This document shows positions 1 through 64,000 of a DNA stretch of 64,000 nt, piece after piece. The translations under genes were made by a program, and so were the position numbers. The notes under the pieces were generated by a model. It was not told the origin of the DNA, searched no databases, and saw nothing but the letters and a program-made list of their open reading frames with translations. The DNA lies in the IMG/VR virus record IMGVR_UViG_3300032236_001613, positions 124,001 to 188,000 of that record; one strand, written 5' to 3'. Position 1 is the stretch's first letter; each line of letters begins with the position of its first letter.

Positions 1-12
1 TCATGCTGGAGT

Positions 13-1050
13 ATGGTTGATCAAATTCCATTAATCAGTCAGCCTTATCCTCCAGAAGTTATTGAATCTAGAGATTATAAAAACTATCATTTTAATTGGA
101 AGATTCCGTATACTCATTTGAGAACAATGAAAGCCAAACTATTGTTAGAAGTTCCTAACGAGGCTTTCCAAGATAATCAAGGCAATTGGTTTAAAGCCGG
201 CGGAGATAACTCTACGTTCTATAACGCATTGTATAATTGTGATCCTGATCGGATTTATGTGGTTCCTGATATTGTTTATAACTACAACGATGCAAGTCCT
301 ATTAACGATTATAAGGTTAATAGAGAAGAGCAAGATCGAGCTATTTCGGTTATTTTTGGAAATAATGATCCTATTGATCGTGCACCAAAAAAACCCGAAA
401 CAGTTAGCCAACCAATTGCATTATCAGCTCCTGCTGTAAATATCGGCCCGGCTAAACGTATTTTAATAGCTATTCCAACTAACAGAAATATTGAAGCTCA
501 GACTTTTAAAAGTATATACGATTTAATTATACCCGACGGATACGTTGCTGAGTTTCAGTATTTCTGGGGATATCAAGTAGATCAAGTACGTAATCTAATT
601 GCACACTGGACGATACACAATGGATACGATTACTTGTTTGCTGTTGATAGCGATATTTCGTTTGCACCAGACACATTAGTAAAACTATTATCGCATAATC
701 GAGATATTGTTTCAGGTATATATATTCAACGCATTCCAGGAACACATATTATTGAAATTATGCGTAAAAATCCGCATGGTGGTGTTAGCCATGTTGATTG
801 GAATACTATTAAAGGGCAAGGCTTAGTACCAATTGACGGATGTGGATTTGGTTGCGTACTAGTTAAATCTGAAGTGTTTAAAGCTATACCATATCCTCAC
901 TTCCTATATCATAGTGCAATTGATCATAAAAATACTTTAAGTGAAGATGTTCATTTCTGTAATCAAGCTAGAGATAGAGGATTTACACTTTGGGCAGATA
1001 CTAGTGTAATTTGCGATCACACTGGATCTTGGACATTTAAGGTAAACTAA
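13..1050 (+). CDS. Glycosyltransferase (GT-A/GT2-like C-terminal domain); may begin upstream of the window
   Basis: ILIAIPT start of a Rossmann-like domain, DSD motif (FAVDSDI), GCGFGCVLVK and SEDVHFC motifs typical of phage GT2-like proteins; the frame is open back to base 1. Confidence 0.75.
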   Translation: MVDQIPLISQPYPPEVIESRDYKNYHFNWKIPYTHLRTMKAKLLLEVPNEAFQDNQGNWFKAGGDNSTFYNALYNCDPDRIYVVPDIVYNYNDASPINDYKVNREEQDRAISVIFGNNDPIDRAPKKPETVSQPIALSAPAVNIGPAKRILIAIPTNRNIEAQTFKSIYDLIIPDGYVAEFQYFWGYQVDQVRNLIAHWTIHNGYDYLFAVDSDISFAPDTLVKLLSHNRDIVSGIYIQRIPGTHIIEIMRKNPHGGVSHVDWNTIKGQGLVPIDGCGFGCVLVKSEVFKAIPYPHFLYHSAIDHKNTLSEDVHFCNQARDRGFTLWADTSVICDHTGSWTFKVN

Positions 1051-1052
1051 TA

Positions 1053-1763
1053 ATGAAAATAGCTATTTTGGTTAGTGGTCAGCCAAGATTCCACAAAATG
1101 TCTTTCTACGATCACCTTACAAAGTTTAAAGGCTATAGTCAAGTTGATTGGTTTTTTTACATTTGGAAAAATAACGAAAACATCAAAAACATTCCGCCTG
1201 AATGGATCAATATTTCCGATGTTAATTGGGCTGTTGAAAAAATTAAAAAAAATCTACCTGTTAGCCATATACTTTCACGTTTTCATTTAGGAATGTATAA
1301 TATTCACGAATATCATACGTTGCCGTCAATTGGCTCAATAAATGCTATTAATTTACAATTTTATAGTTTAAAACAAGCCGATTTACTCCGTCAAGAAACA
1401 GAACAAACGTGGGGAAATTACGATTTAGTTGTTAGAACTAGGCTAGACAGAGAAATTACAAAAGAGATTAATCTAATAGAATTAAAAAACAAATTAGATT
1501 ATAACCCAAATCTCGTTTTCACACCAAATAATTACAAACATTATTATAATGAATATGGTATGTGTGACGCTTTTGCTATAACTTCTTCTAAAAATATGTC
1601 AATCTATAGTGATTTAATTAATTTTATTCCATCTTACTATCAGCAAGGGCTATATCCTCATCCTGAATCTTTGTTAAATTATCATTTAATAAAAAACTCT
1701 TTAGAATTAGACGAAACTTTGGAAATTAACCAATCATATAGCTACGAGTATGTAGACTGGTAA
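1053..1763 (+). CDS. Hypothetical glycosyltransferase-like protein
   Basis: MKIAILVSGQPRF N-terminus and YDLVVRTRLD motif, typical of phage glyco-island proteins. Confidence 0.5.
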   Translation: MKIAILVSGQPRFHKMSFYDHLTKFKGYSQVDWFFYIWKNNENIKNIPPEWINISDVNWAVEKIKKNLPVSHILSRFHLGMYNIHEYHTLPSIGSINAINLQFYSLKQADLLRQETEQTWGNYDLVVRTRLDREITKEINLIELKNKLDYNPNLVFTPNNYKHYYNEYGMCDAFAITSSKNMSIYSDLINFIPSYYQQGLYPHPESLLNYHLIKNSLELDETLEINQSYSYEYVDW

Positions 1764-1766
1764 TCA

Positions 1767-1774
1767 TATAAATA
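1767..1774 (+). promoter_or_regulatory. T4-like late promoter TATAAATA
   Basis: Exact TATAAATA 4 nt before the ATG at 1779. Confidence 0.55.
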
Positions 1775-1778
1775 CAGG

Positions 1779-3059
1779 ATGTTACTACGTGAATTATTTG
1801 AAGACTCAAAAAACCCCGATTTAATAGAAATTTTTCGAAAATTTTTTCCTTTAGCTATGAAAGAAATTGGGCTAAAGGATTTACCCAAAATTGAATTAGT
1901 TGACCGTGTTCAAGACAGAGTTCAACCAACGTTTGGTAAATTTGTTAATAATACCAATACAATATATTTAGGAATTCTAAATCGTCATCCTTTAGATATA
2001 TTACGTACACTAGCACACGAGCTAGTACATTATAAACAAAATACAGAACATCGATTAGATGCTACTAGCGGGCATACTGGAAGCCCTGCTGAGAACGAAG
2101 CACACGAAATTGCCGGCATTGTAATGCGTCATTTTAATAAAATGCATCCAGAATATTTTGATGATCTTCCGGTAATGACCGAAGGATGGCAAGACGATCT
2201 TAAGAAAAGATCGAGACAAGTAGGGTTAGGCTTAACTGCCGCTGCAGGATTCATAGGCGGATTGAAATCTCATGATTATTTCTATCCTCCTTATCAATAT
2301 ACACAGCAGCAAGCTCAAGACACACAGGACGAACCATTGATCCCTTCTGATGATAATGATGATTATTACCAAGGTCCGACTAGCGTTGATAAGAATCAAG
2401 GACCTGAACTCGAAATACCAAAATTATCAAACGCAGAAATTCCAGCAGTAAAAGAACCTGAAATACAAGCTCCATTAAATCAATCATACTTGAAGAAGTA
2501 TGTTCAAGCTCAAAAAATGGTAAAACTTCCTAACGCTTTAGAAAATGATCTTAAAAACGATGCTATGAAGCAAGGAATAGTAGGGTTAGAATTGGATCAA
2601 TTTTTAGGACAGTGGGCGCACGAAAGTGGTAACTTTACACAGTTTGACGAAATGTATAGAAATGGCGAAGCTTTTAAGAGTAAAAAATGGTTCATTGATC
2701 ATTACTGGAAAAACGACAGAATAAGACATGCATTAGGTAATAAACATCCTAATGATGCTTGGATGTATAGAGGAAGAGGCTTTTGCCAACTTACAGGAAG
2801 AGGCAACTACGAACAAGCCGGAAAAGCATTAGGTATTGACCTAACTAATAAACCTAATTTAGCAGCTAGTCCTAAGTATATGGGTGCTATTGCTATTTGG
2901 TATTGGAAAAATCGTGTAGCAACTAAAGTTGATGCAGAACATATGGGCGATACTACCGCAGTAACTAGAGCAATAAATCACGGCGAAAGTAAAGAAAATA
3001 TACAAAAAAGACATACCTGGGTACAATGGTTTAGAAAAATGTTTGGACGCGGTGCTTAA
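1779..3059 (+). CDS. Fusion of an HExxH metallopeptidase-like domain and a GH19 (chitinase/lysozyme-like) endolysin domain
   Basis: N-terminal LRTLAHELVH; C-terminal FLGQWAHESGNF, YRGRGFCQLTGRGNY and AIWYWK are GH19 hallmarks. Confidence 0.8.
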   Translation: MLLRELFEDSKNPDLIEIFRKFFPLAMKEIGLKDLPKIELVDRVQDRVQPTFGKFVNNTNTIYLGILNRHPLDILRTLAHELVHYKQNTEHRLDATSGHTGSPAENEAHEIAGIVMRHFNKMHPEYFDDLPVMTEGWQDDLKKRSRQVGLGLTAAAGFIGGLKSHDYFYPPYQYTQQQAQDTQDEPLIPSDDNDDYYQGPTSVDKNQGPELEIPKLSNAEIPAVKEPEIQAPLNQSYLKKYVQAQKMVKLPNALENDLKNDAMKQGIVGLELDQFLGQWAHESGNFTQFDEMYRNGEAFKSKKWFIDHYWKNDRIRHALGNKHPNDAWMYRGRGFCQLTGRGNYEQAGKALGIDLTNKPNLAASPKYMGAIAIWYWKNRVATKVDAEHMGDTTAVTRAINHGESKENIQKRHTWVQWFRKMFGRGA

Positions 3060-3078
3060 ACATATCGGAGGCTAACGT

Positions 3079-5268
3079 ATGAGCCACGATTCTGTTCTCA
3101 GCATTGACAATTTTGAACAGCTCTTAAACGAGGATAATTTCTCTAATCTATTATCATCTTTATCTGGAAAAGATAATTTAGAAGCTTCCTTACAAAAATT
3201 ATCCGAACAAAAAAGAAAAGTTGAAATAAAAAAAACAGTTACTATTTCGGTTCCTGTAACAAAAGTAGCTGTTGTTAAGAAAACTAAATCACGAGTATTA
3301 AGAAAAGAGATTACAATTCTTTTAGCAACTGCATTATATGCGACTAGTTGTGTTGATGTTAAAGAACCTAGATTAATTAATCAAATAGAATTTAAAAATA
3401 ATACTCAAGAAGTAACAAATAATGCTGTTTCAAAAGATCTGCCTATTATAACTACTACCATAAAAAAAGAAACAGTTAGCAATAAACTTGCTAGATTCTT
3501 TTTAACTGGAAATATTCAAGAACCTAATAAAGAAAAAGTTAATTTAGAAGCCGAAAGTCCTAGTGTTGATGATGATGACGATGATAGAATTAAACAACCT
3601 GTAGTTGTATTTGATACTAGACCTGCTAGTGAATTGTTAGCAGAAGCTAAAGCACTTTTATTAGAAAAATCAGGAAATTATGATCAAGCTATTGCTAATT
3701 TAAAATCTATCATTTCAACACAACCTGCAGAATCTGCAAAAGAATCTCACGAAATGTTAGGTTATGCTTATGAAAAATCAAAAAACTTTAACAAAGCTAT
3801 GAAAGAATATCAACGTTATCTAGCAATCTATACTGAAGATAACGAAGATAGAACTCGTGTAAGACAACGTTTAATGAGTTTAGAAATTTTGGAACCTGCA
3901 GGATTTTCAATAGGAAAAATCGATAAAACAAAAGCACCGCATCAGGGAGATAGTTTTGAACTTAACGGAAATACATCTGATTATCTATATGTAACAAAAA
4001 ATAATAATGTAGGTGTTGGCCAAAAATCACAACAGATCAATTTAATATCGGGTGTACAAGCTTCTTTAAAAGAAACACACAACGAATATGAGTTATCTGC
4101 CCGTGTACGTTTTTCTCAGGTGAAAGATTTTAGTGAGTCTGCTGGCAACAGAACTAATTTGTCAAATGCTTACGTAGATTTTGCTAATACATTTAAAGGT
4201 TATAACATAAGAGCAGGCAGACAAAACAGTGTAGCCGGGTCAGTAGGAAGATTTGACGGTGTTTCGGGAGGCCTCAAAGTTTCAGATGATTTAAAAATAT
4301 CAGTTGCAGTTGGTAATCCAGTATTAGGCTCTAATTCAAAATCAAAAAGAGTTTTTGAAGGAATGGAAGTTGATTGGAGAATTAATAATGATTGGGGTAC
4401 TGGACTATATGTTAATCGAGGAGTAGCAGATGGGTTACTAGAAAGAATGGCTATAGGCGGTAGTCTAGATTATAGAACAAACCAAACTAGTCTATTATTA
4501 AGATCTGAATATGACACTGTTTATCATAGCTTAAACTTGATTTCTTTTCAAAGCAATTACTATGCAAAAAACTTTGATGCTTTTGCTATTTTTGAAAGAC
4601 GACGTACTCCGATGCCATATGGAGACGTTGCACTTACTTTAGGCGAATACTCTTTAGATCGACAGTATTATAATTCTATCGGTGATCTATTATTAAAATC
4701 AGGGCTAACATCTAATGAAATTTACAATTATATTTCACAATCTACTCCTATTGCTACATCAGCAGTTGTTGGGGTAAGAAAAAAGATTTCTAAAAATTGG
4801 GAAGTAACTGCAGATGCACAGTCAACTAATTTATCTACAATACCAGGTTTTAATTTAAATCCTAATTTTGAACCTATTCCTATACAAGTAGGAGATAAAC
4901 AAAATTATTCATTAACTGCTCATTTAAAAGGAGAAAATATACTATTACCTAATAATAGTATAGAATTTGCTGCCAATGATTCTACCGGTGGTAGGAAATC
5001 TTCATATATTACTTTTGCAGATAATTTTAAATTTGGTGATAAAAATAGAAATAGTATTTCGACTGTATTAAGAATCGATACTGTCAACGAAGATTATGGA
5101 AAAATAGATACATTATCTGCTATTTTAAGAGGGTTTTATTCTATTACCGACCATACAGTTTTAGAAGGACAATATTCACAATCGTTGACAAAGACTAGAT
5201 CATCCTTATATAATAATCCTACTGATAAAAATCAAAATTTTTATATCGGTTTTAGACATGATTTTTAA
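3079..5268 (+). CDS. TPR-containing outer-membrane beta-barrel (porin-like) protein
   Basis: GGAGG SD before the ATG; TPR-like helices (GNYDQAIANLK, EMLGYAYEKSKNFNKAMKEYQRYL); C-terminal ~450 aa of amphipathic beta-strands ending FYIGFRHDF (BAM beta-signal with terminal Phe). Confidence 0.75.
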   Translation: MSHDSVLSIDNFEQLLNEDNFSNLLSSLSGKDNLEASLQKLSEQKRKVEIKKTVTISVPVTKVAVVKKTKSRVLRKEITILLATALYATSCVDVKEPRLINQIEFKNNTQEVTNNAVSKDLPIITTTIKKETVSNKLARFFLTGNIQEPNKEKVNLEAESPSVDDDDDDRIKQPVVVFDTRPASELLAEAKALLLEKSGNYDQAIANLKSIISTQPAESAKESHEMLGYAYEKSKNFNKAMKEYQRYLAIYTEDNEDRTRVRQRLMSLEILEPAGFSIGKIDKTKAPHQGDSFELNGNTSDYLYVTKNNNVGVGQKSQQINLISGVQASLKETHNEYELSARVRFSQVKDFSESAGNRTNLSNAYVDFANTFKGYNIRAGRQNSVAGSVGRFDGVSGGLKVSDDLKISVAVGNPVLGSNSKSKRVFEGMEVDWRINNDWGTGLYVNRGVADGLLERMAIGGSLDYRTNQTSLLLRSEYDTVYHSLNLISFQSNYYAKNFDAFAIFERRRTPMPYGDVALTLGEYSLDRQYYNSIGDLLLKSGLTSNEIYNYISQSTPIATSAVVGVRKKISKNWEVTADAQSTNLSTIPGFNLNPNFEPIPIQVGDKQNYSLTAHLKGENILLPNNSIEFAANDSTGGRKSSYITFADNFKFGDKNRNSISTVLRIDTVNEDYGKIDTLSAILRGFYSITDHTVLEGQYSQSLTKTRSSLYNNPTDKNQNFYIGFRHDF

Positions 5269-5788
5269 AACATTAGCAGTATTACTACTTTTATTAATTT
5301 TTCCAAAAGCATTAGGAGCCGAATGCACTGCCTATGAAAAATTGCATCCTCGTTGGCCGTTAACTGGTGCGCATTTAAGTACCGGTAAGTGTACTAGTTG
5401 TGGTATGTGTCATATACCCGAAGGTTCGGCAGTTTGGATAGGCACACCTAGAACATGTATTGCCTGTCATAATGGCGACCCTAGCCGTATGACAATAGGT
5501 CGTAGTGCTAGACATCTGCCTACATTATTATTAGATTGTGCAGGATGCCATAATACCATGGCATTTACAAATAAAACAGGTATAACACAGTTAATGATAC
5601 ACACTACAGGCTACCCTACTGTTATGTGTAAAGGGTGCCATAATGGCATGTATACCAGCTATGGCGCACAAGGAATGTCAAACGATCATCCTAAAACGGT
5701 GACTAGGAATGGTGTAAAAATAATAGTAGCTGCTGTTGACTGTAATTATAGTGGTTGCCATAATCCTAACAGTAACTCCTTCAATTAA
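5258..5788 (+). CDS. Secreted multiheme cytochrome c (4 CxxCH plus 1 CxxxxCH)
   Basis: Signal peptide MIFKTLAVLLLLLIFPKALGA; CGMCH, CIACH, CAGCH, CKGCH and CNYSGCH; overlaps the porin stop. Confidence 0.9.
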   Translation: MIFKTLAVLLLLLIFPKALGAECTAYEKLHPRWPLTGAHLSTGKCTSCGMCHIPEGSAVWIGTPRTCIACHNGDPSRMTIGRSARHLPTLLLDCAGCHNTMAFTNKTGITQLMIHTTGYPTVMCKGCHNGMYTSYGAQGMSNDHPKTVTRNGVKIIVAAVDCNYSGCHNPNSNSFN

Positions 5789-5802
5789 GAAAGCAGTTTT
5801 TT

Positions 5803-5810
5803 GCTAAATA
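5803..5810 (+). promoter_or_regulatory. Late-promoter-like GCTAAATA
   Basis: TAAATA core in the intergenic gap about 30 nt before GTG 5840. Confidence 0.35.
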
Positions 5811-5839
5811 GCAGTAGAAACCGCAAGGAGTTTTCTACC

Positions 5840-6649
5840 GTGCAAAAACTAAAAACACTTTTATCGTCTATGGCTATAACGATAGCATTAGCATTATCAT
5901 ATATTGCTGTTCCTGCTACAGTTGCAGCAGGTTCAATGATAATGTTTACTGATACCGCAGATGCTGCTGAATGTACGTTATATGAAACAATTCACCCAAA
6001 TTTTCCATTAACCGGTTCGCACTTGTCAACTGGTAAATGCAGCACTTGTGCTAGCTGTCACGCAGGTGGCATTTATTTAGGCACACCAAAAATCTGTGCT
6101 ACTTGCCATAACGGTAGCCCAACAGGACAAATTTCTGCACAAACTATCGGTCGTTCAGCAAAACATATTCCGATTAATACAACTAACTGCGATTCTTGCC
6201 ATAATACAACGTCATTTACTGCTTCATGGGCTATGAATCATGCTAGTGTAAGTGGGCAAAGATGCGATAGTTGCCATAATGGATCATTTACTGCATATGG
6301 TGCTATGGGTAAACCTAATGATCACATTCCAACGACAGCTGATTGCGGTACTTGCCATGTTACTAAAGATTCAAGCACACACAGTAACGATGCATGGAGT
6401 ATGTCACTTGCTGATATTCACAGAGGTATAACAACCGGTTGTGTTAGCTGTCATGATGGCGCTCACCACCCAGCTCTAGGTAAAATTGATTATGCTCCAG
6501 GGCATCCACAAACAAGCGATGCTTGCGAAACTTGCCACAGTATTAATAACACATTTAAGTGCGCATCATTAATTGAAGATAAAATGCTTCAACGAATGAT
6601 GAAGCAGAGTTTGGCATCTCTTATTGGAATACGTCTTAAATCAATCTAA
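5840..6649 (+). CDS. Secreted heptaheme cytochrome c (7 CxxCH)
   Basis: AAGGAG SD at 5825-5830 supports a GTG start at 5840; hydrophobic signal region; CASCH, CATCH, CDSCH, CDSCH, CGTCH, CVSCH, CETCH with intervening distal His residues (e.g. GKPNDHIPT). Confidence 0.92.
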   Translation: MQKLKTLLSSMAITIALALSYIAVPATVAAGSMIMFTDTADAAECTLYETIHPNFPLTGSHLSTGKCSTCASCHAGGIYLGTPKICATCHNGSPTGQISAQTIGRSAKHIPINTTNCDSCHNTTSFTASWAMNHASVSGQRCDSCHNGSFTAYGAMGKPNDHIPTTADCGTCHVTKDSSTHSNDAWSMSLADIHRGITTGCVSCHDGAHHPALGKIDYAPGHPQTSDACETCHSINNTFKCASLIEDKMLQRMMKQSLASLIGIRLKSI

Positions 6650-6665
6650 AGTTTAAGGACAAAAT

Positions 6666-6689
6666 AAAACGCCCCGAACGGGGCGTTTT
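6666..6689. terminator. Bidirectional intrinsic terminator
   Basis: AAAACGCCCC-GAAC-GGGGCGTTTT between convergent genes. Confidence 0.85.
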
Positions 6690-6732
6690 ACTATCACGAA
6701 GTAATTTATTTTTATTGTAGGCTATGCCACTT

Positions 6733-7008
6733 TTACTTCTTTGATACGCCAGCGTTAACAAACGCATACATCTTTTCAGCAGTGGCTAACACTTGATCTA
6801 AGCCAGGAAATTCCGGCATAGCAACAGTAGATACTAACTGGCCAGTTTTCTCATCGACGTGAGAACTCATTTCCCAACCAGCAAACTTAGCACTGTATTC
6901 GGCTTCGACTAAATCCTTGGCCATGCTAAGGATGTCTGTTCTAATCTCATATCCATTTTTGTTAAACTTAACTTCAGGGGCTTTCGGTGTGTAATCAGTT
7001 AATGACAT
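6733..7008 (-). CDS. Hypothetical phage protein
   Basis: 91-aa ORF with an AAGGAG SD, convergent on the terminator. Confidence 0.65.
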   Translation of the reverse strand: MSLTDYTPKAPEVKFNKNGYEIRTDILSMAKDLVEAEYSAKFAGWEMSSHVDEKTGQLVSTVAMPEFPGLDQVLATAEKMYAFVNAGVSKK

Positions 7009-7056
7009 AATGTTCTCCTTCTGTGTGTATGTTAACTATTATACATAATACTGTAA

Positions 7057-7248
7057 TTAATTACAAGATTTCTTGGCAGGCTGTGTAACCCATTCAACTT
7101 CATCTTCAGTTGCAGGTTGCCAACGATTTATAAAATACCAATTTGCAAAGGCATTAATAGTTGTGTAATACATTATATACTCTCCGTTGTGTGTGCCTAT
7201 ATTTATTATATGTTGCACTGCATTAATAATCAATTCAGATCTTATCAA
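7057..7248 (-). CDS. Possible small hypothetical protein
   Basis: 63-aa ORF; an internal ATG with a GGAG SD (MYYTTIN...) may be the real start. Confidence 0.3.
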   Translation of the reverse strand: MIRSELIINAVQHIINIGTHNGEYIMYYTTINAFANWYFINRWQPATEDEVEWVTQPAKKSCN

Positions 7249-7298
7249 AAGATACTTGCATCCAAAATGAATAAATATTCAAAAGAAAGGCTATTATC

Positions 7299-7595
7299 GT
7301 GCAAAGAAAAACAAAAAGCTTGCTAGAAGAACTTAACGATTTTGCTGTTAAAAAAGACCGAGAAGTTATTCTAGAATCAAGAGCTGTGCATATTATTGAT
7401 TCAGCTATTAACTTAATTAAACTTATAAGAGAAACTTTTGATCCTGACGTAGCCTACGAACTCGAAAGGCGTCTTATAAACAGTATTAAAGGTGCAGATT
7501 CTGCTAAATTTATACGTGGAATAAGAAAACTAAGAGACCATAAAGAAACAGCACGTAATCTAAAGATTATCGAAGGTGATTTAAAAGACGAATAA
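7299..7595 (+). CDS. Hypothetical phage protein
   Basis: 98-aa ORF, GTG start, AATAAATA motif upstream. Confidence 0.6.
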   Translation: MQRKTKSLLEELNDFAVKKDREVILESRAVHIIDSAINLIKLIRETFDPDVAYELERRLINSIKGADSAKFIRGIRKLRDHKETARNLKIIEGDLKDE

Positions 7596-7684
7596 TCTAG
7601 CCATATCAGTTATTTTTTCCATTTAATCATAAATATTTGCACGATAGCCCCAAACAGGGCTGACAGAACATAAGGAGAAATAAT

Positions 7685-8158
7685 ATGTCTGGAGGAATTT
7701 CAAGAGTACATGGTGGTATTAAACCAGGTTCGTTAGCTGGTGTAAGTTTAGCTGATTTCAATGTCACGTTCTGGCTCGGAGACGCTGCTAATCTTGCAAC
7801 AGATTACAACAGTGGTAACGGTAGCGTACCAGACGGTGCCTTAGATAAGGTTTTCCGTACAGCGATCGAAACTGTTGCTACAGTAAGTCGTGTTGGACAG
7901 TTAAAGACTAATGTCATGAACTTCACAATCGAAACATTGGGCACAGACGGTCTAGATGGTAATGGTTCGTTCTTAGGAACAGGACCAACTGATGCAAACT
8001 CTAGCACAACAGCATTAGCATTACAAGGTGCTATTCGTTCACTAGGAGTTTTAAATTACTGGGCTAACTCAGGAACAGCAAGTGCATCATACTTAAGAGT
8101 TGACTGCAGTACTGCTACTATTGCCTCAGGTGTTGCTGCTAACACAACTGGCTTCTAA
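7685..8158 (+). CDS. Putative virion structural protein
   Basis: Strong AAGGAG SD, upstream CATAAATA, Gly/Ala/Thr/Ser-rich, own terminator. Confidence 0.5.
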   Translation: MSGGISRVHGGIKPGSLAGVSLADFNVTFWLGDAANLATDYNSGNGSVPDGALDKVFRTAIETVATVSRVGQLKTNVMNFTIETLGTDGLDGNGSFLGTGPTDANSSTTALALQGAIRSLGVLNYWANSGTASASYLRVDCSTATIASGVAANTTGF

Positions 8159-8183
8159 TTTTTAATTAGAAATTAGATCAAAC

Positions 8184-8213
8184 AAAAAGGCAATCGCAAG
8201 GTTGCCTTTTTTT
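8184..8213 (+). terminator. Intrinsic terminator
   Basis: AAAAAGGCAATC-GCAA-GGTTGCCTTTTTTT. Confidence 0.85.
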
Positions 8214-8250
8214 ATGGCATAAATATCTACAACAGTTATGTAGGTATATA

Positions 8251-8682
8251 ATGGAAACGATACAAATTAAAACCTTAGTAGATATTACTAAACCACCAGT
8301 TAGCAGACCAGGTCAAGGCTCTTTCTTAGAACAAAATCAATATAAAAATTGGATTACGCTACAACAATGTATCGGGCTGCGTTCGATTATAGAGTTTGAC
8401 GAGCAGCCCAAATCTGAAATTGTCGATATCAAAGGATTAGGATTTGGAAATCGTTATAAGGGTCAACATAGAGTATGGACTTTTGAATTTAGACCCGATA
8501 GAACTATGTCTTATGATAATGAAAAAGGCAATCCTATTGGTTTACTTTTTGATGACGTAAACAATGTGCCGATTATTGAAAAATTAAACGAAACGATAAA
8601 TATTAAACAAGCAGTGTTCGACTTAGAATCACCGCAATATAAAAATACTATAATTACGGCATCTTTTGGGCAAACAACATAG
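8251..8682 (+). CDS. Hypothetical phage protein
   Basis: 143-aa ORF with CATAAATA upstream. Confidence 0.6.
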   Translation: METIQIKTLVDITKPPVSRPGQGSFLEQNQYKNWITLQQCIGLRSIIEFDEQPKSEIVDIKGLGFGNRYKGQHRVWTFEFRPDRTMSYDNEKGNPIGLLFDDVNNVPIIEKLNETINIKQAVFDLESPQYKNTIITASFGQTT

Positions 8683-8724
8683 GCAACTTGATTAAAATTT
8701 AATTACGTTTATGGAGACGAAAAA

Positions 8725-8964
8725 ATGCCCTTGGATTCCTCGGAAATCGAATCAGAAAGTTTAGAAACACATGTAGCATTGTGTGCGTTAAGATATAGTA
8801 ACTTAGAAACAAGATTAGGTAATATTGAAAAGAAAGTTGAAACACTACAAGCCATAATTGAAAAAAGTCATTTAAGCATGGTTCGTGTATTAATTGGAAC
8901 TGCAGGAACAGTCGTTGCTGGAGTATTATCAACATTGGTAGTAATACTTTCAAAATCTCATTGA
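8725..8964 (+). CDS. Small coiled-coil protein with a C-terminal transmembrane helix
   Basis: Heptad region followed by VLIGTAGTVVAGVLSTLVVIL; GGAG SD. Confidence 0.55.
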   Translation: MPLDSSEIESESLETHVALCALRYSNLETRLGNIEKKVETLQAIIEKSHLSMVRVLIGTAGTVVAGVLSTLVVILSKSH

Positions 8965-8965
8965 T

Positions 8966-9175
8966 ATGAAAATAAATCATCTAATAAAAGATATTACAAT
9001 TATTATAAACAATGAGGAAAGAGAATTTATAGAAAATCACAACTCAACGATATCTCTCTCCTCATTAAGTGAACACGATACTTGGACTGCTCAAAATTTA
9101 GTTAGGAAAGGAATGTATAGACTAACTAACGATAATAAGAACATTATTCTTACTGGTCGTTATGACAAAAAATGA
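8966..9175 (+). CDS. Hypothetical phage protein
   Basis: 69-aa ORF tightly packed in the operon. Confidence 0.5.
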   Translation: MKINHLIKDITIIINNEEREFIENHNSTISLSSLSEHDTWTAQNLVRKGMYRLTNDNKNIILTGRYDKK

Positions 9176-9629
9176 TCAATTATTTGAGCAAATAGCAACT
9201 CTTGCTGTTGAAATTAAAGAATCCTTCAGAGAGCAAGGAATAGTATTGCCTTCTATGACGAAAGAAGGCACTGTTAAAATTGGTAACTATTTTATATCTA
9301 AAACTATACTAGGATTTTATTCTGTTAAAAATCGTTATAAAGAAGTATTTTACGATAATATTAACTTACCTCATACAGCACTATTAATAGCTAATTCTTT
9401 AGCATCAGGCGTTACTATTGATAAAAAAATTATTAATTTTGATAAAGAATATGGGTATAGTGCTTTTGAAGATAGAAATTTTGCAAGGCTACTAGAACAT
9501 TACCAATTAAAAAAAGATTGGCCTAGATACAATGCTACAATAGTTAAACAAGAAATAGCACAAAATAGAGCTGCACAATCAAAAAACGAAATATTAAGAT
9601 ACTTCGAAAAGTTCCGCCGTCTTCGATAA
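9162..9629 (+). CDS. Hypothetical phage protein
   Basis: 155-aa ORF overlapping its upstream neighbour. Confidence 0.55.
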   Translation: MTKNDQLFEQIATLAVEIKESFREQGIVLPSMTKEGTVKIGNYFISKTILGFYSVKNRYKEVFYDNINLPHTALLIANSLASGVTIDKKIINFDKEYGYSAFEDRNFARLLEHYQLKKDWPRYNATIVKQEIAQNRAAQSKNEILRYFEKFRRLR

Positions 9630-9657
9630 ATACTTTATCGTTTTTTGGAAGTTTAAT

Positions 9658-10830
9658 ATGCAAACAAATGAATTCAATCAAGCAGTTTCCAGTTCAGTAT
9701 TGAACGAAAATATGTTTAAAAAGTTCGGAGTAAAGGTTAACTTTACCAAATATACTCGCGAACAACTAGAAGATGCACGTAATCACTTACGTACAAAATT
9801 AAGTCAGACCGAAAGCAGTGCCGGATTTAACGATCTTCTAGCTAACGAAGATTATCAACAAGACAAGTACATGTTAAACTTGTTAAACACAAAAATTAAA
9901 GAAATGCTAGGCGAACGCAAACTTACTAAAGCTGAAAAAGCTAAGAAAGAAAAGGTTGTTAAGAAAGATCTTAAACCTAAGAAAAAAGAGTTCGAAAAGC
10001 GTTATGGAAAAGATAAAGGCGAGCAGGTAATGTACGCTGTCGCTACTAACATTGCTAAGGGCAAAAAAATGAATAAAAAAACTAATGAAGCAAAAAAAGC
10101 TAAACCAGACTACTTAGACTTTGACGGTGACGGCGATAAGAAAGAGCCAATGAAGAAAGCTCTTAAGGATAAGAAAAAAGCACCCTTTAAAAAAATGTCA
10201 GAGGCTGCTAAACCAAAATGCTGCTGCAAGACTGAAAGCAAATCTAAGTGCCCAGTACATGGTAAAAAGAAAGTTAAAGAATCTCTAACACGTCAATACT
10301 ATTCAATGGTTATTGAAAGTATTAAACATCTTTTAACTGAAAACGAAGAAGCTAAAGCTAAAGATATTAGTTCGGCAGCAGATATGGTCAGCGACTTAAC
10401 ACGTCAAATGACACAGCTAGCAAAAATGCAGACTACTAATTTAATTTCATTACACGATAGTATTCGTCAAAATTTTGGTGAAGCAGAAGCTAATGCATTT
10501 AAAGAAGCAATTGAACCTGCACTCGAAGAATCACTCGAAGTAGTAACACGTAGCAGAGAAACTATTTCTCGTGCAGTACAGGCACTCGCTGGTGGAGAAA
10601 TCCCAACCCCAATGGGTGCTGATACTACTGGCATGGACGGTATGGATGATCTAGCAGCACTTCCTGGCGATACTATGAATGAACCTCCAGTAGATGATGA
10701 ATTTGCTGCTAGCGATGCTGCTGCAGGTGGAGCAGAAACTGCTGGTAGAGAAATGAGAGAATCAAAAGAAAGAGCTCGTGCTCGTAGATTATCTGAAGAA
10801 CATTCAATTATTTCAAGATTAGCAAAATAA
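9658..10830 (+). CDS. Putative prohead core/internal virion protein
   Basis: Lys/Glu-rich; DFDGDGD motif; CCC..CPVH motif; many short Glu-terminated segments; GATAAATA upstream. Confidence 0.45.
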   Translation: MQTNEFNQAVSSSVLNENMFKKFGVKVNFTKYTREQLEDARNHLRTKLSQTESSAGFNDLLANEDYQQDKYMLNLLNTKIKEMLGERKLTKAEKAKKEKVVKKDLKPKKKEFEKRYGKDKGEQVMYAVATNIAKGKKMNKKTNEAKKAKPDYLDFDGDGDKKEPMKKALKDKKKAPFKKMSEAAKPKCCCKTESKSKCPVHGKKKVKESLTRQYYSMVIESIKHLLTENEEAKAKDISSAADMVSDLTRQMTQLAKMQTTNLISLHDSIRQNFGEAEANAFKEAIEPALEESLEVVTRSRETISRAVQALAGGEIPTPMGADTTGMDGMDDLAALPGDTMNEPPVDDEFAASDAAAGGAETAGREMRESKERARARRLSEEHSIISRLAK

Positions 10831-11129
10831 TGAGATTATTCGAAGTAGAAAGTCGTTTTATCGATGATCTAGAAACACTACTAAGAAACTTAGTTGGAAG
10901 GGGAGATAGTAAAAAATCTCCCCGAGTGTTAACTTACCCTGCATTAAGTAATTTATTACGTAATTTAGGCTACGGAGACATAAATTACGACATTTTTTCT
11001 AAAATTTACGACGAAAATCCTGAAATTAAGCCTCTAATTAGAAATTTTAACGACCAACAAATTGTTTTAGGTACTAAAGAAGAACCACCTAAAACACCAC
11101 CATTTAAAGGCACGCCTCCTAAAGTCTAA
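10830..11129 (+). CDS. Hypothetical phage protein (MRLFE N-terminus)
   Basis: Translationally coupled (TAATG) to the previous gene. Confidence 0.55.
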   Translation: MRLFEVESRFIDDLETLLRNLVGRGDSKKSPRVLTYPALSNLLRNLGYGDINYDIFSKIYDENPEIKPLIRNFNDQQIVLGTKEEPPKTPPFKGTPPKV

Positions 11130-11167
11130 AAGCGTCGTAGATAAAATATACAACAATAAATATTTCC

Positions 11168-12058
11168 ATGAGAAATGCTTGTTTTGTAGTTCCAATTCAC
11201 TACCCTAAATTTAATTACGGTTTAGAATTAATTAGATCTTATAACAAATACTTCAACGACGACCATTTATATTTTGTTTTTAATTCCCAAGAAGATGCCG
11301 AATATTTTGCTAATTTAGATAAAGATATAAGGTTTAGATTTATTATTTGTTCAGATCTAAAAAGCAGATGCATGAGTAACGATAAACTCTTAAAAATGCA
11401 AAAGCTTTTCGAAAATTCACCGATGACAGTTAAAGAAGAAGATTCTTTTTTGTACGAATCAGCAGTAACTGAAAAAAAGTTTGTTGGTATGAAATGGATT
11501 TTTGAAAACACCGACTTTGAAAATGTTGCGGCTATAGATGCCGATTGTGCATTCACAAGACATCTCGATTATCCTTTACTATTTGAAGAAGCTATTAAAC
11601 AAGCAACATTATACGGAAACTTTTCTCCGCAATCATTTAACCCGATGATTATATCCCCTTTAAAATTTTTTAATGCACAAGATCGAATAAAACTGTATCT
11701 TAAAGTTCACCATTTCAAAACATATTTTTGGTTCAATGATTTACCAGTCTTTAATAAAAATTACTTTTTAAATTTTTTAAATTATATCGATTACGAAAAT
11801 ACTGCGAAAGATTTATGTATGTGCGATTTTGACTTTATTCTATATGCTTATTATCTTCTTATTAAAGACATATACAAATTAGAAATTATAGAAGTCGATA
11901 GTGCAAAAATACCGGAACCCTTAATCGAATTTCAGAGGTTGTTACCTGCTGATGTTTTTAAACAGGCATTTTTAAAATATAGTCCTATGTGGATTATGGA
12001 TGAAATAGAACCCGAATACATGAATAAATGTTTTATGCGGGTTCACGTAGACAGATAA
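11168..12058 (+). CDS. Hypothetical glycosyltransferase-like protein
   Basis: FVVPIH start and AIDAD (DxD) motif. Confidence 0.45.
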   Translation: MRNACFVVPIHYPKFNYGLELIRSYNKYFNDDHLYFVFNSQEDAEYFANLDKDIRFRFIICSDLKSRCMSNDKLLKMQKLFENSPMTVKEEDSFLYESAVTEKKFVGMKWIFENTDFENVAAIDADCAFTRHLDYPLLFEEAIKQATLYGNFSPQSFNPMIISPLKFFNAQDRIKLYLKVHHFKTYFWFNDLPVFNKNYFLNFLNYIDYENTAKDLCMCDFDFILYAYYLLIKDIYKLEIIEVDSAKIPEPLIEFQRLLPADVFKQAFLKYSPMWIMDEIEPEYMNKCFMRVHVDR

Positions 12059-12084
12059 AACCCTTTATTATATAATAAATTATT

Positions 12085-12774
12085 ATGACAAAAACACCAC
12101 CACCGTTCGTAGAAAAATTTCAGTACAAAGGTTGCCAGCAGATTAACGATCCGATAACACGTAAACGTGTTTACCTTACCCCCGACGGCGAAAAGCTGCC
12201 CAGTGTTACTACTATCTTAAGTGCAACTAAAGATATGACGCATTTAATTGAATGGAAAAAGCGTGTAGGCGAAGCTGAAGCACAAAGGATTACTACCGAA
12301 GCTGCCGGAGTAGGAACATCTATGCATAGTAATTTAGAAAGATTTTTAACCGGGTTACCTCGCATGCCCGGAAATAATCAAGTTCACGTAAAAGCTAATG
12401 CTATGGCTGATCGAATTATCGAAGAAGGCCTTAAAGATGTAAACGAGGTGTGGGCTATGGAGCAGAGTTTATATTACCCCGGTTTATATTCAGGAACTAC
12501 TGATTTAGTAGCTGTTTATAAAGGAAATCCCTCAATTTGTGACTATAAACAGACAAATAAACCTAAAAAAGAAGAGTGGGTGGAAGATTATAAAATACAG
12601 CTAATCGCATACATCTTAGCACATAATCAAGTATATGGAACAGACATTAAAGAAGGGCATGTATTCATGTGTTCTAGAGATTTAATATACCAACAGTTTG
12701 ATGTATGGCCCAATGATTTTGCCAAATACGAAGATCTGTGGTTAGGTAAAGTAGAAGAATACTACGCCAAATAA
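12085..12774 (+). CDS. PD-(D/E)xK (Cas4/MGME1-like) exonuclease
   Basis: LPSVTTIL, GTSMH, GTTDLV..ICDYKQ and QLIAY motifs. Confidence 0.8.
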   Translation: MTKTPPPFVEKFQYKGCQQINDPITRKRVYLTPDGEKLPSVTTILSATKDMTHLIEWKKRVGEAEAQRITTEAAGVGTSMHSNLERFLTGLPRMPGNNQVHVKANAMADRIIEEGLKDVNEVWAMEQSLYYPGLYSGTTDLVAVYKGNPSICDYKQTNKPKKEEWVEDYKIQLIAYILAHNQVYGTDIKEGHVFMCSRDLIYQQFDVWPNDFAKYEDLWLGKVEEYYAK

Positions 12775-12819
12775 ATTACCAGTATAACTCGATAAATATC
12801 TAATATTGGAGAATTAGAT

Positions 12820-14472
12820 ATGGCCGTAATCGAGATAGCCAAAATACAGATACGTCGTGGACAGGAAAATATCACCGGAATTCCTACGCTTTCTCCTGGT
12901 GAATTTGGGTGGGCAGAAGATACAGAGCACTTGTACATTGGTAAAAGTGTTGCTGGCGGTGCTGTTAACAACCATAACACTAGAATTTTAACCGAAAACG
13001 ATGTACAAGTATTCTATAATGGTGTTGTGTCCACTACTACAGCGTATTCTTTCCAAGGACACATTCCTGGATATCCTGCTCAAAATACTGTAACACGTTC
13101 TTTACAAGATAAGATCGATGATAACGTAAGTGTTTTAGATTTTGGTGCAGTCGGTGATGGAGTAACTCCAAATGCTATTCCGTTACAAGCAGCTATAGAT
13201 AACTTATATCTAACTAGCCTTGTTAAAAATAACGGCAGTAGACAAAGTAAGATGGTAGTAAAAATACCAGCTGGGGTTTATCAAGTAGAAAATACTATCT
13301 ATGTTCCACCGTATGTTACATTACAAGGCGAAGGAAAAGGAAATACGGTATTAAATTTAACAACAGGTAGTGCTTCCTTAATACAATTTGTTGACCAACA
13401 AAGCACTATCGGAAGTCCTTACGTAAAATTTGTCGACGGCCAAGTATATATAGGGCCTACACATCCTAGTAATATTACAATTAACGGAATGACTTTACAA
13501 TACGATACTAGTATATCAACCACAGGTACTCTTTCTTTAGTGAGAGCAGATTGTGCTACTGATTGCGTAATCTCAGATGTACAATTTTTAGGAACTTATA
13601 CCGTTGCAAATTCCCAAATTGGCAATAGCAATTACACCGGTATTGATATAAGAGGACAAGGCTTAATAACCACAAAAGATCTTATTATCGATAATTGTAA
13701 TTTTGATAATCTTTACTACGGTATAAAATCTAACTACGATATCGAAGATTGCATTATTACAAAATCAAGATTTAGAAATCTTAATAGAGCCATAACATTT
13801 GCAGAATCGATCGCTAGTATTAATGTTACTGGGCCATTGAGAACTCGCATTGAAAACAATAAATTCTATTACATTGAGAGAGAAGGAATTTTTGTAGGAA
13901 GTAATTCAAGTAATTATCCTACTCATCATGTTAGTGCATTTAATATTTTCCGTAACGTCGGTAATAATGCCGGTAGCGATGCTGTTCCTGTTACTCCTGT
14001 TATTAACTATCAACCGCCAGGTAATGTTTCGATAGGCGATTACACATCAAGATTTGATTATATTAATAATACTTCGACTGAAATTACTTCTTTAACTAGT
14101 TTATTTGTTAACGGAATATCATATGTTGAAAGTGCTGGTGTGTATACTGCTGCTATTTCAGCTACCCCTAATACAACACTTGTTAAATTTCCATTTAGTG
14201 GCACTGCTCAATCAACTCGAATACAGTACAATGTTACCAAAGCTGCATCAAATATTCTAAGAACTGGCGAATTGCTAATTAATGCTTCTTATAATGGGTC
14301 GACATCAACTGCATTAGTAACTGATCGGTATTCTTTTACTGGCGCCAATGATGGAAACATTACATTCTCAGCAAGTTTAAATACAACTACTAATCTAGTT
14401 AGTTTAAATTATACAAGTGCCGATGCTATTGGATCAATAACATACAAATACAGTCAACTAAGTAATGTTTAA
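12820..14472 (+). CDS. Virion/tail protein with a pectate-lyase-like beta-helix
   Basis: KIQIRRG N-terminus, VSVLDFGAVGDGVT, IPAGVY and parallel beta-helix repeats. Confidence 0.65.
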   Translation: MAVIEIAKIQIRRGQENITGIPTLSPGEFGWAEDTEHLYIGKSVAGGAVNNHNTRILTENDVQVFYNGVVSTTTAYSFQGHIPGYPAQNTVTRSLQDKIDDNVSVLDFGAVGDGVTPNAIPLQAAIDNLYLTSLVKNNGSRQSKMVVKIPAGVYQVENTIYVPPYVTLQGEGKGNTVLNLTTGSASLIQFVDQQSTIGSPYVKFVDGQVYIGPTHPSNITINGMTLQYDTSISTTGTLSLVRADCATDCVISDVQFLGTYTVANSQIGNSNYTGIDIRGQGLITTKDLIIDNCNFDNLYYGIKSNYDIEDCIITKSRFRNLNRAITFAESIASINVTGPLRTRIENNKFYYIEREGIFVGSNSSNYPTHHVSAFNIFRNVGNNAGSDAVPVTPVINYQPPGNVSIGDYTSRFDYINNTSTEITSLTSLFVNGISYVESAGVYTAAISATPNTTLVKFPFSGTAQSTRIQYNVTKAASNILRTGELLINASYNGSTSTALVTDRYSFTGANDGNITFSASLNTTTNLVSLNYTSADAIGSITYKYSQLSNV

Positions 14473-14899
14473 AAAACCTCTTGAGGAAAGATTGTCGGAC
14501 TGGTTTCAATTAAGATTAGAACTTGACCAAAACGACAATCCTTATATCAAAAATATAGAATTCTGGAATCAAGCACCAATGGTTCCATATAACCATAATG
14601 TTGACCAATATAATGTGAAAAGTTGGCCAACTCCGTGGGAAATTATCGCAAATAATCGTTATGATGACTTTACTTTAGCTTTAATGTTAGGATATAGTCT
14701 AAAATTAACAAATAAATTTTCCAATAGTTTAATTGAAGTACGAACTTTGGTTGATTATCCTAAGACTCGATTGTATAATTTAGTTTACATTAATGAGAAT
14801 GATGTTCTTAACTACGATAAAAATACTGTAGTTAAAGCCCAAGATATTGATCAGGAACTTTACTTAGAAAACAAAATAGAAGTAAGCTACCCTAGGTAA
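14465..14899 (+). CDS. Hypothetical phage protein
   Basis: 144-aa ORF overlapping the previous stop. Confidence 0.55.
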   Translation: MFKKPLEERLSDWFQLRLELDQNDNPYIKNIEFWNQAPMVPYNHNVDQYNVKSWPTPWEIIANNRYDDFTLALMLGYSLKLTNKFSNSLIEVRTLVDYPKTRLYNLVYINENDVLNYDKNTVVKAQDIDQELYLENKIEVSYPR

Positions 14900-14939
14900 A
14901 TATCTTTCTCATACATAAGAATTAAAAGGTCACACATAG

Positions 14940-17273
14940 ATGGTTACAGTCGTTAAAAGAGATGGGTCTCGAGTTCCCTTAGATATTTCCAAAATTCAAA
15001 GACAAGTAGCACACGGATGCCGTGGAATTGACGGGGTAAGCCCGTCAATGATTGAGATTAAAGCTCAATTAGAATTGCACGATGGCATGAGTACTCAAAC
15101 AATCGACGAACTACTATTAAAAGCTATGGTTAACCTCATTGACGAAAATGAGAACCCAGAAATTAATAATACTAACTATCAGTACGTAGCTGGTAGACAG
15201 CGTGTTAGCATGCTTCGTAAAGAAGTCTACGGCGAATATGAGCCGCCAAAGTTATATAGTATTGTTAAAACAAACGTCTCTGCCGGAATGTACACGTCTG
15301 ATTTATTATCTTGGTATACTGAAGACGAATGGAACATTATTGATCTTTTTATTGATCATTCCAAAGACGAAAATTATACATTTGCTGCGATTGAACAGCT
15401 AGCAGAAAAATATCTAGTTCAAAATAGAGCTACTGGTAAGATCTATGAAACTCCCCAAGTAAGATATGCAATTGCTGCTGCTACAGCATTTCATAACGAA
15501 GATAAAGAAATTAGACTAAAATTAGTAAAGGAATACTACGAATGTGCATCTGAAGGACATTTTACTCTTGCTACTCCTGTTCTTGCTGGTCTTGGTACTA
15601 CCACTAAACAGTTTTCTAGTTGTGTGCTTATTGCTAGCGATGATACTTTAGATAGCATCTTTGCTAGCGGCGAAATGATGGCCAAATATGCTAGTAAACG
15701 TGCCGGTATTGGTCTCGAACTTGGTCGTATTAGGCCTGTTGGCGCTCCTATACGCAATGGAGAAATTAAACATACTGGATTAGTTCCATTCTTAAAGAAA
15801 TGGTTTGCTGACTTACGTAGTTGCAGTCAAGGCGGAATTCGTAATGCGTCTTGTACAGTAACATTTCCTATTTGGCATGCACAATTTGAAGATCTAATTG
15901 TATTAAAGAACAATCAAGGCACAGAAGAAACTCGTGTACGTCAAATGGATTATTCTGTGGTTGTTTCTGCGCTCTTTTGGCGCCGCTATAAGAATGGTGA
16001 AAATATTACATTATTCGATCCTCACGAGGTTCCTGACTTATACGAAGCTTACTACCGAGATAGCAAAGAATTTGAAAAATTGTATCTTAAGTATGAACAA
16101 GATAAAAATAAGAAAAAGAAAGTATTATCTTCAGAAGAAGTTTTTAAAAACGGTATTCTTAAAGAACGTACTGATACTGGACGAATCTACCTTGTTAATA
16201 TTGATAACGTGATCAGTCAGGGTCCATTCAATTCTAAAACTGATCCTATCTATCAAAGTAATCTTTGTCAAGAAATTTTATTACCGACTCGCCCATTCCA
16301 ACGTATCAGCGACGAGAATGGTCGCATCGCTCTCTGCACATTGGGGTCCATTAATTGGGGTGCGTTCCGTAATCCCGCCGATATGCGCAAAGCTTGTCGT
16401 GTACTAGTACGCAGTCTAAGCAACTTACTTAACTATCAAGATTTTCTTAGTGTACAAAGCCGTTTAGCAAATAAAGAATTTGAACCTCTTGGTGTAGGAA
16501 TTACTAATTTGGCATTTTGGCATGCTAGAAAGAATCTAAAATACGGAGAAGCAGAAGCATTAGCAGAAGTTAAACGTTGGATGGAACATCAGGCATTTTA
16601 TCTCACAGAAATGAGTGTAGAACTTGCAAGAGATCGAGGCGCATGTGAGCGCAGTCAATATACCTATTACGGCCAAGGAATATTTCCATGGGAACGACGT
16701 AATACTAATGTCAACGAATTAACTAATTTTGATCCTAGTGCTAATCTTGACTGGGAAGGATTGCGAGAGAATCTAAAGAAGTACGGCATTCGTAATGCTA
16801 CACTTATGGCGATTGCACCAGTCGAATCTAGCAGCGTTGTACTTAACAGTACAAATGGTATTGAAATGCCTATGGAGCTAATTAGTGTTAAAGAAAGCAA
16901 AGCCGGATCATTTGTACAAGTTGTTCCTGAGTATAAACGTTATAAAAATCGTTATCAATTAATGTGGGATCAAAAAGATTGTGTAGAATACCTTAAAACC
17001 GCTGCTGTATTAGCTGTGTACATTGATCAAAGTATCAGCACAAATACTTTCTACAATCCTGCGTATTTTGCTGAAGGTAAAATTCCTGCTACACTAATTG
17101 CTAAAAATCTAATGTTAGCGTATCGATGGGGTTTGAAAACAATCTATTATAGTTTGATAAACAAGGTCGGCAGTAAAACTATGATTAATAGCCAAAGCGA
17201 TAGACTTTCAGTATCTGAACCTGTTACAATCTACGATGACTCAGAAGATGACTGCTTGGCCTGTAAACTTTAA
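14940..17273 (+). CDS. nrdA: Ribonucleotide reductase class Ia alpha subunit with ATP cone
   Basis: VVKRDG ATP cone; FSSC, SNLCQE and LCTL catalytic Cys residues; YY pair; C-terminal CLAC. Confidence 0.97.
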   Translation: MVTVVKRDGSRVPLDISKIQRQVAHGCRGIDGVSPSMIEIKAQLELHDGMSTQTIDELLLKAMVNLIDENENPEINNTNYQYVAGRQRVSMLRKEVYGEYEPPKLYSIVKTNVSAGMYTSDLLSWYTEDEWNIIDLFIDHSKDENYTFAAIEQLAEKYLVQNRATGKIYETPQVRYAIAAATAFHNEDKEIRLKLVKEYYECASEGHFTLATPVLAGLGTTTKQFSSCVLIASDDTLDSIFASGEMMAKYASKRAGIGLELGRIRPVGAPIRNGEIKHTGLVPFLKKWFADLRSCSQGGIRNASCTVTFPIWHAQFEDLIVLKNNQGTEETRVRQMDYSVVVSALFWRRYKNGENITLFDPHEVPDLYEAYYRDSKEFEKLYLKYEQDKNKKKKVLSSEEVFKNGILKERTDTGRIYLVNIDNVISQGPFNSKTDPIYQSNLCQEILLPTRPFQRISDENGRIALCTLGSINWGAFRNPADMRKACRVLVRSLSNLLNYQDFLSVQSRLANKEFEPLGVGITNLAFWHARKNLKYGEAEALAEVKRWMEHQAFYLTEMSVELARDRGACERSQYTYYGQGIFPWERRNTNVNELTNFDPSANLDWEGLRENLKKYGIRNATLMAIAPVESSSVVLNSTNGIEMPMELISVKESKAGSFVQVVPEYKRYKNRYQLMWDQKDCVEYLKTAAVLAVYIDQSISTNTFYNPAYFAEGKIPATLIAKNLMLAYRWGLKTIYYSLINKVGSKTMINSQSDRLSVSEPVTIYDDSEDDCLACKL

Positions 17274-17283
17274 GGTGTGAACT

Positions 17284-18384
17284 ATGAGTAAATTGCAATA
17301 TGATTTCTCCAATCCTACTAACTATCTAAAACGTACAATGTTTTTAGATCCTGCAGGCCCGGTTACTGTACAAAGGTTTGAGGAAGTAAAATATCCTAAG
17401 CTACAAAAGTACGAAGAGTTAGCCCGCGGATTCTTTTGGGTTCCTGAGGAGATTAGCCTCACCAAAGATAAAATGGATCACAAGGAGGCCAGTGATGCAG
17501 TTAAACATATTTTCACAAGTAATCTACTTCGTCAAACAGCTCTCGACAGTATTCAAGGGCGTGCCCCTTTCCAGGTATTTGGACCAGTCACGTCTATACC
17601 GGAATTAGAAGCACTAACACTTACATGGAGCTTTTTCGAAACATCTATCCATAGTAAGAGCTATAGTCATATTATCCGTAATATCTACGGAGTTCCTAAA
17701 GAAGAATTTAATAAGATTCACGATACTAAAGAAATCGCCGGCATGGCTGCTGGTATTGGAAGATATTATGAAGAGCTGCATGTACTTAACATGCGCCGAG
17801 AACTAGGAGAAGACATTCCAGTTTACGATCATAAGAAGTCTATTTGGCTTGCACTACATGCAAGTTATGCTCTAGAAGCCCTACGCTTTATGGTCAGTTT
17901 TGCTACTAGCCTTGCTATGGTTGAAAATAAAATCTTTATTGGCAACGGCAATATTATTAGTCTTATTTTGCAGGATGAAATTTTACACAGCGAATGGACT
18001 GCATGGTTAATTAATAACGTCACTAAAGATGATCCTGACTTTGTTCAAATCGAGCAAGATTGCCGCGAAGAAGTATATGCATTGTATATGGAAGTTATAC
18101 AAGAAGAAAAATCTTGGGCAGACTATCTGTTCCGTAAAGGAGTAGTAATCGGGCTTAATGCTAATATTCTCAAAGACTTTGTAGATTATACAGCATATAC
18201 TAAACTAAAGGATATCGGAATTAAGTATTTGGAAGACCATCCTAAGTCTACGCCGATTCCATGGTTTAATAAACATGTAAATATTAATAAGAAACAGTCA
18301 GCGTTACAAGAAACCGAGTCGACAAATTATGTTATCGGTGTAATGAGTGACGCTGTTACACATGATGAATTACCAGACCTATAA
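17284..18384 (+). CDS. nrdB: Ribonucleotide reductase class Ia beta subunit
   Basis: FFWVPEEI, LDSIQGR, IHSKSY (radical Tyr), LEALRF, DEILH, QETE..NY. Confidence 0.96.
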   Translation: MSKLQYDFSNPTNYLKRTMFLDPAGPVTVQRFEEVKYPKLQKYEELARGFFWVPEEISLTKDKMDHKEASDAVKHIFTSNLLRQTALDSIQGRAPFQVFGPVTSIPELEALTLTWSFFETSIHSKSYSHIIRNIYGVPKEEFNKIHDTKEIAGMAAGIGRYYEELHVLNMRRELGEDIPVYDHKKSIWLALHASYALEALRFMVSFATSLAMVENKIFIGNGNIISLILQDEILHSEWTAWLINNVTKDDPDFVQIEQDCREEVYALYMEVIQEEKSWADYLFRKGVVIGLNANILKDFVDYTAYTKLKDIGIKYLEDHPKSTPIPWFNKHVNINKKQSALQETESTNYVIGVMSDAVTHDELPDL

Positions 18385-18394
18385 GGAGAATACA

Positions 18395-18619
18395 GTGAAG
18401 GTAGTAATTTGGAGTAAGAACGGTTGCACATACTGTGAAAAAGCCAAAGCCTTGCTTAAGGCAAAAGAAATTGCTTATGAAGAACGTAACATCAATACTA
18501 GTTGGACTAGGGAACAACTCTTAGAAGCGGTTCCTAACGCACGTACAGTTCCTCAAATTTTTATCAATAACGAATTAATCGGCGGGTTTGACGATCTTGT
18601 TAAAAAATTAGCGGCATAA
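18395..18619 (+). CDS. Glutaredoxin
   Basis: AAGGAG SD then GTG 18395; CTYC active site; TVPQIF and IGGFDD. Confidence 0.92.
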   Translation: MKVVIWSKNGCTYCEKAKALLKAKEIAYEERNINTSWTREQLLEAVPNARTVPQIFINNELIGGFDDLVKKLAA

Positions 18620-18620
18620 T

Positions 18621-19067
18621 ATGGACCAAGAAACAAAAAAGAAAATCGATGATATAATTAATGGACAACCATATTTTACTAATATGGCTGTCTATGACCC
18701 GTTACAGTATCAATTTAATTATGGCACTTCTTTACCGATTACAAACGCTGGACCTGTAGGAGCGGCACCTAATGTAACAATTGCCAGCGGAGGAACAGCG
18801 TCGGCATGGTCATCTTCTATGTCAAGTTATACTAGCAGTAGTAGTGGAAATCTTCAGGTGAGAGGTGATGCCGAAATCGAAGGCGATATCAAATGGCAAG
18901 GACGTAGTCTTACAGAAATGTTTAATAACATTGAACGGCGTTTAGCTATCTTAGTTCCTGATCCTAACAAGCTAGAACAGTTTGAAGCACTAAAAAAAGC
19001 TTACAATCATTATAAAGTTTTGGAAGCATTATGCGAACTTCCAAAAAACAACAATGAAGACAAATGA
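18621..19067 (+). CDS. Hypothetical phage protein
   Basis: 148-aa ORF in the operon. Confidence 0.55.
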   Translation: MDQETKKKIDDIINGQPYFTNMAVYDPLQYQFNYGTSLPITNAGPVGAAPNVTIASGGTASAWSSSMSSYTSSSSGNLQVRGDAEIEGDIKWQGRSLTEMFNNIERRLAILVPDPNKLEQFEALKKAYNHYKVLEALCELPKNNNEDK

Positions 19068-19215
19068 AGCAAAAATTGCAGAATTAGAAGATCTATTAAA
19101 ACGACAAAGTCGTGTAATAGAAACCTTGTTTAAAAGAATTAAATACCTCGAAAGAGAAAATTCTCGTAGACGCACAGATGTAGAGAAATTAGGAAATGAA
19201 ATTAGAAGAATTTAA
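19054..19215 (+). CDS. Small coiled-coil hypothetical protein (53 aa, absent from the ORF track)
   Basis: MKTNEAKIAELEDLLKRQSRVIETLFKRIKYLERENSRRRTDVEKLGNEIRRI fills the gap and overlaps both neighbours. Confidence 0.5.
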   Translation: MKTNEAKIAELEDLLKRQSRVIETLFKRIKYLERENSRRRTDVEKLGNEIRRI

Positions 19216-19588
19216 CGAGTGGTGTAGTCGACACGGTATACAAATTATCAATACAGATAAGAGAGCTCACCGTTGGACTAAACAAAATGTAAAATATTTT
19301 CAAAATCCTGCCGACTATAACATAATGTATGAAGATATAACTTTAGAGACAGAACCTCTATATACTTTAGAAATTAGTCTTAGCGAGCTAGAACGTCTGG
19401 CAGAATTCGAACTACAGGTTTTTAATAATTTAAAAGAAACTGGTCATTATAATATGTTTGAAAAAATAATGAAACAGAAGCATCAAGAAAAGCATTTGAG
19501 AACAAAATATGCCGCAGTACAAAAAGCATACGAACATTATAGTTTATTGCTTAAATTGGCAGAAAGCGGCGAACTAAAAGGATCATAA
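19196..19588 (+). CDS. Hypothetical phage protein
   Basis: 130-aa ORF in the operon. Confidence 0.55.
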   Translation: MKLEEFNEWCSRHGIQIINTDKRAHRWTKQNVKYFQNPADYNIMYEDITLETEPLYTLEISLSELERLAEFELQVFNNLKETGHYNMFEKIMKQKHQEKHLRTKYAAVQKAYEHYSLLLKLAESGELKGS

Positions 19589-19589
19589 T

Positions 19590-19880
19590 ATGTTAGTTAA
19601 TAGAGGACTTGCTATTGGAGAGATTGTAACAATACGTACAACAGCAGGCGAAGAAATTATAGGTAGACTTGAAGTAGAAGATGAAAAGTTTATTACACTT
19701 GGAAAACCGCATGCATTAGTTGCTACACAAAAAGGTGCGACTCTTGCTCCGGTTATATTTACAGTAGATGTTGAAACAATACCTTTTGCTAAACATTCTG
19801 TAATGATCGGCCCATTACCATCTGGTAAAGATGCTTCAGATCTTTACATACAAAAATCAACAGGTATCGCTTTAGGATAA
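19590..19880 (+). CDS. Hypothetical small beta-rich phage protein
   Basis: 96-aa ORF, GEIVTIRTTAGEEIIGRL. Confidence 0.55.
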   Translation: MLVNRGLAIGEIVTIRTTAGEEIIGRLEVEDEKFITLGKPHALVATQKGATLAPVIFTVDVETIPFAKHSVMIGPLPSGKDASDLYIQKSTGIALG

Positions 19881-21076
19881 TGCCTTTAGTTTTAGCATCA
19901 ACTACTGCTACGACATCTACAGTAAAGCTAATACACGGTAGCATTACTGTAGATTTGTTGCAAGCTCTTAATATGCAGCATCTGTATGATAGCATTATAA
20001 CTGCCAATCCTCCTGATCCCGGATGTACAGTTGCCCAGATGCAAATTCCTTTTATTGGATTAAATTTTAAAGATATAGGAATCATTAATCCCATTAGCGA
20101 TATTAAGCAGGCAATATCACGATTGTATGCTGCATTGCTAAGAGAAGTTATGAAACCTATTTGGGATATATTAAGAGCTATTCTTAAAGTACTAGAGAAA
20201 TTTATTAGTTTTGTAATAGATTTAAAGTTGCCTGTTTTAGATTTACATATTGATGATTTATTTGCACATGATCTCTATGATAAAATTAAAGCTGCCATTA
20301 CAAAACTTTATTATAAAGAAAAACAAAAAGTAATTGATATTTTAAATAAACTTAAAATTCCCTATCCATTTTTTATCGACTTTACTAGTATTGAAAAAGA
20401 AATTGAACACATTGTTGAAAAAATAATGCATAGTCTTTGGGATTCGTTATTCAAACTCATCTTTAAAATTATCGATATAATCGGAGTAGCATTAGAAGCA
20501 TTTGATATAGCTACGCATGGTGTACCAACTTTATCGGTAATTTGGAAAAAAATTGTCGAGGCAGTTTTATTAAAAGTATTAGAATTTTTTGCTGCCCCGT
20601 TTAGTATAGAAGATATCGAAAAAGCTATTAAAAAATTTGTTAAGGCTGAACTTAAAAAAGCAGTTGATGCTGCAAAGGCTGCAGTCGAAAAAGCAGTAGG
20701 GGCTGCATTAGCAGAAGCTCAAAAAGTTCTTGATGAAGCCGAAGCATTATATGAAAGAGCTGAACATGCTTATTATGAAATTATGCAAATGATTCATAAG
20801 TTCAAGTTACCAGTGTTTGGTTCACCATTTGATTGGCATCTTCCTTTAAACATCAAAGTTAATATTCCAAATTTAGATTTTAGCAAACTTGTTAATGATA
20901 TTAAAATCTGGATAAATCACTTTCTTGCTAATTTACTATTAAAATTTATGCAACTAATTGACGAAATTTTAAAAGCATTAGGACTTAATTTTATTATACC
21001 TAAAATTACTATTCCATTTATTCTAATGGAAGTTTGCGAAGAACCAATTAATATAAAACAGTTGCAATTTGCTTAA
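19880..21076 (+). CDS. Hypothetical amphipathic-helical protein
   Basis: 398-aa ORF coupled by TAATG; Ile/Leu/Lys-rich. Confidence 0.55.
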   Translation: MPLVLASTTATTSTVKLIHGSITVDLLQALNMQHLYDSIITANPPDPGCTVAQMQIPFIGLNFKDIGIINPISDIKQAISRLYAALLREVMKPIWDILRAILKVLEKFISFVIDLKLPVLDLHIDDLFAHDLYDKIKAAITKLYYKEKQKVIDILNKLKIPYPFFIDFTSIEKEIEHIVEKIMHSLWDSLFKLIFKIIDIIGVALEAFDIATHGVPTLSVIWKKIVEAVLLKVLEFFAAPFSIEDIEKAIKKFVKAELKKAVDAAKAAVEKAVGAALAEAQKVLDEAEALYERAEHAYYEIMQMIHKFKLPVFGSPFDWHLPLNIKVNIPNLDFSKLVNDIKIWINHFLANLLLKFMQLIDEILKALGLNFIIPKITIPFILMEVCEEPINIKQLQFA

Positions 21077-21109
21077 ATACTGTTATAATATTCTATAAAG
21101 GAGAATAAA

Positions 21110-21253
21110 ATGTTTACAGTTATTGTACTTTTAGTTATTGCTGGAGTATTAGTATACGTTGGAACACGTAATAAGGGATCTTCTTCGTCAGGTTCATCAT
21201 CAGGCGGTGCTAGTATGCCTGGTGTTGATAATACTAAAGAAAATAAGAATTAA
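21110..21253 (+). CDS. Small membrane protein (47 aa, absent from the ORF track)
   Basis: AAGGAG SD; extended -10 TGTTATAAT at 21081-21089; MFTVIVLLVIAGVLVYVG followed by a Ser/Gly-rich tail. Confidence 0.65.
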   Translation: MFTVIVLLVIAGVLVYVGTRNKGSSSSGSSSGGASMPGVDNTKENKN

Positions 21254-21632
21254 TGGTAGTAAACTCTTAAGTAAAGACGGTCTGGACGGGGAGTGCGACC
21301 CTCCCCCACCTCCACCATAGGTACATTTGATGCGAAAAATATTTGTAGTTGGGTTTTTAATGTTGTTGGCGGTCTTTGGTATATATAAGATTTTAAAATA
21401 TTCAGCTGACCATCCAACACAATGTAATATGTGGCACAGATGTTAAGTGTATCTATGTCGGGGGTGCGTAGTTTCGACAGAGTGTGTAATAGTCAAAGGG
21501 CTACTGGTGAGATGACTGACCTAATCAGCATAAACAAAAATAAATGCTAATGACAGTGTTTATGATGTTGCTATCGCTGCTTAATTGCAGTCTAGTAAAC
21601 AGAGTTTGATCACTCGGTAACAGAACGGTCAG
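21254..21632 (+). ncRNA. ssrA: Circularly permuted (two-piece) tmRNA: acceptor piece ending CCA at 21317, coding piece starting at 21460
   Basis: GGGGGTG (21460-21466) pairs with CACCTCC before ACCA (ends 21317), with the G3:U alanine determinant; T-arm GGGGAG-TGCGACC-CTCCCC; tag frame 21546-21584 reads ANDSVYDVAIAA-stop; the outer ends of both pieces are approximate. Confidence 0.93.
21330..21446 (+). CDS. 38-aa putative membrane peptide inside the tmRNA intervening segment
   Basis: MRKIFVVGFLMLLAVFGIYKILKYSADHPTQCNMWHRC; AGGT upstream; one transmembrane helix. Confidence 0.55.
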   Translation: MRKIFVVGFLMLLAVFGIYKILKYSADHPTQCNMWHRC

Positions 21633-21661
21633 ATAAAGGAGCTTCGGCTCCTTTATTTTTT
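21633..21661 (+). terminator. Intrinsic terminator after the tmRNA coding piece
   Basis: ATAAAGGAGC-TTCG-GCTCCTTTAT followed by a T run. Confidence 0.88.
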
Positions 21662-21699
21662 GTAATACAAATGTAATGTTTTTATAGTTAAATATTACT

Positions 21700-22449
21700 A
21701 TGAAAAAAACATACCGAACAATATGTATTAGTGATGTGCATTTAGGCACTAAAGACTGCAAAGCTGAACAGCTTAATAATTTCCTTAAAAATAACAGTTG
21801 CGAAACACTGTATCTAATAGGTGATATTATTGACGCATGGAAAATTCAACAGAATCGTTGGAAATGGAAACAAAGCCATACTAACGTAATTCGTAGAATT
21901 TTAGGACATGCTAAACGCGATACCAGAGTAGTTTACATAGCCGGTAATCATGACGAATTCTTAAGACCATTATTGCAATATAATATTGCGTTTGGACATG
22001 TAGAAATCGTTAACCAAACAGAGCATCACGGTATTGATGGAAAACGTTACTTATTAACACATGGTGATTTGTTTGATGGTATTACAAGACTAGCACCATG
22101 GATTAGTTTCTTAGGCGATCGTGCGTATGACGTTGTATTGTCTTTAAACACCCGATTTAATTGGTTACGGCATCGTATGGGATTTGGTTACTGGAGCCTA
22201 AGCAAATATCTAAAACAACGTGTTAAAAAGGCTGTCGACTTTATGTTTCAATTTGAACATAATCTTGCTGCCTACTGCAAAAAACGTGGGTTCGATGGTG
22301 TAATCTGCGGTCATATACATCATGCAGAAATTAAAGAAATCGACGGTGTTGTATATATGAACGACGGCGACTGGGTGGAGTCTATGACTGCCTTGGTCGA
22401 GCATCATGACGGTCGTTGGGAAATCGTTACCTGGACTAAAGAAAAATAA
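21700..22449 (+). CDS. Calcineurin-like metallophosphoesterase, LpxH/UDP-2,3-diacylglucosamine hydrolase-like
   Basis: ISDVHLG, LIGDIID, AGNHDE, THGDLFD and ICGHIH motifs. Confidence 0.85.
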   Translation: MKKTYRTICISDVHLGTKDCKAEQLNNFLKNNSCETLYLIGDIIDAWKIQQNRWKWKQSHTNVIRRILGHAKRDTRVVYIAGNHDEFLRPLLQYNIAFGHVEIVNQTEHHGIDGKRYLLTHGDLFDGITRLAPWISFLGDRAYDVVLSLNTRFNWLRHRMGFGYWSLSKYLKQRVKKAVDFMFQFEHNLAAYCKKRGFDGVICGHIHHAEIKEIDGVVYMNDGDWVESMTALVEHHDGRWEIVTWTKEK

Positions 22450-22525
22450 TCGGACACAAATATTGGGTGTCACTGGAACCGTAACCAGTATCTCTCTTAT
22501 AAATATCTTTATAGGGAGTACTAAA

Positions 22526-22681
22526 ATGAAACAGTCTAAACTAGTAAAGAAAATGTATCGTGCTTGTTTAGAGCATGATGTAGAACGTCAGCGCGAGTTA
22601 ACCCTAATCGAATATAGTAAAATTTTCAAACGTAAACAAGCAGGAAAATATTTTACTACTAAGTGGACTATAATTCGGTAA
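22526..22681 (+). CDS. Small basic hypothetical protein
   Basis: GGGAG SD and TATAAATA (22498-22505) support the ATG at 22526. Confidence 0.5.
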   Translation: MKQSKLVKKMYRACLEHDVERQRELTLIEYSKIFKRKQAGKYFTTKWTIIR

Positions 22682-22689
22682 AAGCTTAG

Positions 22690-22718
22690 TTGACGATAAA
22701 ACCTTTTAAAACTATAAT
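22690..22718 (+). promoter_or_regulatory. Sigma70-type promoter
   Basis: TTGACG-17 nt-TATAAT. Confidence 0.75.
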
Positions 22719-22740
22719 AGTGTTTTAACAGGAGAATAAT

Positions 22741-23046
22741 ATGTCAGCAATTAACACGTTGTATTCTTTGGAACAGTTTTGCCTAGATTCTAGCAGCCTT
22801 GCAGAACGGTGGCAGGGTAATAGTGCGTTCTATCAGTGGAGTAAGGGCAAAACTACCGACGAAGGTATTATTAACGGTGTAGTACGCAAGCTAGCCGGAA
22901 CAGACACGGCAGGTAATGAAATTTGGGTAGTTGCTGGTTCTTTTAAGATTGCTGCTAACGGAGAAATTCTACGCTTTACCGGTATTAGTAAAAAGCAATG
23001 GGGTATTATTCAAGTACTTCCTGCTAAGGATCCAATTGCTGCATAA
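22741..23046 (+). CDS. Hypothetical phage protein
   Basis: AGGAG SD; 101 aa. Confidence 0.6.
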   Translation: MSAINTLYSLEQFCLDSSSLAERWQGNSAFYQWSKGKTTDEGIINGVVRKLAGTDTAGNEIWVVAGSFKIAANGEILRFTGISKKQWGIIQVLPAKDPIAA

Positions 23047-24347
23047 TGTTTGCTTTAGTATATCTAGCATTTATTGCAGCCGTAATTATTTTCTATCTTA
23101 AAAAGAAAAGAAAAACTCACAACAAATCGGTAGCAGTATTAGAAGAAGCAGTTGAATCAGGCTTAACAGAGCCTGTTTCAATGCATCCGGTAATTGATAC
23201 CGATCAGTGTATTGGCTGTGGTAGTTGCGTTAAAGCTTGTCCAGAAAGCCACCACCATGTTTTAGGGTTAATTAACGGAAAAGCAGCTCTTACTAGTCCT
23301 ACCGAATGTATCGGGCATGGTGCTTGTAAATTAGCTTGCCCGGTTGATGCAATTACTCTAGTATTTGGTACTGCACGACGTGGCGTGGATTTACCAGTAG
23401 TTAAGCCCACGTTTGAAACTAATGTTAATGGACTCTATGTTGCTGGTGAACTAGGCGGAATGGGACTAATTAAGAATGCACTAACACAAGGGAGGGAAGC
23501 TGTTGAAAATATTAGTAAGAATTGTATTCGTGGTCAAAGTCAGTATGATCTTATTATCGTTGGCGGCGGCCCTTCTGGTCTCGGCGCAGCTTTTACTGCA
23601 CTTAGCGAAAAACTTAATTATGTAGTGATTGAGCAAGATTCGTTAGGAGGTACTGTTTTTAAATATCCTCGTAGAAAATTGGTTATGACCCAACCAGTTA
23701 CTATGCCCGTACTAGGTAAGATACACTTTAGAAATACTACTAAAGAAGAACTATTAGGCTACTGGAGCGAAAAAAGCCAAGAGCACAATTTAAATCTTAG
23801 ATTTAATGAACGTGTTGAAAGTGTTGTTAAAGACGGCACAGGGTTTGTTGTTACTACTACATTAGGCATTTACCATGCTACTAATGTATTGTTATCCATC
23901 GGCAGGCGTGGTAGCCCGAGAACACTAGGAGTGCCTGGCGAGGAATTGTCAAAAGTAGTTTACAGGCTTATCGACCCTGAACAATATAAGGGCGCACATG
24001 TATTAGTAGTCGGCGGCGGCGATAGCGCACTAGAAGCTGCTGCTAGCGTTGCTGAAGCCGATCCTACTAATCGCGTTACACTGTCTTATCGTAGTGCAGT
24101 TTTTCAAAGAGCTAAACCTGCTAATAGACAGCGTGTAGATGCTGCTGTTAAAAAGGGCAACTTAGAAGTAATACTAAATTCTAACGTATACCAAATTGGT
24201 GAGGATTATGTTATTCTCCAAATTGGTAAAGAAGATTTGCGTATTTTAGAGAATAATGCTATTATTGTTAATGCAGGTGGTATCTTACCAGATGCATTTT
24301 TGAAAAAATGTGGTATTAAAGTTGTAACTAAGTGGGGTACAGAATGA
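23046..24347 (+). CDS. Membrane-anchored 2x[4Fe-4S] ferredoxin / FAD-NAD(P) thioredoxin-reductase-like oxidoreductase
   Basis: N-terminal transmembrane helix; CIGCGSCVKACP and CIGHGACKLACP; GGGPSG and GGGDSA dinucleotide-binding motifs. Confidence 0.85.
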   Translation: MFALVYLAFIAAVIIFYLKKKRKTHNKSVAVLEEAVESGLTEPVSMHPVIDTDQCIGCGSCVKACPESHHHVLGLINGKAALTSPTECIGHGACKLACPVDAITLVFGTARRGVDLPVVKPTFETNVNGLYVAGELGGMGLIKNALTQGREAVENISKNCIRGQSQYDLIIVGGGPSGLGAAFTALSEKLNYVVIEQDSLGGTVFKYPRRKLVMTQPVTMPVLGKIHFRNTTKEELLGYWSEKSQEHNLNLRFNERVESVVKDGTGFVVTTTLGIYHATNVLLSIGRRGSPRTLGVPGEELSKVVYRLIDPEQYKGAHVLVVGGGDSALEAAASVAEADPTNRVTLSYRSAVFQRAKPANRQRVDAAVKKGNLEVILNSNVYQIGEDYVILQIGKEDLRILENNAIIVNAGGILPDAFLKKCGIKVVTKWGTE

Positions 24348-24670
24348 TTGATATTGGATTTGGACTTGAATTACCGATCACACATGAAATTAAAAATCTC
24401 TATACTAAGGATTTTCCGTTAACCAAAAACAAGATCTTTGAGTTGAACCTATATAAAGACGTGGTATTGATAAAGGCTAATTTTGATTATTTTCATGCCG
24501 ATGACCACGCGGGTGCTACGCTTTGGTTAGGATTACTAGGCTATAATCTAGAGATAAAGATTTTTGATAAACGTCATTGGAATTATGATGCTAACCGTTG
24601 GTATCTACCTGGCGAGGAAGATATGGAATTTATTGAAAGCATTTCAGAATTTGATAACGAGTCAAAGTAA
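24344..24670 (+). CDS. Hypothetical phage protein
   Basis: ATGA overlap with the previous stop (ORF track starts it at 24332). Confidence 0.5.
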   Translation: MIDIGFGLELPITHEIKNLYTKDFPLTKNKIFELNLYKDVVLIKANFDYFHADDHAGATLWLGLLGYNLEIKIFDKRHWNYDANRWYLPGEEDMEFIESISEFDNESK

Positions 24671-25068
24671 TGTCAATGCATTTAGCACATCCTGCTCTTA
24701 CTACCACTGGTAAGAAGAAAGGCAAGAAAAAGTGGGCAAGTGCCGAGCATAAACGTCGTAGTGAACTAGCTCGCGAACAACAAGAAGCCTTGTATCGCGA
24801 ATATAATGTAAAGACAACTAAGACTAACAAGAAAGGCTTTATGACTTCTAGTTATAAACCTTCTTATACTGCGCCTCGGCAAGATGCTACCCGAGCAATT
24901 AAGAGCGTAGAACCTACGTGGGCAGCATGTGTCAAGCCGCAGATTCATCAATATTCCGGTGAGCGACAACTTCTTGGTATTGCTACTATGCACAAAAGCA
25001 ACATGGTTCCTATCTTTGCTGATAATAAAGAAGTAGCAGTCGACATTGCTAAGATGAGACGAGGATAG
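24670..25068 (+). CDS. Hypothetical basic phage protein
   Basis: 132 aa; GIATMHKSNMVPIF C-terminus is typical of large-phage hypotheticals. Confidence 0.6.
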   Translation: MSMHLAHPALTTTGKKKGKKKWASAEHKRRSELAREQQEALYREYNVKTTKTNKKGFMTSSYKPSYTAPRQDATRAIKSVEPTWAACVKPQIHQYSGERQLLGIATMHKSNMVPIFADNKEVAVDIAKMRRG

Positions 25069-25147
25069 TGTGATTTCTATATCTTTTGGGCGCAAGCGCA
25101 GGAGAAAGAAAAAGGATAAGGTCACAATTCAGGAAATAAATATTTCC

Positions 25148-26212
25148 ATGAATACCTTATCCAATAAGATTGTAGCCTATTTAACTTTACTCTCAGGACT
25201 AGCAATTTCCGCAGTTGCAGTTTATTATTCCGTTTCAGGACTAACTGCAATATTCTCGGCGGCTGTAATTCCTATTATCGTAATGGGTGTTACATTAGAA
25301 ATTAGCAAACTAGTTGCTACAGTGTGGCTTAAACAAAATTGGAATATTGCACCTGCTGCTGTTAAGGGTTACTTAATAGCAGCAATTGTTGTGCTTATGC
25401 TAATCACTAGCATGGGTATCTTTGGCTTCCTTAGTAAAGCACACAGCGATCAGAGTTTAGTCAGCGGGGACGTAGCTGCACGTATTGCAGTCTACGACGA
25501 AAAGATTAAAACCGAAAAAGAAAATATTGAAACAGATCGTAAAGCATTAAAACAAATGGACAATGCTGTTGATCAATTAATGGATCGGTCTACAGACGAG
25601 CAAGGCGCAGGGCGTGCAGTAAGGTTACGTCATACACAGACTGAGGAAAGAACAAGACTATTAACAGAGATTGCCGAATCACAAAAACGTATAGCTGCAC
25701 TTAACGATGAACGTGCACCTATTGCTGCAGAATCTCGTAAAGTTGAAGCTGAAGTGGGTCCTATTAGATACATTGCTGCATTTGTTTATGGTAACACAGA
25801 TCCTAGTATATTAGAAAGGGCAGTAACATGGGTCATCTTAATTCTTATTCTAGTGTTTGACCCGCTAGCCGTTATTCTATTATTAGCTAGCCAATACAGT
25901 TTTCAACAATTTAGTAAACAAGATAAAAACAAAACAGATAATCATGATCCAACCGAACTCTGGAATTCTATGATTAAAGCTGCAGAAGAAAAAAGCGACG
26001 ATGCTGAAGGGTACGTTCAAAATGAAGAACAAAACACTAGTAGTCGTTGGAAAAATGTTAGTAGTCAAATTAGTCAAAAAGACTATTTAGAAGCGTCAGA
26101 AAAAAATATAAAAGAGATGATTAAAAGAGTTAAAGATGGTGTTTTACCTTTTTACCAAGTTCCTGAGGAAATGAAGGACGAAGTAAAGAAGGGATTAAAG
26201 AATGCCCGCTAA
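25148..26212 (+). CDS. Membrane protein with a central coiled coil
   Basis: AATAAATA late-like motif supports ATG 25148; several transmembrane helices flank a long coiled coil. Confidence 0.65.
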   Translation: MNTLSNKIVAYLTLLSGLAISAVAVYYSVSGLTAIFSAAVIPIIVMGVTLEISKLVATVWLKQNWNIAPAAVKGYLIAAIVVLMLITSMGIFGFLSKAHSDQSLVSGDVAARIAVYDEKIKTEKENIETDRKALKQMDNAVDQLMDRSTDEQGAGRAVRLRHTQTEERTRLLTEIAESQKRIAALNDERAPIAAESRKVEAEVGPIRYIAAFVYGNTDPSILERAVTWVILILILVFDPLAVILLLASQYSFQQFSKQDKNKTDNHDPTELWNSMIKAAEEKSDDAEGYVQNEEQNTSSRWKNVSSQISQKDYLEASEKNIKEMIKRVKDGVLPFYQVPEEMKDEVKKGLKNAR

Positions 26213-26591
26213 AATTACTTTAATCACACCACCTGACATTTTTCAAAACGATCAAGAAAGTATACTATTTGTTGATCTAACCACCGAAGATCAAGATGCT
26301 GTAATTAAATATTTTACTAACGTTGATTATAGTATTAATATCTATTTTTATAGTGGTGAAGCAAACGTACCTTGGTTAATGCATGCCCTTTCTTGTAGCA
26401 ATTATCGTTATATTAACTTAAATAACATGTCGGCTATAACAAGCTATTTGATAGCTTATATACTGTCAAAACAAGATGTATTTTACTCGATTGAGGATAA
26501 CAGTGTGGCTGAGATTTATAGTCACATTAATTTAAATCGTGTTAATAATGCTATTGAATTTTTAAAGAAGGTTTACAGTGACAACAAATAA
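26202..26591 (+). CDS. Hypothetical phage protein
   Basis: 129-aa ORF overlapping its neighbours. Confidence 0.55.
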   Translation: MPAKITLITPPDIFQNDQESILFVDLTTEDQDAVIKYFTNVDYSINIYFYSGEANVPWLMHALSCSNYRYINLNNMSAITSYLIAYILSKQDVFYSIEDNSVAEIYSHINLNRVNNAIEFLKKVYSDNK

Positions 26592-27822
26592 AAATCATGT
26601 TTGCGACTTTTGTCAAAAGGCAAAAGAAGATGTCGAAAAACTTATTGTCGGCGATAATGCTGCTATTTGTAACGACTGTGTAGAACTATGCATTAGTATC
26701 TTAGATGAAGATAAAGTAAAGAAATTCCCGTTAGGTGATAATAAAAATTTACTAAATCCTGTGCATATTAAAGAATATTTAGATCAGTATGTTATTGGTC
26801 AAGAAAATGCAAAAATTGCTCTTAGTGTAGCAGTATGCCAACATTTTAAAAGAGTGTTCACTGATGTTAAAGACATTGAAATTGAAAAAACTAATGTATT
26901 AATTTTAGGACCTACTGGGTGTGGTAAAACTATGCTAGCTAAAAAGCTAGCAGAATACCTTAACGTACCTTTTGCTATTTGTGATGCAACTGGCTTAACA
27001 GAAGCTGGATACGTGGGCGACGATGTTGAGAGCGTATTAAATCGTTTAATTTCAGCAGCCGACGGCGATATTGATAAAGCTAAACAAGGTATTGTTTATA
27101 TTGACGAAATTGATAAACTAAGTCGTAAAGGTGAAAACACTAGTCTTACACGAGATGTTGGTGGAGAAGGTGTTCAACAAGGTCTACTAAAAATGATCGA
27201 AGGATCAGTAATACGAGTACCTGCTGCAGATAAGCGTAAGCATCCTAGAGGCGACATGATTGAAGTTGATACAAAAAACATATTGTTTATATGTGGCGGT
27301 GCATTTGTTGGGTTAGATAAGATTATTAACCGTAGAAATAAATCAGGTGCAGTTGGATTCGGAGCATCAGTAACGTCAAATAAAGATACATTAGGTTATA
27401 GCGATGTAATTACTAAAGATTTAATTACTTTCGGACTGATACCTGAATTTATCGGACGTTTCGGATTAATTACACATGTTGACGAATTAAGTGTAGACGA
27501 TTTGGTAAAAATACTTAAAGAACCAAAAAACAGTTTAATCAGTCAATATAAACATTTATTTGCTATCGACGGCATTGAATTAGAATTTAAAGACGAAGCA
27601 CTAAAGGAGGTTGCAGAAAAAAGTAAACAACTTCAAACAAATGCTAGAGGCTTAAAAAACATTTTAGAAAAAATCTTATTAAATTATCAATTCGAAGCAA
27701 TGGATCTTGTTCAGCGAGGCCTCAGTAAAATTGTGATAAGTAAAGAAGCAGTTCATGGTAAATCTGCTGAATTAATTTTTAATAAAACAAAGAAGAAGTT
27801 AAATTATGAAAGTAATAGTTAA
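26578..27822 (+). CDS. clpX: ATP-dependent Clp protease ATP-binding subunit ClpX
   Basis: Zn finger CDFC..CNDC; GPTGCGKT; GYVG pore loop; IDEIDK; RKH loop; VGF ClpP-docking loop. Confidence 0.96.
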   Translation: MTTNKNHVCDFCQKAKEDVEKLIVGDNAAICNDCVELCISILDEDKVKKFPLGDNKNLLNPVHIKEYLDQYVIGQENAKIALSVAVCQHFKRVFTDVKDIEIEKTNVLILGPTGCGKTMLAKKLAEYLNVPFAICDATGLTEAGYVGDDVESVLNRLISAADGDIDKAKQGIVYIDEIDKLSRKGENTSLTRDVGGEGVQQGLLKMIEGSVIRVPAADKRKHPRGDMIEVDTKNILFICGGAFVGLDKIINRRNKSGAVGFGASVTSNKDTLGYSDVITKDLITFGLIPEFIGRFGLITHVDELSVDDLVKILKEPKNSLISQYKHLFAIDGIELEFKDEALKEVAEKSKQLQTNARGLKNILEKILLNYQFEAMDLVQRGLSKIVISKEAVHGKSAELIFNKTKKKLNYESNS

Positions 27823-28012
27823 GGATGGTAATATTAACGCTGCTCTAAGAAAGTTCAAAAAGAAAGTTGAAGACAGTGGTATATTGATTGAAGTTTTAGA
27901 AAGACAATACTACGAAAAGCCCACAATTGCAAGACGTCGAGCTAAGGCTGCTGCAAAAGCTCGTTGGCGTAAAAAGCAAAGAGAATTGACAACGCAGGCT
28001 AGATACGATTGA
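27806..28012 (+). CDS. rpsU: 30S ribosomal protein bS21
   Basis: NINAALRKFKKKVEDSGIL..RQYYEKPT signature. Confidence 0.9.
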   Translation: MKVIVKDGNINAALRKFKKKVEDSGILIEVLERQYYEKPTIARRRAKAAAKARWRKKQRELTTQARYD

Positions 28013-28037
28013 CATTTTGCTGTAGTTTTGCTATAGT
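28009..28037 (+). promoter_or_regulatory. Sigma70-type promoter
   Basis: TTGACA-17 nt-TATAGT, with the ATG only 8 nt downstream. Confidence 0.7.
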
Positions 28038-28045
28038 AATTGTCT

Positions 28046-28570
28046 ATGCCAAAACACTTAATGGTCGATTTAGAAACACTATCGGTTGCTCCTGATGCAG
28101 TTATATTGACATTAGGAGCTGTTCATTTTGATCCTTTTGATAAAGGAATTATTAATGAACTTTATATTAAATTTGATCTCGACGATCAGGATCTTTTAAA
28201 AAGATCCATTGATCCACTAACATTAGATTGGTGGGCAAAGCAAGATTCTAAAATAATGGAAGAAGCATTTTCTCCAGATGGAAGAACCAAAGTATCTGAT
28301 GCTATCGATCAGTTCCACAAGTTTGCATGGGGGTGCGATAAATTTTGGAGTCACGGCGCAGTATTTGATCTTATGATCATAGAAAATTTATACCGTCAAC
28401 TAAAAAAATCATTTCCTTGGAACTTTTGGGATTTGAGAGACACAAGAACATTATTTGATCTAGGATTTAAGTCTAACATGACAAAAGACTCTATGCATAA
28501 TGCTCTTGAAGATGCTAAACGGCAGGCTATTGGTGTACAAAACGTTTATGCTCAAATAAAGAGAACATGA
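28046..28570 (+). CDS. DEDD-family 3'-5' exo(ribo)nuclease
   Basis: MVDLETL, SHGAVFD, RDTRT and HNALEDA motifs. Confidence 0.85.
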   Translation: MPKHLMVDLETLSVAPDAVILTLGAVHFDPFDKGIINELYIKFDLDDQDLLKRSIDPLTLDWWAKQDSKIMEEAFSPDGRTKVSDAIDQFHKFAWGCDKFWSHGAVFDLMIIENLYRQLKKSFPWNFWDLRDTRTLFDLGFKSNMTKDSMHNALEDAKRQAIGVQNVYAQIKRT

Positions 28571-29313
28571 AAAAACTGTTTGATCGATTATATTTTCAAA
28601 GCGGCGGAAGTTTAGGTGATTGTTTTGTATTATCAGGTATAATACATTATTATGCAGAAAAAACTAAAGAGCTGCACGTTCCGGCTTATCCTGTTTACTA
28701 TAAAACAATTCAAACTCTTTATCAAGACTACAAAAACATCATTGTGGTTTCAATTTCAAATGCAGAAGAAGAGGAAGAATATGTTAATTCTAAAAAATTA
28801 TCAAAAATTTTAGGTGGTCGTGTATACGGTGAATTAATAAGAGGACTGTATATTCACACTCTATGGGATCAGCAATTATATGCTAACCACGAATTACCGT
28901 TTAGTTTAAGATACAAAAACTTCAAACTCCCGAAATATATTAACGGCGAAGAAGAACTTTATCAGAAACTTAGCAATAATGAACCTTACGTGTTAGTACA
29001 TAGATATACTGGCGATCATCCTCAAGGAATCCCTATTAGTATAGAAAATTTTAGATCAGCTAATGGAATGACTCCTATAAAAATCATAGATATTGATCAT
29101 ACTATTACAGACAATATGATGCAATACGTAAAACTAATTAAAAATGCAGAAGAAATACACTGTGTTGCTAGCAGTTTCCATTGTTTAGTTGATAGTATCG
29201 ATACTCCTGCTCGGTTATTTTTTCACGACGTGAGAGAAAAAACTTCAATGCTAGTAAATTCGGAATGGAATAATAATAAATGGATAATAATAAATTACAG
29301 TCAAAAGTTTTAA
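28567..29313 (+). CDS. Hypothetical glycosyltransferase-like protein
   Basis: GSLGDCF start; AEEIHCVASSFHCL C-terminal motif of phage GT-B-like proteins. Confidence 0.5.
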   Translation: MKKLFDRLYFQSGGSLGDCFVLSGIIHYYAEKTKELHVPAYPVYYKTIQTLYQDYKNIIVVSISNAEEEEEYVNSKKLSKILGGRVYGELIRGLYIHTLWDQQLYANHELPFSLRYKNFKLPKYINGEEELYQKLSNNEPYVLVHRYTGDHPQGIPISIENFRSANGMTPIKIIDIDHTITDNMMQYVKLIKNAEEIHCVASSFHCLVDSIDTPARLFFHDVREKTSMLVNSEWNNNKWIIINYSQKF

Positions 29314-29331
29314 TAACTATAAAGGAAAATA

Positions 29332-29904
29332 ATGGAAGATAATCCATCTCACGACGATATTAATCATGCTATTCTTTCAAGAACATTGCATTTAGAATAC
29401 GACGAAAATACATATTTTAGTAAAGGCATATTTAAATATGTTCTAGAACATTTAGATGATCCGCATATATTGTTTAGAGTAGCACTTTATGGCTATTATA
29501 GAAAAGAATATAAATGGTCTAACGAACAAACAGAAGAATTTTTTCAATTACATAAACATAATTCGGTTAAATGGGATGACGGATTTCATGTTTACTACTA
29601 CGATTGGGGAAAAGGTAAAAACAGAATTACTAGAAATCCTATGCATTTTCCTAATTTAGATCACGTACAGCCTAAGAGTATAGATGTTAATAAAAACGGA
29701 CCTGAAAACTTTCGTATACGTTGCAAACGCTTAAATGAGAGCAAAAGCGATGCTAACAGTGATAACGAACGTAGAGCTAGTATTGTCGATCTTTTCAAAG
29801 ACATGAATGCCGAAGGACAACAAGTAATTTTATCTTATCTAAATACTATTAAAAAAGAAATTGATAAAACTTTCAATTGCTCTACATCAAATAAAATCAT
29901 ATAA
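29332..29904 (+). CDS. HNH-like nuclease domain protein
   Basis: LDHVQPKS...NFRIRCKRLNESK. Confidence 0.55.
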   Translation: MEDNPSHDDINHAILSRTLHLEYDENTYFSKGIFKYVLEHLDDPHILFRVALYGYYRKEYKWSNEQTEEFFQLHKHNSVKWDDGFHVYYYDWGKGKNRITRNPMHFPNLDHVQPKSIDVNKNGPENFRIRCKRLNESKSDANSDNERRASIVDLFKDMNAEGQQVILSYLNTIKKEIDKTFNCSTSNKII

Positions 29905-29905
29905 T
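29877..29905 (+). promoter_or_regulatory. Sigma70-type promoter
   Basis: TTGCTC-17 nt-TATAAT before the peroxiredoxin gene. Confidence 0.6.
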
Positions 29906-29929
29906 ACTCTAAATTAAAAGGAGAATAAT

Positions 29930-30460
29930 ATGAATTGGACAGTTCCAAATGTTACGTTTATGTTCCGCGAAGGCGACGAGCCTACTGAAGATGGAGGATG
30001 CCCGATTGGTGGTGAGTTTGTTGCTAAGAATACACAAGACTTGTTTTCCAACAAGCGAGTAGTATTGTTTAGCCTTCCAGGTGCGTTCACTCCCACTTGC
30101 TCTTCAAAACAGCTCCCCGGGTTTGAGGAAGGATATAACGAGTTTAAGAATTTGGGTGTAGATGAAATCTATTGCATTAGTGTTAACGATGCCTTTGTTA
30201 TGAACGAATGGGCGCGACACCTTGGTATTAAGAACGTTAAGGTTATTCCAGATGGTACCGGACAGTTTACTCGTTTAATGGGTCGACTTGTTGATAAGAG
30301 TGCAATTGGGTTTGGTTATCGCAGTCATCGCTATGCTGCTATTGTTAACAATGGTGTAATCGAAAAGATTTTTGATGAACCCGGACGTGAGGACAATTTT
30401 GGCAGCGATCCGTACGGCGAAACTAGCCCAGAAAATGTTCTTGCTTATCTTAAGGGCTAA
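29930..30460 (+). CDS. Peroxiredoxin (Prx5/redoxin type)
   Basis: PGAFTPTCS, SVNDAFVM, RSHRYA. Confidence 0.93.
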   Translation: MNWTVPNVTFMFREGDEPTEDGGCPIGGEFVAKNTQDLFSNKRVVLFSLPGAFTPTCSSKQLPGFEEGYNEFKNLGVDEIYCISVNDAFVMNEWARHLGIKNVKVIPDGTGQFTRLMGRLVDKSAIGFGYRSHRYAAIVNNGVIEKIFDEPGREDNFGSDPYGETSPENVLAYLKG

Positions 30461-30463
30461 GTA

Positions 30464-30667
30464 ATGCGCGATCCGAAACTAGGGTATCATTGGCTTTGGC
30501 TCTATCCATTAGCTGTTTTGTTACTTATAGTTTCGGTATTAGCATTTCCCTTCATTAAATTTATTGACGCTTATCAAAAGTATCAGCATAATAAGCATAT
30601 GCAACGGATTTATAAAAAGAATCCAGATATTAAAGATTTATCTATTTTGGCAGGTACAAAGAAGTAG
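30464..30667 (+). CDS. Small membrane protein
   Basis: Single hydrophobic helix, 67 aa. Confidence 0.5.
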   Translation: MRDPKLGYHWLWLYPLAVLLLIVSVLAFPFIKFIDAYQKYQHNKHMQRIYKKNPDIKDLSILAGTKK

Positions 30668-30696
30668 TTGACAATTAGGTAAAAGTTAATTATAAT
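30668..30696 (+). promoter_or_regulatory. Perfect sigma70 consensus promoter
   Basis: TTGACA-17 nt-TATAAT. Confidence 0.88.
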
Positions 30697-30710
30697 ATCT
30701 GCATAGTTTG

Positions 30711-30826
30711 AAATTAAGGATAGGTACAGCAATTCATAATCAATATGGAACGCTAATACATTGTATTAGATAGAGTGGTTTCGACAGTTCCGCTCGATAA
30801 ACATAAAAAGTAGATAACTATCCTGT
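30711..30826 (+). ncRNA. Candidate Y-like/TROVE-associated structured RNA, copy 1
   Basis: AGGATAG (30717-23) pairs with CTATCCT (30818-24); GTACAGCAA follows the 5' arm; internal hairpins include a TTCGAC-containing loop. Confidence 0.5.
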
Positions 30827-30830
30827 TTTT

Positions 30831-30904
30831 AAATTAGGTTAAGTTCCGCAACTAAAAATCGCTCAATGGCTGTCTACTAGGACGTTAAACTAGTTTTAAC
30901 CTGT
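30831..30904 (+). ncRNA. Candidate Y-like/TROVE-associated structured RNA, copy 2
   Basis: AGGTTAA (30836-42) pairs with TTAACCT (30896-902); GTTCCGCAA follows the 5' arm; same flanks as copy 1. Confidence 0.5.
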
Positions 30905-30914
30905 AAGGAGAATA

Positions 30915-32318
30915 ATGATGAATATGTTTGCAGAAGCAGTTAAAGAAGTACAAATCGAAACTCGTACCATTAACGGTATGAAAACTTTCGATTCCAGCAA
31001 GAGTCGTCTCGTTGACTTGTTCTTTGCAATCGGTGCAAGCCGTGGAAAAGACTTAAGCGCCGAATTCCACCGTGCTCTTGCTGAAGATAAAACGCTAGCA
31101 CTTCGCTTGCTCATGTGGGCTCGCGATGTTCGCGGTGGGGCAGGCGAGCGAGATGTTGTTCGCACTATCTTGCTTAGTCTGGAAAAGAAAGATCCAGATG
31201 TGTTGAAGCGTGTGCTTCCGCACCTAGCTGAGTTCGGCCGCTGGGATGACTTGTTGATTTTCGAGCATGATCCGGAAATCAAGAGCATGGCGTTTGATCT
31301 CATCCACGCAGCTCTTAAGGCCGGCAACGGTCTTTGTGCTAAGTGGATGCCTCGTAAGGGCGAGAAGGCGGCAGAGTTGCGTAATGCACTTGGTATGAGT
31401 CCTAAGACTTATCGCAAAACTCTAGTCAATTTGACTAAGGTTGTTGAGCAGAATATGTGTGCTAACGACTGGACTAACATTAACTACAACCACGTTCCTA
31501 GCGTGGCTGCTAGTCGTTACCAGAAAGCGTTTAAGAAGCACGACCCAGAGGGTTATGAAGCGTATGCTTCTAAACTCGAAAAGGGTGAAGCTAAGATTAA
31601 TGCTGGTGCGGTTTATCCGTATGACATTATCAAGGCACACAATGCAGGCGGTAATGTAAAGGTTGTTACTGCGCAATGGGAAGCATTGCCTAACTACATC
31701 GGTGATGAGTTAATCCTTCCGATGGTGGACGTTTCAGGCTCTATGTCTGTGCCAATTGGTAGCAACAAGAACCTGCAATGTATCGACGTTGCAGTTAGCT
31801 TAGGTTTATATCTTGCTGATAAGAATACCGGTCCGTTTAAGGATATGTTCTTAACTTTCTCGAGTGATCCGGAGCTACAAATTCTTAAGGGCGACCTCAT
31901 TAAGAAAATTGCACAGCTACAAAAAGCTGATTGGGCTATGAGCACCGATCTTAATAAAGCATTTGAGTTAATTCTCAATTACGCTGTTAAGGGCAAAGTT
32001 GCAACTAAGGACATGCCTCAGTATGTGCTCATCTTGTCAGATATGGAGTTTAATCAGTGCACACGACACAATGACAGTGCTATGCAAATGATCGTACGTA
32101 AGTACGAAGCTGCCGGCTACGAGGTTCCGAATATTATTTTCTGGAATCTAGCAGCACGTAGCGGAAACGTTCCAGTTAAGTATGACAAGAAAGGTACTGC
32201 ATTAATTTCCGGATTCAGCCCGGCAATCATGACTTCGGTTCTAGCAGCTAAGAGTATTACTCCGATAGATGTGATGCTTGAGACTCTAAACAAGCCACGT
32301 TACGCTGTTATCAGCTAA
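30915..32318 (+). CDS. TROVE-like/vWA domain protein (DUF2828 / Ro60-like)
   Basis: WARDVRGGAGER, GRWDDLL, AKWMPR, VPSVA; C-terminal vWA with the MIDAS motif DVSGSM and SDMEF. Confidence 0.85.
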   Translation: MMNMFAEAVKEVQIETRTINGMKTFDSSKSRLVDLFFAIGASRGKDLSAEFHRALAEDKTLALRLLMWARDVRGGAGERDVVRTILLSLEKKDPDVLKRVLPHLAEFGRWDDLLIFEHDPEIKSMAFDLIHAALKAGNGLCAKWMPRKGEKAAELRNALGMSPKTYRKTLVNLTKVVEQNMCANDWTNINYNHVPSVAASRYQKAFKKHDPEGYEAYASKLEKGEAKINAGAVYPYDIIKAHNAGGNVKVVTAQWEALPNYIGDELILPMVDVSGSMSVPIGSNKNLQCIDVAVSLGLYLADKNTGPFKDMFLTFSSDPELQILKGDLIKKIAQLQKADWAMSTDLNKAFELILNYAVKGKVATKDMPQYVLILSDMEFNQCTRHNDSAMQMIVRKYEAAGYEVPNIIFWNLAARSGNVPVKYDKKGTALISGFSPAIMTSVLAAKSITPIDVMLETLNKPRYAVIS

Positions 32319-32323
32319 CATAG

Positions 32324-32347
32324 AAAAGGCCCGTAAGGGCCTTTTTT
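32324..32347. terminator. Bidirectional intrinsic terminator
   Basis: AAAAGGCCC-GTAA-GGGCCTTTTTT between convergent genes. Confidence 0.88.
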
Positions 32348-32353
32348 ATTGTA

Positions 32354-33238
32354 TTAAAATCCTTTTGTATACCAATCTTCAGTTGTTTTATAGATAGTTT
32401 GAAAATGTTGTGCGCTTTCAAACTCTTCTTGACTTCTTACATAAAATCCAAGATCTTCTCGAAAGGGAGTTCCGGCAAAATCAGGCCAACTAGGTTCTCT
32501 AACTAAATGCATGATATACGGAAATCCTCTGACTGAGTCCTCTCCTAATTCATAATCTATAACAGTTTTGTATAATTTTTCAATATGAGGTCCATCTGAA
32601 TGCCTCCATAGATGCGGCGGAACATACAATCTATTAAAAAGTTCGTCAGTATTAACTAACATATTTTTCAGAATAGAGAAAAAGGATTCTGCATTTTGCT
32701 CTGATAAAACTGCATGCCTATCACAATATCCCGTATGATGTTGCCCGTCTGGAAGCCAAATATATTCCGGTTCCAATATATCCATAGGAGGATGAGGAGA
32801 TAAGAAATTAAAATCAGTGCGTGTTAAAACTATTCTGTCATATTGACTAAAAATATTTTCCTTCCTAATATTGTACCATAGATACCATTTAAGAAATGTT
32901 TGTATTGCTCCAAATCCTCCATCCCAATTATTTAAAGGATGAAATGCATTTCCTGGCAACATCGCAAATTTTTTCCAGTAATTTGGGTCAGCATCTGGAA
33001 AATCCTTTTGCCGAGCATACTCTATAGCATCAAACCAATTCTGAAACTTAGGAGAAAACCAAATATACTTTGAATTTTTCCAAAATGGATCTGTAAAATC
33101 CAAGTTGGATCGAGGTTCCATACATATTGCTAAATCAGCATTTAAACTATCTAATACATTCTTTTTAAAATTATTCCATGTTACTTCGTGCTCGCGTCCT
33201 CTTACATTCACTACACATACTAATGTTTTTCTATTCAT
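32354..33238 (-). CDS. Hypothetical glycosyltransferase-like protein
   Basis: YDRIVLTRTDF and GYCDRHAV motifs resemble those of ORF 1053. Confidence 0.5.
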   Translation of the reverse strand: MNRKTLVCVVNVRGREHEVTWNNFKKNVLDSLNADLAICMEPRSNLDFTDPFWKNSKYIWFSPKFQNWFDAIEYARQKDFPDADPNYWKKFAMLPGNAFHPLNNWDGGFGAIQTFLKWYLWYNIRKENIFSQYDRIVLTRTDFNFLSPHPPMDILEPEYIWLPDGQHHTGYCDRHAVLSEQNAESFFSILKNMLVNTDELFNRLYVPPHLWRHSDGPHIEKLYKTVIDYELGEDSVRGFPYIMHLVREPSWPDFAGTPFREDLGFYVRSQEEFESAQHFQTIYKTTEDWYTKGF

Positions 33239-33344
33239 AAAGATACCTTTAAAAAAATTATTTATCGTTCAAACAATATCAAAATTATTAAATTGGTATA
33301 TAATAAAAAATAAATAATTTTCTAGTATAAGGAAAAAAATTTTT

Positions 33345-33929
33345 ATGACCAAATATAACATTGACGATGTTATTGATAACGCACTTTTAGGATGGGGTGA
33401 TACTGCACAACACGGTATAACATTATTAGCATTAGTATGCTCAGTTAATGCTAAAAAAATTTTAGAGCTCGGAGTCCGAGGCGGAGGAACAACATATCCG
33501 TTGTTAAAAGCTGCTAGCATTACTAATTCTGTACTAACGTCAGTAGATATCGCCGATGCTGGATACCGTCCTCCGTCGGATCTTTTTCCTTATTGGAATT
33601 TTGTTGTACAAGATGCAATAGAATTTTTAACAAATACAACCGAATCATATGATATTATTTTCGTTGATGATCTACACACAACAGATCACTTATATAATGA
33701 ATTGAAACTTATAGATAAAATTTCTACAAAAAAAACATTAATCTTATTACATGATTTAATGTGGGGGGGTTCACACCCTGAATATAATACTGCAGTCATG
33801 ACTCATGGTGAGTTTGAAGGTACCGGTCCTCACGGAGGATTAATGAAATTTTTATCAGAATATCCAGACTACGAATATGCAACAATCCCTATCAATCACG
33901 GACTAACTTTATTAAGGAAAACTAAATGA
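33345..33929 (+). CDS. Class I SAM-dependent methyltransferase
   Basis: ILELGVRGG, YDIIFVDDLH, LILLHD. Confidence 0.85.
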   Translation: MTKYNIDDVIDNALLGWGDTAQHGITLLALVCSVNAKKILELGVRGGGTTYPLLKAASITNSVLTSVDIADAGYRPPSDLFPYWNFVVQDAIEFLTNTTESYDIIFVDDLHTTDHLYNELKLIDKISTKKTLILLHDLMWGGSHPEYNTAVMTHGEFEGTGPHGGLMKFLSEYPDYEYATIPINHGLTLLRKTK

Positions 33930-34744
33930 AATATTTAATTTTAGGTTCTGCTGGGCAAGTTGGAGCAGAATTAACAAAATTTTTAAAAAATAAAGGTCAT
34001 GAAGTAACTACTTTTGATATTGTAGATTCCAGTCATGAAGATTTAAGAATACCCGGTTCCGTAGATGATTATATAAAAAAATCAGATTTTGTTTATTTTT
34101 TAGCATTTGATGTAGGTGGTTCTAGATATCTACAAAAATATCAAAATACATACGAGTTTGTTGATAATAATATGAGAATATTAACTAATACGTTTGAATG
34201 CCTACAAAAATATAAAACTCCTTTTATATTTGCATCCAGTCAGATGTCTAATATGAACTATTCATCATATGGGGTTTTAAAATCGATAGGCGAAAAATAT
34301 ACTAAAATTTTAAACGGAATAGTTGTTAAATTCTGGAACGTCTATGGCGTTGAGCATGATTTAAATAAATCACACGTTATTACCGATTTCATCCTTTCTG
34401 CAAAAGATAAAAATTGCATTAATATGTTAACCGATGGTCAAGAAGAAAGACAAATGCTACATGCCGAAGATTGTTCAGAATGTTTAGAAATTTTATCTCA
34501 AAATTATAATACTATTTCAAGAGATAAAGAGTTACACATTACTTCATTTGAATGGTCTAAAATTATCGATATTGCAAATATTGTTGCTGAGATCTTTCCA
34601 GGAACTAAAGTTAATCCGGCTAACACTCAAGATAACGTTCAACTGAATAAAAAGAACGAACCAGATACTTATATATTAAATTACTGGCAACCTAAAATTA
34701 AAATCAAAGATGGTATTAAAAAAATTACAGAGGTATATAATTAA
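33926..34744 (+). CDS. NAD-dependent epimerase/dehydratase
   Basis: GSAGQVG, YGVLK (YxxxK), WNVYG. Confidence 0.85.
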   Translation: MKYLILGSAGQVGAELTKFLKNKGHEVTTFDIVDSSHEDLRIPGSVDDYIKKSDFVYFLAFDVGGSRYLQKYQNTYEFVDNNMRILTNTFECLQKYKTPFIFASSQMSNMNYSSYGVLKSIGEKYTKILNGIVVKFWNVYGVEHDLNKSHVITDFILSAKDKNCINMLTDGQEERQMLHAEDCSECLEILSQNYNTISRDKELHITSFEWSKIIDIANIVAEIFPGTKVNPANTQDNVQLNKKNEPDTYILNYWQPKIKIKDGIKKITEVYN

Positions 34745-35712
34745 TGAATAAGTCAGCAGTAGTGCTAGGGGCAGGTGGATTTATTGGAAACCATTTAGTT
34801 AATAGATTAAAAAAAGAAGGATACTGGGTTAGAGGAGTAGACTTAAAATATAACGAATACCAACAAACCTCTGCTGATGAATTTATAATTGGCGATCTTA
34901 AAGATAACTCTATTGTTGAAAAGGTTATGTATAAGGAAACTCCATTTGATGAAGTATATCAACTAGCTGCAGATATGGGCGGTGCTGGCTATATTTTTAG
35001 TGGCGATAATGACGCTAATGTTATGTATAACTCAGCTCTTATAAATTTAAATGTAGTACATCATTCAACAAGATACAATGTAGGCAAAGTTTTTTATAGC
35101 AGCAGTGCATGTATGTACCCTGAACATAATCAGATCGATCCAAACAATCCAAATTGCGAGGAAAGTAGTGCTTACCCAGCAAACCCAGACAGCGAATACG
35201 GATGGGAAAAACTTTTTAGTGAGAGATTATACTTAGCATATCATAGAAACTATAAACTAAATGTAAGAATAGCAAGATTTCATAACATTTTTGGACCATA
35301 CGGTGCTTGGAATAATGGAAAAGAAAAATCGCCAGCAGCAATTTGCCGAAAGATATCTGAGGCAAAAGACGGCGGTGAAATTGAAGTATGGGGCGACGGC
35401 GAACAAACAAGAAGCTTCCTCTATATCGACGAATGCTTAGACGGTGTTCGTAAATTAATGGATAATGATTTTCTCGGTCCAGTTAACATTGGATCAGACG
35501 AAATGGTAACTATTAACAAATTAGTTAGTATTGTGTCCAACATTGCAAATAAAGAAGTAAAAATAAAACATGTGCCGGGTCCGTTAGGCGTTCGCGGAAG
35601 AAATTCCGATAATAAACTAATTAAGGAAAAATTAGGCTGGGCGCCAACACGCCCTCTAAAGGAAGGTCTTATCGAAACTTATAACTGGATCAATCAGCAA
35701 GTTAACACATAG
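34744..35712 (+). CDS. NAD-dependent epimerase, GDP-mannose 3,5-epimerase-like
   Basis: GAGGFIG, LAADMGGAGYI, SSSACMYP, YGWEK, GVRGRNSDN. Confidence 0.88.
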   Translation: MNKSAVVLGAGGFIGNHLVNRLKKEGYWVRGVDLKYNEYQQTSADEFIIGDLKDNSIVEKVMYKETPFDEVYQLAADMGGAGYIFSGDNDANVMYNSALINLNVVHHSTRYNVGKVFYSSSACMYPEHNQIDPNNPNCEESSAYPANPDSEYGWEKLFSERLYLAYHRNYKLNVRIARFHNIFGPYGAWNNGKEKSPAAICRKISEAKDGGEIEVWGDGEQTRSFLYIDECLDGVRKLMDNDFLGPVNIGSDEMVTINKLVSIVSNIANKEVKIKHVPGPLGVRGRNSDNKLIKEKLGWAPTRPLKEGLIETYNWINQQVNT

Positions 35713-35717
35713 ATAAT

Positions 35718-36137
35718 TTACTTAAACCATCCTATCTTTTCGCCAGCGGCTTTACGTCGCTGGTATTCTTCTAAGCTTCCGGGATAACGTGTAGCCCAAA
35801 TCATCCAAAAGGCCATAAATGCACTTACACCTAGTGTTAATTTCCAATTATGAGTAGTTAACCAAATAGTTACAACACTAGCATCCATGCATAAGAACAT
35901 AACCCATTTAATCTTAGTGGGGTAAACTCTGTTATTACTCCAATTTTTAATAAAAGGTCCAAATAACCTATGGTTAAGCATATAGTTATGGAACTTTTCC
36001 GAACTCTTACTAAAGCACCATGCTGCTAAAATACTAGGAGTGCTCCATGGCAATCCAGGAACAAATGTTCCTAAGTAAGCAACACCTAAAAATAGTATAC
36101 CTAAGGTAAACCAAAGAGCTTTTTTAATTTTATTCAT
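35718..36137 (-). CDS. YbaN/DUF454-family inner-membrane protein
   Basis: GVAYLGTFVPGLPWSTPSILAAWCFSKSS..FHNYMLNHRLFGPFIKNW. Confidence 0.8.
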   Translation of the reverse strand: MNKIKKALWFTLGILFLGVAYLGTFVPGLPWSTPSILAAWCFSKSSEKFHNYMLNHRLFGPFIKNWSNNRVYPTKIKWVMFLCMDASVVTIWLTTHNWKLTLGVSAFMAFWMIWATRYPGSLEEYQRRKAAGEKIGWFK

Positions 36138-36165
36138 TTTTTTTCTCGTTTGAAATATTTATTTG

Positions 36166-36195
36166 TTGACTTTACCCCACGTTATATTTTATAGT
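36166..36195 (+). promoter_or_regulatory. Sigma70-type promoter facing the ORF-free structured region
   Basis: TTGACT-18 nt-TATAGT. Confidence 0.6.
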
Positions 36196-36199
36196 ATAT

Positions 36200-36720
36200 C
36201 AACTAAGGCACACTCACTGGCATAAACATAGGCACATCAATCAACGCTTAAGCTCGCACCGGCTAATTTCGGGTGCCTATGATAACCGGACAACAAAGTC
36301 GCGGGGACAGAAATCCTGTGTGTTGACAGGAACTCAGCCACTACCCCTTCAGGGATGATGATGGAATATGCCTATATAATCCGTTTGGCTAAGATAAAAA
36401 TACTAAGGCTCTTTTGATCGCGGCTCTGTGAAAAAGATACAACCGCAAATACTACATATCTGCTAACATCGGTGTGTAGCGTTCCCGTTAGATTGAAGTT
36501 AGGAATAAGAAGTACAGGCTAACCGCTTCTGCGCAGCAATGCAATTTCCGAATGTTAGTGACCAACGAACTCAGGTAATAATCGTTAGAAAATCTTCGCC
36601 CTGTTTTGGGCGAAGTATGACATTAAAATCTAGGTAATCAATTCACTCTTAATAATTTTTCTCTTTCTTATAAAAGGTGATGAGCGCGAGCGAAATCACG
36701 GGCGAATCCTTTCGCCCCTT
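36200..36720 (+). ncRNA. Candidate large structured ncRNA (family unassigned)
   Basis: About 520 nt with no ORF, more GC-rich than its flanks, many hairpins (e.g. CATAGGCAC/GTGCCTATG, TCCTGT/ACAGGA, CTTCGCCC/GGGCGAAG). Confidence 0.5.
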
Positions 36721-36726
36721 AAATAA

Positions 36727-36755
36727 TTGACACTAATGGTAATTCCAATTATAAT
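36727..36755 (+). promoter_or_regulatory. Perfect sigma70 consensus promoter, likely leaderless transcript
   Basis: TTGACA-17 nt-TATAAT; ATG 6 nt downstream, no SD. Confidence 0.85.
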
Positions 36756-36761
36756 TACGTT

Positions 36762-37580
36762 ATGAAAATCAACATTGTCAGCGATCTACATTTAGATGTT
36801 AGCGGGTATCAAGAATTACCTGGCGGAGAAGTATTAATACTCAGCGGAGATATCGCCGAAGTACGTAATATTCACAAACACTTTCACAGCACTAAGCTTT
36901 TATCTGATGTACCTAATCATACATACGCATGTTCGGAATTCTTCCATTACGAATGTGCTAAGTACGATCGTGTGTTCTATGTAATGGGCAATCATGAGCA
37001 CTACAGAAGTACCTATCAGAATACTCGTAGAGATCTTGAGTATATGATGCCTAAAAATCTAACCATTTTAGAAAATGATGTAGTAGATTATAATGGCGTT
37101 ATGTTTATGGGTGCTACGTTATGGACTGATTTAAATCGTGGAGATCCGTTAACAGAATATCATGTTAAACAATGTATGAACGATTATCATAAGATTACTC
37201 AAAAAGGTGATGTGTACGATATGTATCATAAACTTAAACCTTCTTTTACTATGTCAGAGCATAGGCGTAGTTTAGAGTATTTTAAGATTGTGCTCGAACA
37301 GAACAAGGATCGTAAGTTTGTTATTGTAACGCATCATGCACCTAGCTTTGAAAGTGTTGACGATTATTACAAAAATGATACTCTAATGAATGGCGGATAT
37401 ATGAGTCGTTTAGAAGAGTTTATCTTAGATCGCCCTAACATCTCTATGTGGGTGCACGGGCATATGCATAACAAATCCGATTATCTAATTGGGGATACTC
37501 GTGTAGTATGCAATCCTAGAGGCTATTTGCCATACGAAAACGAAAATGGATTCGATCCAGGATTTACGGTAGAGTTATAA
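36762..37580 (+). CDS. Metallophosphoesterase
   Basis: VSDLHLD, LSGDI, MGNHEHY, VTHHAP, WVHGHMH. Confidence 0.88.
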   Translation: MKINIVSDLHLDVSGYQELPGGEVLILSGDIAEVRNIHKHFHSTKLLSDVPNHTYACSEFFHYECAKYDRVFYVMGNHEHYRSTYQNTRRDLEYMMPKNLTILENDVVDYNGVMFMGATLWTDLNRGDPLTEYHVKQCMNDYHKITQKGDVYDMYHKLKPSFTMSEHRRSLEYFKIVLEQNKDRKFVIVTHHAPSFESVDDYYKNDTLMNGGYMSRLEEFILDRPNISMWVHGHMHNKSDYLIGDTRVVCNPRGYLPYENENGFDPGFTVEL

Positions 37581-37894
37581 TGTTTAAGTTTCCGTGGCTT
37601 TGGAAAAAGCACAGCAAGAAAAAGAAACTTTATATTCCTATCCATCAACATTATGATATCTACCACAGAATTAGGGTAAGGGCTTCTGATGAATGGTGTA
37701 AAAATAATCCAGGAAAAAGTGTTGCGGATATGTACATTGACTATACATATCCACAGTCTCTATCTAAAATTTTTCTCCAATATACAGGAGTTAACATTAA
37801 ATTTAGTAGCGGGTTGCATAATGATGGAGAATCTTTCTTCGTATTCGACAATGAAGCAGCATACACTATGTTTTTATTAAAATGGTCATCATAA
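37580..37894 (+). CDS. Hypothetical phage protein
   Basis: 104 aa ending FLLKWS. Confidence 0.5.
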   Translation: MFKFPWLWKKHSKKKKLYIPIHQHYDIYHRIRVRASDEWCKNNPGKSVADMYIDYTYPQSLSKIFLQYTGVNIKFSSGLHNDGESFFVFDNEAAYTMFLLKWSS

Positions 37895-37903
37895 GGATAT
37901 TAT

Positions 37904-38287
37904 ATGTTTTACAATAACGACACCCATTATCATTTCTATTTAGGCACAGATCGTCGTCCGTTTTTTATTAAAAAATTATGGTGGAAATACATGACCGGAG
38001 TACGTGTTGCAGTTGCATGGCCAAAAACTCTTAATGACGATAAAAAACAGCCTGAATATAAAAAACTTAAAGACGATAATACAATACATGCTATTGTACC
38101 CACAGACGAATTAGACAAAGCTTATCGCCCGTGGCTAGAAAAACAAGCAGGCTATAAAGGCATAGATTGGGATTGGGAGATAGTTACAGAAAAAGACAGT
38201 GGCGATCAATTGTTAGGTAGACTTTATTTGAGATTTCGCAAAGGTAAAGAAAAATTAGCTACTATGGCGGTGTTAAAATGGAGTTAA
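37904..38287 (+). CDS. Hypothetical phage protein
   Basis: 127 aa ending AVLKWS. Confidence 0.5.
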   Translation: MFYNNDTHYHFYLGTDRRPFFIKKLWWKYMTGVRVAVAWPKTLNDDKKQPEYKKLKDDNTIHAIVPTDELDKAYRPWLEKQAGYKGIDWDWEIVTEKDSGDQLLGRLYLRFRKGKEKLATMAVLKWS

Positions 38288-38574
38288 TAGCAGATACTAT
38301 CGAGGAGCTCGAGTGGGTTATTTTACGTTGTAGCTCTGCAAAATATATTAAGTATATTACAAAAAATCATCGACTAGATCCTAACACTTTTCAAATAATG
38401 GTAGCATTTGGTTATGTACTTGAAATAAGTCCGCAGGATTATACAATGTGGGCATTGCGGTATTCTAACAAAGAAGAAAAACTTGAATATTTTTATGAAG
38501 ATGAAATGGCTGGTATTCAAGAAACAGTCGATAAAATAAAAAAATCATTTGACGAAAAAAATTATATTAAGTAA
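38278..38574 (+). CDS. Hypothetical phage protein
   Basis: 98-aa ORF overlapping the previous gene. Confidence 0.45.
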   Translation: MELIADTIEELEWVILRCSSAKYIKYITKNHRLDPNTFQIMVAFGYVLEISPQDYTMWALRYSNKEEKLEYFYEDEMAGIQETVDKIKKSFDEKNYIK

Positions 38575-38582
38575 TATAAATA
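38575..38582 (+). promoter_or_regulatory. T4-like late promoter TATAAATA
   Basis: Exact motif upstream of the Hsp20 gene. Confidence 0.55.
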
Positions 38583-38639
38583 TCGTTGTAGATGACCTAA
38601 AAGGCTCTACAATACATCTTACTTTATAAGGAGAAAAAA

Positions 38640-39083
38640 ATGAATAGCTTAGTAAGACAAGCACGTTTTGATACAAATACACTAAACGCTCTAAACAGAG
38701 CACTCGTAGGGTTTGATAATTTGTTTTCGCAGCATTTTGTTAATTCTGTAGAATCGAGTTATCCACCTTATAATATTTTAAAACGCGACAAGGATACTTA
38801 CGAGGTTCAGGTTGCTGTAACTGGTTTCGATTCAAAAGAGATCTCCGTTGAACTCGATCAGAATCAGTTAATTATTCGTGGAGAGGTTGAGGAAAAAGAT
38901 GACGAAAATGTACAGTACATTCATCGTGGTCTTGCTGGACGCAACTTTACCCGTGTACTGCAATTAGCAGAACATATCGAAGTTGGCGAGGTTAAGATTA
39001 AAAATGGTGTATTGCACATTGAACTTAATCACGTGATTCCCGAAGCGTTAAAGCCTCGGCTATTAAAGATTAAGTCGGAGTAA
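38640..39083 (+). CDS. Small heat-shock protein (Hsp20/IbpA family)
   Basis: SYPPYNI, YIHRGLAGRNFTR, NGVLHIEL. Confidence 0.95.
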   Translation: MNSLVRQARFDTNTLNALNRALVGFDNLFSQHFVNSVESSYPPYNILKRDKDTYEVQVAVTGFDSKEISVELDQNQLIIRGEVEEKDDENVQYIHRGLAGRNFTRVLQLAEHIEVGEVKIKNGVLHIELNHVIPEALKPRLLKIKSE

Positions 39084-39092
39084 TTTAAAACG

Positions 39093-39120
39093 GGGTAGGG
39101 AGTAATCCCTACCCTTTATT
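39093..39120 (+). terminator. Intrinsic terminator-like hairpin
   Basis: GGGTAGGGA-GTAA-TCCCTACCC followed by TTTATT. Confidence 0.75.
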
Positions 39121-39223
39121 ATGAAAATATTTCTCTCGATTTTACTTACATTAACTAGTATAATACCTGTACTAGTTTGTTACATATTAATAATTTTAGA
39201 AAACAAAAAAAACGGAGTTAATA

Positions 39224-39526
39224 ATGGGCGATACAGCCGTAGTAAGCAAAGAGACAGTTAAGAGTCGTATTAAAGAACCTAAGAAGTTTAAAGTTCTAAT
39301 ACTTAATGACGATTATACTCCTATGGATTTTGTTATTGCTATTCTTGTTACTGTTTTTAAACACCCAGAACCATCTGCTGTAAAAATTATGTTGCAAGTT
39401 CATAACGAAGGCAGTGGAGTAGCAGGTGTATATAACTACGAAATCGCAGAACAGAAAGGGATTGAAACTACCAATCTTGCCAAAGAAAACGGTTATCCAT
39501 TACAAATCAAGGTTGAACCTGTATGA
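39224..39526 (+). CDS. clpS: ATP-dependent Clp protease adaptor ClpS
   Basis: FKVLILNDDYTPMDFVI, MLQVHNEGSGVAG, YPLQ. Confidence 0.95.
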   Translation: MGDTAVVSKETVKSRIKEPKKFKVLILNDDYTPMDFVIAILVTVFKHPEPSAVKIMLQVHNEGSGVAGVYNYEIAEQKGIETTNLAKENGYPLQIKVEPV

Positions 39527-40065
39527 GTTTAAAAGATTTAACTAAAGATAGCCATACTGCTGCTGAAAAAACAAAATTCATGAAGGCAGTATTTAAAGGT
39601 ACTATGCCTTTGAATGTATGGGCAGATTGGACATATCAAAAGAGTTTATTTTATAATGCTATTGAAAGCTGCGCCGACGAATTAGATATTTTAAAAGATA
39701 TTCCAAATATTAAAAGAACTTTTTTGTTGCTTAAAGATTATAAAGAAATGGTAGCTGAGCACGTAACTCCCGCATATCGAAAAGTTACTTTAGATTATTA
39801 TCAATATATTATGAGTCTTTATCCTGATCGCGATCGTGTAATTGCACATCTTTATACATGGCATATGGGAGATTTGCACGGCGGACAAATGATTAAAAAG
39901 ATTTTGCCAGGTAGTCATAGTAATTTAGAATTTGTAGACTCTGCAACAACAATCTCTAATGTTAGAATGCTCTTAGACGACCGGCTAGCTAAAGAAGCTA
40001 ATATGGCATTTCATTGGGCAATTAGATTAATGGAAGACTATGAACCCTGGCTTGCCGGCGAATAA
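39523..40065 (+). CDS. Heme oxygenase
   Basis: LKDLTKDSHTAAE (proximal His) and HLYTWHMGDLHGGQMI distal helix. Confidence 0.9.
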   Translation: MSLKDLTKDSHTAAEKTKFMKAVFKGTMPLNVWADWTYQKSLFYNAIESCADELDILKDIPNIKRTFLLLKDYKEMVAEHVTPAYRKVTLDYYQYIMSLYPDRDRVIAHLYTWHMGDLHGGQMIKKILPGSHSNLEFVDSATTISNVRMLLDDRLAKEANMAFHWAIRLMEDYEPWLAGE

Positions 40066-40714
40066 AGTTATCGACTTTGCCGAAAAGTTTATTAGACGTC
40101 TAGAACAAAATTCTGACTGTATTAAAGAAGAACATCCGACATTAATTTGGCGTGATTACGTTTTTCATAGCGATACTTTTAGACGTGCTCACGTTAATAT
40201 AGTTGATGCCAGAGATACTAGAGGATTGTATCTTTTTCATTGTTGTATTTTTCCAAAGTTAAATGATACTAGTCCTATATTCGGGTTGGATATTATTGCC
40301 GGGGAAACTAAAATTAGCGGAGCCTTTCACGATTTTTCAAAAACAGTAGATCCTAATCATCCTATGATGTCATGGTTTGAAAATATTGTTAAAACATTAA
40401 GTTGGCGAAGGCCAAGAGAACTTCCAGAGTGGGCACAATCAATTTTTAGTCCTGCAATAATTGCTGCCGGTGCAATAAACACTGAAGAAGAAATTGATCA
40501 ATTAATTACATTCTCTCTAAATAGTTTAGATTATTATCTCGATAATGTTGGATTAACTACATTTCCAACCGGCAACTTTTCAAAAGAGCAAAATTTCTAC
40601 TGTCAGCAGCAAAAATTAAATCCTCATAATGCTCGTACTATGCAACATCTTGGACTCACTGCAGAAGAAGCAAACTATTTTGTCCAAAATGTCATGTTTC
40701 CCGAAGTTAAGTAA
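40040..40714 (+). CDS. Ferredoxin-dependent bilin reductase (PcyA/PcyX-like)
   Basis: FRRAH, FHCCIFP, PIFGLDII, RELPEWAQSIFSP, QNFYCQQQKLNPH; adjacent to the heme oxygenase. Confidence 0.88.
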   Translation: MNPGLPANKVIDFAEKFIRRLEQNSDCIKEEHPTLIWRDYVFHSDTFRRAHVNIVDARDTRGLYLFHCCIFPKLNDTSPIFGLDIIAGETKISGAFHDFSKTVDPNHPMMSWFENIVKTLSWRRPRELPEWAQSIFSPAIIAAGAINTEEEIDQLITFSLNSLDYYLDNVGLTTFPTGNFSKEQNFYCQQQKLNPHNARTMQHLGLTAEEANYFVQNVMFPEVK

Positions 40715-40786
40715 GTATTTAACGCAATATCTGCTAAGTTAAGTTTTATCAATGCTCCTGTAAATATTTACGTACAGGAGTAACCG

Positions 40787-41242
40787 ATGAAACATAAATT
40801 ACTTATTTTGTTAGCATTTTATGCTACTACATCATCGGCAGCTCTACCTGACTTTTCTTTTAAAAGCCCTTCGTTTAACGGGCAAGGTTATGGATCATAC
40901 CAAGTAACCTTAGAGAACGAAGCTTACACTCGTTCACAACAGATACAGCAAGCATTAGAAGCAGCAGCACAAGCTGCTAAAAATGCTGCTGCTAATACCC
41001 CGATTAATCAATTCCTTACAAATCTTGAATCAAGAATTTACGCACAGATAGGTCAAAATCTTGCTACAGCAATGTTTGCCGGCGGGGATAAGACTAGCGG
41101 TAGTATCGATTTTCAAGGTAACACAATCTTTTGGCAGCATAATGCTACCGATATTACACTACAAGTAACAGATAGCTTGGGTAATGTAACCACAATCACT
41201 GTGCCGTTAGGTTCATTTAACATAACAGGATCGGGGGTCTGA
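40787..41242 (+). CDS. csgF: Curli assembly CsgF-like protein
   Basis: Signal peptide then FSFKSPSFNGQG..LENEA..FLTNLESRIYAQI. Confidence 0.75.
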   Translation: MKHKLLILLAFYATTSSAALPDFSFKSPSFNGQGYGSYQVTLENEAYTRSQQIQQALEAAAQAAKNAAANTPINQFLTNLESRIYAQIGQNLATAMFAGGDKTSGSIDFQGNTIFWQHNATDITLQVTDSLGNVTTITVPLGSFNITGSGV

Positions 41243-41244
41243 TA

Positions 41245-42165
41245 ATGCGATTACTGACTTTACTTGCTAGCACATTAGTGCTAACAGGCTGCGCAACCAT
41301 GCAGAGATTTGATCAACTATCGAAAATAAAATACGATCCTACTCCAATGGCAGATACTATGCAAAGAGAGTTTGACCGCATGCCTGCACCTAAGAACGGA
41401 AAAATTACTGTAGCCATTTACAATTTCCAAGATAAAACTGGACAACGTAAAACAGTACCAGGCGTAGCTAGTTTCTCTACAGCAGTAACGCAAGGTGCTG
41501 ATGCATTTTTAATACGTGCACTTCAAGAAGTAGGACACGGAGAATGGTTTGATGTTGTTGAAAGAAGTAATATTGACGACTTAACTAAAGAAAGATTAAT
41601 TATTAAACAGATGCGAGATGCATACGAAGGTAAAGATGCAGAAAAACTTATGCCATTAACCTTTGCGGGAATCATATTAGAAGGCGGTATTGTAGGATAC
41701 GATAGTAGTTTAGAATCCGGCGGTTATGCTAACAATTGGTTAGGTACTGGTAAACAAACACAATACAGTAAAGATATTGTAACTATAAGCTTACGAGCAG
41801 TATCGGTAAACACTGGCAAAGTATTAGCATCTGTTAATGTAACTAAGATAGTATTAAGTACTGCTGATAGCTTCGCAGTATTAAAGATGAAGCATGATGG
41901 AACAGCACCTTTTGAATTAGAAGGTGGAATAACAATGAACGAAGCGCCTACTATTGCTGTAAAGACTACAATAGAAGCAGCAGTAATAGAATTAATCAAA
42001 GAAGGCGAGCGTAAATCTATTTGGGATTATAAAACGACTGCACAATCTCAAATACCACAATCTGCACCGTTGGAAGGAACACCAACGATACCTGTAGGAA
42101 TGAATAAAACACCTAAGGTACCTGCGGATGTTGCAGTCAAAACTGGCGACATAAAAAACTTTTAA
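41245..42165 (+). CDS. csgG: Curli secretion channel CsgG-like lipoprotein
   Basis: Lipobox LTGC; VAIYNFQDKTGQRK, FSTAVTQG, WFDVVER, EGGIVGYD. Confidence 0.9.
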   Translation: MRLLTLLASTLVLTGCATMQRFDQLSKIKYDPTPMADTMQREFDRMPAPKNGKITVAIYNFQDKTGQRKTVPGVASFSTAVTQGADAFLIRALQEVGHGEWFDVVERSNIDDLTKERLIIKQMRDAYEGKDAEKLMPLTFAGIILEGGIVGYDSSLESGGYANNWLGTGKQTQYSKDIVTISLRAVSVNTGKVLASVNVTKIVLSTADSFAVLKMKHDGTAPFELEGGITMNEAPTIAVKTTIEAAVIELIKEGERKSIWDYKTTAQSQIPQSAPLEGTPTIPVGMNKTPKVPADVAVKTGDIKNF

Positions 42166-42174
42166 GGAGCAGAA

Positions 42175-43089
42175 ATGAAAAAGTTAAACACAATTCTTGC
42201 AAGCTTTGTGGCCGCAACGTTATTCGGTGCAGCAGCATATGCAGGAGACAACACAATTTATATTAACCAATCTGGTAATAATACTAATGTAAACATTACA
42301 CAAGATGGTGCTAGCAACGTTGTACAAGGCATTTCGAATTCAAATCCGGATGCTTTACAAAACGCAGCAATCGTTAAAGGTAATAATAACATTGTTAATA
42401 TTAGCCAAATTGGCACAGGCGATACATTAAACTTTGGTGTGCAAACTAGCACTGGAACAAAATTAATCGGGAATAGCTTTAGTTACAGCGTGACCGGCAA
42501 TAATGCTAACGCTATTATCAATAGCAACAACGACGGGTTAGGCATTAGTGCTAACAACACTATTTCTGTTAATCAAACAGGCGATTCAGCATACACCAAT
42601 ATCAACATGCTAGGCGGAGGTAACTCGTTTACTGCTGTAACTGCAGGCGGCAATGGAAATATGATTTCTGCTGTTATTAACGGTACAAATAATGTTGACA
42701 CAGTTAGCATGGTCGGTGGTGCAAGCAATAGCTTTAGCTTAGGTCAAGGTAACGCAACATCTCAAACTATGAACGGTACAGTTAATGTATCAACTAATGG
42801 TGCAACCGATAACGTTACTATTAGCCAATTTGGCGGAGCAGTAGGTGACAGTGTTACAGTCGGCGGCTACAACTCAGTAGGACTTACTACAGTTGGAGCA
42901 TTCAACGGATCTGGTAACACAATGGTTATTGCTCAAAGCGGTGTTTATGACAACGCATTGACACTTGGCGGTAACGGTAGTAGTAATGTTTTCAATGTAA
43001 CTCAATCAGCTTTGGGAGGCAACAACCTTGCTAATATCCAAAGCAATGGAAGTAGCAATACATTTAACATAACACAAACACACCGTTGA
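42175..43089 (+). CDS. Curlin-repeat (CsgA/CsgB-like) secreted protein
   Basis: Signal peptide; repeated N-x-x-x-I/V-x-Q-x-G units; Asn/Gly/Gln/Ser-rich. Confidence 0.75.
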   Translation: MKKLNTILASFVAATLFGAAAYAGDNTIYINQSGNNTNVNITQDGASNVVQGISNSNPDALQNAAIVKGNNNIVNISQIGTGDTLNFGVQTSTGTKLIGNSFSYSVTGNNANAIINSNNDGLGISANNTISVNQTGDSAYTNINMLGGGNSFTAVTAGGNGNMISAVINGTNNVDTVSMVGGASNSFSLGQGNATSQTMNGTVNVSTNGATDNVTISQFGGAVGDSVTVGGYNSVGLTTVGAFNGSGNTMVIAQSGVYDNALTLGGNGSSNVFNVTQSALGGNNLANIQSNGSSNTFNITQTHR

Positions 43090-43090
43090 T

Positions 43091-44293
43091 ATGAAAAAGA
43101 TCCTACTGACGGCTATATTAGTTTCAATATCTTTGAACTGTATAGCCTCAGTAGGTCAAATTACTGAGATGTCACAAACACCTGCAGTAATACAAAGAAA
43201 TAAATCAACACTAACAGGTATAACTGGCACTGGCGTTGAAATGGCCGACGTAGTTAATACTAAGCATGGCAAAGTTGGCATTGTATTTGAAGACGATACT
43301 AAAGTACAAGTAAGCGAAGATTCAAAACTAGTAATCGACGATTTTGTTTATGACCCCAAAGGTAAAAAACCTAACCGCCTGGCCCTTAACATGGCATCGG
43401 GTACTGTTAGGTATGCATCAGGCGTTATTGCACATAGTAATCCTAACGCTGTAAATCTACGCACTCCTACTGCAACTATTGCAGTGCGTGGAACTGATTT
43501 CACTACTACAGTAGCCGAGCTAGGCGAAAGTACAATTATATTGTTACCCAGCTGCCCTAATGCTAATCCAATAGATTACGAAGTAGAGTGCAAGACAGGT
43601 AAAATCGAAGTAATAACAGATGCAGGATCAGTTACATTAGATAAACCATTCCAAGCAACAAAAGTTTTATCTGCAAATACGTTTCCTTTAAAACCTGTTA
43701 TTCTAAAATTAAATGAAAACGCTATTAGTAACATGTTAATACTTAGTCCTCCGCCGCAGATAAAAATGGCGCAAGAGCGTGCAGAAAGAGAAACAAAAGC
43801 AGGTGCTGCAACTTCTTTAATAACAACTACTACAAAAATTGACGCAGAAAAACCCACAGTTGAAACAGCTAATGTTGTAGCAGATTGGTCAGTTGATATC
43901 GAACATCCTGTTATAGCAACAGTGTCAGTAAAATCTACAGTAATTAAAGTAGAACCTGTTACACCTAGTGCATTTTTAGATAATGAAACTTTAAATATTG
44001 TATTAGACATGGTTAGTGTACAGATTAATGCAACTCCTACTAACAATAATTCTCTAACAACTACTCCTATTAAAAATACTATTATTCCTGATTACACACC
44101 TACAAGCGGAACAGTTGCTACTATCGATACTCAACAGGTAGAAATATGCCGTACAGACTTTAGTAATAACACAGTATGCGCAATTACTCCACGAGATCAA
44201 AGCAGCATAATTACGCAAACACAAGGTACAGTTACAGTCGTAAATAGAATTAATCAAGGTGGTAATACTGTTATAACCACAAGGCAAAACTAA
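43091..44293 (+). CDS. FecR-domain periplasmic protein
   Basis: Signal peptide; IVFEDDTKVQV, LNMASGTVR, TPTATIAVRGTDF. Confidence 0.85.
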   Translation: MKKILLTAILVSISLNCIASVGQITEMSQTPAVIQRNKSTLTGITGTGVEMADVVNTKHGKVGIVFEDDTKVQVSEDSKLVIDDFVYDPKGKKPNRLALNMASGTVRYASGVIAHSNPNAVNLRTPTATIAVRGTDFTTTVAELGESTIILLPSCPNANPIDYEVECKTGKIEVITDAGSVTLDKPFQATKVLSANTFPLKPVILKLNENAISNMLILSPPPQIKMAQERAERETKAGAATSLITTTTKIDAEKPTVETANVVADWSVDIEHPVIATVSVKSTVIKVEPVTPSAFLDNETLNIVLDMVSVQINATPTNNNSLTTTPIKNTIIPDYTPTSGTVATIDTQQVEICRTDFSNNTVCAITPRDQSSIITQTQGTVTVVNRINQGGNTVITTRQN

Positions 44294-45600
44294 TGAAACA
44301 GTTTTTCTTAACTTTATTATTGTTTCTATCTAGTACAGCACTAGCTGATGTTGGAGATTTACCTGGATTAACTTATACTAGCTATTACGAAACTGCCGGA
44401 GCCACACCCACACGCTCGACTACAGCGTATCCGGTAGCTACTACAGGAGTATTAAACACTTTCTATATTCCTAGTAGTGGAAGCATGTTAGGAGCTAGTA
44501 GAACTAATATGATTATGGTGCATATTACAGGCTATATGGAAATTATGCCTACTGCTAACCTAGCTGCAGGAACTAGTGTTAATGTAACCTTTTACGATCA
44601 AAGTGACGACGGGTTCAGTTTAGCTTTAAATGGAACATATGTAATTAACAATTGGAAAGAACAAGGGTGTAGTTGTTCGGTTAACTGGAACGGAGCATCT
44701 AACTCTAATGGGTCGACTACTATGGTGGTAGGGCAATTATACGCCGTTGATGCTTGGTATTATAATAATGGTGGCGGTTACGGTATGCAGTTGTATTGGA
44801 ACGTTGGAGGTTCTATTACTAATATTCCTGCCGGTGATTTATATAGAACTATTGTAACTTACTCTAGTAGTATAACTGCAGCACAACAAACTGACGTTAC
44901 TAGATTTAATAATACATCTATTTCAGGCAATGCTATCTACATAAGACAAAGCGGTAATAATGATAAAATTACTGTGCAGCAAATCGGGTCGAATAATTTA
45001 ATTACCGGAGTTGGGCAACAATTTGCTATTGTTCAAAACGGCAATAATACTATTAATATTAAACAAGGTAATCTTAATAATTTAGGAAAAAATGAAATAG
45101 ACCTTAGTGTAGTAGGCGGAAGCAATAGTGTTGCTATAACAGAAGGATATGATACTAATGGTACTAGTGCTGGTAATAACTATCAGCTAGTAGGTATTAA
45201 CGGAATAGGAAATACTGTTACAACTAGCCAAACTAACGACGGTGGTAGTGTAGGACATTTTTTAGAGGCTGTTGTTAATGGTAATTACAATACTGTAGGA
45301 ATTATTCAAAGTAATAACACACAAAAGCAGATATTTGCCAGCATCACAGGAAATAATAATACTATTACTACTAGCCAAACAGGTACAGGACAACATTATC
45401 TTAATATAACAGAAACCGGAAACGGCAATAGTGCTGTAGTTAATCAAAGCGGTAATACTAATAATGCTGCTACCATAGTACTAAATAATCAAGGAGCACC
45501 TGCGAGTGTTAATCTAACCCAAACAGGAGGTCAGGTTTACAGTATAACGCAAACATGCGTAACCACTTGCGGCACTGTTACTGTTAAGCAAGGACCTTAA
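44293..45600 (+). CDS. PA14-like domain plus curlin-repeat secreted protein
   Basis: Signal peptide; HITGYM..SDDGFSLALNGTYVINNW..WYYNNGGG (PA14-like); C-terminal curlin repeats. Confidence 0.7.
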   Translation: MKQFFLTLLLFLSSTALADVGDLPGLTYTSYYETAGATPTRSTTAYPVATTGVLNTFYIPSSGSMLGASRTNMIMVHITGYMEIMPTANLAAGTSVNVTFYDQSDDGFSLALNGTYVINNWKEQGCSCSVNWNGASNSNGSTTMVVGQLYAVDAWYYNNGGGYGMQLYWNVGGSITNIPAGDLYRTIVTYSSSITAAQQTDVTRFNNTSISGNAIYIRQSGNNDKITVQQIGSNNLITGVGQQFAIVQNGNNTINIKQGNLNNLGKNEIDLSVVGGSNSVAITEGYDTNGTSAGNNYQLVGINGIGNTVTTSQTNDGGSVGHFLEAVVNGNYNTVGIIQSNNTQKQIFASITGNNNTITTSQTGTGQHYLNITETGNGNSAVVNQSGNTNNAATIVLNNQGAPASVNLTQTGGQVYSITQTCVTTCGTVTVKQGP

Positions 45601-47628
45601 ATGTTTAAAAAAATTCTGTTGAGTCCGTGGACTGCACTACTTACACTTTTTTTAGTAGTTGCTGTTAGAGTGGTCGATCCTAGCTTTGTTGAAAGTGTGC
45701 GCCTTAGATATTTTGATACTTTAATTACAAATAAAGCATCTACGGCTAATAATATTTTTACTGTTAATATTGACGAAGCTGCATTAGATCGTTACGGTCA
45801 ATGGCCATTACCTCGCAACGTATATGCTGACATTATACAAGATTTGTATAATCGTCATGCAGGATTAGTTGTATTAGATGTTGTAATGTCTGAAAAAGAT
45901 CGTATGGGCGGCGATTCTGCATTAGCTGATATGATGAAACAGTATCCAGTAGTATTAGCTAACATTCCAGCAGAAAAAACTAAAAACGATCCGCGTGCAC
46001 CCGGAAGTGCAGTAATGGGTGCAGATCATTTAGATCGTATTGTACAATATCCGGGACTAATTGCTAATATTCCTGCATTAGAAGAAAATGCTGTAGGTAT
46101 AGGCAGTGTAAACACTATGCCAGAAATTGATGGAGTTAATCGTCGTGTACCTTTAATTGCTGCAATTAACGGAAAACTATACCCGTCATTAGCCATGGAA
46201 GCACTACGTGTTGCAGGTAATGATACTACATTTCAAGTTAAGCTTAACGAAAATGGTGTAGAGAAAATGCGTATACCTGCATTCGGACCTATCGCAACAG
46301 ATAGCCTAGGACGCATTTGGGTTGACTGGAGTCAACAAAATCGACAGATTTCTATAACAGATTTACCTAAAGACTTTAATGGTGCTGTAGTTATAGTAGG
46401 CCCTACTGCTGCAGGTATTGCTAATCCTGTTCCGACTTCTCGAGGCGCGGTTTATCCTCAAGATATGCAAGCTGCAGTATTAGGTACAATGATAAATGGC
46501 GTAACAATACAAAGACCCGATTATGCAGACGGACTAGAAATCGTTGCTATTTTATTAGCAAGTGTTATACTGTTAATTCTAACAAGGTGGGTTTATGCAG
46601 GATTGGCGGCAGTCGTTATTTTACTGGGTTCAGGAGCTTTTGGCAGTTATTATCTTTTTAGCCATTACCTTTGGCTTTTTGATGCTAGTGCTTTTGTTGC
46701 TGCGATCGTCCTTGTGTCACTCCATGCCTATGGAGTTAAATTCGTTAGTGAATATTTGCAGAAGCAACAAATAAAGAAACAGTTTGGCACATACTTGAGT
46801 CCGGCAATGGTTGAAAAATTACAAAAAAATCCCGAACTATTAAAGTTGGGCGGTGAATCACGCGAACTTAGTATTATGTTTACGGACGTTCGAGGATTTA
46901 CAGGAATTAGCGAACACTATGGCAAGGATGTACAGGGACTTACTAAGATTATGAATCGCTATATGACTGCCATGACTGCAAAAATCATAGAGAATGAAGG
47001 TACACTAGATAAGTACATTGGTGATGCACAAATGGCATTCTGGAACGCACCGTTAGACGATGCTGCCCACGCTAAACATGCTGTAAAAACTGCATTAGCT
47101 ATGTTAAAAGATTTGGAGAATTTTAATGCAGAAATCGCTAAAGAAGGTGTTCCAGAGTTTGGAATGGGGCTTGGCATTAACACTGATACTGTCGTGGTTG
47201 GCAATATGGGGAGTAGTCAGCGTTTTGATTATACTTGTCTTGGGGACGGCGTTAATCTTGCGAGTCGTTTGGAAGGACAAAGTAAGCCCTATGGTGTCAA
47301 GATTATTCTCGGGCCGAAAACAGCAGAATATGTAATGGACGAATATCCTTTAATCGAATTAGATTTAATTGCTGTTAAAGGTAAAAAAGAACCTGTTAAG
47401 ATCTATACTGTAGCACCGATTGACGATGCTATGGCTTGGCTATTACACGAAAAGTTCTTAGATGCCTACAGAGACGGTATGTGGGTAGGTGCACGTTTCT
47501 ATGCTGAAGAATTGCGTGACAAAGGATGGAATGGCGAGATGTACAAGTATTACGAAATGATGCTAGAGCGTATGCAAGGAGAAGTTCCGTTAGATTGGGA
47601 CGGTGTATTTAGAGCCACTAGCAAATAA
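45601..47628 (+). CDS. CHASE2-domain class III adenylate/guanylate cyclase
   Basis: YGQWPLPR, DGVNRR (CHASE2); transmembrane helices; MFTDVRGFT, DKYIGDAQMAFW, GDGVNLASRLE. Confidence 0.93.
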   Translation: MFKKILLSPWTALLTLFLVVAVRVVDPSFVESVRLRYFDTLITNKASTANNIFTVNIDEAALDRYGQWPLPRNVYADIIQDLYNRHAGLVVLDVVMSEKDRMGGDSALADMMKQYPVVLANIPAEKTKNDPRAPGSAVMGADHLDRIVQYPGLIANIPALEENAVGIGSVNTMPEIDGVNRRVPLIAAINGKLYPSLAMEALRVAGNDTTFQVKLNENGVEKMRIPAFGPIATDSLGRIWVDWSQQNRQISITDLPKDFNGAVVIVGPTAAGIANPVPTSRGAVYPQDMQAAVLGTMINGVTIQRPDYADGLEIVAILLASVILLILTRWVYAGLAAVVILLGSGAFGSYYLFSHYLWLFDASAFVAAIVLVSLHAYGVKFVSEYLQKQQIKKQFGTYLSPAMVEKLQKNPELLKLGGESRELSIMFTDVRGFTGISEHYGKDVQGLTKIMNRYMTAMTAKIIENEGTLDKYIGDAQMAFWNAPLDDAAHAKHAVKTALAMLKDLENFNAEIAKEGVPEFGMGLGINTDTVVVGNMGSSQRFDYTCLGDGVNLASRLEGQSKPYGVKIILGPKTAEYVMDEYPLIELDLIAVKGKKEPVKIYTVAPIDDAMAWLLHEKFLDAYRDGMWVGARFYAEELRDKGWNGEMYKYYEMMLERMQGEVPLDWDGVFRATSK

Positions 47629-47630
47629 TA

Positions 47631-47954
47631 TTACCAAGGCAATGGAGTTGTTATCACCGGATTTATTAATGAAGATATCTTACTTTGCACTGTAGATTCT
47701 GTAGATACTTTGTCGATATTATTCCACACCCATCCTAAAACAATATCCGGAGTCAATAAATCGTATGGTATATAAGTATCAGGTTGGTAAGCAATATTAC
47801 ACGATCCTTCATGATCGGCACTAACTGTGTTACCATTGTTATCTGTATCAATACCGTAGCAATTCCAGTAAACAGTATAAACAATATTTGGACGATCGCC
47901 TATTAAAGGAAAAGATTCCATACTTCTAATAATCCAATTAAATGTCGCAGCCAT
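47631..47954 (-). CDS. Hypothetical phage protein
   Basis: 107 aa with YIPYDLLT..VLGWV and TTPLPW, common near tail-fibre genes. Confidence 0.5.
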   Translation of the reverse strand: MAATFNWIIRSMESFPLIGDRPNIVYTVYWNCYGIDTDNNGNTVSADHEGSCNIAYQPDTYIPYDLLTPDIVLGWVWNNIDKVSTESTVQSKISSLINPVITTPLPW

Positions 47955-47965
47955 AATTAACTACC

Positions 47966-48289
47966 TTATGATTCACCAGCCGATGCTGTATTGTCGTCTT
48001 CCGACTTCTTAATTTTATTTATTGTCTGCTCAGCTTCAACTCGTTCTCTCTCAATGGTTTTTCCACGTAAATGTAGAACAGTAGTTACTTTTTGATTTAA
48101 TCTAATTAAATCGTTATCGAGCATACGTATACGATCTATTAATGCAATAAGAACAGTATTTGATTCGCTTAATACTGGCTTAATTTCTTTGGTAGCCCAC
48201 TCCCATACATAATAGATTAAATATCCCATACCTCCTGCAGCTACAACAGGAAACCCATACTTATTAATTAAATCAACAACGTCAGACAT
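47966..48289 (-). CDS. Small membrane protein (paralog of 49609-49890)
   Basis: LINKYGFPVVAAGGMGY...DRIRMLDNDLIRL. Confidence 0.6.
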   Translation of the reverse strand: MSDVVDLINKYGFPVVAAGGMGYLIYYVWEWATKEIKPVLSESNTVLIALIDRIRMLDNDLIRLNQKVTTVLHLRGKTIERERVEAEQTINKIKKSEDDNTASAGES

Positions 48290-48291
48290 GC

Positions 48292-48483
48292 TTAAGCATA
48301 CATATCATCTGAATCGCTGCTCGATTGATGATGTACTAATTCTCCCATTTCGTTAAACACTTTAGCAGAATGATGTTTTCTACCGTTTAAAAAACCTAAA
48401 GCTTCTTCTAAAGTATTAAAAATATACTCTCTGGCTCTTAAGGTTCCAGAAAACCAATTGTGTGTTTTAACTTTGTGTTTCAT
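48292..48483 (-). CDS. Small hypothetical protein
   Basis: 63-aa ORF packed in the operon with a GGAG SD. Confidence 0.5.
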   Translation of the reverse strand: MKHKVKTHNWFSGTLRAREYIFNTLEEALGFLNGRKHHSAKVFNEMGELVHHQSSSDSDDMYA

Positions 48484-48484
48484 T

Positions 48485-49543
48485 CTACTCTCCGGAAAAG
48501 ATAGAAACCCATAGTTTTTGGGTTTCTTTGGTATATTTAGTTAAATTTCGCTGATTTAACATAACGTTAACACTGGGATTTAGATAAGTACGGTGTATGA
48601 TATCAGCTATCTGATCGCTATCTGTAGGATCGCAGTTAAAAAATCTAGTTGACCAAGGTATTTCTTTAGATCCAACAATAGGTACACCTTGACTAATTAA
48701 ATCGGCACTTACAATATTAAATGTTTCGCTAAAATTACATTGTAAACCAATATCCATATCAGCACAAATTTTGAGAAACTCTTCTCTAGGAGTCCATTCG
48801 TGTATTATTAATTGGTGTCCTTGATCGTTAAGATGTTGAAATAATGCTTTTAGATTATTCATTACAGGATCGCCCTTCATTTCGATGCGCCCGCCATTGA
48901 TATGAAATCTTAATTGTTTACCAATTTGATTAGCAAATTTTAAAGCAGCGAACGCTTGTAATAAATGATTTTTTAACGGACGAACTGCTCCAAAGCACGC
49001 AATGTCTACCCAATATTTGTTATTATTATATTTTTTAATTTTATAATCTGATGGGTAATAATTTGGCATATAAAAAACTCTTTGTTTAGTTTCTTCGTCG
49101 GACCACTGTTGTGTTGTTTTTAAGTATTCTCTAATTTCTCCTAACATCCTCGGAGCATTAATTCCTATATCGATGTTATTATATGTTACATAATCACCAA
49201 TCCAGTTCATAGCCATACCTTCGCCGGCCATAAAAGGCATTTCGCTATGTAATCTAATAATCCATCTCACCTTAGGGTGTAATTTATTAAGAACTGCAAA
49301 TTTTGTAGGTACTACCCAAAGTGCTTCGATAATAACATGAGTAGGACGGTGTTTTGTTACTAAACGATCAATGCAATTATTATCTATCGCTACTTCTAAC
49401 GCAGATTCAATTCCTGCATTTAGTAACATCTCGTGCATAAAATTAGCCGAATTATACAATCCTGTACTAAGGCCTATAGGACTATGGGCAATAGGATTAT
49501 AGTCCTCTCGTCTTTTGAGAATGAATAATACTTTTTTTGACAT
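48485..49543 (-). CDS. Glycosyltransferase (GT-B/GT4-like)
   Basis: RPLKNH, SETFNIVSADLISQGVPIVGS. Confidence 0.75.
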   Translation of the reverse strand: MSKKVLFILKRREDYNPIAHSPIGLSTGLYNSANFMHEMLLNAGIESALEVAIDNNCIDRLVTKHRPTHVIIEALWVVPTKFAVLNKLHPKVRWIIRLHSEMPFMAGEGMAMNWIGDYVTYNNIDIGINAPRMLGEIREYLKTTQQWSDEETKQRVFYMPNYYPSDYKIKKYNNNKYWVDIACFGAVRPLKNHLLQAFAALKFANQIGKQLRFHINGGRIEMKGDPVMNNLKALFQHLNDQGHQLIIHEWTPREEFLKICADMDIGLQCNFSETFNIVSADLISQGVPIVGSKEIPWSTRFFNCDPTDSDQIADIIHRTYLNPSVNVMLNQRNLTKYTKETQKLWVSIFSGE

Positions 49544-49568
49544 TGGAAATCTCTCGTTTATGTACCGA

Positions 49569-49576
49569 TATTTATA
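49569..49576 (-). promoter_or_regulatory. T4-like late promoter TATAAATA (minus strand)
   Basis: TATTTATA on the plus strand, upstream of the 49543 start. Confidence 0.5.
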
Positions 49577-49608
49577 TACGTATATATTAAATATTTGTTA
49601 CTTTGGAA

Positions 49609-49890
49609 TCAATCTCTTCTAGCATCATTTTTGCCATCGGCTCTAGCAATACGGTCAACATCGGGTCTTAAGCCAAGAGCATTTGAAACAATTGTGTCTA
49701 TTCTAATAACATCATGATTCATAGTTTTAACACGATTATCGAGAGCAGTAATTATACCTTTCATACCATTAACGCTACTAGTAACTCCAGCTAAGATAAA
49801 TTTTAATGTTAGAAATACAAAATAACCACCGGCACACGCTGCTGCTATCGGAAAACCTAACTGTGCTACTAAATTAAAAAATTGATCCAT
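49609..49890 (-). CDS. Small membrane protein (paralog of 47966-48289)
   Basis: LVAQLGFPIAAACAGGY...DNRVKTMNHDVIRI; AGGAG SD. Confidence 0.6.
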   Translation of the reverse strand: MDQFFNLVAQLGFPIAAACAGGYFVFLTLKFILAGVTSSVNGMKGIITALDNRVKTMNHDVIRIDTIVSNALGLRPDVDRIARADGKNDARRD

Positions 49891-49936
49891 AACTGCTCCT
49901 TATAATATATTTAAAAAGAAGCAGTTATAGGTAATA

Positions 49937-50398
49937 CTAGCCGTTAACTATTTTTTTAATTTTTTCTACATAATCACTGCATATTCCGTAACAATTTGTA
50001 TTGAGATCTTTAAACTCCAAATCATGCCATTCGGGCAACACACTAATACTTATACTAGTTAATTCTTTACCAGGAAAAGTCCATATAAAATTATTACTTG
50101 TAAGAACAAAGTCATCATTTTGATGCCAAAAGTATTTGTAAATTGTAGTAGAAGTTAGCCAACGTAATGCTGCTAAATTTTTAGCATGTATCCAAAGACT
50201 TAAGTTATTATTTTTTAAAAAGTCTTCTTTAATTAAGTACTGGGGGTTGTCGTGCCCTAACCACAATTCTGAATTAACAATCCATAAATCAATTTCGCAA
50301 TCGTAACCTTGATTAATTGCATCGAGTATTTGTTTAGGATCATTTTCTATTTGTTTATTAGGACCTTGAGTAAGTCCTCTATGTGCTATTAATTTCAT
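49937..50398 (-). CDS. Glycerophosphodiester phosphodiesterase-like protein
   Basis: LIAHRG, EN, CEIDLW, LGHD, GICSDY. Confidence 0.75.
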   Translation of the reverse strand: MKLIAHRGLTQGPNKQIENDPKQILDAINQGYDCEIDLWIVNSELWLGHDNPQYLIKEDFLKNNNLSLWIHAKNLAALRWLTSTTIYKYFWHQNDDFVLTSNNFIWTFPGKELTSISISVLPEWHDLEFKDLNTNCYGICSDYVEKIKKIVNG

Positions 50399-50400
50399 TT

Positions 50401-51021
50401 TTATCTCTTTTTAAAATAAACGTTTACTTCGTTTGCCCACATATCGTTGCTTAGAATTCCTGTAATTTCGAATCCTTTGCTAATTAAAAAATCTACCATT
50501 TCTTGTATGGTATGATTTTCTTTATATAATTTTACATCATTGTCACGAGCACATTCGACTACGCCCTCTTTTATTAGATGTACTAAATCACCCATGCCTT
50601 GTAGAACTTTTAGATCAGTACCTTGAGTATCACAATGAAAATAATCTATTTTATCGATATTAATTTTATTAAGTTGATACCATGTATCAAATCTTAAAAC
50701 TTGAACTTGAATTTTATGAGTTACTTTAAAATCTTCTCTACCCGGCCATGTTTGATTTAAATTATCAGAAAATGTATTAAGAGAGCTACACCCCCAATTT
50801 TCTTGCCCTGCAACATTAAATTGAGCTATACCATTAAAGTCGCTTAATGCAACAGGTATTACATGATATCGATCTGAATAAGTTTTACTTTTTTCATTTA
50901 AATGAACAACCATTTCTGGCGTTGGTTCAAATGCCCATGTTATTATATTTTGATCACTCTGTGTTCTACTTAAACTATCATCTCCCCAATTCGCACCAAT
51001 GTCAAATAAAATGTATGTCAT
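50401..51021 (-). CDS. FkbM-family methyltransferase
   Basis: FDIGANWG, AFEP, VALSD, HCDTQGTD. Confidence 0.85.
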   Translation of the reverse strand: MTYILFDIGANWGDDSLSRTQSDQNIITWAFEPTPEMVVHLNEKSKTYSDRYHVIPVALSDFNGIAQFNVAGQENWGCSSLNTFSDNLNQTWPGREDFKVTHKIQVQVLRFDTWYQLNKINIDKIDYFHCDTQGTDLKVLQGMGDLVHLIKEGVVECARDNDVKLYKENHTIQEMVDFLISKGFEITGILSNDMWANEVNVYFKKR

Positions 51022-52394
51022 ATATTTTTTCTTTTATTAGTTAAAAAATGATTCAAATCTTCCGGAGTTCCTATTCCCCACATATTTTCTACCTGCTTAA
51101 TTCTTATTTTTTTACCATCTGCAATAGCTTCGTTATATACCGGACATACATAAAATTCGTTATTAACTCTAATATTTTTGTTAATCATCGATTCTGCATA
51201 TCTAACATAATCAGACCCTTTACTCCAATAGTAAATTCCTACAGTAGCATTATTACTAATAACCTTTTTCTCTGCAACTTCTGCAACAAACCCATCGTCG
51301 CCTATACGTGCATAACTCCATTTAGGATGATGTGCATTAAATGTTAATATACCTCCGTCAATATTTTCTGCTGAAAATGCATAAACGCATTCATTGCTAT
51401 TCCACTCAATATATTGATCGCTATTAGCAATTATTAGTGGTTCGTTATTGTTTATAAATTCTTTAGCAAGTAAAGTAGTACAAGCTGCTCCTTCGGTAAT
51501 TCCGTCTATTTGTACAATGTCACAATTAGGAGCAATTAGATTTAATAGATATTTAAGATTATATTTCTCATAATGATCTTTTTGTACTATAAAAATGTAA
51601 TGTGCTTCTATGTTTAAATTATCTACTACTACTTCGATCATAGGTTTTCCTTCGACTTCGATCAAAGGTTTAGGAAATGTATATCCTGCTTGAGCAAATC
51701 GACTACCAGCTCCGGCCATAGGAATTAACACATTCATTTTTTTATTTCTCCAAGGAATTTTTTTATGTGCGACTCCATTTAAAATATCAACAGCCTCGTT
51801 AATTTTATCTTCCGTTAAATCAAAACTATCTTTTACAGGTAAAAGATGAGCTCCGCTATCTATAGCACCTTGTCGACCTATATGACTGTCTTCAATAATT
51901 ACAGTATTTTTGGGTAAACAATTCATTGCAGTCATACATTTCCAATACATTTCAGGAAATGGTTTAGTTCTTTTTACATCTTCGTTACTTACAAAATAGT
52001 CTACATAAGGTAAAACGCCAATACTAATTAATGATAGCTTAACTGTTTCTCTAATGCTATTACTAGCAACTGCAATTTTAATTCCTTGAGAAGATAGATT
52101 AGAAAAGATTTTAATTAATTTCTCGTCTTTAGGAAAGTTACGTATAAGATCAAGAGTAGCAAGTTGCTTATCTTGCCAAACTTGATTAAATAGATTTCTA
52201 TTTAATCCTTTCTTCTCGGAAAGCAATTCTAATTTACGTGTAGTATTAAGTCCATCGTATATGCTTAAATGCTCTTCTCTCGAAATTACATATTCTGTGC
52301 CGACTTTTTCTAATGCAGTATTAAGTGCATTGTAATGTAGTTCTCTACTTTCAATTAATACTCCGTCGAGGTCAAATATGATCAGTTTATTCAT
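51018..52394 (-). CDS. HAD phosphatase fused to a sugar nucleotidyltransferase-like domain
   Basis: IFDLDGVL, KPFPEMY, IEDS; then LIPMAGAGSRF..PKPLI, EKKVIS, GIGTPEDL. Confidence 0.88.
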   Translation of the reverse strand: MNKLIIFDLDGVLIESRELHYNALNTALEKVGTEYVISREEHLSIYDGLNTTRKLELLSEKKGLNRNLFNQVWQDKQLATLDLIRNFPKDEKLIKIFSNLSSQGIKIAVASNSIRETVKLSLISIGVLPYVDYFVSNEDVKRTKPFPEMYWKCMTAMNCLPKNTVIIEDSHIGRQGAIDSGAHLLPVKDSFDLTEDKINEAVDILNGVAHKKIPWRNKKMNVLIPMAGAGSRFAQAGYTFPKPLIEVEGKPMIEVVVDNLNIEAHYIFIVQKDHYEKYNLKYLLNLIAPNCDIVQIDGITEGAACTTLLAKEFINNNEPLIIANSDQYIEWNSNECVYAFSAENIDGGILTFNAHHPKWSYARIGDDGFVAEVAEKKVISNNATVGIYYWSKGSDYVRYAESMINKNIRVNNEFYVCPVYNEAIADGKKIRIKQVENMWGIGTPEDLNHFLTNKRKNI

Positions 52395-52483
52395 ATAGGA
52401 ATTATTTATAAATCTAATTTTTTATTCTAAAAAATATGAGTGGAACTCTTAGTTGAGTAAATAGTACTATTAAAGGAAAATAT

Positions 52484-53200
52484 ATGAATTTTGTTGTTGT
52501 TAGTATTAACGATGATGGGTATAGTTCTCTAGCTGATATTACATGGGAACAAAATAAAATAATTTATGCTAATTTACACAACTATAGTTATATATCTAAA
52601 AATGATGGGTTCTATGGAGTTCATATGGGTTTTGAAAAGTTTCTTTTTATTAGAGATATTTTTAATCATTATCCAGAGATAGATTGGGCATGGTTTAGTG
52701 ATACAGATGCAATGATAACTAATATGTCTTGCAAACTTGAAAACAAGATCGATACCGATTATCATTTTATAATTTCTACTGATTGTCACGGTATAAACAC
52801 AGGTAGTTTTTTGATACGCAACAGTAAAGAAGGAAATGATTTTTTAAATACAATTATAGAATTAAATCCTGATTATAATGAATTTTGGGATGCAGAACAA
52901 CGAGTAATTGCAAATATGTTAGGGTTTCCTGGTACTAACGACACTTCATGGAAAGAAATTTATTCTATGGAGATAAAAACAAAATGGAAATCATTAGTTA
53001 AGATTGTTCCTCAAAAAGAATTAAATTCTTATAATACTGAGATCTATCCTCATCAATCGAATTTAGACAAACTTGGCACTAGTGCAAACTGGTCACCAGA
53101 GGATTTATTAATACACTGGCCCGGTCTTTCTTTACCACAAAGAATGGATTTAGCTAAATATTACATGCAGTTTGCAAACAACAGTATACCTACCAAATAA
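52484..53200 (+). CDS. Glycosyltransferase, GT34/MNN10-like
   Basis: WFSDTDAMITN, INTGSFLIRN, DAEQ, IHWPG. Confidence 0.75.
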   Translation: MNFVVVSINDDGYSSLADITWEQNKIIYANLHNYSYISKNDGFYGVHMGFEKFLFIRDIFNHYPEIDWAWFSDTDAMITNMSCKLENKIDTDYHFIISTDCHGINTGSFLIRNSKEGNDFLNTIIELNPDYNEFWDAEQRVIANMLGFPGTNDTSWKEIYSMEIKTKWKSLVKIVPQKELNSYNTEIYPHQSNLDKLGTSANWSPEDLLIHWPGLSLPQRMDLAKYYMQFANNSIPTK

Positions 53201-54131
53201 AATTATTTTTGTAGTATTCAACAATTTTATCTAATTCCTGGTTAAAGTTTGCTTTCGGAATCCATCCTAATTTTCTTAGTTTGCTATCGTCAATCGCATA
53301 TCTAACATCTTGACCAGGTCGATTAAGTTCTTCGATATAATTTTCGTAATCCTCGATATTATCGTACTTCTTAAGTATACTTTTTACTACAGTTAAATTA
53401 TCTATTTCGTAATTTCCTGATATGTTATAAATTTCATTAATTACTCTGCTGTTAATAATTGTTAAAATAGCGTTCGCTGTATCACTTACATGTAACCATG
53501 TTCTACGAGGTGTTCCTTTATTGTGCAAATCAACTTTACGATTAATAGACATATACTTAACTGTTTTAGGAATAAGTTTTTCTACATATTGACCAATACC
53601 ATAATTGTTAGTAGGTCTTACAATAATATAAGGAACTCGATAAGTTCGAGCCCACGCTAAAATCAACATATCTGCTGCAGCCTTAGTAGCAGAATAAGGA
53701 TTGCTTGGTTTAAGTAAATCTGATTCAGAGTGAAATCCTTCAACTATATCGCCATATACTTCGTCAGTTGAAAAATGAAGTAAGATGGGAGTCTTATATA
53801 GTCCTTTAGATCTAATTAATTTTAATAGATGATGCACACCATTTACGTTACTTTTCAAGAAAACATCACTGTCAACAATACTGTTGTCAACATGTGTTTC
53901 AGCTGCAGTATTAATAATATAGTCACAATCGTAAAGACGATCTAGATCATTTATATCAGATTGGATAAATTTAAAATTACTATTTGAATTAAACTCATCG
54001 AGAAATTTTATATTACTAGCATAGGTAAGTTTGTCTACACCAATAACGTACCAACCTGCAGCTAAACATGCTCGGGTAACATGCAACCCAATGAGTCCTA
54101 AACATCCAGTTACATAAACTATTTTTTTCAT
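53190..54131 (-). CDS. dTDP-glucose 4,6-dehydratase-like NAD-dependent enzyme
   Basis: DKLTYAS, AAETHVDNS, STDEVYG, YSATK, RPTNNYG, RPGQDVRY. Confidence 0.9.
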   Translation of the reverse strand: MKKIVYVTGCLGLIGLHVTRACLAAGWYVIGVDKLTYASNIKFLDEFNSNSNFKFIQSDINDLDRLYDCDYIINTAAETHVDNSIVDSDVFLKSNVNGVHHLLKLIRSKGLYKTPILLHFSTDEVYGDIVEGFHSESDLLKPSNPYSATKAAADMLILAWARTYRVPYIIVRPTNNYGIGQYVEKLIPKTVKYMSINRKVDLHNKGTPRRTWLHVSDTANAILTIINSRVINEIYNISGNYEIDNLTVVKSILKKYDNIEDYENYIEELNRPGQDVRYAIDDSKLRKLGWIPKANFNQELDKIVEYYKNNFIW

Positions 54132-54135
54132 ATTA

Positions 54136-55059
54136 TTAATTGCTCTTAAAAATGTATTTTTGGAAACGATCTAAATTATCTACTAGATATTTAGGATGGT
54201 TTGGTTGAGTAACAGAAACAAGAGATTTAGGTATTGAAATATCAAAAACTCTAAATAACCATTCCATTGCTTCTTCTTTTGAAAATTCGGATATCTTTTT
54301 TCCTGTATCTGTTAGATCATTAGAATGACCCCAACTTTGACATTTTCTAAGAACAAGATCTCCGTCGGTATCATCCATATAAGTATAATGCCATCCGCCG
54401 TCTCTTACATCTTCGTGTGTACTAACATTCGATTGTCTAAGCGTAGTAGGAAATATTTTTTTTAAAAGTCCTAATTCTGTTAAAGCCGCTCCACATCTAG
54501 CCTTATTTTTTAAAATATTTATTTTATAAAAATACGAATACATCTCAAAAAACACATAAGGACGAATATTATTATATACTACTCGATTATCCCATCCGCA
54601 TACTGCATCAAATAAAGAATTTTTATCATTAAATATTTCTTTTGCAGTATAAAAAGCACTTTCGCTAACAATTTCGTCAAGGCAGGTAATTAAAATAAGA
54701 TCGTCGTCTTTAGCCCCTAAATCCATTAATACTTTAATTATATAATTAGCTTGAAAATGATCTCTTTGCCAATCTTGAGGTGTTTGATTTGGACGGTTAT
54801 AATGAACTCTTGCAAACTCATCTAGTAACCACGGATATTTCGGCATTTCTTCGGTAAAAGAGTCAAAATTTACATAAACAATTTTTTCTTTATAAGGTTC
54901 AAATCTTTTATGATCAAAATTAAAAGATTTTTTGTTTCCTGTATGCGTTTCACCTGCTTCTACAAGAATAAATTTATCAACAAAATTCCATTGTTCATTT
55001 AATTTTATTTCAAAAATATCGTTTTCATTAAAGAACATAGAACACGAATAAACAGACAT
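54136..55059 (-). CDS. GT17 (MGAT3-like) glycosyltransferase
   Basis: FFNENDI..VDKFILVEA..THTG, DLILITCLDEI, GGWHYTY. Confidence 0.75.
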   Translation of the reverse strand: MSVYSCSMFFNENDIFEIKLNEQWNFVDKFILVEAGETHTGNKKSFNFDHKRFEPYKEKIVYVNFDSFTEEMPKYPWLLDEFARVHYNRPNQTPQDWQRDHFQANYIIKVLMDLGAKDDDLILITCLDEIVSESAFYTAKEIFNDKNSLFDAVCGWDNRVVYNNIRPYVFFEMYSYFYKINILKNKARCGAALTELGLLKKIFPTTLRQSNVSTHEDVRDGGWHYTYMDDTDGDLVLRKCQSWGHSNDLTDTGKKISEFSKEEAMEWLFRVFDISIPKSLVSVTQPNHPKYLVDNLDRFQKYIFKSN

Positions 55060-55073
55060 TTATAATTTCCTTT

Positions 55074-55964
55074 TTAATTTTTATAAACAAATTTTTGTAA
55101 TTTATCTAAGTTATCTATAATATATTGCGGATGTGTATCAGCACTGATATCAACTATTGTATGAGGATAATGTTCAAGTAATTGTTGCACTGCAATTTCT
55201 TTAGTTTTATTTTCAAAATATACATTAGATCGCCCTGAAAATTTATCTCTTGAATGAGCCCAACTACGCTGTTTTTCTAAAACTAATTCACCACTAGTAC
55301 CATCTAAAAATGTAAAATGCCATCCACCGTTAGTAATGTGTGGATGCGTCGACAAAGATAAATCTCTTATAGTAGTAGGAAGTAGTTTTTTAAAGTTTCC
55401 AAATTCTGTAATTAATCCTGCAACATGCTCTGTCCAATGTTTATGCAACAAATTAAATTTATAAACATAAAGATAATAGTGAAATCCAAATATTGGTCTA
55501 AATCCTCTATAATCAACACCGGGTTGTTGAAATCTAATTAAACTCTCATCAAAGGCCGATTTTTTAATAATTTCATCTAAACATGAAATATAAACAATAT
55601 CGTTATCGTTAGCTTCTAAATCCCTCATAACTTTAAAAAGATAATTGGCTTGAAAATGGTCTCTTATCCAATCATCATTCTCGACATGAGGACCACGATC
55701 TCTAACACAATATTCATCGAGCAACTCTGGATATTTGTTTATTTCATCTTGAAAATTTTCAAAAGTTACATAAATTAATTTTTCAGAATATTTCTCAAAT
55801 CTTTTTTGATCAAAATTAAACTTATCTTTTTTTCTTCCTGTATGTGTTTCGCCCGCCTCGACTACAATAAATCGGTCAACAAACTCCCAATGAGAATTAA
55901 TTCTTATTTCATATAAATCGTTTTCGTTATGAAACATGCAACAATCAAATACAGTCATTTGCAT
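55074..55964 (-). CDS. GT17 (MGAT3-like) glycosyltransferase, tandem paralog
   Basis: MFHNEND..VDRFIVVEA..THTG, ISCLDEI, GGWHFTF. Confidence 0.75.
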   Translation of the reverse strand: MQMTVFDCCMFHNENDLYEIRINSHWEFVDRFIVVEAGETHTGRKKDKFNFDQKRFEKYSEKLIYVTFENFQDEINKYPELLDEYCVRDRGPHVENDDWIRDHFQANYLFKVMRDLEANDNDIVYISCLDEIIKKSAFDESLIRFQQPGVDYRGFRPIFGFHYYLYVYKFNLLHKHWTEHVAGLITEFGNFKKLLPTTIRDLSLSTHPHITNGGWHFTFLDGTSGELVLEKQRSWAHSRDKFSGRSNVYFENKTKEIAVQQLLEHYPHTIVDISADTHPQYIIDNLDKLQKFVYKN

Positions 55965-56763
55965 TTTCCTTTAAATAATTATCCAATCCGTCATCTATAC
56001 CGTTCAATAAAATTGGTAATGATTCTAACAAAGTTCCATCACCTGTGTAGTTATTCTCATATACTGATTTAATAACAAAATTAGGTTCTATGTTGTTTAT
56101 GTAACAAAACTTAGATAAAACTTCACTAATTTTAAATTTGTTTTTATAAACTGCATTGATATCTTTTAAATTACAGTCTATTTCAGTAACATAATTAACA
56201 ACAGTGCAAAGATCTTGTATACTAAAATAATCAAAATATCTATCGTTAATAACTTCAAATATTTTTTCACTGTTGTTTAAAAATCTAGGAATCAATCTTG
56301 TACTTAATTCGCCTGGCCCAAAACAGTTAAAAATTCTAATATTATAAAAATTTTTTTTATCGTAACATAATCTGCTTTTAATATTTTGACCCCACCCATA
56401 ACTATCAGTGGGCATCCTTTCAAATATCAGTTTTTCTTTTGCATAGTTAATGTCTTGATTTCTGTCAAATTCTGCTCCTGATGCAGTGTTTATAAATTTT
56501 CCAAATAAATTGGAATTATTATAAAAATTCATAAACATTCCAAGATTATTTCTAGCGTCATTTAACATTGATGAATCTGTCATAATAGCTGCACAATTTA
56601 CAATTACATCAAATCTATTATTTTTTAAAAATTCTTTAACAGACAACGGGTTTAATAAATCTAAGGTATTTCTAGTAACTGGAGTTACCTGATGTATTAA
56701 ACTTAAAGATTTAGTTAAATTTGAACCAACAAACCCTTTTGCTCCGATAACAGCTATTTTCAT
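55945..56763 (-). CDS. NAD-dependent epimerase/dehydratase
   Basis: GAKGFVG, SGAEF, YGWGQNIK, RIFNCFG. Confidence 0.8.
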   Translation of the reverse strand: MKIAVIGAKGFVGSNLTKSLSLIHQVTPVTRNTLDLLNPLSVKEFLKNNRFDVIVNCAAIMTDSSMLNDARNNLGMFMNFYNNSNLFGKFINTASGAEFDRNQDINYAKEKLIFERMPTDSYGWGQNIKSRLCYDKKNFYNIRIFNCFGPGELSTRLIPRFLNNSEKIFEVINDRYFDYFSIQDLCTVVNYVTEIDCNLKDINAVYKNKFKISEVLSKFCYINNIEPNFVIKSVYENNYTGDGTLLESLPILLNGIDDGLDNYLKENANDCI

Positions 56764-58538
56764 ATTTTAACTACCATTTCTTTTTCTAATTCTTCTTGTG
56801 TAAGGAACGGTGACATGTCATGTAACCCTCCTTGAACTCCATTAAGCTTCATTGCTTGAGCTGGCTGTACATCTAGAACATTTTGACTTACAATCTCAAT
56901 AATAACAGGTTCATTTTTTCGCATTAAATCAGGTATATAACGATCGAGAGACTCGTTGTTTTCGATCTTAACATAAGATATTTCAAATGCTTCTGATACT
57001 TTTCCGATATCAGCAAAATATACTCCTGTTGACTGGCTAACCCCCCATTGACGTCCATTGAACATTTTATTCTGCGTTTGTTTAATGCTCATATATCCAT
57101 CATTATTAATGACAAATATTTTTACAGGAATATTATGTTTACGAATTACCGCAAGTTCTTGTACATTGGTATAAAAACTTCCTTCTCCAATAATAAGCAT
57201 AATGTTTAAACTTGTATCAGCGTAATGTATCCCTACACTTGCTGGAATAGCATATCCCATATCGCCTTGCGCAGCTTGCGCCATATAACGTGTATTTTTC
57301 TTAAATTTACCGTTTGTTGAAAGAATATAACAAGGTTGCCCTGCATCGACAATAAAAGCATCTTTTTCCTGCATATTACGGTTTAAACTTTCAACAATCT
57401 CGTATAAATTAACGCCGCCGATGTCGCTACGGTGTATTGAGGCATTATATATTGGCCATTTTTCTTTCCAATGCAATGCTTTTTTAGCCCACGTACTTGC
57501 ACTATAATCGTATGAATTTAATTGTGCTACCTTCAAAAAATCTTTTACATTACAATTAATTTTTTGATCTACTTTAAAAATATCTTTCTGTAATTCACTT
57601 GAATCAATATCAACCATAATTTTTACACTATAAGGACTAAAACTTTTTGTATCATATCCGATATGTGTAACATTCATCGAACAGCCCAATATTAATAAAC
57701 AATCCGCATTTTGTATAGCAAAGTTAGCGGCTCGATTTCCCTTAATACCCATCATTCCAATATTTTGCGGATGCTCATACTCGATTAGATCTCTCGTTAA
57801 AAAATTAGTAACAAATGGTATCTGATATTGATCAATAAATTTTCTGAATTCATCTCGACAATTAGCAATTGTAATTCCGTTACCAGCAACAATAACCGGT
57901 CTTTCGGATTTAAAAAGAATGTTTAAAGATTTTAAAATTTCTTCTTTACAATTAGTTGTATTATTGTCTTGATCCACTATAAATTCTTTATAAGTATCTG
58001 GAATGATTGCTGATTGTAAATTCCCCGGAACATCAATCCAAACAGGCCCAGGACGCCCGTTAGTGGCAATCCAAATTGCTTTTTCAAGCTCGTATGGAAC
58101 ATCTTCAGCACTTTCGATCATTACAGCATATTTTGTCATTCCAGATACCGCGCCAACAGTATCGAAATCTTGAATTCCGTATTTTCTTAAATTAAGCCCT
58201 CGTTCGGCATTAATTCGTTTGGCCATATTGAATGTTTGAGTATTACCGCTAAGAAATAATACTGGTACACTTTCTTGATAAGCGTTTAGACAACTAGTCA
58301 TTACGTTTGTAACCCCGCAACCTGCGGTAACATTACATACGCCTAATTTTCTATCTGTACGAGCTGATCCCGTTGCAGCATGTCCTGCACCTTGTTCGTG
58401 ATGAAACGCTACGAATTCGATATCCGGATGGCTAATAAATCCGTCATTAAGCCCAGCAGTACTTCCACCGACTAGCCCATATACTTTAGTAACACCAAGT
58501 TTATTTAACTTAGTAGCAATGTAATCACATACTCTCAT
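56760..58538 (-). CDS. Thiamine-diphosphate-dependent enzyme (acetolactate synthase/YerE-like)
   Basis: HHEQGAGHAA, GRPGPVWIDVP, GDMGYAIP, GEGSF..NNDGY. Confidence 0.9.
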   Translation of the reverse strand: MRVCDYIATKLNKLGVTKVYGLVGGSTAGLNDGFISHPDIEFVAFHHEQGAGHAATGSARTDRKLGVCNVTAGCGVTNVMTSCLNAYQESVPVLFLSGNTQTFNMAKRINAERGLNLRKYGIQDFDTVGAVSGMTKYAVMIESAEDVPYELEKAIWIATNGRPGPVWIDVPGNLQSAIIPDTYKEFIVDQDNNTTNCKEEILKSLNILFKSERPVIVAGNGITIANCRDEFRKFIDQYQIPFVTNFLTRDLIEYEHPQNIGMMGIKGNRAANFAIQNADCLLILGCSMNVTHIGYDTKSFSPYSVKIMVDIDSSELQKDIFKVDQKINCNVKDFLKVAQLNSYDYSASTWAKKALHWKEKWPIYNASIHRSDIGGVNLYEIVESLNRNMQEKDAFIVDAGQPCYILSTNGKFKKNTRYMAQAAQGDMGYAIPASVGIHYADTSLNIMLIIGEGSFYTNVQELAVIRKHNIPVKIFVINNDGYMSIKQTQNKMFNGRQWGVSQSTGVYFADIGKVSEAFEISYVKIENNESLDRYIPDLMRKNEPVIIEIVSQNVLDVQPAQAMKLNGVQGGLHDMSPFLTQEELEKEMVVKI

Positions 58539-58624
58539 ATTTACACCTTTTGATTAATTATACAACATATACTTGAAATCTCAAATATTTATATGCTAAC
58601 ATAATTCAATTAAATAATTTATAT

Positions 58625-59326
58625 ATGAACAAATTAGTTTTAATTACTGGTGCTACAAGAGGGATTGGACTTGCTGCAACCAAAATATACAAAAGCAACG
58701 GATATACAGTTATTGGTACAGGTACTACAAGTTACACAAGTAATTTATGCGATAGTTATTACCAATGCGACTTTTCTTCTCTAGAAGAAATCGAAGATTT
58801 TTGCCAAAAAATAATAAATTTACCGATCAGCATATTAGTTAATAATGCAGGTATAAACATTATTAATAGCTTTTGCGAGATAAATCCGAAAGATTTTCTC
58901 AAATTACAACAGATTAACTTATACGCCCCATTTAGAATTGCTCAAACGGTAATTCCTAATATGTTAAAAAATAATTGGGGTCGCATAGTTAACCTTAGCT
59001 CTGTCTGGGGAAAACTTAGTAAACCTGGTGCAGCTAATTATTCAGCAAGTAAGTTTGGAATTGACGGGTTAACAGTATCTATTGCAAATGAATTTTCGAA
59101 AAATGGAATTTTAGTAAATTGTGTATCTCCGGGATTTATTGATACTGATATGACTTGGAAAAATCTTGGTAAAGCTGGTATAGATAAAATCCTTGAAAGA
59201 GTTCCTGCTGGTCGTTTAGCTAAAACCGACGAAGTAGCTAAATTAATCTACATGTTAGGTAGCGAGGAAAATACTTTTATTACTGGGCAAAATGTAAGTA
59301 TTGACGGAGGGTTTACTCGTGCATAA
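58625..59326 (+). CDS. Short-chain dehydrogenase/reductase
   Basis: TGATRGIG, VNNAG, YSASK, PGFIDT, IDGG. Confidence 0.92.
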   Translation: MNKLVLITGATRGIGLAATKIYKSNGYTVIGTGTTSYTSNLCDSYYQCDFSSLEEIEDFCQKIINLPISILVNNAGINIINSFCEINPKDFLKLQQINLYAPFRIAQTVIPNMLKNNWGRIVNLSSVWGKLSKPGAANYSASKFGIDGLTVSIANEFSKNGILVNCVSPGFIDTDMTWKNLGKAGIDKILERVPAGRLAKTDEVAKLIYMLGSEENTFITGQNVSIDGGFTRA

Positions 59327-60347
59327 ATTAGATATCAAGAGTCATTCTGGAATTTATTCTGTACATTTTGATAATGATTTGTTATCAGGAGATAAAATCT
59401 CTCAATTAGGAACACATTTTATAATAGACAAAAATGTATTATCTTTACTTAATATAAAAGATAAAAATATAATTGTAGTTGATGCAACCGAAGAAACAAA
59501 AAGTTATCAAGGAATCGAACCCATTATTAATAGTTTAATATCACAAAAACTTAAGAGAGATAGCATTTTAGTAGCTATCGGAGGGGGTATTATTCAAGAT
59601 ATTGTTTGTTTTATTGCTACAACATTTATGAGGGGCATACCATGGATTCTGATACCTACAACTGTGCTTGCACAAGCAGATAGCTGTATTGGATCTAAGA
59701 GTAGTATAAACTTCGGTGGTTATAAAAATTTATTAGGATCGTTTACACCCCCTAATCAAATTTTTATCAGTAATCAATTCCTTAATACACTAGAAGATAA
59801 GGATATTAAATCCGGAATCGGAGAAATTATAAAACTATGTTTAATTGACGCACAAGTTGTTTCCGCAGAAAGCATTAATCGCAGTAACATCGATGCTTAT
59901 ATTCAAAAAGCACTATTAATTAAAAAGAAATATATAGAAGAAGATGAATTTGATAAAGGAATTAGAAATATATTAAATTACGGGCATTGTATCGGGCATG
60001 GTATTGAATCAGCTACTAATTTTGCTATTCCACACGGTATTGCAATTACTATAGGAATGGATGCTGCAAATAAGTTTGCTATGCTCGAAGGGCTCATTAC
60101 AGAAGATTTATATAAATCAATGCACAATACTTTATATGAAAATTATAAAGAATTTTCTAAAATTCCTATAGATATTGATTTAGTATGCAATGCATTAACT
60201 AAGGATAAAAAGAATACAGGCAGTAAAATTAATATTGTACTGCCTGTAGATCACTCTATTGAAAAATACGGATTTGAAAGTAATAATAAATTCTGGGATC
60301 AAATTAAAAATTCAATCACCAGCCTTCCTATTACAGTCCGATCATAG
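59319..60347 (+). CDS. 3-dehydroquinate synthase-like sugar-phosphate cyclase
   Basis: GGAGG SD then GTG 59319; GGGIIQD, PTTVLAQADSCIGSK, LNYGHCIGH, HGIAI, DKK. Confidence 0.88.
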   Translation: MHKLDIKSHSGIYSVHFDNDLLSGDKISQLGTHFIIDKNVLSLLNIKDKNIIVVDATEETKSYQGIEPIINSLISQKLKRDSILVAIGGGIIQDIVCFIATTFMRGIPWILIPTTVLAQADSCIGSKSSINFGGYKNLLGSFTPPNQIFISNQFLNTLEDKDIKSGIGEIIKLCLIDAQVVSAESINRSNIDAYIQKALLIKKKYIEEDEFDKGIRNILNYGHCIGHGIESATNFAIPHGIAITIGMDAANKFAMLEGLITEDLYKSMHNTLYENYKEFSKIPIDIDLVCNALTKDKKNTGSKINIVLPVDHSIEKYGFESNNKFWDQIKNSITSLPITVRS

Positions 60348-61134
60348 CTTTCCAACGGGTTTCGAGCATATTAATACGTTTATCATCTTCGGTAAAGATA
60401 CTACCGTAATAATCTCTCTTATTTTTAAGCCATAGTAGTTCAAACTCTACAGCATCAACTAACGCTTGATCTGCAACCGGCAATTGAATAGCATCTCCCG
60501 AGAAAATTATCTTACGTGTTTCGTAACGACTTAAATGTACTGATTGTACGGACCTAATAGCAGAAATAGCATCTCGAGAAACTCCGCCTCCCATTACCAA
60601 TTCAAGATTAGACTCTTTACATAGTTCGGCAGTTTTAACAATCTTTTCGGTAACAAAATCTTTGTTGATATCTTCTCTACCGTTACCGCCCATACTCATA
60701 ACAAAATCAACACGTCCGAACACTAATCCATCTAATCCGTCATCTGTTGTTGCTTTAGAAATCATGTCTGTTATGTTATTAAATCCAGTAATAGTTTCTA
60801 GATTAGTTAAAAACTTTACAGATTTTCTATCTTCTTTGTCGAAAATCTTGTTTTTAGCATCAATAAATTTCCATAAAGCATACGGTGTTTCAACCATGGG
60901 TGCAATAATATAGTCAACACCGATTTGTTTAGCTTCCATAAGATCTTTCATGGCTTCGCAACCACCAATTTTTAATCCTACTCCGACATTGGCTTTTCTT
61001 GCAATCTCAATAAGTCTTAATAGTTCGTCAGTTCGAGTGCCTTCGGCTTCGAACTCGGCCTTAACTGCAACGTAGCCATATTCTTCTTTACCTTTTTTAA
61101 GAATATCTAGCATTTGTTTTTCTTTTAAATTCAT
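60331..61134 (-). CDS. HpcH/HpaI aldolase / citrate lyase-like protein
   Basis: KAEFEAEG, KIGGCEA, APMVET, NLET, VFGRVD, MGGG. Confidence 0.75.
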   Translation of the reverse strand: MNLKEKQMLDILKKGKEEYGYVAVKAEFEAEGTRTDELLRLIEIARKANVGVGLKIGGCEAMKDLMEAKQIGVDYIIAPMVETPYALWKFIDAKNKIFDKEDRKSVKFLTNLETITGFNNITDMISKATTDDGLDGLVFGRVDFVMSMGGNGREDINKDFVTEKIVKTAELCKESNLELVMGGGVSRDAISAIRSVQSVHLSRYETRKIIFSGDAIQLPVADQALVDAVEFELLWLKNKRDYYGSIFTEDDKRINMLETRWKAMIGL

Positions 61135-61144
61135 ATAATTTCCT

Positions 61145-62461
61145 TTATTTGTAATTAATCATAAATTTATCAACAATTTGACCAATATAAGAAATTTGTT
61201 CTGGAGTTATAACAGGGCTAGTACCATGAAAAAACGTATTAGTCATAACCATTGTAGCTACTGGATAATTATCTTTCGCTAATTGAGGATCCATAATATG
61301 TGAATAAGCCGGTTGCAACATAATGTTACCAGCAAAATATGGTCGAGTTTGAATCAAATTTTCTTCTAGATAATCTACAATCTGTGATCTTTTAAACGGT
61401 GCATTTTTACGTATTGTTAATGGAAATGCAAACCAACTAGGGTCGCTCTTTTCTCTAGCTCTAGGAAGATGAAAAAATTCTTCATACTTTTCATAAATTT
61501 TAAACATTAGATTGTAATTACGGCGTCGAAGAGCGTGTATGTCATCTAATTTTTCTAATTGTTTTAATCCAATAGCTGATTGAACTTCAATAGGTTTTAA
61601 ATTATAACCAATCTCGTCATACACATACTTGTGATCAAAGATCTCCCCAGGCATAGTAGGAATCCATTCTTTAAATCTTTCCTTGCATGTTCCGCATTTT
61701 AATTTATTAGCTTTCGGACCTACACAGTAACACCCTCTTCCCCATTCTCTAAAACTACGTAAAATTACTTCTTGATCATCGGTATTACACGCAACAAACC
61801 CGCCTTCGCCTAATGTCATATGATGTGCAGGATAAAAAGAACAACTAGACATTTCACCAAAACTACCTAAAGGCTTCCCATCATAATTAGTTCCTAATGC
61901 ATCGCAGCAGTCTTCTAGTAGAATCAAATTATATTTCTTTACAAGATCCATTACTTGATCCATATTTGGTGGATTACCGAGTACATGAGCAAACGTAATT
62001 ATTTTAATGTTATGTTCTTTAATTAAATCTTCGGCCTTGGTTAAATCTAGATTAAGCGTTTCCAACTCAATATCAAGAAATACTGGCTCGAATCCTAACT
62101 GTAGAGTAGGATTTAATGTAGTAGGAAATCCTGCAATAGGCATTAACACCTTTGTTCCTTTAGGTAAATGATGCCCGCGCTTACTAGTAAGGCTCGCCAT
62201 CATAAGTAAATTCGAGCTCGATCCACTATTAGTAAGTATTCCGTGTTTCTTTCCAAAAAGACGAGGAAAGTGCCTTTCAAATTTTGTACTTTGATCCCCC
62301 ATCACTAGCCATCCGCTTAATAGAGTTTCAACTGCCGCTACATATTCATCAGTTGAAAAATACGGTCCAGCATAGTTAACAAAATCTTTACCGGCTTCCC
62401 AAGATTTTTGTTGTTGTTTTTCTTCAATATAGATTTTAATGTCTTCGAGTATCTTTTTCAT
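61145..62461 (-). CDS. rfbH: RfbH/DdhC-like PLP-dependent CDP-4-keto-6-deoxyglucose 3-dehydrase
   Basis: NSGSSSNLL, EDCCDALG, SFYPAHHMTLGEGG (His in place of the Lys), GRGCYC, HKY, WFAFP. Confidence 0.85.
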   Translation of the reverse strand: MKKILEDIKIYIEEKQQQKSWEAGKDFVNYAGPYFSTDEYVAAVETLLSGWLVMGDQSTKFERHFPRLFGKKHGILTNSGSSSNLLMMASLTSKRGHHLPKGTKVLMPIAGFPTTLNPTLQLGFEPVFLDIELETLNLDLTKAEDLIKEHNIKIITFAHVLGNPPNMDQVMDLVKKYNLILLEDCCDALGTNYDGKPLGSFGEMSSCSFYPAHHMTLGEGGFVACNTDDQEVILRSFREWGRGCYCVGPKANKLKCGTCKERFKEWIPTMPGEIFDHKYVYDEIGYNLKPIEVQSAIGLKQLEKLDDIHALRRRNYNLMFKIYEKYEEFFHLPRAREKSDPSWFAFPLTIRKNAPFKRSQIVDYLEENLIQTRPYFAGNIMLQPAYSHIMDPQLAKDNYPVATMVMTNTFFHGTSPVITPEQISYIGQIVDKFMINYK

Positions 62462-63213
62462 ATTATAATATAATTCTTGTAATGATTTACTAATTCAATT
62501 CTTGTTTTTAAATCAGTTGAAGGCCAATGTATTAACCAATCTCCAAATTGCCAATTTCCGTCAAATCCTAAGCGATCCCTTTGATCAGTATAATGATATA
62601 ATTGATAATTAAATGAATTCATGTATCTTTGGGGAACTATTTTAACGATATTTTTATACTCCTCATTAATTTTAAGATCTGTATTTTTTTCAATAAATTG
62701 CCATGCAGGATCCGTAGTTCCAGGAATTCCTAACATAGTAGCAATGCATTTTTGCTCTGTATCCCAAAATTTTAAAAAAGCTGGCTCTAGATGAATAATT
62801 GTATCTAAAAAATTTAAACTTTCTGGGGAATTTTTAATTAATAAACTATCGGCGTTAACTCCATTAACATCGACTGCTATAATAAAATGGTGATCTTTTG
62901 AAATTCTATCTTCAATTTTAATTGAAAAATTAGTGATCATCGAATCTGTCCCTGACCACCAAATCCACTCATACTCAGGATGTTCTCTCAAAATGTCTCT
63001 AGCAAAATGTATCTTTTCGAATCCGGTCATTAAAGAGCCGTTTCTAGATGTGGCAAAATTTGAATCTCTTGCATGTACTGCATATCCATGATATTTTGCA
63101 TACTCTACTTTATTCTGTTCCCACGTCAAATCAGCTAAAGGTTTATATCCAATATCGTGATGAGTAATTAATGCATACATTAGAAATAAAACCCGTTTAT
63201 TCTTGGAAACCAA
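62458..63213 (-). CDS. Glycosyltransferase, GT34/MNN10-like (paralog of 52484-53200)
   Basis: LADLTWEQNK, WWSGTDSMITN, DTEQ, IHWPS. Confidence 0.72.
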   Translation of the reverse strand: MVSKNKRVLFLMYALITHHDIGYKPLADLTWEQNKVEYAKYHGYAVHARDSNFATSRNGSLMTGFEKIHFARDILREHPEYEWIWWSGTDSMITNFSIKIEDRISKDHHFIIAVDVNGVNADSLLIKNSPESLNFLDTIIHLEPAFLKFWDTEQKCIATMLGIPGTTDPAWQFIEKNTDLKINEEYKNIVKIVPQRYMNSFNYQLYHYTDQRDRLGFDGNWQFGDWLIHWPSTDLKTRIELVNHYKNYIII

Positions 63214-63983
63214 GTATCTCCGTATCCACCGTGTGGAGTTTTAGTTTGTTCGTAGTTTGAAATAATTTCACACCAATATGTTTTACCTAACCCTATAGCT
63301 ACGCTTAATGCAACACTTTGATTTCCGATAAATTGTTCGCATCCTTGTACATATCGAGCCATTTCTAATAAATCGTTAGTTTTCTGATATTGTATTTTAA
63401 TCTTAAAAAAATCTTCAAACTTAGAATGTTCTTCTTCCGTTCCTAAGAAAACTGCATAATCACCTAGCCCGTTATTAATCCATTCCTCCCATCCAGTTAC
63501 TTGTTGATCTCTTCCGTAAAGATATCTTTCCGTCCTGTTAACCACAATAGGCTTTCCAGATACACGTAATGGAGAAACTGGAGTCAACCAAGGTTCGTAT
63601 AACAATTTCCTTTTGATATCAATATTATGAATGTTTAATCCTTGTGTTAATGCGTAACATTCTGTCTGATTACCTTGCCAGCCTTTAATCAAATGGTATT
63701 TCCAATGGTCGCTAAAATCGTAATCAAACGTTTCACCGTTCCATACAGCGACTTTTTCTATATAATCTTGTGCTTCTAATAAAGGAGCTAATATATTATA
63801 ATCGTGTTGTGTTAATCTTCCAGATGCAGGACCGGCGTTTGGCCAACCTAACACGTTTTTTGCGTAATCGTCAAGAGCGTCAAGTTTCACATACATATTA
63901 CCGCCGCCTAACAGTTTTACTAAACATAAGCTGTAGATAGTATCACCAAAAGTGCCTAACGTATAAAAATTATTTACTTTCAT
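63180..63983 (-). CDS. GT9-like glycosyltransferase-related protein
   Basis: GTFGDTI start; DLLEMARYVQGCEQFIGNQSVALSVAIGLG; ATG at 63983 is the likely start. Confidence 0.6.
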   Translation of the reverse strand: MKVNNFYTLGTFGDTIYSLCLVKLLGGGNMYVKLDALDDYAKNVLGWPNAGPASGRLTQHDYNILAPLLEAQDYIEKVAVWNGETFDYDFSDHWKYHLIKGWQGNQTECYALTQGLNIHNIDIKRKLLYEPWLTPVSPLRVSGKPIVVNRTERYLYGRDQQVTGWEEWINNGLGDYAVFLGTEEEHSKFEDFFKIKIQYQKTNDLLEMARYVQGCEQFIGNQSVALSVAIGLGKTYWCEIISNYEQTKTPHGGYGDTWFPRINGFYF

Positions 63984-64000
63984 TATTATTCCCAATTGAG

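What the first reader, a model, noticed from the sequence alone, without database searches (positions are those of the whole stretch)
21254..21661. Circularly permuted two-piece tmRNA in a phage
Seen: the T-arm and the CACCTCC-A-CCA 3' end (to 21317) come BEFORE the 5' acceptor strand GGGGGTG (21460-66). The two strands form a 7-bp acceptor stem with G3:U. The coding piece carries ANDSVYDVAIAA-stop (21546-21584) and ends at a terminator. Established: permuted ssrA occurs in Alphaproteobacteria, one betaproteobacterial lineage and some marine cyanobacteria. One-piece tmRNA finders and ORF callers often miss it. Inference: it is a host-lineage clue, and the phage brings its own ribosome-rescue and tagging RNA.
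Basis: partly seen in the sequence, partly recalled or inferred. Interest (0 to 1): 0.78.

Follow-up and report, generated by a model that had tools for sequence, protein, structure and literature searches.

The report
Two-piece tmRNA gene in jumbo phage
A 328-kb freshwater phage carries a complete, circularly permuted (two-piece) ribosome-rescue RNA gene: a kind of gene already known from phages, but here with an unusual six-pair T stem that hides it from the standard finder and a spacer that seems to hold a tiny protein gene.

Summary
Rfam calls a permuted tmRNA at 21255-21584 (RF04321, 120 bits, E 7e-23) and the beta-type model covers 21211-21658. The record is a 328-kb phage with a T4-type capsid from freshwater metagenomes. 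The acceptor stem (G3:U, A73, encoded CCA), the helices joining the two pieces, pseudoknot 1, the tag ANDSVYDVAIAA and the terminator are all present. Relatives support them with compensatory changes, and the tag codons differ mostly at synonymous sites.

Two-piece tmRNAs in phages are already published, so the core finding is a new member of a known kind. I found three additions.
- The gene belongs to a family in over 100 IMG/VR contigs whose 5' motif I found in no permuted bacterial gene.
- Its clade has a 6-bp T stem, and this, not the spacer, is why ARAGORN misses it.
- The 142-nt excised spacer is 82% filled by a 38-codon membrane-like ORF. Near-identical tmRNA genes carry a 33-nt hairpin there instead.

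Related phages hold a well-conserved 50-aa gene in the same slot. That the window's ORF is coding is plausible, not proven. The phage also encodes ClpX and ClpP but no SmpB. The host-lineage clue is soft.

The parts
21062..21089 (+). Sigma-70-like promoter (TTGCAA, 16 nt, TATAAT, with TG before the second hexamer). It is the likely start of the transcription unit.
   Evidence: (10 of 12 matches). The number of promoter-like sites in the region is not above chance, so this is a candidate only.
21110..21253 (+). 47-aa small membrane-type ORF with AAGGAG 8 nt upstream. Its stop codon abuts the tmRNA gene.
   Evidence: Relatives L133 and L135 also have small hydrophobic ORFs ending at or inside the first tmRNA helix.
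21254..21317 (+). Acceptor piece. 5' strands of the inter-piece helices: 21255-21260 and 21277-21284. T stem: 21288-21293 with 21301-21306 (6 bp). T loop TGCGACC: 21294-21300. 3' acceptor strand: 21307-21313. A: 21314. CCA: 21315-21317.
   Evidence: Rfam alignment, direct reading, pair counts.
21318..21459 (+). Intervening segment of 142 nt, removed from the mature RNA. It forms a long hairpin whose closing stem is 21318-21331 with 21442-21455.
   Evidence: Fold -33.6 kcal/mol, z -2.3. A near-identical tmRNA gene in run X2, and in L133/L134, has a 33-nt hairpin here instead.
21330..21446 (+). 38-codon ORF inside the intervening segment: MRKIFVVGFLMLLAVFGIYKILKYSADHPTQCNMWHRC. It has one membrane-type helix and an AGGT 8 nt upstream.
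   Evidence: Shuffles reach this ORF length in 75 of 5000 trials. The ORF is intact in a copy about 90% identical, with 6 synonymous and 6 non-synonymous changes and no indel. No homologue was found in the protein database.
21460..21661 (+). Coding piece. 5' acceptor strand: 21460-21466. 3' strands of the inter-piece helices: 21478-21485 and 21500-21505. Pseudoknot 1: 21506-21528. Tag frame: 21546-21584. Conserved hairpin: 21606-21632. Terminator hairpin: 21631-21658, followed by a T run.
26578..27822 (+). Phage ClpX homologue, the unfoldase that recognises ssrA tags. It lies 5 kb downstream. The matching ClpP gene is outside the window, at genome 211494-212036.
   Evidence: Pfam zf-C4_ClpX, AAA_2 and ClpB_D2-small. 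Motifs GPTGCGKT, GYVG, RKH, VGF and two CxxC. ClpP at 261 bits.

Best explanation
This is a working, phage-encoded, circularly permuted ssrA gene of the betaproteobacterial structural type.

Proposed mechanism (inferred unless marked otherwise):
1. One transcript probably runs from a promoter near 21062-21089, through a small ORF and the whole gene, to the terminator at 21631-21665.
2. Host tRNA-processing enzymes cut it. RNase P cuts before G21460. 3' trimming goes back to CCA at 21317.
3. This gives a 64-nt acceptor piece and a coding piece of about 200 nt, held together by the acceptor stem and two covarying helices.
4. Host AlaRS charges the RNA, using G3:U and A73.
5. Host SmpB and EF-Tu deliver it to stalled ribosomes. 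The phage has no SmpB or AlaRS of its own.
6. Translation resumes at GCT 21546 and adds (A)ANDSVYDVAIAA.
7. ClpXP degrades the tagged chains. The phage supplies its own ClpX and ClpP.

The likely benefit is to keep ribosomes free and recycle amino acids while host mRNAs are being destroyed during infection.

The excised 142-nt spacer is a swappable slot. Here it most likely carries a small membrane-protein gene.

What is shown: the sequence, the structure, the covariation, the selection on the tag and the gene content. What is inferred: processing, charging, tagging and translation of the spacer ORF.
For: Identity and structure:
- The Rfam hits are well above threshold.
- In the 10 distinct members of the window's clade, all 7 acceptor pairs and all 6 T-stem pairs form, and G3:U never varies.
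- Compensatory double changes occur in the inner inter-piece helix (C:G to U:A), in three pairs of the outer helix (GGUAGU/GCUACU against AGCGU/GCGCU), and in both stems of pseudoknot 1.
- The tag codons differ from relatives at 5-8 synonymous against 2-4 non-synonymous codons. The pattern AND(S)xY(D)xAxAA is kept.
- The terminator matches the 3' hairpin of the beta model.

Genomic setting:
- The gene sits mid-genome in a T4-type jumbo phage whose capsid is 68-71% identical to GAP32/CBB-type phages.
- ClpX with intact motifs and ClpP are present. SmpB, SspB, AlaRS and ArfB are absent.
- More than 100 IMG/VR contigs carry related permuted genes.
- Phage two-piece tmRNAs are documented (PMC9004378).

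Spacer:
- The ORF fills 82% of the spacer (P about 0.015 by shuffling).
- The ORF is kept open in a 10%-divergent copy that sits in a different tmRNA background. A near-identical tmRNA gene has a 33-nt hairpin instead.
- Related long spacers hold a 50-aa ORF with 19 homologue clusters, a gap-free alignment, 14 synonymous against 15 non-synonymous codon changes, and a confident fold.
Against: - No expression data: no RNA run holding the sequence could be listed. Processing, charging and tagging are therefore all untested.
- The T arm departs from the canon. It has 6 pairs instead of 5, and G where the universal U55 should be. A 13-pair acceptor/T stack might alter EF-Tu or SmpB binding.
- The beta-model score (89 bits) is only just above its threshold of 84.
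- For the spacer ORF: no homologue was found in 5.8 billion proteins or in IMG/VR. The synonymous excess is marginal (P 0.05-0.07), and another frame scores nearly as well. The Shine-Dalgarno-like AGGT is weak and sits inside the closing stem. The spacer also folds as a hairpin, as the non-coding spacers do.
Confidence: 0.85

Rival explanations
1. The RNA is a decoy or inhibitor. It binds host SmpB, AlaRS or ribosomes and blocks or redirects host trans-translation rather than performing normal rescue. A CDS-less mini-tmRNA from mycobacteriophage DS6A is reported to do this.
For: - The T arm is atypical: a 6-bp stem and G at loop position 55.
- The phage has no SmpB.
- PMC11915505 cites a phage mini-tmRNA that inhibits the endogenous tmRNA.
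- A 90-nt CDS-less element with the same 6-bp T stem exists in another viral contig, L003.
Against: A pure decoy needs no tag frame. Here the tag peptide is under clear purifying selection, and pseudoknot 1 and the resume-codon context are conserved with compensatory changes. The phage's own ClpX and ClpP fit real tagging.
Confidence: 0.07
2. The gene is a passenger or decaying copy picked up from a host. An example would be a remnant of integration at ssrA, with no role in the phage.
For: tmRNA genes are common prophage attachment sites, and fragments of them occur in phage genomes (PMC9004378).
Against: - The gene is complete, and both pieces pair.
- It lies mid-genome in a T4-type phage.
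- It belongs to a family of over 100 viral contigs with covariation and tag selection.
- No bacterial species genome holds a permuted gene with its 5' motif.
Confidence: 0.04
3. The 142-nt spacer is only a non-coding processing hairpin, and its ORF is a by-product. This rival concerns the spacer alone, not the tmRNA.
For: - All shorter spacers are hairpins with covarying closing stems and no ORF.
- The window's spacer folds with z -2.3, and its start codon and AGGT lie in the stem.
- No homologue was found.
- The synonymous excess is marginal, and frame +1 scores 5 synonymous against 7 non-synonymous.
Against: - ORF length is reached in only 1.5% of shuffles.
- Every independent spacer of 141 nt or more in the family is 82-91% ORF, and no spacer of 97 nt or less has an ORF longer than 24 codons (one 98-nt spacer, L049, is 77% filled by a 24-codon ORF).
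- One of these ORFs is a clearly conserved protein.
- The window's ORF stays open, with no indel, across 10% divergence. Its hydrophobic helix changes only V to I and G to V.
Confidence: 0.4

Closest known systems
Betaproteobacterial two-piece tmRNA (Rfam RF01850 beta_tmRNA; general model RF04321 tmRNA_permuted)
   Same: Same gene order: acceptor piece with T arm and CCA, then spacer, then coding piece. Same 7-bp acceptor stem with G3:U, two inter-piece helices, pseudoknot 1 before the resume codon, AND...AA tag, one conserved 3' hairpin and a terminator. It scores above both gathering thresholds.
   Different: It is carried by a phage. The T stem has 6 pairs, with an extra A-U. The T loop is UGCGACC instead of UUCGAUU. 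The tag has 12 codons and ends in AIAA. The spacer is 142 nt and holds an ORF. Its 5' motif GGGGGTGNNTAGTTTCGACAG occurs in no permuted gene among 185,579 species genomes.
Phage-encoded two-piece tmRNAs already described: Methylophilales phage Melnitz, pelagimyophages, cyanophages (Buchholz et al. 2022, PMC9004378)
   Same: A complete permuted ssrA in aquatic T4-type myophages, with no SmpB reported. The proposed role is to maintain hijacked translation or to recycle proteins.
   Different: Melnitz's gene is alpha-type and associated with a glutamine riboswitch. That survey used ARAGORN, which cannot see the window's clade. There is no blastn match between the window's gene and any of 50,697 deposited phage genomes. 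A main-clade relative also matched none, apart from one 68-nt stretch in Xanthomonas phage Rb1.
Sinorhizobium phage Phosso, a cultured jumbo phage whose capsid is 69.5% identical
   Same: A related jumbo myophage with a permuted tmRNA gene and a long spacer (410 nt).
   Different: Its gene is alpha-type (RF01849, 108 bits), matching its alphaproteobacterial host. It is not annotated in the record. Its spacer has no clear ORF.
Unusual spacer contents noted in the 2025 tmRNA database (PMC11915505)
   Same: The intervening sequence of a permuted gene can carry foreign content. A tRNA-Ala gene in one case and a repetitive element in another are reported.
   Different: No protein-coding ORF in a spacer is mentioned there, nor in the 20 papers returned by my library search. 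Here the content is a small ORF, and in related phages a conserved 50-aa protein.

Membership tests
Permuted (two-piece) tmRNA | Gene order permuted: T arm, 3' acceptor strand and CCA lie upstream of the 5' acceptor strand | tested here: met
   CCA ends at 21317 and G1 is at 21460.
Permuted (two-piece) tmRNA | Covariance-model score above the curated threshold | tested here: met
   RF04321 scores 120.2 bits against 47, E 6.8e-23.
Permuted (two-piece) tmRNA | tRNA-Ala identity set: 7-bp acceptor stem, G3:U70, discriminator A, CCA | tested here: met
   All 7 pairs form in 10 of 10 clade members, G3:U never varies, and A is at 21314.
Permuted (two-piece) tmRNA | Canonical T arm: 5-bp stem and a 7-nt loop of the form U-U-C-R-A-N-N | tested here: not met
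   The stem has 6 pairs (GGGGAG with CUCCCC) and the loop is UGCGACC. Both are conserved in the clade. G at the second loop position is also the rule in the wider phage family. This is a deviation within an otherwise complete tRNA-like domain. It lowers confidence in function somewhat, not in homology.
Permuted (two-piece) tmRNA | Helices that hold the two pieces together, supported by covariation | tested here: met
   Inner helix: C:G changes to U:A. Outer helix: three compensatory pairs between subclades.
Permuted (two-piece) tmRNA | Pseudoknot 1 upstream of the resume codon | tested here: met
   Stem 1: G:C changes to C:G. Stem 2: U:A changes to G:C and G:C to A:U. The counts come from my own alignment, not from a structure-aware one.
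Permuted (two-piece) tmRNA | Tag frame that starts with an Ala codon and ends in hydrophobic-A-A then stop, under peptide-level selection | tested here: met
   ANDSVYDVAIAA*, with 5-8 synonymous against 2-4 non-synonymous codon differences from relatives. ARAGORN calls the same tag in the control.
Permuted (two-piece) tmRNA | Processing into two RNAs, alanylation, SmpB binding and tagging activity | not testable with these tools
   No RNA run could be listed. This needs bench work.
Beta-type subfamily (RF01850) | Best-scoring clan member is beta_tmRNA, above its threshold | tested here: met
   89 bits against 84 in the window, which is marginal. Relatives score 85-130 bits. One subclade (L054) scores best with the alpha model.
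Beta-type subfamily (RF01850) | Occurs in a betaproteobacterial (Burkholderiales) genome or its phage | tested here: inconclusive
   The host is unknown.
- In favour: the sequence comes from freshwater metagenomes, and a Polynucleobacter-1 RNA lies in the window.
- Against relying on it: no bacterial permuted gene shares the 5' motif, and Melnitz is a published mismatch.
ClpX (neighbouring gene 26578-27822) | N-terminal zinc finger, Walker A, GYVG pore loop, RKH loop, IGF-type ClpP-docking loop | tested here: met
   Pfam domains. Motifs CDFC and CNDC, GPTGCGKT, GYVG, RKH, VGF. Activity was not tested.

The most novel reading that the evidence does not exclude
In phage permuted tmRNA genes, the spacer discarded during maturation serves as a slot for small protein genes.

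On this reading the precursor is both an RNA-gene transcript and an mRNA. The ORF sits exactly in the loop of the conserved spacer hairpin. The cassettes are gained, lost and exchanged between different tmRNA genes by recombination in the conserved acceptor and T-arm flanks.

The window's 38-aa membrane-type ORF would be one such cassette. The 50-aa family in related phages would be another. The 50-aa gene is found in at least five tmRNA backgrounds and once directly upstream of the gene.
Probability: 0.5. Interest if true: 0.7.

Novelty: new variant of a known kind. Interest (0 to 1): 0.5.

Why it matters
**Annotation.** A whole clade of phage tmRNA genes is invisible to ARAGORN because of one extra base pair. 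ARAGORN is the tool behind the published counts of phage tmRNAs, so those counts are too low. Even a cultured relative (phage Phosso) carries an unannotated permuted tmRNA.

**Phage biology.** This jumbo phage carries the RNA that tags stalled proteins and both parts of the protease that destroys tagged proteins. It lacks SmpB. That points to a specific dependence on the host, which could be tested.

**RNA biology.** The 6-bp T stem gives a 13-pair acceptor/T stack. The G at the normally invariant U55 is also conserved. Both are natural variants that can be used to probe what AlaRS, EF-Tu and SmpB tolerate.

**Gene organisation.** If the spacer ORFs are translated, a discarded piece of an RNA precursor doubles as an mRNA. 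I did not find this arrangement described.

Tried and rejected
- ARAGORN on the window and on the whole genome found no tmRNA. I first blamed the 142-nt spacer. That is wrong: ARAGORN finds relatives with 175-nt spacers and misses clade members with 33-nt spacers. The in-silico control pins the miss on the T stem.
- blastn of the gene against 50,697 phage genomes gave no match. A main-clade relative matched only a 68-nt stretch in Xanthomonas phage Rb1.
- The search for bacterial donors found only 10 hits. All are one-piece tmRNAs of Omnitrophota, CPR and Elusimicrobia. I could not sample Burkholderiales genomes directly.
- I looked for homologues of the 38-aa ORF in four ways. An exact pattern and a codon-degenerate pattern in IMG/VR gave none. 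Pfam gave none. The protein atlas gave only weak small-membrane-protein look-alikes scoring 0.74.
- No RNA run could be listed as expression evidence.
- The cross-clade pair counts on a plain MAFFT alignment were out of register and are not used. Only the counts within the window's clade are used.
- A fold search with the 50-aa spacer protein gave no significant match. The best E-value was 0.38. The antitoxin ATfaRel2 at TM 0.68 is a lead only.
- The paper by Sharkady and Williams (2004) is not held, so the exact betaproteobacterial range of permuted ssrA was not checked.

Full report
**1. The observation**

- T arm: 21288-21306.
- 3' acceptor strand CACCTCC: 21307-21313.
- Discriminator A: 21314.
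- CCA: 21315-21317.
- 5' acceptor strand GGGGGTG: 21460-21466, that is, 142 nt downstream of the CCA.

The two strands make seven pairs with G3:U. The frame GCT AAT GAC AGT GTT TAT GAT GTT GCT ATC GCT GCT TAA lies at 21546-21584. A 12-pair hairpin with a T run closes the gene at 21631-21665.

Rfam confirms the call. RF04321 (tmRNA_permuted) matches 21255-21584 at 120.2 bits against a gathering score of 47, E 6.8e-23. RF01850 (beta_tmRNA) matches 21211-21658 at 89 bits against 84.

**2. The genome**

The window is bases 124001-188000 of an IMG/VR virus record of 328,068 bp. It has 37% G+C and is estimated 92% complete.
- It encodes a T4-type Gp23 capsid protein and a large terminase.
- It carries 27 tRNA genes.
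- The capsid protein is 68-71% identical to those of GAP32/CBB-type jumbo myophages, Vibrio phage 2.275.O and Sinorhizobium phage Phosso.
- The sequence recurs in freshwater and lake metagenomes.

So "in a phage" is right. The gene lies mid-genome, among ribonucleotide reductase genes, a metallophosphoesterase gene and a ClpX gene.

**3. Is the RNA built to work?**

I collected relatives with short DNA patterns.
- 114 IMG/VR contigs match the 5' end of the coding piece. In 82 of them both pieces lie in the fetched DNA, giving 53 distinct genes.
- 10 IMG/VR contigs and 4 metagenome contigs carry the window's own T-arm variant.

In the 10 distinct genes of the window's clade:
- All seven acceptor pairs and all six T-stem pairs form, and G3:U never varies.
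- The inner inter-piece helix shows C:G changing to U:A.
- The outer helix changes at three pairs together (GGUAGU/GCUACU against AGCGU/GCGCU).
- Both stems of pseudoknot 1 show compensatory changes.

The tag frame differs from its relatives mostly at synonymous sites: 5-8 synonymous against 2-4 non-synonymous codons out of 12. The peptide pattern A-N-D-(S)-x-Y-(D)-x-A-x-A-A is kept.

These are the signatures of an RNA that is used both as a tRNA-like molecule and as a message. Processing, charging and tagging themselves were not testable. No RNA run holding the sequence could be listed.

**4. What is unusual in the tRNA-like part**

The clade has an extra A-U pair in the T stem, making 6 pairs. 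Its T loop is UGCGACC. Most of the wider phage family also has G at the second loop position (GTGCGAATC), where tRNAs and bacterial tmRNAs have U.

ARAGORN misses every member of the window's clade, whatever the spacer length (33 to 142 nt). It finds most of the main clade, including genes with 175-nt spacers. When the extra pair is removed in silico, as a software control only, ARAGORN calls the window's gene as permuted with the tag ANDSVYDVAIAA*.

**5. The spacer**

Spacers in the family run from 32 to 175 nt.
- Short spacers are hairpins. Their closing stems covary, and none of 97 nt or less has an ORF longer than 9 codons.
- Two intermediate spacers (98 nt in L049, 119 nt in L022) each hold a 24-codon ORF, filling 77% and 63% of the spacer.
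- Every independent spacer of 141 nt or more is 82-91% filled by one ORF.

The window's spacer keeps a closing stem (21318-31 with 21442-55; -33.6 kcal/mol, z -2.3). Its loop is a 38-codon ORF at 21330-21446. The product has a basic N-terminus, one hydrophobic helix and a Cys-containing tail.

Evidence that the window's ORF is coding:
- Shuffled spacers reach that ORF length in 75 of 5000 trials.
- In run X2, a contig whose two tmRNA pieces differ from the window at 0-1 positions carries a 33-nt hairpin instead of the 142 nt. The same hairpin is in L133 and L134.
- Also in run X2, a different tmRNA gene (L118-like) carries a copy of the 142-nt spacer about 90% identical. Its ORF is intact, with no indel and 6 synonymous against 6 non-synonymous changes.
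- The synonymous excess in that copy is marginal (P about 0.05-0.07), and another frame does almost as well.
- No homologue of the peptide was found anywhere.

The related 175-nt spacers give much stronger evidence.
- Their 50-aa ORF has 19 homologue clusters at 70-98% identity, all full length. The alignment is gap-free with 23 invariant columns.
- A pair of copies 70% identical differs at 14 synonymous against 15 non-synonymous codons.
- The predicted fold is confident: beta-beta-alpha-beta, pLDDT 92.
- The ORF lies inside the spacer of at least five different tmRNA backgrounds, and once directly upstream of the gene.

I conclude that protein genes nested in the spacers of phage permuted tmRNA genes are real in relatives, and plausible (about 60%) for the window. 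The 2025 tmRNA database paper mentions only a tRNA gene and a repeat element in such spacers.

**6. Mechanism**

A promoter-like site lies at 21062-21089. After it comes a small ORF with a strong ribosome-binding site (21110-21253), then the tmRNA gene. One transcript probably covers everything up to the terminator.

By analogy with Caulobacter and other two-piece tmRNAs (established knowledge), RNase P and 3' trimming would release the two pieces. The phage has no SmpB, SspB, AlaRS or ArfB, so it must rely on the host for charging and delivery.

It does have the following:
- A ClpX with an intact zinc finger, Walker A motif, GYVG, RKH and VGF loops, at 26578-27822.
- A ClpP, at genome 211494-212036.

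The most likely role is to keep ribosomes free and to dispose of truncated proteins while host mRNA is degraded. This is an inference.

**7. Host clue**

In favour of a betaproteobacterial host:
- Rfam subtyping says beta-type for the window and nearly all relatives.
- The window also holds a Polynucleobacter-1 RNA.
- The phage is from fresh water.
- Among five cultured capsid relatives, only the phage of an alphaproteobacterium has a permuted tmRNA, and it is alpha-type. The four phages of Gammaproteobacteria have none.

Against relying on it:
- The family's 5' motif occurs in no permuted gene among 185,579 species genomes.
- Phage Melnitz carries an alpha-type gene while infecting OM43.

The clue is reasonable but soft.

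**8. Novelty**

Phage two-piece tmRNAs are published. A survey of 18,146 phage genomes counted 53 (PMC9004378). The core finding is therefore a new member of a known kind. The 6-bp T stem, the clade that ARAGORN cannot see, the phage-specific family and the ORF-bearing, swappable spacer make it a new variant worth a short follow-up.

Noticed in passing
window 36251-36391 (+): Full-length match to the Rfam Polynucleobacter-1 RNA (RF01718): 91 bits against a gathering score of 37. It lies in an intergenic gap of the phage genome. An RNA motif known from Polynucleobacter and aquatic metagenomes is thus carried by a jumbo phage. It is also a soft host hint.
   Followed up: no
window 26578-27822 (+); genome C1:211494-212036 (L002): The phage encodes its own ClpX, with all hallmark motifs, and its own ClpP. 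These are the two parts of the protease that degrades ssrA-tagged proteins. It has no SmpB, SspB, AlaRS or ArfB.
   Followed up: partly
window 28040-28570 (+): An Rv2179c-like 3'-5' exoribonuclease (Pfam PF16473, E 9e-34) lies just after ClpX. An enzyme of this type could trim RNA 3' ends such as the CCA end of the acceptor piece. This is pure speculation.
   Followed up: no
window 45601-47628 (+): A 675-aa protein with a CHASE2 sensor domain and an adenylate/guanylate cyclase domain. It matches a phage family of unknown function over its full length (phrog_35576, E 8e-252).
   Followed up: no
L003 7403-7492 (-), contig IMGVR_UViG_3300037484_000333: A 90-nt tmRNA-like element without a tag frame. 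It has the acceptor stem GGGGGUG/CACCUCC, ACCA, and the same 6-bp T stem with the extra A-U pair. It recalls the CDS-less mini-tmRNA of mycobacteriophage DS6A.
   Followed up: no
L145 1458-2147 (-), which is Sinorhizobium phage Phosso PV764938.1, about 349553-350242: An alpha-type permuted tmRNA gene (RF01849 108 bits, RF04321 113 bits) with a 410-nt spacer. It lies in a stretch of the deposited record that has no annotated feature.
   Followed up: partly
L017 9669-9818; L132 1501-1653; L155, L157, L160, L161; L159 401-553: A conserved 50-aa basic protein (MKYKIVVK...). It is encoded inside the spacer of at least five different phage permuted tmRNA genes, and once immediately upstream of the acceptor piece. 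The AlphaFold model has pLDDT 92 and a beta-beta-alpha-beta fold. There is no significant structural match. It has no homologue in the window's genome.
   Followed up: partly
window 21277-21539, as seen in run X4: A 3761-nt contig has the window's flanks and an identical tag region, but 125 unlike letters in place of these 263 nt (T arm, spacer, 5' acceptor strand, inter-piece helices, pseudoknot 1). That is too short for a normal permuted core plus a spacer. It is unexplained.
   Followed up: no
L004-L117 (IMG/VR): Most genes of the phage family have the T loop GTGCGAATC, with G where tRNAs and bacterial tmRNAs have the conserved U55. Only a minority keep GTTCGATTC.
   Followed up: partly
window 21110-21253 (+): A 47-aa membrane-type ORF with a Ser/Gly-rich tail, a strong ribosome-binding site and a promoter-like site upstream. 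It ends one base before the tmRNA gene. Relatives also have small hydrophobic ORFs abutting or overlapping the first tmRNA helix (L133, L135).
   Followed up: partly

What the first reader, a model, noticed from the sequence alone, without database searches (positions are those of the whole stretch)
30668..32347. Two tandem stem-loop RNAs between a perfect promoter and a Ro60/TROVE-like gene: candidate phage Y-RNA system
Seen: TTGACA-17-TATAAT is followed by a ~210-nt ORF-free leader holding two elements with the same layout, AAATT(A)-AGGnTAn-GTnCnGCAA-[variable]-nTAnCCT-GT. The closing stems differ in sequence yet each pairs perfectly (AGGATAG/CTATCCT; AGGTTAA/TTAACCT), which is compensatory variation. 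Copy 1 has inner hairpins CTAATAC/GTATTAG and GAGTGG/CCGCTC with a TTCGAC (T-loop-like) loop. The TROVE/vWA gene and a terminator follow. Established: Ro60/Rsr proteins bind Y RNAs through a terminal stem next to a conserved motif; bacterial Yrl RNAs are encoded beside rsr and can mimic tRNA. Inference: these are ligands or autoregulatory sites for the DUF2828-type protein, whose RNA partners I do not know to be described.
Basis: partly seen in the sequence, partly recalled or inferred. Interest (0 to 1): 0.75.

Follow-up and report, generated by a model that had tools for sequence, protein, structure and literature searches.

The report
Phage Ro60-like gene with Y-like RNAs
The untranslated leader of a jumbo-phage gene for a Ro60-like ring protein carries two copies of a conserved RNA module (a short closing stem next to the sequence CAGCAA) that recurs beside this gene family in very different phages, and is most likely the protein's own small-RNA partner and translational control site.

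Summary
A perfect TTGACA-17-TATAAT promoter (30668-30696) drives a 218-nt ORF-free leader. The leader holds two modules (30717-30824 and 30836-30902) with one layout: a 7-bp closing stem, then N-U-A/U-C-A/C-GCAA, a variable insert, the 3' arm, then GU.

A covariance model built from relatives finds only these two sites in the 64-kb window. In 85 related metagenomic phage loci it gives 118 hits, all on the gene's strand, in 84 loci. The nearest hit usually ends about 12 nt before the start codon. Six of the seven stem pairs covary.

The same module flanks homologous genes in Felixounavirus, Listeria, Staphylococcus, Campylobacter, Ralstonia, Klebsiella, Aeromonas and mycobacterial phages. Some copies, one of them in this phage's own tRNA array, carry a full tRNA-like T/acceptor/D domain and hit Rfam YrlA below threshold.

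The protein (DUF2828+DUF7788) models confidently, and its 13 best structural matches are all Ro60/TROVE proteins.

Verdict: a Y-RNA-like system of a divergent phage Ro60 family, with a different motif (CAGCAA rather than CGAA). The window's two copies lack the tRNA-like domain. The second copy abuts the ribosome-binding site, so it may act as an autoregulatory operator. Binding, processing and regulation are inferred, not shown. This is a new variant of a known kind.

The parts
30668..30696 (+). Sigma-70-type promoter, TTGACA-17-TATAAT. The transcription start is predicted near 30703.
   Evidence: It is the only 12/12 match in 27-36 kb. Equivalent consensus-like promoters precede the module arrays in L003, L004 and L006. 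The start site is inferred, not mapped.
30717..30824 (+). Module 1 (108 nt). P1 is AGGATAG (30717-30723) with CTATCCT (30818-30824). The motif GTACAGCAA lies at 30724-30732. Inner hairpins lie at 30733-30749, 30753-30769 and 30773-30795 (loop TTTCGACAGTT). An A-rich 3' strand lies at 30796-30817, followed by the tail GTTT.
   Evidence: Model R1 scores it 30.3 bits, E = 5e-5, and it was not in the training set. Fold. Homologous modules in relatives keep the last hairpin with different stems (GTGAG/CTCAC, GAGAG/CTCTC, CTGG/CCAG) and a loop that starts TTTCGA or TTTGGA (read directly).
30836..30902 (+). Module 2 (67 nt). P1 is AGGTTAA (30836-30842) with TTAACCT (30896-30902). The motif GTTCCGCAA lies at 30843-30851. 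The 3' arm ends 2 nt before the Shine-Dalgarno sequence, so this is a candidate translational operator.
   Evidence: Model R1 scores it 42.9 bits, E = 3e-8. It is conserved in position and signature in all seven leaders of alignment A1. In 81 of 84 related loci the nearest module ends within 40 nt of the ATG, median 12 nt.
30905..30910 (+). Shine-Dalgarno sequence AAGGAG.
   Evidence: Read directly. It lies 7 nt before the ATG at 30918, which aligns with the single ATG of relatives.
30915..32318 (+). Gene for a Ro60-like protein: an N-terminal helical-repeat (DUF2828) part and a C-terminal vWA (DUF7788) part with an intact MIDAS motif (D272, S274, S276, T344, D376). The real start is probably 30918.
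   Evidence: Pfam DUF7788 6e-51 and DUF2828 7e-33. PHROG 850 'RNA-binding protein', 3e-153. AF2 pLDDT 93.7. Foldseek's top 13 hits are all Ro60/TROVE. Invariant residues.
32324..32347 (+). Intrinsic terminator AAAAGGCCC-GTAA-GGGCCTTTT-TT, shared with the convergent gene at 32354-33238 (-).
   Evidence: Read directly. Only weak terminator-type Rfam matches occur there.

Best explanation
The window comes from a 328-kb freshwater jumbo phage. A strong host-type promoter transcribes two Y-RNA-like modules and, on the same RNA, the gene for a divergent Ro60-family ring protein (DUF2828/DUF7788).

Each module is a 7-bp terminal stem (P1, AGR-NNNN with NNNN-YCU). Directly after the 5' arm comes a conserved single strand, N-U-A/U-C-A/C-G-C-A-A, then a variable insert, and after the 3' arm a G-U tail.

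I propose that the protein recognises the base of P1 together with the CAGCAA strand. This would parallel Ro60 binding the terminal stem and the GGUCCGA/GNCGAA strand of Y and YrlA RNAs.

Module 1, and three further modules in the phage's tRNA array (one with a complete tRNA-like domain), would be the protein's RNA partners. They would form an RNP that acts on host RNA-decay or defence machinery. Known parallels are the phiLo Ro60-Yrl complex, which binds PNPase, and Bas63 gp130, which counters the Ppl defence.

Module 2 uses the same recognition signature but ends 2 nt before the Shine-Dalgarno sequence. Once free protein exceeds its RNA partners it would bind there and block the ribosome, giving translational autoregulation by mimicry.

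Shown: the sequence and structure conservation, the covariation, the linkage to the gene family, the protein fold, and the kinship of some modules with YrlA.
Inferred: protein-RNA binding, release of the modules as discrete RNAs, autoregulation, and the cellular target.
For: Promoter and anatomy.

RNA family:
- The leader alignment shows module 2 conserved down to 54% protein identity. Module stems differ but stay complementary.
- A strict pattern scan is enriched 31-fold upstream on the gene's strand.
- Model R1 gives 118 of 118 hits on the + strand, in 84 of 85 loci. The nearest hit ends a median of 12 nt before the ATG.
- P1 covariation: 6 of 7 pairs change on both sides. The score is 0.65 against 0.16 for shuffles and 0.09 or less for slid partners. 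RNAalifold predicts P1 independently.

Breadth:
- Model hits occur beside the homologous gene in Listeria, mycobacterial, Ralstonia, Campylobacter and Felixounavirus phages, none of them in the training set.
- Pattern hits also occur in Staphylococcus, Klebsiella and Aeromonas LAh_8 phages.

Link to Y RNAs:
- Modules with T arm, acceptor-like hairpin and D arm.
- Rfam YrlA hits of 26-44 bits, including one in the same genome at G000 198448-198560.
- Rfam aligns the YrlA 5' CGAAUG region to UAACAGCAA.

Protein: Ro60 fold and invariant MIDAS residues.

Precedents: PMC12135203 (two Yrl RNAs upstream of a phage Ro60 gene, with gel-shift binding and PNPase complexes); PMC4201824 (YrlA next to Ro60 in bacteria and 22 phages); bioRxiv 10.1101/2024.10.10.617714 (Felixounavirus gp130 is Ro60-like and counters Ppl).

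Operator idea: in Vibrio Schizotequatrovirus phages a single minimal module encloses the SD, and its 3' arm contains the start codon.
Against: - No experiment or RNA-seq shows the RNAs or the binding. The one metatranscriptome that holds this DNA gives only a 151-nt contig that starts upstream of the promoter, which is uninformative.
- The leader is not unusually stable (z = -0.48).
- The window's modules have no Rfam hit and no tRNA-like domain.
- The motif differs from the canonical Ro60-binding motif, so the binding mode cannot be transferred with confidence.
- In many phages the modules lie downstream of the gene or in tRNA arrays with none at the SD. Autoregulation is therefore not general. 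The position next to the SD may simply reflect tight packing in one transcript.
- No module was found in Erwinia Eneladusvirus or Aeromonas phiAS5.
- The modules used for the first covariation count were selected for a perfect stem. That count is circular; the model-based search corrects this only partly.
Confidence: 0.72

Rival explanations
1. The modules are purely cis-acting leader elements, such as mRNA stabilisers, processing sites or a translational operator. They have no life as separate small RNAs and no role as trans-acting partners of the protein.
For: In the window and in 81 of 84 related loci a module sits directly before the SD. In Vibrio phages the module encloses the SD and the start codon. 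The modules are co-transcribed from one promoter.
Against: The same modules lie downstream of the gene or between tRNA genes, far from any start codon. This is so in this genome (43 kb away) and in Felixounavirus, Staphylococcus, mycobacterial, Ralstonia and Klebsiella phages. Some are full YrlA-like tRNA mimics, and YrlA RNAs are stable ncRNAs in bacteria (PMC4201824).
Confidence: 0.1
2. The modules are tRNA-derived relics or punctuation elements. They are read by host tRNA-processing enzymes or by another phage factor, and they travel with tRNA arrays. Their nearness to the DUF2828 gene reflects shared genomic neighbourhood, not binding.
For: The modules sit in tRNA arrays with tRNA-like spacing. 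The DUF2828 gene is often embedded in or next to tRNA clusters. Some modules contain T and D arms.
Against: Minimal modules of 34-60 nt have no tRNA features, yet they keep P1 and CAGCAA. The invariant CAGCAA points to a sequence-specific reader. Linkage to the gene holds in loci without nearby tRNAs, such as the window itself and Staphylococcus L096. The architecture matches Ro60-Y RNA systems, where binding is established (PMC4201824, PMC12135203).
Confidence: 0.12
3. The two stems are chance inverted repeats in an AT-rich leader and have no function.
For: The fold energy is not better than shuffled sequence. 7-bp complements are common in AT-rich DNA.
Against: Covariation, strand bias (118 of 118 hits), position bias and recurrence across unrelated phage families all argue against chance.
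Confidence: 0.01

Closest known systems
Bacterial and phage YrlA (Y RNA-like) RNAs bound by Rsr/Ro60 (Rfam RF02553; Chen et al. 2014, PMC4201824)
   Same: They are encoded next to, and on the same strand as, a Ro60-fold gene, often in several copies. The 5' and 3' ends form a terminal stem, with a conserved short motif on the 5' strand just inside it. In some family members here, including one in this genome, the insert is a permuted tRNA-like domain (T arm, acceptor-like hairpin, D arm) that Rfam YrlA detects at E about 1e-5 to 3e-7.
   Different: The motif is N-U-A/U-C-A/C-GCAA instead of GNCGAAN0-1G. All hits are below the Rfam gathering score (at most 44 bits against 69). The window's two copies get no hit at all and lack the tRNA-like domain. 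Many members are minimal (34-60 nt). The partner protein is Pfam DUF2828/DUF7788, not TROVE.
Thermus phage phiLo Ro60 with Yrl1 and Yrl2 (Hu et al. 2025, PMC12135203; PDB 9kop, 9l5y)
   Same: A phage Ro60-fold protein has two Y-like RNAs placed in tandem directly upstream of its gene. The stem / large internal loop / motif architecture is shared. The phiLo structure is among the best structural matches of the window's protein.
   Different: phiLo has a TROVE-annotated protein and a CGAA motif. Its RNAs were chosen by motif and RNAfold, without comparative support. No operator role was proposed. Here nothing has been tested biochemically.
Felixounavirus Bas63 gp130 (PhageMaP preprint, 10.1101/2024.10.10.617714)
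   Different: That work named no RNA. Here four concrete modules are located in the REP5 tRNA array (L092 3719-3785, 3886-3944, 4289-4358, 4378-4503). The last is YrlA-like and overlaps a 131-nt feature annotated 'tRNA-Thr'. The anti-Ppl function has been tested only for Bas63.
Translational operators that mimic the protein's main RNA ligand (ribosomal-protein operators, T4 RegA/gp32, MS2 coat protein)
   Same: A copy of the protein's recognition element sits at the ribosome-binding site of its own mRNA.
   Different: The resemblance is purely positional and by motif. Repression has not been tested.

Membership tests
Y RNA / YrlA (Rfam RF02553) | Encoded close to, and on the same strand as, a Ro60-family gene | tested here: met
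   The two modules lie 13-198 nt upstream of the gene on the same strand. All 118 model hits in the relatives are on the gene's strand.
Y RNA / YrlA (Rfam RF02553) | Terminal stem formed by the 5' and 3' ends | tested here: met
   P1 has 7 bp. Six of the seven pairs change on both sides, and 99.6% of cells are paired in 110 distinct model-found sequences.
Y RNA / YrlA (Rfam RF02553) | Conserved Ro60-binding motif GNCGAAN0-1G (bacteria) or GGUCCGA (vertebrates) on the 5' strand | tested here: not met
   The conserved motif in that position is GUACAGCAA / GUUCCGCAA. Rfam aligns it to the CGAAUG region of YrlA but with different letters.
Y RNA / YrlA (Rfam RF02553) | tRNA-like domain (T arm, acceptor-like hairpin, D arm) | tested here: not met
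   The window's modules have no ARAGORN hit and no Rfam hit at E of 10 or less. The only candidate feature is a hairpin with a UUUCGA loop. The domain is present in sister modules: G000 198448-198560 and modules in L050, L033, L021, L092, L093 and L094.
Y RNA / YrlA (Rfam RF02553) | Score at or above the Rfam gathering threshold (69 bits) | tested here: not met
   The window gives no hit. The best sister modules score 26-44 bits.
Y RNA / YrlA (Rfam RF02553) | Bound by the Ro60-family protein in vivo or in vitro | not testable with these tools
   This needs EMSA, RIP or CLIP.
Ro60 / TROVE proteins | Ring of helical (HEAT-like) repeats closed by a vWA domain | tested here: met
   The AF2 model has pLDDT 93.7 and pTM 0.91. 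The top 13 Foldseek PDB matches are all Ro60/Rsr/phage Ro60 over about 500 aligned columns, TM 0.47-0.64.
Ro60 / TROVE proteins | Match to Pfam TROVE (PF05731) | tested here: not met
   Only DUF7788, DUF2828 and a weak VWA_2 match appear, even at E of 10 or less. The profile-to-PDB sequence search reaches TROVE/Ro60 chains only at E 0.04-0.4, and only in the vWA part.
Ro60 / TROVE proteins | MIDAS motif (DxSxS...T...D) in the vWA domain | tested here: met
   D272, S274, S276, T344 and D376 are invariant in 55 diverse homologues.
Autoregulatory translational operator | A copy of the protein's RNA recognition element overlaps or abuts the ribosome-binding site of its own mRNA | tested here: met
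   The P1 3' arm of module 2 ends at 30902 and the SD is at 30905-30910. The same placement occurs in 81 of 84 relatives. In Vibrio phages the module encloses the SD and the AUG.
Autoregulatory translational operator | The protein represses translation of its own mRNA | not testable with these tools
   This needs reporter fusions or toeprinting.

The most novel reading that the evidence does not exclude
The 'P1 + CAGCAA' modules define an undescribed, very widespread class of phage small RNAs. They would be the cognate partners of the DUF2828 branch of Ro60 proteins, which occurs in at least 709 deposited phage genomes, from Felixounavirus and Listeria P100-like phages to jumbo phages. The modules range from 34-nt minimal stem-loops to full tRNA mimics, and they are currently unannotated or mis-annotated as tRNAs or ORFs. 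Together with the protein they would form an RNP that phages use against host RNA-decay or defence systems, such as Ppl, with a built-in mimicry operator that sets the protein-to-RNA ratio.
Probability: 0.45. Interest if true: 0.75.

Novelty: new variant of a known kind. Interest (0 to 1): 0.62.

Why it matters
Ro60-Y RNA particles are a classic but still poorly understood RNA-surveillance system. Phage versions have only begun to be studied: one structure in 2025 and one genetic hit against the Ppl defence.

This finding gives the large DUF2828 branch, annotated as 'hypothetical' or 'RNA-binding protein' in hundreds of phages, a concrete and testable RNA ligand. The ligand has a simple signature, which allows three things:
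- the RNAs can be annotated in cultured model phages such as Felixounavirus/Bas63, Listeria P100-like, Campylobacter and mycobacteriophage cluster L;
- existing annotations can be corrected, for example a 131-nt 'tRNA-Thr', an ORF start inside a module and a 29-aa 'ORF' over a module;
- direct experiments on binding, on autoregulation and on whether the RNAs are needed for counter-defence can be designed.

It also shows that the Ro60-binding motif has diverged (CAGCAA against CGAA) while the architecture stayed the same.

Tried and rejected
- Thermodynamics: the leader's minimum free energy is ordinary (z = -0.48), so stability alone is no evidence.
- Rfam on the window at E of 10 or less and at gathering thresholds: nothing in the leader.
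- ARAGORN: no tRNA in the window.
- megablast of the locus against deposited phages: no match.
- phmmer of the protein against PDB: nothing. The profile search gave only sub-significant TROVE/Ro60 vWA matches.
- Expression: only DNA metagenomes and one lake metatranscriptome hold the sequence. The transcriptome contigs (151 nt; one spans 30628-30778 and so starts upstream of the promoter) cannot show a transcript start or discrete RNAs.
- Alternative pairing AACAG/CUGUU, suggested by the way Rfam YrlA aligns to L050: rejected as the general structure. It crosses P1, has no covariation, and cannot form in modules with a CCGCAA motif or a GAAA tail.
- First covariation count: the modules had been selected for perfect stems, so the percentage paired is circular. 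It was repeated on model-found hits and backed by strand and position statistics.
- No module was found upstream or downstream of the homologue in Erwinia phage pEa_SNUABM_19 (best model hit E = 0.55) or in Aeromonas phiAS5.
- RNAalifold on module-1-type sequences recovered only P1, because MAFFT misaligns the inner hairpin. The inner-hairpin covariation is therefore read by eye only.
- No protein-RNA complex prediction was run, because the tool gives no verdict for RNA partners.
- The supplementary tables of Chen et al. 2014 (the list of 22 phages) and the 2020 Annual Review were not available. I therefore cannot exclude that some DUF2828-type mycobacteriophage RNAs were already listed there as YrlA.
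Full report
**What is in the sequence**

- TTGACA (30668-30673), 17 nt, TATAAT (30691-30696) is the only perfect promoter match in 27-36 kb.
- The 218 nt up to the gene carry no + strand ORF of 40 aa or more.
- Module 1 spans 30717-30824 and module 2 spans 30836-30902. Both have the same layout: a 7-nt arm (AGGATAG or AGGTTAA), then GTACAGCAA or GTTCCGCAA, an insert, the exact complement of the arm, then GT.
- Module 2 ends 2 nt before the Shine-Dalgarno AAGGAG (30905-30910).
- The gene runs to 32318. Relatives align with the second ATG, at 30918.
- A GC-rich hairpin terminator follows at 32324-32347.

Folding energy alone says nothing, since the leader's z-score is -0.48. Rfam and ARAGORN find nothing in the leader.

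**The genome**

The window is part of a 328,068-bp virus record with 37% GC and 27 tRNA genes, so it is a jumbo phage. The DNA runs that hold it, and the one lake metatranscriptome, are metagenomes, most of them labelled freshwater. There is no close deposited relative at the DNA level.

**The protein**

- Pfam gives DUF2828 plus DUF7788, not TROVE. PHROG 850 is named 'RNA-binding protein'.
- tblastn finds homologues in 709 deposited phage genomes, all below 60% identity. The hosts include Escherichia, Mycobacterium, Salmonella, Vibrio, Listeria, Staphylococcus, Campylobacter, Enterococcus and Bacillus. Some are annotated 'Ro-like RNA binding protein'.
- An AlphaFold model from 55 diverse homologues is confident (pLDDT 93.7, pTM 0.91).
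- Its 13 best PDB matches are all Ro60 family: Xenopus and human Ro60, Deinococcus Rsr and Thermus phage phiLo Ro60. They align over the full length, at E 2e-10 to 3e-6 and TM 0.47-0.64. Generic vWA domains follow far behind.
- The MIDAS residues are invariant.

The protein is therefore a divergent Ro60-fold protein. By sequence it lies outside Pfam TROVE.

**The RNA family**

I aligned the leaders of six IMG/VR relatives with 94-54% protein identity. Module 2 is conserved in all of them, directly before the SD. Further modules upstream have stems that differ but stay complementary, such as AGGATGG/CCATCCT, GGATGAT/ATCATCC and AGAATCG/CGATTCT.

In 88 related loci, a strict pattern (7-bp stem with at most one G-U, 2-3 nt, C[AC]GCA[AT], then a G-initial tail after the 3' arm) occurs 248 times in the 124 kb upstream on the gene's strand. 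It occurs 44 times in the other 676 kb, a 31-fold enrichment. Loci hold 1 to 6 tandem modules, 34-275 nt long.

That set was chosen for perfect stems. To avoid circularity I built a covariance model from 57 short modules and searched again.
- Over 85 loci it gives 118 hits at E of 0.01 or less. All are on the gene's strand, in 84 loci; 114 lie upstream of the gene. The nearest hit ends a median of 12 nt before the start codon.
- On these hits P1 is paired in 99.6% of cells, and 6 of 7 pairs change on both sides. The covariation score is 0.65, against 0.16 for shuffles and 0.09 or less for slid partners (compare).
- In the 64-kb window the model finds only the two leader modules. Module 1, which was not in the training set, scores 30.3 bits at E = 5e-5.

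**Breadth**

The same signature flanks the homologous gene in unrelated cultured phages, none of which were used for training.
- Upstream of the gene: Listeria LMTA-57 (three modules), Campylobacter F371 (two) and Aeromonas LAh_8 (four).
- Downstream of the gene, often running into a tRNA array: Felixounavirus REP5 (four), Ralstonia RSP15 (two), mycobacteriophage Clautastrophe (three), Staphylococcus S-CoN_Ph12 (three) and Klebsiella FBKp34 (four).
- None found: Erwinia pEa_SNUABM_19 and Aeromonas phiAS5.

**Link to Y RNAs**

Eight of the 191 unique modules in the metagenomic loci, and one module each in REP5, RSP15 and Clautastrophe, carry a canonical T arm (for example GTGGG-TTCGAAT-CCCAT), a closed acceptor-like hairpin and a D arm (GCTC-AGTGGTA-GAGC) between the CAGCAA motif and the 3' arm. 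This is exactly the permuted tRNA-like architecture of bacterial YrlA (PMC4201824).

Rfam YrlA hits these modules at 26-44 bits, with E down to 3e-7. That is below the gathering score of 69.

The window's own genome has such an RNA at 198448-198560, scoring 44.1 bits. It also has two minimal modules at 197543-197598 and 199230-199288. Each of the three sits between two tRNA genes, with tRNA-like spacing. The leader modules are thus paralogues of a bona fide YrlA-like RNA in the same phage.

In the Rfam alignment, the YrlA 5' region that contains the proposed Ro60-binding motif GNCGAA falls on UAACAGCAA. The position is the same but the letters differ.

**Mechanism**

By analogy with Ro60-Y RNA, where binding goes through the terminal stem and its 5'-strand motif (PMC4201824), I infer that the DUF2828 protein reads the conserved base of P1 (AGR/YCU plus the flanking G-U) and the CAGCAA strand. 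The closest precedent is Thermus phage phiLo. It has two Yrl RNAs directly upstream of the Ro60 gene, which bind the protein in gel shifts and assemble with host PNPase.

- Modules in tRNA arrays would be released by tRNA processing.
- Module 1's 5' end would be set by the promoter, about 14 nt upstream.
- Module 2 abuts the SD, and this placement is kept in 81 of 84 relatives. In Vibrio Schizotequatrovirus phages a single minimal module even encloses the SD and the start codon. This fits a mimicry operator for translational autoregulation.
- The weakness of the operator idea is that phages with downstream modules have nothing at the SD, so the idea is not general.

**Module 1 in detail**

Its last hairpin is GAGTGG/CCGCTC with the loop TTTCGACAGTT. 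The hairpin recurs in homologous modules with other stems (GTGAG/CTCAC, GAGAG/CTCTC, CTGG/CCAG, CAGG/CCTG) and a loop that begins TTTCGA or TTTGGA (read by eye). There is no D arm.

**Novelty**

The general arrangement of a phage Ro60 homologue with adjacent Y-like RNAs has been known since 2014 and was shown biochemically in 2025. I could not find the following in Rfam or in the searchable literature:
- the CAGCAA-type module as the signature RNA of the DUF2828 branch;
- its size range from 34-nt stem-loops to tRNA mimics;
- its arrays of up to six copies;
- its systematic placement at the ribosome-binding site.

One caveat applies. The phage table of Chen et al. 2014 was not available, so some mycobacteriophage members may already have been listed there as YrlA.

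I rate this a new variant of a known kind. Confidence is high that the RNA family is real and tied to the gene. Confidence in binding is moderate to high, and confidence in autoregulation is moderate to low.

Noticed in passing
window 21211-21658 (+): A phage-encoded two-piece (permuted) tmRNA: Rfam tmRNA_permuted at 120.2 bits and beta_tmRNA at 89 bits (GA 84). ARAGORN did not report it. It hints at a betaproteobacterial host.
   Followed up: no
window 36251-36391 (+); also L004 4885-5030: Polynucleobacter-1 RNA motif (RF01718, 91.2 and 96.7 bits), an orphan structured RNA. Here it sits in a jumbo phage a few kb or less downstream of the Ro60-like gene, next to a DUF454 gene.
   Followed up: no
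outside the window: G000:C1 197543-197598, 198448-198560, 199230-199288; possibly 69331-69459: Three more CAGCAA modules lie in the phage's tRNA array, each between two tRNA genes. The middle one is a full YrlA-like tRNA mimic (Rfam YrlA 44.1 bits). A possible sixth module, with a CGAATGT stem containing one G-U pair, lies in an intergenic gap.
   Followed up: partly
window 28009-28570 (+): A near-consensus promoter (TTGACA-17-TATAGT with TG) precedes a gene for an Rv2179c-like 3'-5' exoribonuclease, 2.3 kb upstream of the Ro60-like gene. Bacterial Ro60-Y RNA tethers a 3'-5' exoribonuclease (PNPase), so a functional link is conceivable, but I did not test it. A ClpX-like ATPase gene lies at 26578-27822 and a redoxin gene at 29930-30460.
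   Followed up: no
L092 (Escherichia phage REP5) 4324-4454; L103 (Aeromonas phage LAh_8) 499-600; L096 (Staphylococcus phage S-CoN_Ph12) 3519-3608: These are likely mis-annotations caused by the modules. The 131-nt 'tRNA-Thr' overlaps a YrlA-like module (L092 4378-4503). The RefSeq start of the LAh_8 'RNA-binding protein' lies inside a module, about 100 nt upstream of where homology begins. A 29-aa 'hypothetical protein' lies over a module.
   Followed up: partly
L095 (Listeria phage LMTA-57) 473-1024: A ROOL RNA match (RF03087, 88.5 bits, just below GA 99.1) lies about 1 kb upstream of the module array and the DUF2828 gene. An RtcB-type 'tRNA-splicing ligase' gene lies 1.3 kb downstream.
   Followed up: no
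L098 1964-2006 and L102 about 531-573 (Vibrio Schizotequatrovirus phages): A single minimal module (GACATT - TTACAGCAA - insert containing the SD - AATGTC) has a 3' arm that contains the start codon of the DUF2828 gene, behind a TTTACA-17-TATAAT promoter. This is the clearest operator-like arrangement seen. The two phages have the same stem, so there is no covariation.
   Followed up: partly

What the first reader, a model, noticed from the sequence alone, without database searches (positions are those of the whole stretch)
36166..36720. About 520-nt ORF-free, hairpin-dense locus with its own promoter: candidate new large ncRNA or replication/regulatory element
Seen: this is the largest non-coding gap in the window and is visibly more GC-rich than its flanks. 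It follows TTGACT-18-TATAGT. Stems: CATAGGCAC 36227-35 / GTGCCTATG 36273-81, competing with GCACC 36256-60 for the same strand (switch-like); TCCTGT/ACAGGA 36314-31; CTACATA/TGTGTAG; AGAAGT/GCTTCT; CTTCGCCC/GGGCGAAG 36594-615; GTGAT/ATCAC; GGGCGAA/TTCGCCC 36700-17. The last hairpin reuses the 36594 stem sequence in inverted order, so the two can swap partners. The repeats GAACTCAG (x2) and AGGTAAT (x2) also occur. I could not match it by eye to RNase P, a group I/II intron or a tRNA. Inference: a large structured phage ncRNA, or a structured origin.
Basis: partly seen in the sequence, partly recalled or inferred. Interest (0 to 1): 0.65.

Follow-up and report, generated by a model that had tools for sequence, protein, structure and literature searches.

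The report
Large structured phage RNA, known motif
The gap holds a gene for a roughly 500-base, intricately folded non-coding RNA of a jumbo phage; its first 141 bases are the catalogued 'Polynucleobacter-1' motif, but the remaining two thirds, conserved in well over a hundred T4-like phage contigs, have never been modelled, and the function is still unknown.

Summary
Window 36138-36761 is ORF-free, richer in G+C than its flanks, and lies behind a sigma-70-type promoter. It is not a wholly new RNA: 36251-36391 (+) matches Rfam RF01718, Polynucleobacter-1 RNA, at 91 bits (cut-off 37). The Rfam model covers only about a third of the conserved unit. Homology to a second copy in the same 328-kb phage genome, and to more than 120 IMG/VR contigs, runs from about 36225 to 36720. 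The unmodelled 3' part has strong covariation, including pseudoknots (94.8% standard pairs against 76% in shuffles, 0/500). G-U pairs outnumber A-C 5:1, so the + strand is the RNA. In about 90% of loci the RNA directly follows a conserved 141-aa GIY-YIG nuclease gene. That gene sits in a syntenic T4-like block (Mre11-like, Rad50-like, small basic protein, GIY-YIG, RNA, then convergent baseplate genes). The window copy is an orphan paralogue with its own promoter and terminal hairpin. An origin, a mobile homing cassette and a decayed gene are disfavoured. Function is unknown; the best guess is a compactly folded trans-acting RNA made early in infection, possibly tied to the nuclease.

The parts
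36166..36195 (+). Sigma-70-type promoter TTGACT-18-TATAGT of the RNA gene; predicted start near 36202-36204
   Evidence: 10/12 matches. Both hexamers are conserved and the spacer varies in L003, L006 and L009. Transcription itself is not shown.
36203..36722 (+). Predicted transcript of the full-length RNA (conserved core about 36225-36720)
   Evidence: Homology to copy B of the same genome (74% column identity). nhmmer gives 354.6 bits over profile positions 8-536. Conservation drops after the terminal hairpin. z = -2.7. G-U+U-G 1212 against A-C+C-A 234 in the helices.
36251..36391 (+). 5' domain = Rfam RF01718 Polynucleobacter-1 RNA, full model 1-141
   Evidence: cmscan 91.2 bits, gathering score 37, E 8e-20. 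Helices 36256-60/36272-76, 36335-40/36386-91 and 36360-65/36380-85 pair in 97-99% of cells with compensatory changes.
36241..36324 (+). Leader-to-loop pairing 36241-45 with 36320-24 (loop of the third Rfam hairpin); it lies partly outside the Rfam model
   Evidence: 91% standard pairs against 75% in shuffles and 21-58% when slid; covariation score 0.55 against 0.24; no shuffle of 500 reached the observed percentage paired or score, though the counts of covarying pairs and pair types were within shuffle range.
36450..36482 (+). Long hairpin (about 10-13 bp) whose loop 36463-36469 forms pseudoknot 1
   Evidence: All pairs show 5-6 pair types. Helices 1 and 2 pair in 95.7% and 92.1% of cells, with 9 of 10 pairs changed on both sides.
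36552..36558 (+). 3' strand of pseudoknot 1, pairing with loop 36463-36469
   Evidence: 97.6% paired, 6 of 6 pairs with changes on both sides (helix 3). No shuffle of 500 reached the observed percentage paired, double-change cell count or covariation score. Copy A has CUAACAU/AUGUUAG, copy B CUAGCG/CGCUAG.
36487..36491 (+). 5' strand of pseudoknot 2, pairing with 36519-36523 in the loop of hairpin 36509-36529
   Evidence: 98.6-99% paired, 3 of 5 pairs compensatory, 0/500 shuffles (helix 4).
36502..36550 (+). Helix (window register about 36502-05 with 36546-49) enclosing hairpin 36509-12/36526-29 and an optional GNRA hairpin 36533-41; it holds the near-invariant GGUAC...ACCGCC block
   Evidence: helix 5 pairs in 83%, helix 6 in 100%; 6 of 8 pairs compensatory. 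Invariant columns are listed.
36567..36638 (+). Two conserved repeat blocks (ACUCAGRUAAU at 36569-79, AUCUAGRUAAU at 36628-38) flanking hairpin 36594-601/36608-15
   Evidence: Conservation profile. The hairpin pairs in 97% of cells with 4 compensatory pairs. Pairing between the two blocks was predicted but cannot be tested because they do not vary.
36677..36699 (+). Hairpin with conserved GA / GC-GNRA-GC / GAA interior (tandem G-A type internal loop plus GNRA tetraloop)
   Evidence: The loop is GNRA in most sequences; the flanks are GAGC in 83/104 and GCGAA in 57/104. The outer stem covaries (0/500), though it is poorly aligned.
36700..36719 (+). Terminal hairpin, probable intrinsic terminator and 3' end of the RNA
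   Evidence: 8 bp, all with compensatory changes, 96% paired. Conservation ends here. A new promoter follows at 36727. The U tract is weak, so termination is inferred.
36727..36755 (+). Boundary: perfect TTGACA-17-TATAAT promoter of the next gene (metallophosphoesterase, 36762-37580)
   Evidence: 12/12. Pfam Metallophos and phrog_1649.
35718..36137 (-). Boundary: divergent DUF454 membrane-protein gene
   Evidence: Pfam PF04304, E 2.6e-27.

Best explanation
Window 36166-36722 is a self-contained gene for a non-coding RNA of about 500 nt on the + strand. It is the full-length form of the RNA that Rfam lists, in truncated form, as Polynucleobacter-1 (RF01718). The RNA has two parts. The 5' domain (36241-36391) is the Rfam motif plus a leader-to-loop pairing. 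The 3' domain (36392-36720) is not modelled in Rfam; it is built around two loop pseudoknots, an invariant GGUAC...ACCGCC hairpin, two AGAUAAU-type repeat blocks, a GNRA hairpin and a terminal hairpin. In T4-like phages the canonical copy lies at the end of the Mre11-like / Rad50-like / GIY-YIG operon. The window copy is a second, orphan paralogue that has lost the nuclease gene and is driven by its own host-type promoter. Shown: family membership, extent, structure, strand, synteny and copy number. Inferred: it is transcribed early by host RNA polymerase, ends at the 36700-36719 hairpin, folds into a compact tertiary structure and acts in trans as an RNA. Whether it works with, or on, the neighbouring GIY-YIG nuclease is a guess, at about 0.2. 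The confidence figure refers to the identity and anatomy, not to the biochemical role.
For: Rfam match of 91.2 bits. A second copy in the same genome is aligned over about 500 nt. The 3'-domain pattern occurs in 120 or more viral contigs, and 143 of 144 pattern matches (viral loci plus 9 MAG contigs) are confirmed by nhmmer, nearly all spanning both domains. Covariation of the 3' extension: 69 pairs, 91.3% standard against 78.4% in shuffles and about 41% when slid, 0/500. With the official pair counter on an unfitted MAFFT alignment: 94.8% against 76.3%, 24 of 29 pairs compensatory, both pseudoknots at 97% or more. G-U exceeds A-C 5:1. The promoter hexamers are conserved in the copy-A lineage. 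Other loci also carry the RNA without the nuclease gene, and one (L091) has a TATAAT box just upstream of the RNA, so the RNA can be an autonomous gene. The locus is syntenic, and RNA identity tracks that of the Rad50-like gene, r = 0.59.
Against: There is no expression data: no RNA run was listed for this phage. The 5' and 3' ends are predicted, not mapped. The U tract after the terminal hairpin is weak. Several helices in length-variable parts could not be scored on MAFFT alignments. Nothing tested here says what the RNA binds or does.
Confidence: 0.85

Rival explanations
1. The RNA is the partner of the GIY-YIG protein: a specificity, scaffold or inhibitor subunit of an EndoII-like nuclease that acts together with the Mre11/Rad50-like exonuclease. 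It would be an RNA-dependent or RNA-regulated nuclease.
For: Linkage is tight in both directions. 111 of 122 RNA loci have the 141-aa GIY-YIG ORF ending within a few bases of the RNA. 62 of 70 protein-ascertained loci have the RNA. The protein is a catalytic domain only, with no DNA-binding domain. It is more conserved (74%) than the Rad50-like neighbour (65%). The genome with the orphan RNA also carries one complete pair. The RNA begins at or inside the ORF's 3' end, as omega-RNAs of TnpB do (established knowledge).
Against: 8 of 70 close orthologues (about 70% identity) have another ORF abutting and no RNA. Homologues in 413 GenBank phage records, of which three were checked (Melnitz-3, phiN3, P-HM1), showed no RNA. 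RNA-less and RNA-linked proteins show no distinguishing insertion. RNA identity does not track GIY-YIG identity, r = 0.04. No hypervariable guide-like segment matched the phage's own genome. Shared synteny alone explains the adjacency.
Confidence: 0.2
2. It is a cis-acting 3'-untranslated element of the early/middle operon. It would act as a stabiliser against 3' exonucleases, or as a terminator or insulator at the point where rightward replication genes meet leftward baseplate genes.
For: The canonical position is the 3' end of a transcription unit facing convergent genes. The RNA ends in a covarying hairpin. Matches to the T4 late promoter consensus are enriched just downstream: 58/103 loci against 57/399 background segments.
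Against: About 500 nt with three covarying long-range pairings and near-invariant single-stranded blocks is far more than a terminator or stabiliser needs. The window copy and other orphan copies follow no gene of the same strand, and the window copy has its own promoter.
Confidence: 0.12
3. The GIY-YIG gene is a free-standing homing endonuclease, and the RNA gene is merely its conserved landing site, or part of a mobile cassette, as segB sits among T4 tRNA genes.
For: The Pfam family is SegE_GIY-YIG and PHROG neighbours are homing endonucleases. Some RNA copies lack the ORF.
Against: The flanks are the same in most of 104 loci (Mre11-like, Rad50-like, small basic protein upstream; baseplate hub downstream), so the pair is not moving. 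The ORF is present in about 90% of loci and is better conserved than core genes. It lacks any DNA-binding domain. There is one copy per genome.
Confidence: 0.05
4. It is a replication origin or another DNA-level structured element.
For: It is an intergenic, hairpin-rich region next to a promoter. T4 origins use promoter-derived R-loops (established knowledge).
Against: Pairs are kept through G-U but not A-C (1212 against 234), which is a signature of RNA on the + strand. Loop pseudoknots covary. There are no iterons or tandem repeats among the features seen. The GC-skew change at 35600-36600 coincides with the minus-strand DUF454 gene.
Confidence: 0.03

Closest known systems
Polynucleobacter-1 RNA motif (Rfam RF01718; Weinberg et al. 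2010, PMC2864571)
   Same: Window 36251-36391 matches the whole 141-position model at 91 bits. The gene association is the same: the authors noted most examples lie downstream of GOS11034 genes resembling PSSM2_218 of cyanophage P-SSM2 and suspected phage origin. Here that gene is identified as a SegE-type GIY-YIG domain protein.
   Different: The published motif is 141 nt and typed as an sRNA. The conserved unit here is about 500 nt, with a 3' domain containing two pseudoknots and a leader pairing that are not in the model. The same 3' blocks are visible in the unaligned flanks of the 2010 seed sequences, including Polynucleobacter NC_009379.1. The authors found no example in a purified phage; here it lies in a 92%-complete 328-kb virus record and in other jumbo-phage records of 262-355 kb. 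The window copy lacks the upstream gene. Some relatives keep the 3' domain but do not match RF01718 at all.
GOLLD and ROOL, large ornate phage- and prophage-associated RNAs of unknown function
   Same: Size class (hundreds of nt), many conserved helices and pseudoknots, GNRA loops, residence in phage genomes, and no known function. They are the nearest analogy in kind.
   Different: There is no sequence or structure match: no Rfam hit even at E up to 10. GOLLD and ROOL usually neighbour tRNA genes, whereas this RNA neighbours a GIY-YIG gene. Whether this RNA self-assembles is untested.
Omega-RNA / reRNA of TnpB and IscB (HEARO)
   Same: A structured RNA encoded immediately next to, and starting at the 3' end of, a small nuclease gene.
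   Different: The nuclease fold is different (GIY-YIG, not RuvC/HNH). There are no transposon ends, no variable guide segment was found, there is no HEARO match, and the locus is syntenic rather than mobile. This is an analogy only.
T4 segB among tRNA genes, and T4 endonuclease II (denA)
   Same: These are small GIY-YIG enzymes of T4-type phages, one sitting beside stable-RNA genes and the other acting with gp46/47 in host DNA breakdown. The gene here sits right behind the gp47/gp46-like pair.
   Different: There is no detectable sequence match to a solved EndoII chain (phmmer, E up to 1). The closest solved fold is the I-TevI catalytic domain. The ORF is fixed rather than sporadic.

Membership tests
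Rfam RF01718 Polynucleobacter-1 RNA | Covariance-model score at or above the curated gathering score (37 bits) over the full model | tested here: met
   91.2 bits, model positions 1-141 of 141, E 8e-20, + strand, window 36251-36391. The second genomic copy scores 87.5 bits.
Rfam RF01718 Polynucleobacter-1 RNA | The consensus helices of the model are formed | tested here: met
   The cmscan alignment marks three non-standard pairs. Across 104 homologues the first hairpin, the outer helix 36335-40/36386-91 and the inner hairpin 36360-65/36380-85 pair in 97-99% of cells. The third hairpin is length-variable and poorly aligned by MAFFT, at 65%.
Rfam RF01718 Polynucleobacter-1 RNA | Position downstream of a GOS11034 / PSSM2_218-like gene (stated as 'most' examples, not all) | tested here: not met
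   The window copy follows a divergent DUF454 gene and its own promoter. Copy B of the same genome and 111/122 homologous loci do follow the GIY-YIG gene. The feature is typical, not obligatory.
GOLLD / ROOL / HEARO / OLE / raiA large RNAs | Match to the family covariance model | tested here: not met
   There was no such hit on 35700-37200 at E up to 10 with permissive filters, nor at gathering score on the whole window.
RNase P RNA, group I intron, group II intron, tmRNA, tRNA | Match to the family model or ARAGORN call within 36166-36720 | tested here: not met
   The flanking ORFs are also unrelated genes, not a split gene.
Free-standing homing-endonuclease cassette | Sporadic presence and variable genomic context | tested here: not met
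   The neighbours are conserved in most of 104 loci. The ORF is present in 91% of loci and is more conserved than the Rad50-like gene.
RNA-guided nuclease system (TnpB/IscB-like logic) | A variable guide segment matching a target | tested here: inconclusive
   The variable segments of both copies gave only matches of 14 nt or less, at chance level, in the phage's own genome. Host or competitor genomes could not be searched.

The most novel reading that the evidence does not exclude
'Polynucleobacter-1' is really a new class of large (about 450-520 nt), multi-pseudoknotted phage RNA, comparable in rank to GOLLD or ROOL. It would be fixed in a large clade of T4-like freshwater phages, with the conserved 3' domain rather than the Rfam motif as its core. 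It would work as the RNA subunit, regulator or specificity factor of the adjacent domain-only GIY-YIG nuclease during host-DNA breakdown or recombination. No RNA partnered with a GIY-YIG enzyme is known. The first half (a large undescribed architecture) is essentially shown here. The probability given is for the nuclease partnership.
Probability: 0.18. Interest if true: 0.9.

Novelty: new variant of a known kind. Interest (0 to 1): 0.55.

Why it matters
Large bacterial and phage RNAs with complex conserved folds are rare, and most of those understood turned out to be ribozymes, ribonucleoprotein cores or self-assembling cages. This one has been in Rfam since 2010 as a 141-nt 'sRNA' of unknown role. 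Here it is shown to be about 3.5 times longer, to contain at least three covarying long-range pairings, to be carried by T4-like and jumbo phages, and to sit in a fixed position behind the recombination-nuclease genes and a highly conserved GIY-YIG protein. That turns an orphan motif into a testable object. It gives the right construct boundaries for structure determination, a candidate protein partner, and a phage stage (early, host-type promoter). The Rfam model should be rebuilt, because some relatives with the 3' domain are invisible to it.

Tried and rejected
- GenBank phages: blastn of copy A and of a canonical locus (L007) against 50,697 records gave no match, so no cultured phage in that set carries the RNA at that sensitivity. 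The three homologous GIY-YIG loci checked (Melnitz-3, phiN3, P-HM1) have no RF01718 match.
- Expression: no RNA run was listed for the locus.
- Literature: searches for an extended or renamed version of the motif found only the 2010 paper.
- Guide hypothesis: the variable segments of both copies have only chance-level matches in the phage's own genome.
- Alternative inner hairpin 36516-18/36523-25: invariant, so untestable, and it competes with the supported pseudoknot 2.
- Hairpins 36423-26/36446-49 and 36564-68/36581-85: plausible by eye, with compensatory changes between copies A and B, but they could not be scored because MAFFT misaligns these length-variable parts.
- Antisense protein: an ORF of 61-88 aa inside the RNA region is open in only 36 of 104 loci and in neither copy of this genome, so it was rejected as a gene.
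- Structure-aware alignment: mafft-qinsi is not installed. Kin of a virus record cannot be drawn by the genome search.
- RNA-less GIY-YIG loci: the RNA was sought elsewhere in their contigs, but these are fragments of 19% completeness or less, so the result is inconclusive.
- GIY-YIG model: Foldseek gave only weak E-values; I-TevI is the one meaningful match (probability 0.98).

Full report
**1. What is at the coordinates**

The window is bases 124001-188000 of a 328,068-bp IMG/VR virus record, estimated 92% complete, so it is a jumbo phage.

- Between the minus-strand gene 35718-36137 (DUF454) and the plus-strand gene 36762-37580 (calcineurin-type metallophosphoesterase) there is no ORF of 60 aa or more.
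- The gap is 624 nt. This equals the 623-nt gap at 21077-21699, which holds a tmRNA.
- G+C reaches 0.443 at 36200-36599 against 0.32-0.39 around it.
- The scan finds TTGACT-18-TATAGT at 36166-36195. It also finds a perfect TTGACA-17-TATAAT at 36727-36755 that serves the next gene.
- The predicted 520-nt transcript folds at -141.7 kcal/mol. This is better than all 100 dinucleotide shuffles, z = -2.7.

**2. Part of it is a known family**

cmscan against Rfam 15 gives RF01718, Polynucleobacter-1 RNA, at 36251-36391 on the + strand.

- The score is 91.2 bits against a gathering score of 37, and the whole model (1-141) is matched.
- No other family reaches even E = 10 in a meaningful way. In particular there is no RNase P, intron, GOLLD, ROOL or HEARO hit, and ARAGORN finds nothing.
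- The family was described by Weinberg et al. 2010 from freshwater and estuary metagenomes and one Polynucleobacter genome.
- Their supplement says the examples mostly lie downstream of GOS11034 genes that resemble PSSM2_218 of cyanophage P-SSM2. It also says the 3' half is not always detected and that no purified phage had one.
- A full-text search finds no later paper on it.

**3. The conserved unit is about 3.5 times longer than the Rfam model**

- The same genome has a second copy at G000:C1:299783-300319.
- Aligned with the window copy, homology runs from about 36225 to 36720. There are compensatory differences, for example CTTCGCCC/GGGCGAAG against CTTACCCA/TGGGTAAG.
- A profile of 17 sequences then matched 143 of the 144 pattern matches in these loci, almost always over both the 5' and 3' parts.
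- Conservation stops right after the hairpin at 36700-36719.
- The raw 2010 alignment file shows the same 3' blocks in the unaligned flanks of the seed sequences, including Polynucleobacter NC_009379.1. The extension was therefore present but never modelled.
- Conversely, five contigs and one complete 346,856-bp phage keep the 3' domain but have no RF01718 match. The 3' domain is at least as defining as the catalogued motif.

**4. The structure is under selection as RNA on the + strand**

The analysis used 104 non-redundant homologues aligned with MAFFT and projected on the window.

| Test | Observed | Shuffled | Slid | Shuffles reaching observed |
|---|---|---|---|---|
| 69 predicted pairs beyond 36392, % standard pairs | 91.3% | 78.4% | about 41% | 0/500 |
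| Same 69 pairs, covariation score | 0.398 | 0.160 | about 0.09 | 0/500 |
| 29 core pairs, 28-sequence unfitted alignment, pair counter | 94.8% | 76.3% | 25-50% | 0/500 on all five measures |

In the 28-sequence test, 24 of the 29 pairs changed on both sides.

Three long-range pairings are supported:
- The loop 36463-69 pairs with 36552-58: 97.6% paired, 6 of 6 pairs compensatory.
- 36487-91 pairs with the loop 36519-23: 98.6-99% paired.
- The leader 36241-45 pairs with the loop 36320-24: 91% against 75% in shuffles.

Other features:
- A hairpin at 36677-99 has a conserved GA / GC-GNRA-GC / GAA interior.
- The terminal hairpin 36700-19 has compensatory changes at all 8 pairs.
- G-U pairs outnumber A-C 1212 to 234. 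This fixes the transcribed strand and argues against a DNA-level element.

- The stem 36227-35/36273-81 is no better than shuffles.
- The likeness between the 36594 and 36700 hairpins is peculiar to the copy-A lineage.

**5. Genomic setting**

- In 111 of 122 RNA loci with enough upstream sequence, a 141-aa ORF ends within a few bases of the RNA on the same strand.
- The ORF is PF19835, SegE-type GIY-YIG, E 1e-32, and is a catalytic domain only.
- Its AlphaFold model (pLDDT 89.5) is closest to the I-TevI catalytic domain and carries a lysine-rich beta-hairpin insertion.
- The GIY and YIG tyrosines and several further positions, including two Glu and an Asn, are invariant; their catalytic roles are assigned by eye against I-TevI, not tested.
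- Starting from the protein instead, at least 597 viral contigs encode a close relative. Of the best 70 with room downstream, 62 have the RNA and 8 have another ORF abutting.
- The neighbourhood is syntenic, not mobile: Mre11-like (gp47-type), Rad50-like (gp46-type), a small Hc1-like basic protein, GIY-YIG, RNA, a slot of variable unknown genes, then convergent baseplate-hub genes.
- The GIY-YIG protein (median 74% identity) is better conserved than the Rad50-like protein (65%) and the baseplate hub (36%). RNA identity tracks the Rad50-like gene with r = 0.59.
- More distant GIY-YIG homologues occur in 413 GenBank phage records (T4-like cyanophages, Methylophilales phage Melnitz, Sinorhizobium phiM12 relatives), often mislabelled 'NAD synthetase'. 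The three such loci checked (Melnitz-3, phiN3, P-HM1) have no RNA.

**6. The window copy**

- It is the non-canonical one. It has no GIY-YIG gene upstream, different neighbours shared only with three related contigs, and its own promoter.
- The promoter hexamers are conserved while the spacer drifts.
- Two other complete 345-355-kb phages have a single, canonical copy. The window's genome has two RNAs and one GIY-YIG gene.
- Other contigs also carry the RNA without the ORF; one of them (L091) has a TATAAT box just upstream of the RNA.
- Within the copy-A lineage, substitutions keep the pairing, so this copy looks functional.

**7. How it most likely works**

Shown: a conserved, strand-specific, multi-pseudoknot RNA gene.

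Inferred: it is transcribed early from a host-type promoter. In canonical loci it would instead come from the end of the recombination-nuclease operon, and enriched matches to the T4 late promoter consensus then start the next unit. It ends at the terminal hairpin, folds compactly (GNRA loops, pseudoknots) and acts in trans.

The adjacency to a domain-only GIY-YIG nuclease placed right behind gp47/gp46-like genes suggests a role in the same pathway, possibly as partner or regulator. Several results go against this:
- RNA-less orthologues exist.
- The linked proteins have no distinguishing feature.
- RNA and protein divergence do not correlate.
- No guide-like match was found.

I put the partnership at about 0.2. 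The other rivals are a purely cis 3'-end element at about 0.1, a homing cassette at about 0.05 and an origin at about 0.03. No expression data could be obtained.

**8. Verdict**

The finding is real and the 'large phage ncRNA' reading is right, but the locus belongs to an already catalogued family. What is new is the anatomy: the catalogued motif is the 5' third of an RNA of about 500 nt whose 3' domain, pseudoknots, phage residence, syntenic position and protein neighbour are documented here.

Noticed in passing
window 21211-21658 (+): A phage-borne tmRNA: RF04321 tmRNA_permuted at 120 bits and RF01850 beta_tmRNA at 89 bits. It lies in a 623-nt gap as large as the one studied. ARAGORN does not call it. 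The betaproteobacterial type hints at the host.
   Followed up: no
G000:C1:299391-300319 (= L002 1059-1987), outside the window: This is the canonical copy of the module in the same genome: a 141-aa GIY-YIG ORF directly followed by the second RNA copy (87.5 bits to RF01718). It lies behind a Rad50-like gene fragment and two small ORFs.
   Followed up: yes
L030, L031, L073, L080, L132; L195 2111-2351: A sub-type of the RNA keeps the 3' double-pseudoknot domain and the GNRA and terminal hairpins, but its 5' part gives no RF01718 match. It follows a divergent GIY-YIG ORF. The Rfam model therefore misses part of the family.
   Followed up: partly
GenBank phage records, e.g. L149 2498-2938 (Melnitz), L150 2501-2917 (phiN3), L151 2420-2905 (P-HM1): Homologues of the GIY-YIG protein (35-52% identity; 'T4-like GC 213' in the P-HM1 record) are widely annotated as 'NAD synthetase'. 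Pfam and the fold say GIY-YIG nuclease, so this is probably a propagated misannotation.
   Followed up: partly
loci, about 490-600 nt after the RNA start: Directly after the RNA's terminal hairpin lies a slot of variable, family-less genes (clusters 7, 11, 14, 17, 26). Sequences within one mismatch of the T4 late promoter consensus TATAAATA are enriched between the hairpin and this slot (58/103 loci against 57/399 background segments).
   Followed up: partly
window 36727-36755: A perfect consensus sigma-70 promoter (TTGACA-17-TATAAT, 12/12) lies in front of the metallophosphoesterase gene 36762-37580. This is unusual strength for a phage gene and implies early expression by unmodified host polymerase.
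   Followed up: no
L140 12-85: A group II intron domain 5-6 match (RF00029, 50.5 bits) lies about 3 kb upstream of an RF01718 copy on a Methylococcales MAG contig. It is probably unrelated to the RNA.
   Followed up: no
RNA region, minus strand (about 114-420 nt after the RNA start in 36 of 104 loci): A 61-88-aa antisense ORF recurs inside the RNA region. It is closed by stops in the other 68 loci and in both copies of this genome. It is most likely a by-product of nucleotide conservation.
   Followed up: partly
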